From Candidatus Sigynarchaeum calidifontis (GTDB lineage Archaea > Asgardarchaeota > Lokiarchaeia > Sigyniarchaeales > Sigyniarchaeaceae): a stretch of 15,608 nt of DNA. The notes beneath the pieces were generated by a model, which saw only the letters and a list, made by a program, of their open reading frames with translations, was not told the origin of the DNA and did not search any database. The stretch's first letter is position 1. Each line of letters opens with the position of its first letter. Position numbers and translations under genes: made by a program. Positions 1 to 15,608 of this stretch are shown here, piece by piece. Location: NCBI GenBank assembly GCA_030587475.2, contig JAUQYZ020000041.1, forward strand, positions 1-15,608. The letters are read 5' to 3'.

Positions 1-1
1 G

Positions 2-142
2 GGCGAGTTTAGCATTCTCGAGCTCAAGCGCGCCATCGAACAGATCCGGGGGACTTGTAAGAAACTTGGCGGGGCGATCGCCCGGCTCGGAGACCGGTAT
101 CTCGTCGCGACCCCTAACGAGCGGATACAACTCGTGGTCTGA
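2..142 (+). CDS. sepF: C-terminal part of archaeal-type cell division protein SepF (DUF552); 5' end outside the window
   Basis: Not in the ORF track. Manual translation from base 2 gives GEFSILELKRAIEQIRGTCKKLGGAIARLGDRYLVATPNERIQLVV then TGA at 140-142. The pattern LKRAIE..R..C...GG.IA.LG..Y.V.TP resembles the archaeal SepF C-terminus. Confidence 0.8.
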   Translation, partial: GEFSILELKRAIEQIRGTCKKLGGAIARLGDRYLVATPNERIQLVV

Positions 143-151
143 TCCTTCCAA

Positions 152-190
152 ATAACGCTTTAAATTCGATGCGATCTGGATGCCGGCATC
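152..190 (+). promoter_or_regulatory. Putative TATA box (TTTAAAT 159-165) and perfect 12-bp palindrome GATGCCGGCATC (179-190) upstream of the Get3/ArsA gene
   Basis: Both motifs are read directly from the sequence. The palindrome lies about where a start site would fall downstream of the TATA box. Confidence 0.4.
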
Positions 191-222
191 GGCCTTTTTA
201 TAGTCTTTTCTGATTTACAAGC

Positions 223-1257
223 ATGGTGATTCGACTGCCTTTTTCGGCGGATCTCGATAAAGACCTTGATTGGAAGGAGTTGGCACTCCCAAAACTCGTG
301 CTATGCTCCGGGAAGGGGGGTGTTGGAAAAACAACCGTTACCGCTGCACTAGCATCAGGACGGGCACGCATGGGAAAACGAGTGCTCGTGATCTCGGTGG
401 ATCCCGCGCATTCGCTGGGAGACTCCCTTGAAATGGATTTAAGTGATGGTCTCATCCATCCGGTACCGGGCTTCGACACGCTACTCGCGCAAGAGCCTAG
501 GATCGGCCCTTCATCGGTCATTGCATCCGATCTGGACACGTGTCACGAAAACTCTGATGATCAAGAAAGTTTGCAGAGGTTGCTCGGCGACATCTTCTTG
601 CCCGTTTCCGAGGAGATGAGCATCATCCAAGCGGTCACCAAGACATGGCACTCGCTGCGGGAAAAAAAACTGATTGTGGATGAGATTTATGTAGACGGTT
701 CACCATCTGGCCACATGCTCAGGACCTTGCAATTTCCATTCAGGATGAACGAGTATCTCGGAAAAATTATCAGGATGATCGATGGATTCAAGCGGATTCT
801 CTTGCTCGATGCACGAAAGCGAAGCATGCTCAAAAAGCAAGCTTCGATCGCCGAATCATTCAGGGCATTCATGAAGGTTCTATCGAATCCTGCAATGGCG
901 ACAGCCATTCTTGTTACCATTCCAGAAACCTTGAGCTTCGCGGAGACGGAACGCACGTTCATGGCCATGAGCCATCTCGGGATCCGCGTGACAAACCTGG
1001 TCATCAACAAGATACACGATCCTAGCTCGAGCGAGAAGTTATCTTGTCCTTTCTGCATAGAGCGGGTGCGAAACGAGATAACGATTCTCCAGCAAATGGA
1101 TCGCCGGTTTGGATCGGTCGATCTCGCGATCACCCGCGTTCCCTTGCTCGATCACGAGATCAAGGGCATGAACACCTTGGCCGAAATGGAACATTATTTG
1201 CTAGAACCCGCTCGTGGGACAGCTCGTGATGTGACGGCAAAAGCGTCGCATTATTAG
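223..1257 (+). CDS. ArsA/Get3 (TRC40/ASNA1) family SIMIBI ATPase, single-domain Get3-like type
   Basis: Deviant Walker A SGKGGVGKTT; switch I DPAHSLGD; switch II variant DGSPSGHMLRTL; IPETLSFAETER (cf. Get3 EFLSLYETER); LVINK; CPFC CxxC motif; VPLLDHEIKG A-loop region; 344 aa with one ATPase domain. Confidence 0.9.
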   Translation: MVIRLPFSADLDKDLDWKELALPKLVLCSGKGGVGKTTVTAALASGRARMGKRVLVISVDPAHSLGDSLEMDLSDGLIHPVPGFDTLLAQEPRIGPSSVIASDLDTCHENSDDQESLQRLLGDIFLPVSEEMSIIQAVTKTWHSLREKKLIVDEIYVDGSPSGHMLRTLQFPFRMNEYLGKIIRMIDGFKRILLLDARKRSMLKKQASIAESFRAFMKVLSNPAMATAILVTIPETLSFAETERTFMAMSHLGIRVTNLVINKIHDPSSSEKLSCPFCIERVRNEITILQQMDRRFGSVDLAITRVPLLDHEIKGMNTLAEMEHYLLEPARGTARDVTAKASHY

Positions 1258-1280
1258 GATAAAATTGCTATTGTTTTATC
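1258..1280. terminator. AT-rich inverted repeat right after the ATPase stop codon (terminator or operator)
   Basis: GATAAAA-N9-TTTTATC directly after TAG 1255-1257. AAATTGC recurs at 1314-1320. Confidence 0.3.
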
Positions 1281-1385
1281 TGACCATGAGCTGAATGGCA
1301 TCGATCTGCAAGGAAATTGCGTTATTTTTAGGAATTAATCCACACATCTCTCCCGATGGATCATCGATTTGATTGGTGAAAAGGA

Positions 1386-1703
1386 ATGGTGGAAAAAATT
1401 GAAGAAGAAGCCAAGACTGCTAGACAGCGCATAGTGGAATACCTGGAAAACATGAACGACCCGCGGAGCGTGGCAGACATTGCAAGGATGATCGGCAGCG
1501 ACCGCTCGGAAAACGTCATCGCTGACATCAATCACGCGCTCAAAACATTGAAGGCCAAGGGTATCAAGTTCAAGATAATGCCGGCCACGTGCAGGAAATG
1601 CAACTTCATTTTCAAGCAAACAAAGCTTGAAGTAAAAACCCCTTCCAAGTGCCCTAGCTGCAAGGGCGAGCTGATCAATCCTCCGATACTCCAGAGAAAA
1701 TGA
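1386..1703 (+). CDS. Predicted transcriptional regulator, HTH fused to Zn-ribbon (COG3357-like)
   Basis: N-terminal TARQRIVEYL...SVADIARMIG HTH; C-terminal CRKC...PSKCPSCK...INPP zinc ribbon; GGTGA RBS at 1375-1379; T-rich tract after the stop. Confidence 0.85.
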   Translation: MVEKIEEEAKTARQRIVEYLENMNDPRSVADIARMIGSDRSENVIADINHALKTLKAKGIKFKIMPATCRKCNFIFKQTKLEVKTPSKCPSCKGELINPPILQRK

Positions 1704-1830
1704 GTTTCATCCTTTTTCCTCGTTTTAACTCGGCGCATCAATTAAATAAGGTCGTTGCATGATCATCTTGGTGTCATACTGAACTGCACGATGCCGGCGT
1801 CATGCGCACGTGCGTTGAAACGTGGTGCGA

Positions 1831-2502
1831 ATGGAATCCCTCACGGACGAGCAGCGAAGGAACATTTACTTGATCAAGCGCGAGTTCATCCGGGAACTCG
1901 ATCATGGGCTCGGGAAAATCAAGAAGCTAATCTCTCGCGAGTATTCGGGGCTGCTCACCAACATTCCATCGAACATTTTCTATTACATGTACGTTCGCGG
2001 CGGCGTGCGCCAGAACATCATCAACCAGATAAAGATCAGCTTGAAGATGGCTATCGAATTCGATGGCCAGAACATCGATCAACTGGTCGACAAGTACAAG
2101 GTCGAATACTTGAAAAATGACCTGATAAGCTTGCATTGCAAGAAAGATCATCCGGTCTTCACCGAGTTGCAAGAAATCACCATCAACAACATGTATTCCC
2201 GCGTACCCATCTTGCACGCCTTGATCCACTCGAAAGGAACCACGTACGATGAGCTCGTGAAAAACGCATTTACCACCAGGGAGGCGGTTCGCCGCGTGCT
2301 CGAGATCCAACTCATCTTCATCGACCAGTGGATCGAATTGCTTGGCAAGAACAAGGATGCCATCTTGCCGCCGAACATCGCAAACGTGAACATACCCATA
2401 TCTAGCGAGACGATCTTCAAGATCATCGTCGAGACTTACGATTACGGGCTGGCCCGCCTCGAGCACAAGCTCGATGGATTCTTCCCCCCAGCCACGGCAT
2501 GA
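1831..2502 (+). CDS. Hypothetical, predicted all-helical protein
   Basis: Long ORF with typical codon usage. ATG 1831 follows GTGGTG (alternative GTG start 1822). Stop overlaps the next start (ATGA 2499-2502). No recognisable motif. Confidence 0.75.
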   Translation: MESLTDEQRRNIYLIKREFIRELDHGLGKIKKLISREYSGLLTNIPSNIFYYMYVRGGVRQNIINQIKISLKMAIEFDGQNIDQLVDKYKVEYLKNDLISLHCKKDHPVFTELQEITINNMYSRVPILHALIHSKGTTYDELVKNAFTTREAVRRVLEIQLIFIDQWIELLGKNKDAILPPNIANVNIPISSETIFKIIVETYDYGLARLEHKLDGFFPPATA

Positions 2503-3287
2503 ACATCGATGAATGGCAGGTGCAAGAGATGTCGATAAAGCCCGAAGTCAAGGAGGCCATGAAAAAGCTGGGGTTTACGGATTACAACATCATCATTTAC
2601 GAGACGCTGCTCAAGGAAAAGGAACTCGATGCCCGCGTGCTTTCCCAGAAAACGCAAGTACCATATAGCCGCGTTTACGAGATCCTCAACGAGATGATCG
2701 AGAAGGGGTATATCATCAAGCTCGATGGCCGCCCCTCCACCTACGTTCCGAAATCTCCGATAGACGTTTTGCAAGGCATCCAGCAACAATACGAGCGGGA
2801 ATTTGCGATCAACTCGGCTATCGTGAAAGAACCGCTTATGGGCTTTTTCAACGAGACGCGGAGCGCCCAGACCGCCCAGATCTCCATTACCTATGGAAAG
2901 GCATCGAATCTCGTTCACGTGAAAAACATCATCCGCGGCGCTGTGCGGTCTCTCTACTTGATCGTGACCGATTATGACTTGTTTTTCCCTGATATCTTGG
3001 ACGAGATCAAGCTCTTGAAACTCAAGCACGTGCGGCCCCAGATCATATTGCCCAGCAAGCACGAGAAAGACAAGGAAATAGCCGCGCTCCGTGACACGGG
3101 CGATGTCAAGTTCATGGGCATGCCACCAACGAACATGGTCATCGCAGACGACCAAAACGCGTTGATGGTGGCCGCTGGTGATTATGTCAAGAACATGTCA
3201 GAAGACATGGTTGGCGTGAGCATGTCGCACGCGTCGACCGCCTTCATCACCAAGCTCCTCTTCAAGAACTTGTGGGACAACATGTAA
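2499..3287 (+). CDS. TrmB-family transcriptional regulator
   Basis: MKKLGFTDY...IYETLL...LSQKTQVPYSRVYEILNEMIEKGYI...GRPSTY..KSP is the TrmB winged HTH, followed by a coiled coil and an effector-like domain. Alternative start at ATG 2529 with AGGTG upstream. Confidence 0.9.
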   Translation: MNIDEWQVQEMSIKPEVKEAMKKLGFTDYNIIIYETLLKEKELDARVLSQKTQVPYSRVYEILNEMIEKGYIIKLDGRPSTYVPKSPIDVLQGIQQQYEREFAINSAIVKEPLMGFFNETRSAQTAQISITYGKASNLVHVKNIIRGAVRSLYLIVTDYDLFFPDILDEIKLLKLKHVRPQIILPSKHEKDKEIAALRDTGDVKFMGMPPTNMVIADDQNALMVAAGDYVKNMSEDMVGVSMSHASTAFITKLLFKNLWDNM

Positions 3288-3290
3288 ACT

Positions 3291-4454
3291 TCACGAGCCA
3301 TCAAGTATCAATGTTTGTCCTGTGGGTATGGCGTTGAATCGAACATAAGTGGCCCCATCATATTTCCAGGTCTCTTTACATTCGAGTCGTTCGTGCCTTT
3401 CTTCTGCGACGATGTCCACGTGTTTCCACGTGTCAGGAACCAGGACGTCGATGGTCAATGGATAGTTGTACGTGCTCGCGTCAAGCCCGTGGTGGATTTC
3501 CAGCTCGATTCGATCCTTGCCCTCCCTGAGCACGCGGTAATTGAAGGTGTCCCTCTCTTTCAAATATTTCATGACATTCGAGACCGTGTCGACCCAGACC
3601 GCCCTGATCTTCACTTGTTCCGCGAGCCACTTCGCGAACGGCTTGAACCATTCTATCGGGTAGGGACTGAACGTGTCTACCTTCCTGGTCTCGTCGAAGG
3701 GGATGACCTCGTGCTGGACGAAGACCGACCACACCCCTCTGCCAAATGCGCGCGTCTCGATGTTGCTAGCGAACCGCTCGAGCAATGTTGACTTTAGCAC
3801 TCTTCCTTGTTTCTGGAAAAAAGCTTGTTGCCTTTGAATTATTTCGTTTCTCCTTGTAAGATACCAGCGATTGAAGCACGAGACTGGCCGGTTTCCGCGC
3901 CAGCCTTTTTCCGAACGACGTTCCATCAAGTCGATGATGGCGCCCGTTACCAAAATGAAAGGGTTGCCGATGCCCCGTGCAGCGATGTAATACCTCGCCG
4001 CGTGGTGCGACACGGTTCGATTGTGCAGCGAGTACGGGTAGGCTATGGCGGAGCATGGTTGTGTCGGGATATGCCGCTCGATGACTCTCTTTGACTCTGC
4101 AAGCTCGTGTAGAAGCGTGCCAGCACGGTTCTCGGCGCCTTGCATCAACCTCGTGAGCTTGACATGGGTCATGCCATGGCTTCCGATCTCGAACCCGTCG
4201 CCGGCCATCTGTTCGAATTCGCGCCACGTGCCGATACGGCTAGCGTACTTGGATGTCGACGGATCGTCAAGCCAGCCCGGAACGACGAAGAACGTTGCCT
4301 TCAAGCCGAATTCCTTCAGGACCGGATACAAGTACGCGTGATGGCTCGCGTAGCCATCATCGAACGTTAGAGACAAGGCCGAGCTCCGCTCGTCCGGCCA
4401 ATTGGTGACCCATGCTTTCGTTTTTGCATTCTTGATACCCACGTTGCTTGTCAT
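3291..4454 (-). CDS. Polysaccharide deacetylase (NodB/CE4 family) with C-terminal beta domain
   Basis: LTFDDG, GLKATFFV, EIGSHGMTH (HxxxH), AYPY, and a late His motif VQHEV. Start ATG 4454 or GTG 4472; no signal peptide evident. Confidence 0.88.
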   Translation of the reverse strand: MTSNVGIKNAKTKAWVTNWPDERSSALSLTFDDGYASHHAYLYPVLKEFGLKATFFVVPGWLDDPSTSKYASRIGTWREFEQMAGDGFEIGSHGMTHVKLTRLMQGAENRAGTLLHELAESKRVIERHIPTQPCSAIAYPYSLHNRTVSHHAARYYIAARGIGNPFILVTGAIIDLMERRSEKGWRGNRPVSCFNRWYLTRRNEIIQRQQAFFQKQGRVLKSTLLERFASNIETRAFGRGVWSVFVQHEVIPFDETRKVDTFSPYPIEWFKPFAKWLAEQVKIRAVWVDTVSNVMKYLKERDTFNYRVLREGKDRIELEIHHGLDASTYNYPLTIDVLVPDTWKHVDIVAEERHERLECKETWKYDGATYVRFNAIPTGQTLILDGS

Positions 4455-4585
4455 GCATGTTGTCACTTCCATTCCACTCGAGGCTTACCCTAATCACGCC
4501 TTTATACTCGCACCTCATCGTGGAAAAATCTTTTTTATTTGCAAAGCCGAGCTATCTTCCACCATCAAGTAAAAAGGCTGAGATC

Positions 4586-5557
4586 ATGAAGTTAGGTGTG
4601 TTTACCGCGTTGCTGAGCAAGCAACCGCTCGACGAAGCTCTCGCCATCATCAAGAAGCTAGAGGGCGTCGAGGCCGTCGAGATCGGCACCGGCAACTGGC
4701 CGGGCAATGCCCATTGTAACCCTGCGGAATTACTCAAGGACGATGCCAAGCTCACGGCGTTCAGGAAAGTTGTGGCAGATAAGGGACTAATGATATCCGC
4801 GCTTTCCTGCCACGGGAACCCCGTCCATCCATCCAAGGCGGTTGCGGACGAGCACGCGAAGGTACAGCGCGACACGATTTTGCTCGCCGAGAAGCTCGGG
4901 ATCGACCGCGTCATCACGTTCTCCGGTTGCCCTGGCGGTTCCAAGGGCGACAAGACGCCGAACTGGGCTACTTGCCCGTGGCCACCAGATTTCCTGGACG
5001 TGCTCAAGTACCAGTGGGAGGAGGTCTTGATCCCGTACTGGCAAAATGAAGTCGAATTCGCCGAGAAGCACGGCGTGGACAAGATATGCCTCGAGATGCA
5101 CCCGGGCTTCTGCGTGTACAATCCGGAAACCTTGTGGAAGCTCAGGAAAGCCGTTGGCGGGAAGGTCATCGGTGCAAATCTAGACCCGTCGCATCTGTTC
5201 TGGCAAGGCATGGATTTGACCAGCGTTATCCGGAACTTGAAAGGTATCATTTACCACTTCCATGCCAAGGATTGCATCATCGATCCGATCAATGCTGCCA
5301 CAAACGGCGTTCTCGACACGAAACATTATGGTGACGAGATAAACCGGAGCTGGATCTTCCGCACGTGTGGCTACGGCCACGGCGAGAAGGTTTGGCGGGA
5401 CATCGTCTCGAATCTCCGATTGGTCGGGTATGACTATGTCATGTCGATAGAGCACGAGGATTCCTTGATGTCCGCAAATGAGGGCTTGAAAAAGGCCGTC
5501 GCGTTCTTGAAGGGCTTGCTCATCGCCGAGAAGCCCGGCGCGATGACCTGGGCGTGA
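4586..5557 (+). CDS. Sugar phosphate isomerase/epimerase, xylose-isomerase-like TIM barrel (AP_endonuc_2 family)
   Basis: Start reassigned to ATG 4586 (MKLGVFT). Metal ligand pattern LEMHPG, NLDPSHL, HFHAKD, SIEHED. Confidence 0.88.
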   Translation: MKLGVFTALLSKQPLDEALAIIKKLEGVEAVEIGTGNWPGNAHCNPAELLKDDAKLTAFRKVVADKGLMISALSCHGNPVHPSKAVADEHAKVQRDTILLAEKLGIDRVITFSGCPGGSKGDKTPNWATCPWPPDFLDVLKYQWEEVLIPYWQNEVEFAEKHGVDKICLEMHPGFCVYNPETLWKLRKAVGGKVIGANLDPSHLFWQGMDLTSVIRNLKGIIYHFHAKDCIIDPINAATNGVLDTKHYGDEINRSWIFRTCGYGHGEKVWRDIVSNLRLVGYDYVMSIEHEDSLMSANEGLKKAVAFLKGLLIAEKPGAMTWA

Positions 5558-5573
5558 TCGAGGTGGCGCGAGC

Positions 5574-6197
5574 GTGAAAGTCGTCGGCATCATCGGATCT
5601 CCGCGCAAGAACGGCGCATCGGCGCGCGTGTTTAATGTCTTTGCCACCGAGCTGAAGATCCTCGCCCCTGAGGCCCAGGTGGAACAAATCATCCTCGCGG
5701 ACATGAAAATGGTCCCGTGCACGGGTTGCGATGCGTGCTTGAAGGGCGATTGTCCGCTTGACAAGGATGATGATTACCCGAAAATAGTCGACAAGCTCCT
5801 CTCGGCCGACGCGATCGTGGTAGCATCTCCGGTCTATTTCTTCAACGTTCCCGGTATTCTCAAGACTTTCATCGACAGGTCCCGGCGCATGAAGATGAAT
5901 CGAAATATGCTCAAGAACAAGTGGTTCGGGACCATCGTGGCATCGGGTCTGCGCAACGGGGGTGCTGAGAGCGTGACCACCCTCCTCCTGGTGTGGGCGC
6001 TCTCCCAGGGCATGCTCCCTGTCTCGGGGCTGGGCAATCCTGTTATCGAGTCCGGATTGCCAATCACGACCTTGCAAAAGGACAAGCTGAAGGAGTTCCG
6101 CAAGCCAGGGGATGAGGACGAGATCGCAGACAAGGCAGCCAAGCGTCTCGCCGAGCGTTTCGTCGAGCTCGTCGCGCTAGTGAAAAAGCAAGCATGA
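5574..6197 (+). CDS. Iron-sulfur flavoprotein / multimeric flavodoxin (WrbA/Isf family)
   Basis: GSPRKNG FMN-binding loop; CTGCDACLKGDC (Cx2Cx2Cx4C); ADAIVVASPVYF; LKTFIDR; RNGGAE. GTG start with GAGGTG upstream, 16 nt after the epimerase stop. Confidence 0.88.
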   Translation: MKVVGIIGSPRKNGASARVFNVFATELKILAPEAQVEQIILADMKMVPCTGCDACLKGDCPLDKDDDYPKIVDKLLSADAIVVASPVYFFNVPGILKTFIDRSRRMKMNRNMLKNKWFGTIVASGLRNGGAESVTTLLLVWALSQGMLPVSGLGNPVIESGLPITTLQKDKLKEFRKPGDEDEIADKAAKRLAERFVELVALVKKQA

Positions 6198-6203
6198 AAG
6201 CGT

Positions 6204-7589
6204 TTAAAATGCGGATTTTATTTTTTTGTATATTTCCTCAACCCTCTTTTTCCATAGCTGGAAATTCTCCATTACATCCTTTGATGGAAACTTCTCATAG
6301 AGCATCTTGATGTCAGTCATCAACTTGTGCACGTATGCAAGGTTGATGAGCAAGTTGGCGTGTGCGAGCGAGTCGAGGAGCCCGATGCGGAACACGCGCG
6401 TGAGGGCGTCCAGCATCGTGAGCTTTAACTCGCCGGCATATGCAATGTTCAATATATCCTTGCCACTCAAGATCTCCTTTTTCAACCCGAAATTCAAGTC
6501 CACGTCAGTAAAATGCTGGAGGGCGATGCGCAATATATCGAGGGCCGCGAATTGTGACCCTTGGGTACGCATGTACTGCGTGTTATATTCCCAGAGAGCA
6601 CTTGCCGAAACGTCTCCTGCCTTGATTGCATTGGCAGCGACGCCGGCCGCGAGCCATCCCGCGCGCATGCTCGCTTCGATGCCCCCGCCGTGCAATGGAT
6701 TCACCTGGCAAGCGCTGTCCCCGACGAGCATGATGCCGTTGTCGACCAGACTCCAGAGCGGGCGTCGGACGGGAACCACTCCTGCACCCGAGCTCAAGAC
6801 CTCGTACTTGCCCTTTACCAGGCGCTTGAGACAGTTTTCCTGGTATCTTTTCTTGATGACCTCACCCATCTTCTCGCCTTTCTTCTGGGGACCGCCGAGA
6901 CCGATGTTCACGACGTTTCTTCCTTTGGGGAAATACCATATATATCCGCCGGGAGCGAGATCTTGCGTGAGATGGATGGTGATGTAATCCTGGCATTGTG
7001 TCTCCGAGTCCAAGAGCTTGAGAATCTCCCGGTAGCATAGTATCGTGTCTTCCGGCTCTATCGTGGTCTCGATCAAGGTGCTTCTCAAGTGCTCGCGGAT
7101 GGTGGAATAAAATCCGCTGGCGTCGATGACGAGCTTGGCATCGATGATATTCTCCTTCCCGTCTGGTTCTGCGACTATAATCCCCTCGACCGAGTCGTTT
7201 TCTTGCAATGCACATTTCACGTGAACGTTATCGCGGAATTCAACACCCTCGTCGATCGCCTCGGAGACCAAACGCTGGCCAAATGCGAGACGGTTGAGCA
7301 AGTATCCTGCTTGCTTTGGATCGACCATCACGTACTCCTTGGTCGCATCCGGGCTCAATAACCGGGCTCCTTTTAGCTGGAAATCCAATTCTTTTCCTTT
7401 CGGATGGGCGATACCGATCATGTCGAAGATCTCGGATCCCATTGCATCGCCGCAAATCTTGTCGCCGATTTTCTCGCGAGGCTTGCGATCGACCAATAAA
7501 ACCCTCAAGCCTTGTCGTCTCAAGAAACGGGCCGCGATGGAGCCGCCCGTCCCGGCTCCAACCACGATCGCGTCGTACTTGTCGCTCAA
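6204..7589 (-). CDS. Geranylgeranyl reductase (digeranylgeranylglycerophospholipid reductase family), FAD-dependent
   Basis: YDAIVVGAGTGG dinucleotide motif; IGDKICGD; PGGYIWYFPK (PxxYxWxFP, GGR signature); GDSACQVNPLHGGGI. Start reassigned to TTG 7589 because a TATA box lies inside the longer ORF. Confidence 0.9.
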   Translation of the reverse strand: MSDKYDAIVVGAGTGGSIAARFLRRQGLRVLLVDRKPREKIGDKICGDAMGSEIFDMIGIAHPKGKELDFQLKGARLLSPDATKEYVMVDPKQAGYLLNRLAFGQRLVSEAIDEGVEFRDNVHVKCALQENDSVEGIIVAEPDGKENIIDAKLVIDASGFYSTIREHLRSTLIETTIEPEDTILCYREILKLLDSETQCQDYITIHLTQDLAPGGYIWYFPKGRNVVNIGLGGPQKKGEKMGEVIKKRYQENCLKRLVKGKYEVLSSGAGVVPVRRPLWSLVDNGIMLVGDSACQVNPLHGGGIEASMRAGWLAAGVAANAIKAGDVSASALWEYNTQYMRTQGSQFAALDILRIALQHFTDVDLNFGLKKEILSGKDILNIAYAGELKLTMLDALTRVFRIGLLDSLAHANLLINLAYVHKLMTDIKMLYEKFPSKDVMENFQLWKKRVEEIYKKIKSAF

Positions 7590-7642
7590 GATGTTCCATC
7601 CATGAACCGTGCGTTGAATTATGCCGGAGAAAAAGAGGGTTC

Positions 7643-7656
7643 TATTTAAACTTTTG
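7643..7656 (-). promoter_or_regulatory. Archaeal BRE/TATA promoter of the reductase gene
   Basis: Minus strand reads CAAAAG-TTTAAATA, about 55 nt upstream of TTG 7589. Confidence 0.55.
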
Positions 7657-7722
7657 ACAAGAATTCCAGGAAAACGGGGGTGAACGCGTGCCGGTGGCGC
7701 GTTATCAAGGAATCGGAAATTG

Positions 7723-8364
7723 CTACGATGCTTCCTTTGCGGCATCTCTGAACTGCATCACGAGCTGGGCGATATCCTTGATCAGCCGTTCCTTGAGTTC
7801 CGTCTTGAAGCTGCTCCCGGCGACCGTGATCATGCGCAAGATGCCCTGGTCATCCCGCTCTAGAAAAATGTTGCCCCCCTCTTTCTCGAAGACGGCGACT
7901 ATGTGCCGTTGGAAAAAGTCCTGAAAAAAGCGACTTTCCGGAGCAACGTGCAAGCTCTGGTTCAACATCACCAAGATATTGCCTTGCATGAAGTTGAGCG
8001 TGGCATAAATCACGTCATTCTTCGCATCCTTGATGTTTACGGGTTCGTTGAAGGATTTCAACTCGATCACGATATCCTTGGCCACCTTGCGATCGGACGG
8101 GGGCTCCGGAACTTCTTGCACGGCTAGAAAGTCACCCATCAATGCCGACGCGGGTTGAAAGCTCGCTTCCGATAGGATCTCGTCCAGGTGATGCATCCAT
8201 GATAGTTTCAACTCGATTTCCCGCTTCAAATCATCGAGCTTGCGGGTGTCGGCACGTATTTCTTGTTCCAACCTTGCCCGCAATTGCAGCAACGACGTGA
8301 TCTTGTCTTCACGGTTTTTTTCATCGGCTCCCGATTGCTTGGCATCGACCCTGTCTCCTTTCAT
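7723..8364 (-). CDS. Hypothetical protein, N-terminal coiled coil plus C-terminal alpha/beta domain
   Basis: Heptad-like LLQLRARLEQEIRADTRKLDDLKREIELKL, then SFQPASAL. ATG 8364 has GATGAGGCACGGC upstream, similar to the purA leader (alternative ATG 8376). Confidence 0.75.
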   Translation of the reverse strand: MKGDRVDAKQSGADEKNREDKITSLLQLRARLEQEIRADTRKLDDLKREIELKLSWMHHLDEILSEASFQPASALMGDFLAVQEVPEPPSDRKVAKDIVIELKSFNEPVNIKDAKNDVIYATLNFMQGNILVMLNQSLHVAPESRFFQDFFQRHIVAVFEKEGGNIFLERDDQGILRMITVAGSSFKTELKERLIKDIAQLVMQFRDAAKEAS

Positions 8365-8513
8365 GCCGTGCCTCATCTCAATTCGTGCTTGATCCTTTCA
8401 ATTCCGTCGATCGATTAAAACCTTCATCGCTGAATGTATTTAAGACTTGGAAACGAGATATAATCGGGACTTGTCCCGCGAATTTCTGGTTGCGGGAACC
8501 CGGAAGCACGTCA

Positions 8514-9620
8514 ATGGAAAAGCCAGAACCCGATAAATTGGTCACCATGGCATCCAACCTACTTGCTGAAAACAAGATGGCTGGGGCATTTGCGTATTAC
8601 AAGAAGGCAGCAAATTTATACCTCGAAAAGGGTTCATATTTCAAGGTTTTTGAGGTATTCAAGATAATGTCCTATTTATACAAGGAAATGGGCAAGCTGG
8701 GCGAGATGATCCAGCTCGTGCTCGACGCTGCCAGGAAACTGGAGGATTTCAAGGTTTTCGACGTCGCAGCCCGCATGTACGAGAACGCGGGAACCATGAG
8801 TTATGATCTCGCGGATTACGAGAACGCGAGTGCATATTACCAGAACGCATCAGATCTTTACCTGAGCATGTACGAGGAGGATAAGAATGAGGACATGCGG
8901 AAGTTGTCAGGCATCTTGCTCATAAAAAGTGCCGAAGCGACTTACCACATGCCGACCAAGAAGGACAAGAGCGAGAGCCTCATGCTCGAGGGGATCTTCA
9001 GGATATGCGCGCTGGCCGAAAAAATTCCCGATCTCGAGACCCGGCTGATCACAAGCTTCAATCGGGCGATGTTCGCAGAAGCTCGTGCTGCAGCATCCAA
9101 CTTGGCAAAGGCATTCAAGGACGCAAATGACAAGATATCGGTAACGAAGGAATTTAACGTCGAGCTGCTTTCTGCAAATGTCAAGGCGCGAACCTTGCAC
9201 TATCAAGCCGAATATCTGTTCCTGGGATACTTGCTCTCACGGAAGATGGACGGCGATGCCGCGGCCATGAAAGAAGCGACACGCGTCCTTGACTTGCTGC
9301 TCGAAGCGCTCAAGTTGATGCGCGCGATCATCATGAAAGAATATGATCGCGAGGATGTCGACCGCTACTGTTTTGACGGCATGCTGTATGCGATAGCAAG
9401 CTCGTTGATCGGCACGAAGCCCGAGCCAGAGGGTTTCCTGGAGGGTGTTCGGGGTGATGTAATGAGCGCCATCAACCAGAACATATACTACAAGATAATG
9501 ATAACCATCATCGGGCTCGGCCTCAAGCAGGCAAAAAACGCATTGTTCGGTGCAAACCTCGGCAAGCTCGAGCGCGTGAAATCATCGATGATGAAATTGA
9601 TCTATGCTGACATGTTTTGA
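8514..9620 (+). CDS. TPR-like alpha-solenoid protein with SNAP (Sec17/alpha-SNAP)-like N-terminal repeats
   Basis: Repeated A..YY.KAA.LY / AA.MYE.A / A..YYQ.A.DLY helical hairpin pattern. Start reassigned to ATG 8514, downstream of TATTTAAG at 8437-8444. Confidence 0.7.
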   Translation: MEKPEPDKLVTMASNLLAENKMAGAFAYYKKAANLYLEKGSYFKVFEVFKIMSYLYKEMGKLGEMIQLVLDAARKLEDFKVFDVAARMYENAGTMSYDLADYENASAYYQNASDLYLSMYEEDKNEDMRKLSGILLIKSAEATYHMPTKKDKSESLMLEGIFRICALAEKIPDLETRLITSFNRAMFAEARAAASNLAKAFKDANDKISVTKEFNVELLSANVKARTLHYQAEYLFLGYLLSRKMDGDAAAMKEATRVLDLLLEALKLMRAIIMKEYDREDVDRYCFDGMLYAIASSLIGTKPEPEGFLEGVRGDVMSAINQNIYYKIMITIIGLGLKQAKNALFGANLGKLERVKSSMMKLIYADMF

Positions 9621-9625
9621 AAATG

Positions 9626-9684
9626 ATATCGGAATGGGAGTCCCAAGGGCTACTTGGGCTTTGCGAGAAGCTCAGCATTCATAT
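9626..9684 (-). other. Extended stem-loop between convergent genes, overlapping the stop of the minus-strand gene (terminator or SECIS candidate)
   Basis: Nested pairings CCCAAG(9642-47)/CTTGGG(9653-58), GAG/CTC, GAATG(9632-36)/CATTC(9676-80) and ATAT/ATAT. Confidence 0.45.
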
Positions 9685-10616
9685 TTCCTTGCGCTGCTTT
9701 TTGAAGCTTTCTCGTACATCTGCTTGATCATCCCATCCGCGATTCGTTGCTGGCGTTCTGGCAAGTTTATAAGGCGTGGCAGCTCGGGCAAGAGACCCTT
9801 TGCCCGGTCGATACCCTTTCGTAGGTTTTCCTCGAATTCTTCCCTGATCTCGCCCGCGGCCATGATCACGGGGATGGTCCGGGCTTCGCCGGGCTTCAAC
9901 GTGCCGAGGTTCCACTCGATGCCGCTGAACAAGTCGTCGGGTCCTGCCAAGATGATGTCGTTCAGCGAAGGATGCCGTGCATCGATCTTCAACTCGTACG
10001 GGTGGCCGGCGGCATAATGTGCCACATCGAATTCCGGCGTGCTGCAAAAGCCGACGTGCACGTTTCCATTGTTCTGAACGATAGCCTTGTACCTGGTATC
10101 GAAGTAAGCACTGTCGCCATCGTAACTGCTCAAGCCGCCTATATCAAAATCGAAAAGATTGAACAGTCGCAATCCAGTGAAGGGCATTTCGCAAGTGTTT
10201 TTTATCGAGTAGAAGAAAATGCAATTGAGCTCCATCTTCGTGTAATACACGTCTGCGAAGAACTGCGCCTTGATCTCGCGGCTTTTCTCGCCGGATACCT
10301 TTGCGTCTGCGGGTATTTCCTTGTGAAACTCGACCGTGAGCCGGTTCACCATGTTGCCCGCCTTGAGGTTCATGAGCGTGTATGGGAACTCCTTATCACA
10401 ATTCTTGAAAAGGTGGAAGCCGCCCCCAGCGTAGAAGCCGAACCAGGGCCCGCAAAGGTATTCCGTGGGCGTGTCGAGCAACATGATTTCATCGCCTGTG
10501 TCTTTTTTCACGATCTTTAGAGTCTTAGCTGCGATGCCACGTACGATGCCAGATTTCTTTCATATAGTACAGACATAATCGAATGTAATCCAGAACCTCT
10601 TCTGCGTTTCATTCAC
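9672..10616 (-). CDS. Hypothetical beta-rich protein; candidate selenoprotein with N-terminal CxxU motif (in-frame TGA 10560-10562). Conservative call is 9672..10511
   Basis: From GTG 10616 the frame reads MNETQKRFWITFDYVCTI-TGA-KKSGIVRGIAAKTLKIV and continues into the 279-aa ORF of the track. 314 aa total, Cys16 and TGA at codon 19. The 279-aa body is clearly coding; the readthrough is inferred. Confidence 0.62.
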
Positions 10617-10681
10617 CCTTTTTTCTTCTTGATGCTCTTCCTAGATCCTCATGTTTTCGTTTTTTTCACGCGAGTTCCTTC

Positions 10682-10697
10682 AATAAAAGTTTTTAAA
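10682..10697 (-). promoter_or_regulatory. Putative TATA region for the candidate selenoprotein gene
   Basis: Minus strand TTTAAAAACTTTTATT about 65-80 nt upstream of GTG 10616, downstream of a T7 tract (10743-10749) that could terminate the gelsolin-like gene. Confidence 0.45.
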
Positions 10698-10769
10698 TCG
10701 AGCAAAGTAACCATGGATTGCGCAAAAGATAGCAATTATGGGAAAAAAAGATTATCCCAATCGATCATT

Positions 10770-11645
10770 CTACTTCAAGATCTCGACGAAATGCCCTTGG
10801 ATCTTCTTCTTGGTACCGGGATCCATCCCCGAGAACGAGCCTTTTGAAAACTTGATGCTGCCGTTCTCGATCGTGAACTCGCAAATCGGCCCTTCAAGAC
10901 TCTCGATCTTGAAGTGATTTCCTTTCTTGTTGGTGTAGATGTCATTGAATTCTCGCAACAAAGCCATGATTAAACTGCCGGCCTTGAGTTCATCCTCTTT
11001 CGTGATCGTTTCCTTGCCCGTGAGCTTCGTTTCGGAAGCCGTCTGGAAGTCTCCCTCGACGCCTGCATATTCATCGGCGGCCGAGACTTCGGCCGGGATA
11101 GGCTCGAGATCCGGCATCGCTTGTGGTGCGGGGGTCGGTGCTGGTGCCGGCACGGGCGCTGCGGGCCTGGGTGCCGGGGCAGGTGTTGGCGCTGGACTAA
11201 CGGGCCCGGGACGGGGCGCGGTGGTGGTTTTCTGGGCGGGAACCGACGCCGCTGCGGCGCCTTCGCCGATGGCAACGCATTCGCTTTCTACCTTTCTAAA
11301 TGGCAAATCAAACAAGCGCAATAGGGTTTCCCAGTCCGCCTTGACCTCCGGCACGCGCTCTATCATGCGGGCATCGATTTCCTTTATGGCCGTGAGCTGC
11401 CGGCCGATGATCGTCTTGCCGACCTGGTATCCGTGGCCGCGCAAGCTCTCGGCTTGGCGCAGCGCCTTGCGTCGTTTCACGAGGCCATTCTTCTTGCCAT
11501 AATATGCCCACACGACGTTGTTCAACTCGTCTAGAACGATGATGATCTTGTCGTCCGCAAAATGGTCCTTCGACCACGGAACCTCGGTGCACACGCCATC
11601 CTCGCTGACGTCAAACTCGATTGCAAATGTTCCGGATTGTGACAT
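10770..11645 (-). CDS. Gelsolin-like domain protein with Pro/Ala-rich linker and unknown C-terminal domain
   Basis: EVPWSKDHFADDKIIIVLDELNNVVWAYYGKKNGLVKRRKALRQAESL aligns by eye with the gelsolin repeat pattern EV......L...D.FILD....IY.W.G.......R..A...A..L. Linker PAPTPAPAPRPAAPVPAPAPTPAP. Start reassigned to ATG 11645. Confidence 0.68.
   Translation of the reverse strand: MSQSGTFAIEFDVSEDGVCTEVPWSKDHFADDKIIIVLDELNNVVWAYYGKKNGLVKRRKALRQAESLRGHGYQVGKTIIGRQLTAIKEIDARMIERVPEVKADWETLLRLFDLPFRKVESECVAIGEGAAAASVPAQKTTTAPRPGPVSPAPTPAPAPRPAAPVPAPAPTPAPQAMPDLEPIPAEVSAADEYAGVEGDFQTASETKLTGKETITKEDELKAGSLIMALLREFNDIYTNKKGNHFKIESLEGPICEFTIENGSIKFSKGSFSGMDPGTKKKIQGHFVEILK
11121..11240 (-). repeat. Low-complexity Pro/Ala/Thr coding repeat (PAP/PTP) inside the gelsolin-like gene
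   Basis: Encodes PAQKTTTAPRPGPVSPAPTPAPAPRPAAPVPAPAPTPAPQ; codons vary, so the repeat is at protein level. Confidence 0.8.
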
Positions 11646-11654
11646 TTTCGTATC

Positions 11655-11814
11655 CCACGCGACAATAGCTTCTCGGGTGCTCCGGCGGCGCAACAACACC
11701 CTGGCTTCGACGTCCCAGAGCCTGGATCCCTCGCACGCGCGTCACGCTGCCGGCTATCACGCGTGCTGCCGGCGTTCGGATTCGCGTGCGTGTTATTGTC
11801 TAGTGCGCGCGTGG
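11655..11814 (-). ncRNA. Candidate structured 5' leader or ncRNA (four-way junction) upstream of the gelsolin-like gene
   Basis: Nested complementary segments found by eye (see finding). TTTATAAG TATA on the minus strand at 11825-11832. Confidence 0.4.
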
Positions 11815-11956
11815 TCTTAAAAAGCTTATAAATTTCATGGAATAAAGTCTCGACTTCGACGCGCAGATGCCATCATCACGGAAACTTTGGCGATGATAGA
11901 TCGATTGCGATCACGAGCAAGCATCAGTTTTATTCGTTGTTGACAAGGCCTTCGCG

Positions 11957-12469
11957 TTATGGCTCCGTGATCTCGATCCAGATATGCAAGACTTGCTGCG
12001 TGAAGCGGTATCTCGCGGTTCTCGTATCCAACGTCCATAACTCGAAAAAGATTTTTTTGCTACCGATTAGCGTGTTGTTAAATTCTAAGGACATTCCCTG
12101 CTCCCAGGTCTGGCCGTCCATGACGATGGCCTCGCGTCTTTCCAAGACGAGCCCTTGCGCGCCGTTCACGGGGTCGACGGTCGAGGTCGAGTCGCCGATG
12201 ATGACCCGTACCATGTACTGGATCGACATGCCTTCGCGGTTTAGCACGTTCGTGTAAAGGTGCAATTTCTCGTTGCAAGTGATGTTTGCAGGAAAAGGAC
12301 CTGGCTCCTTGGCATCGTTGAGCACTCCGAAGCCAGTGTATCGTTCTGGCGTGTAAGTGATCAGGTGGATGGCAAGCATCGTGGAAATGATCACGAGCGC
12401 CGCGATCACGAGCGTTTCCACGAAATGTTCGTTGATTGCCCTTTCAATCGCTCGCCGCGCCTGTTGCAT
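11957..12469 (-). CDS. DUF1616-like membrane-anchored protein
   Basis: One hydrophobic helix (LVIAALVIISTMLAIHLI), then ERYTGFGVL...GPFP.N....E.L.LY..V.NREG....Y.V.V and KIFFELW...VLHIWIEIT, as in DUF1616. ATG 12469 (alternative GTG 12478). Confidence 0.75.
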   Translation of the reverse strand: MQQARRAIERAINEHFVETLVIAALVIISTMLAIHLITYTPERYTGFGVLNDAKEPGPFPANITCNEKLHLYTNVLNREGMSIQYMVRVIIGDSTSTVDPVNGAQGLVLERREAIVMDGQTWEQGMSLEFNNTLIGSKKIFFELWTLDTRTARYRFTQQVLHIWIEITEP

Positions 12470-12500
12470 GGAACCCACGCTCGTCGTTGACCCTTGCTGC

Positions 12501-13817
<1,317 letters not shown>

Positions 13818-13894
13818 TCATCGGTTGTCTGCATGCGTAATCAGATGTCGCGCTTTGATATGAAGCTTATCGCAACACTTCCAGCGAGATGCAC

Positions 13895-13923
13895 GACAGA
13901 GAAAAAGGGGACAGAAAAAAAGG
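13895..13923 (-). terminator. Tandem oligo-T tracts after the SDR stop (archaeal terminator)
   Basis: Minus strand CCTTTTTTTCTGTC-CC-CTTTTTCTCTGTC, an imperfect direct repeat right after TAA. Confidence 0.55.
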
Positions 13924-13924
13924 A

Positions 13925-14701
13925 TTAGATCAACTGGCCACCAGAGACGCTGATGACCTCGCCGGTGATGTAATCGCTCAAGTCCGAAGCGAAGAACAGC
14001 GCGACCTTGGCGATGTCGATCGGTTGCCCCGCACGGCCGAATGGAATCGCAGCGATGGCCGTGTCGTGAACGCCCTTGGGCATGCCGAAGCCACTGCGGT
14101 CACCACCATCTGCCTTGACGGCCGTGAGCCTGGTCTCGATGAACCCTGGCCCGTAGCAGTTCACGTTGATCTTGTTGATGGCTAACTCGCGGGCGAGGCC
14201 CTTGGTAAAACCAATCACGCCACCTTTCGCGGCGGCGTAATTGGTCTGGCCGATGTTCCCCATCATGCCGGTGACGCTGGACGTGTTAACAATTTTGCCG
14301 GATTGCTTGGCCGTCATTATGGGGATTACATACTTGCAGCAGAGGATTGTCCCGAGGAGATTGACATCCAAAATGAAGGACCACAAGCGATCATCCATTT
14401 TATGAAACATTGCATCCTTTGTAATGCCTGCGTTGTTGATCAAGATGTCCACGGTTCCGAATGCCGCGACCGTGTCATCGACCATCTTCTTGACATCTTC
14501 TTCCTTGGTCACGTCCGCTCTGCAAGCGATTGCCTTGAATCCCTTCTTCTTGAGCTCTTCTGCGGTGGCCTTGCACACGTCATCGTCGACGTCGTTCACG
14601 GTGACTGCCGCGCCATGCTCCGCGAACAGCTCGGCTATGGCTTTACCAATTCCACGCCCTGAGCCCGTGATTATCGCGACTTTTCCTTCGAGCAGCTTCA
14701 T
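13925..14701 (-). CDS. fabG: Classical short-chain dehydrogenase/reductase, FabG / 3-oxoacyl-(ACP/CoA) reductase-like
   Basis: TGSGRGIG; NNAGITKD; SSV; GNIGQTNYAAAK; PGFIET. AGGTGA RBS upstream. Substrate not determinable from sequence. Confidence 0.85.
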   Translation of the reverse strand: MKLLEGKVAIITGSGRGIGKAIAELFAEHGAAVTVNDVDDDVCKATAEELKKKGFKAIACRADVTKEEDVKKMVDDTVAAFGTVDILINNAGITKDAMFHKMDDRLWSFILDVNLLGTILCCKYVIPIMTAKQSGKIVNTSSVTGMMGNIGQTNYAAAKGGVIGFTKGLARELAINKINVNCYGPGFIETRLTAVKADGGDRSGFGMPKGVHDTAIAAIPFGRAGQPIDIAKVALFFASDLSDYITGEVISVSGGQLI

Positions 14702-14719
14702 GTTCGTTCACCTTTTCCC

Positions 14720-15529
14720 TCATGCTTGCACGCGGGTCCAAAGCCCACCGTCCACGGCTATTATCTGGCCGCTGATCATGCGCGCGTCGTCGGACGCGAG
14801 GAACGCTGCCATCTTTGCCACGTCTGCGGGGGTCAGATCCTCCTTCGACCGCGCCGTGCTCGTTATCAAGTAATCTCCCTTCGCCTTGTCTTTCGGTCCA
14901 ACACCGATTTTCGAGTCAGCATAGAACCCTTGCGCAAGTCCGTTCACGTTGGCGAAACGGCCATATTCCTTGGCGATACATCGCACCAGGCCATTCACTG
15001 CGCCCTTCGCTGCGGCATACAGCGAGGCAAGCTGGGTCAGGCCTGCAAGGCCAACGATGCTCGTCATCAACAAGAGCGTGGCTTGCTGTCCCTTTTCGCC
15101 TTGCCACTTGAACTGCTCACGGAGCGCTCCACCGAGGTGGAACAAGGAATTCACGTTGATGTCCATCGCTTTCTTGTACGCCTCGATCGTGATCTGATCG
15201 GCCCGCATCTTGCACGAGTTGTAATCGTCATAATTGAATATCACGGCGTGCAGTGCAGGATATTTTCCCTCAGACTCGCGCACCATCTGTTTCGTGGCAT
15301 CGTCCGTCTTGCATTTACCCACGAGGTACTCGATCATCTTGTGGCTCTCTTCCATCGAGATACCGTAGTTCAACTTTTCGGCGACCGGCGCGGTTATCGC
15401 ATCGGTCAATGCCTTGTCAGGGTCGTTCACGATGACCGTTCCGCCTTCGGCACATATGATCTTCGCGATCTCGTTAGCTGCGCCTTTGCACCCGGCGATG
15501 AGAACGACCTTCTTGTCGAATCTACCCAT
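14720..15529 (-). CDS. Atypical SDR-family protein with degenerate cofactor-binding motifs
   Basis: Keeps TSIVG, YAAAK, AAFLASD and ISGQIIAVDGG, but has IAGCKGAA instead of TGxxxGxG and FNYD instead of NNAG. Ends 18 nt before the fabG-like gene. Confidence 0.82.
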   Translation of the reverse strand: MGRFDKKVVLIAGCKGAANEIAKIICAEGGTVIVNDPDKALTDAITAPVAEKLNYGISMEESHKMIEYLVGKCKTDDATKQMVRESEGKYPALHAVIFNYDDYNSCKMRADQITIEAYKKAMDINVNSLFHLGGALREQFKWQGEKGQQATLLLMTSIVGLAGLTQLASLYAAAKGAVNGLVRCIAKEYGRFANVNGLAQGFYADSKIGVGPKDKAKGDYLITSTARSKEDLTPADVAKMAAFLASDDARMISGQIIAVDGGLWTRVQA

Positions 15530-15608
15530 AAGTCGTCAACCTTCTCATGTCACTTTTCGATCATGTAATGGTCGGTCTTCAAAGAACGTTCTATACTTAT
15601 CCGATCGA

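Follow-up and report, generated by a model that had tools for sequence, protein, structure and literature searches.

An annotated gene of Candidatus Sigynarchaeum calidifontis very probably begins about 100 bases earlier than its database entry indicates and carries an internal UGA codon that is read as selenocysteine (Sec). The gene lies on the reverse strand of a 15,608-nucleotide stretch of genomic DNA, referred to here as the window. From comparisons with related sequences, we consider it highly probable that the product of this gene belongs to an Asgard family of selenoproteins, with the UGA at codon 19 recoded as Sec. The relatives appear to constitute a new selenoprotein family that uses a known recoding system.

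The reading frame from position 10616 to position 9672 comprises 314 codons followed by a terminal TGA, and its sole internal stop is the TGA at codon 19 (10562–10560). Codon 1 is GTG (10616), codon 16 specifies Cys (10571–10569; the first residue of a CxxU motif), and codon 36 is the GTG (10511–10509) used as the annotated start, which is separated from the TGA by 16 open codons. These features are all as claimed in the original prediction. When its single UGA is read through, the full gene aligns to full-length homologues that carry Cys. The database entry is a 279-residue “hypothetical protein” (P0002) that starts at an internal codon of the longer protein, and gene callers drop the coding segment located 5′ of the TGA (10604–10563). 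Named relatives are hypothetical proteins of Lokiarchaeota, Promethearchaeota, or Sigynarchaeota, and every one is annotated from a downstream start. DNA that is identical, including the TGA, is present in three more assemblies (GCA_030587505.2, GCA_030587545.2, and GCA_030587525.2; probably samples of one study), and therefore the codon is not a one-off assembly error. The sister cluster is labeled Ca. Sigynarchaeum springense.

Relatives carry an ATG start 14–16 codons 5′ of the TGA. The equivalent codon in the window is ACG (10607–10605), which follows the sequence GGUGA (10617–10613). The latter encloses the in-frame GTG at 10616, three codons 5′ of the ACG, and the protein is predicted to be either 314 amino acids long (from the GTG) or 311 (from the ACG). 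The original prediction of a 314-residue selenoprotein is sustained by conservation of the TGA or a Cys codon, by the SECIS element and by the Sec machinery, but the exact length could be the shorter one. A TATA-like stretch at 10682–10697, cited there in favor of the longer start, exists but has no counterpart 5′ of the closest relatives, and thus it is not evidence. A sigma-70 promoter scan was set aside as unsuited to archaea. Among 117 genes of the lokiarchaeal family f4, the start position is occupied by ATA at codon −13, behind GGAGG, in 91, and a canonical start is absent in 93, which indicates that weak starts are usual in this protein family.

At the Sec position of the alignment, TGA is found in all 122 genes of family f4 (117 directly, five beside a small intron), in 12 of 12 loci of the window's own family, in 11 of 12 Thorarchaeia-type genes, in both f28 genes, and in the single f3 gene. 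Cys, as part of CxxC, occupies the position in all nine genes of the lokiarchaeal family f2 and in one Thorarchaeia-type gene. Thus, across ∼160 homologues the site is only ever TGA or a Cys codon and never TAA, TAG, or TGG, as had been anticipated, and TGA is kept in relatives down to ∼24% protein identity, far beyond what is expected by chance. Searches that permit read-through yield matches in many genomes that begin at residue 5–12 and cross one TGA, so conservation extends upstream of this codon, and the Cys homologues run uninterrupted across the site. A 706-residue “fusion” in genome G005 was left out because of an N-run inside it. These comparisons show that UGA is read as sense here and specifies a residue equivalent to Cys.

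The database annotations, which begin every member downstream, would agree with a TGA that is a true stop (as part of a short upstream open reading frame or as a nonsense mutation) or that encodes some other residue, with the protein starting at 10511. This reading is extremely improbable, and the sequence data effectively refute it: only TGA and Cys codons occur at the site, the Cys homologues are continuous, a SECIS is missing in the Cys-type family, and the first strand, which lies 5′ of the codon, is part of the fold. The terminal TGA was also considered as a second Sec codon and rejected, since many relatives have TAA or TAG there.

Several individual loci were observed to depart from the common pattern. 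The Thorarchaeia-type locus L102 (genome G344) has Cys in place of Sec and retains a SECIS-like structure at its stop codon, which suggests a recent Sec-to-Cys change. In the single-contig genome G003, homologue L121 is open for 111 codons only with its SECIS intact, representing either a broken gene or a long-read error. Five of the 122 f4 genes (L079, L090, L092, L096, and L138) carry inserts of 28–32 nucleotides directly 3′ of the Sec codon. The inserts are shaped as bulge–helix–bulge introns, and in each of the five, excision with the cut placed 3′ of the second bulge base brings the sequence back in frame and recovers the conserved Asn that follows Sec. The insertion site is reminiscent of position 37/38 in the anticodon loop of a tRNA. 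The window's copy has no intron at the Sec codon.

Selection on the segment upstream of the TGA was assessed from substitution patterns. Relative to the nearest relative, L053, the 13 codons 5′ of the TGA show seven synonymous changes and no replacement changes, and comparison with ten relatives gives pN values of 0–0.35 and pS values of 0.68–1.4. These codons are therefore under purifying selection, in accord with the conservation that the original prediction required. The gene body has a pN/pS of ∼0.18. Just one synonymous change in the upstream segment can be placed on the window's own branch, which leaves room for recent relaxation and weighs against continued recoding there.

A eukaryote-like (type II) SECIS element is predicted on the reverse strand at 9719–9660, where it covers the last 15 codons, and it is found by a model made without the window's copy. 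The element consists of a 5′ core AUGU (9719–9716; AUGA in relatives), a stem of 11–13 base pairs, an AAAA bulge, a ministem, and a 3′ core AA (9662–9661; GA in most relatives), with the stop codon contained in the 3′ arm. A conserved extra hairpin lies 3′ of the core (9659–9641), and similar hairpins are present in the selD SECIS of this genome and in f4 homologues. Neither the SECIS nor the conserved C-terminal Cys of the protein was part of the original prediction. In the window's family, the SECIS begins with a conserved Met codon, 33–45 nucleotides 5′ of the stop, and the next codon starts with A. RNAalifold predicts the same structure for this family. Covariation is evident in that ten of the 15 pairs have double-sided changes, a level reached in none of 500 shuffles, and slid controls are far lower. 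A SECIS model of 11 relatives, from which the window and its sister were excluded, matches 9625–9733 at 68.7 bits as the sole match in the genome. We consider the covariation to be the better evidence because this score partly reflects coding similarity. SECIS model R1 has no match to the selD or mvhD SECIS elements and is therefore gene specific.

The element escaped a first pattern scan for canonical 3′-UTR SECIS elements owing to its overlap with the coding sequence and its altered core. An Rfam search over 9000–11000 returned nothing meaningful. Two other candidates were rejected: an AUGA at 9684 that pairs with the tail of the convergent gene is not conserved, and a short hairpin 3′ of the stop was not found to be a genome-wide motif of selenoprotein genes.

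The f4 genes carry the arrangement AUGA–stem–AAAAA–stem–GA directly 3′ of the stop. A permissive finder assigned their 122 cores as AUGA/GA (118), AUGA/AA (two), and AGGA/GA (two). The AUGA/GA core is also present in most Thorarchaeia-type genes, in which the UGA of AUGA doubles as the stop codon, as has been reported for VhuU (PMC4989117). The same finder located this core in none of the nine Cys-type f2 genes, even though SelD of f2 genomes still contains Sec. The 5′ GA of the core, invariant in the 122 f4 genes, is missing from the window's copy, which weighs against recoding of this copy. A canonical GA…GA or GA…AA core is thus absent here, with the stem and the A-bulge in place. The sister loci L053 and L071 have AUGU…GA, and the AUGU change is confined to the window copy and this sister lineage (the L001–L053 sister relation comes from a quick tree). 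Of the tandem G·A pairs, which number two, the AUGU clade thus has one replaced by U-A or U·G. The variants AUGA…AA and GUGA…GA have been described, in a study whose models require the 5′ GA (PMC11227280). Our literature search for an AUGU core yielded nothing specific.

The altered core raises the prospect that the family consists of selenoproteins but that the copy in this species is no longer efficiently recoded and is heading toward silence or a truncated product. Such decay would fit both the AUGU…AA core and the ACG in place of ATG, and the other SECIS elements seen in the genome all have canonical cores. We nevertheless consider it unlikely. The AUGU core is older than the split from L053 (∼84% nucleotide identity), yet the 13 upstream codons differ only synonymously. 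The SECIS stem is intact with paired changes, the gene body remains constrained, AUGA…AA is a described variant, and the lost start has been replaced by an in-frame GTG in a setting where non-AUG starts are the norm in f4. Because purifying selection 5′ of the TGA spans the AUGU clade, it is highly likely that recoding still continues in the window's own copy. In this species, yield would probably be reduced but not abolished by the AUGU…AA core together with the weak start. The fuller claim, that the window lineage's copy is recoded by a SECIS without one G·A pair thought to be invariant, in a near-core family of Lokiarchaeia and Thorarchaeia whose fold is unused by listed selenoproteins, is one to which we give an even chance.

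The genome that contains the window (G000) encodes tRNA-Sec, a SecS above its cut-off, and a SelD with an in-frame TGA, and its PSTK-like and EFSec-like genes are clear best matches that score just under or below curated cut-offs. At least three components together with a known selenoprotein, the combination used as a test for Sec machinery, were found in this genome, as the original prediction had expected. Other genes with an in-frame TGA are those for MvhD, HdrA, and a SelW-like protein, each with a canonical SECIS (AUGA…GA or GUGA…GA). The last of these is a 74-residue SelW/Rdx-like gene on contig C249 (∼6190–6410, forward strand), assigned to its family by eye, that has CxxU-GG near the N terminus and a canonical AUGA…GA SECIS 61 nucleotides 3′ of the stop. 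In a 2026 table of prokaryotic selenoproteins, SelW-like carries no archaeal mark.

Matches to the family were found in 219 of 400 sampled Asgard genomes, mostly in one copy, and in ∼90% of the sampled genomes from the window's order. The 131 genomes of families lacking SecS gave one match, a weak one (2.7e-8); since these genomes are kin and not independent, this association is a pattern rather than a test. With this query, the SecS-positive families f6, f7, f9, f20, and f21 gave no match. The selenoprotein family is usually single copy in Lokiarchaeia and Thorarchaeia. Its Cys form is found in complete, single-contig lokiarchaeal genomes of 4.3–6.0 Mb, which are probably from cultured or enriched strains.

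For structural analysis we modeled a natural Cys homologue, L008 (∼26% identity to the window protein), by using a 40-row alignment of unaltered sequences. The model (pLDDT 85, pTM 0.87) consists of a large all-beta domain followed by a long helix and a loose tail. Residues 2–11 form strand 1, and so the segment 5′ of the TGA is part of the fold. The CxxC of L008 falls in the loop joining strands 1 and 2, which was modeled with low confidence, and Sec is predicted to occupy this flexible loop at the end of the first beta-hairpin. In the window, the domain is encoded by 10604–9852 and includes the invariant residues D122, N140, D156-F157-D158, and G161. It is followed by a linker-type helix and flexible tail (9851–9675) that end with a conserved C-terminal Cys (9677–9675).

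Structurally, the model comes closest to the N-terminal supersandwich domains of GH94 and GH15 enzymes (Z scores of 17.6–20), which overlay with an rmsd of ∼3 Å over 217–230 residues at 9–12% identity. The same N-terminal fold and following helix are found in GH15 glucoamylase and glucodextranase (1lf6, 1ulv; TIGR01577) and in GH94 phosphorylases (1v7v, 2cqs, 8bou), with Z scores of 17.6–19.1. Sequence searches of the PDB gave no match, and TIGR01577 (oligosaccharide amylase) matches the N-terminal part weakly (E = 1.4e-3 for P0002, 2.8e-5 at best; score 17 versus a cut-off of 821). In contrast to the GH15 and GH94 enzymes, the Asgard protein carries CxxU or xxxU on its first hairpin and is without the (α/α)6 catalytic barrel, as full-length members all end ∼60 residues past the sandwich. 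It is therefore predicted to be a stand-alone GH15/GH94-type beta-supersandwich that lost this barrel. The original prediction of a beta-sandwich body rather than a thioredoxin fold is borne out by this model. Its proposed echo of DsbA/FrnE active sites appears coincidental: a CxxU near the N terminus is shared with these and other thioredoxin-fold selenoproteins, but the Asgard motif is on a beta-hairpin loop and not at a helix start, the fold is nearly all beta, the first Cys is dispensable, and there is no match to such a family.

At the sequence level, distant relatives occur as accessory domains in secreted proteins, and the closest atlas clusters are Promethearchaeota and Thorarchaeota proteins, none of which is named. 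An accessory beta-sandwich of secreted transglutaminase-like and S8 peptidase/T9SS proteins (e.g., P0063) aligns over 142 columns with a probability of 98% (E = 1.6e-14), and its TM-score to the Asgard model is 0.64–0.68. These accessory-domain proteins are archaeal and bacterial, exported, and multidomain, and they match the C-terminal half of the profile only. The Asgard protein has no signal peptide because the N-terminal residues are taken up by strand 1 and the Sec loop. A related clade (P0045, P0051, P0059, and P0064) has CxxCxxC, possibly metal binding, on the same N-terminal loop.

Given the fold matches and the weak TIGR01577 match, the protein could be a carbohydrate-binding or sugar-enzyme module (a detached GH15/GH94-like N-terminal half, or mutarotase-like) in which Sec acts as a redox switch or nucleophile; a GH2 gene also lies two genes upstream in f2. 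The catalytic residues of GH15 and GH94 enzymes are located in the (α/α)6 barrel, which is absent, and no barrel gene adjoins within the short flanks examined. Moreover, sugar chemistry does not follow from the fold, given that the same domain serves as an accessory module in surface proteins and secreted proteases. We regard a sugar-related role as improbable.

The C-terminal Cys is present in 117 of 117 f4 genes, in 11 of 11 f1 genes, and in f2 genes, and in none of the Thorarchaeia-type genes. The first Cys of CxxU (position −3) is present in the window's family, in all 11 Thorarchaeia-type genes, and in f28, and is absent from 113 of 117 f4 genes; thus, the CxxU context noted originally is preserved in some lineages but is not general. 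Both residues occur in ten of 11 f1 genes. Every member counted has at least one partner Cys, and Sec/Cys is the sole invariant chalcogen site. We favor a cytoplasmic redox protein because an invariant Sec/Cys plus a second Cys is what would be expected if Sec were catalytic and the Cys resolving. The proposal that the family acts in selenol/thiol redox chemistry, with the sandwich holding a substrate or partner, seems to us evenly poised between right and wrong. The Sec loop and the tail have the lowest confidence in the model (pLDDT < 50), so that any proximity between them is tentative.

The sequence data are consistent with the following mechanism. By analogy with the known Asgard pathway, tRNA-Sec and EFSec would insert Sec at codon 19 under SECIS guidance, and the terminal UGA, located within the SECIS stem, would be too close for recoding and so would end the protein. 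The sandwich would hold a ligand or partner bearing a disulfide, a peroxide, or an S/Se adduct for Sec to attack, and Sec may then be recycled via Cys16 and/or the Cys of the flexible C-terminal tail.

Gene neighbors vary among families, and none indicates a pathway. A gene for a roadblock protein with a Ras/Roc-type small GTPase lies upstream in 34 of 36 f4 loci and in eight of eight f2 loci (observed at L018, 2471–3523, and 41 similar upstream loci). The upstream neighbor in f1 encodes a Pro-linker protein; in the window, the upstream gene (10770–11699, reverse strand) encodes a long Pro/Ala linker, has no Pfam match, and is kept beside the selenoprotein gene in the family. In f28 (L104, 2448–5075, and L105), the gene converges on secS and would be cotranscribed with a GcvH-like gene that comes after it, and a radical SAM gene diverges upstream.

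This f28 neighborhood would suit a different role, in which the protein, instead of acting as a redox catalyst, uses Sec and the partner Cys to bind a metal or to carry Se or S, with a link to Sec synthesis as a carrier, a store, or a sensor. The CxxCxxC of P0045, P0051, and P0059 at the same loop and the way in which presence follows SecS, family by family, also fit this role. However, adjacency to secS is seen in one genus only, several SecS-positive families lack a match to this query, the lone Sec of f4 proteins without a neighboring Cys would be a poor metal site by itself, and f2 has plain Cys in organisms that still make selenoproteins. We therefore view a binding or carrier role as possible but less probable than redox catalysis.

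Seven Asgard selenoprotein families have been published: SelD, HdrA, VhuD/FrhD, VhuU/FrhA, Prx-like, AhpF-N-like, and DsbA-like (PMC4989117; PMC11227280; PMC13188914). All are unrelated to the window protein in sequence and fold. Published surveys list eleven selenoprotein families for all archaea, and a 2026 review lists 119 prokaryotic ones. The 2016, 2024, and 2026 catalogues do not contain the family; none of the 119 families has its domain or a GH15/GH94 supersandwich fold, and Pfam and NCBIfam searches gave no match to any published Asgard or tabulated family. Five family motifs were not found in the portions available of 87 supplementary files of PMC11227280, and no description of the family was found in the literature covered, which mostly excludes subscription journals. 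These results agree with the earlier suggestion of a new selenoprotein family that gene callers truncate. Published surveys appear to have missed it because they were mostly homology searches with known families.

In its recoding signals the family resembles Asgard genes with lokiSECIS or eSECIS-like elements, in which a UGA likewise aligns with Cys, an AUGA…GA core with a stem and an A-rich bulge lies 3′, and the same machinery is used. As in the window's family, the SECIS of Asgard selenoprotein genes may overlap the stop codon or coding sequence, and the selD SECIS of this genome shares the type II layout and extra 3′ hairpin. Three features differ from published Asgard SECIS genes: a SECIS that, in the window's family, extends over 15 codons and encloses the stop in its stem; the AUGU…AA core of this copy; and the common use of non-AUG starts.

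These findings suggest that the archaeal selenoproteome is undercounted. The family would place Sec chemistry on a glycosidase-type sandwich, and it supplies Sec and Cys forms that are paired in nature. Its SECIS variants are relevant to the question of which factor recognizes eukaryote-like SECIS elements in archaea that lack SBP2. If the window's copy is indeed recoded, then the Asgard SECIS reader would be less strict than eukaryotic SBP2, and the series AUGA/GA, AUGA/AA, AGGA/GA, AUGU/GA, and AUGU/AA would provide natural alleles for finding it.
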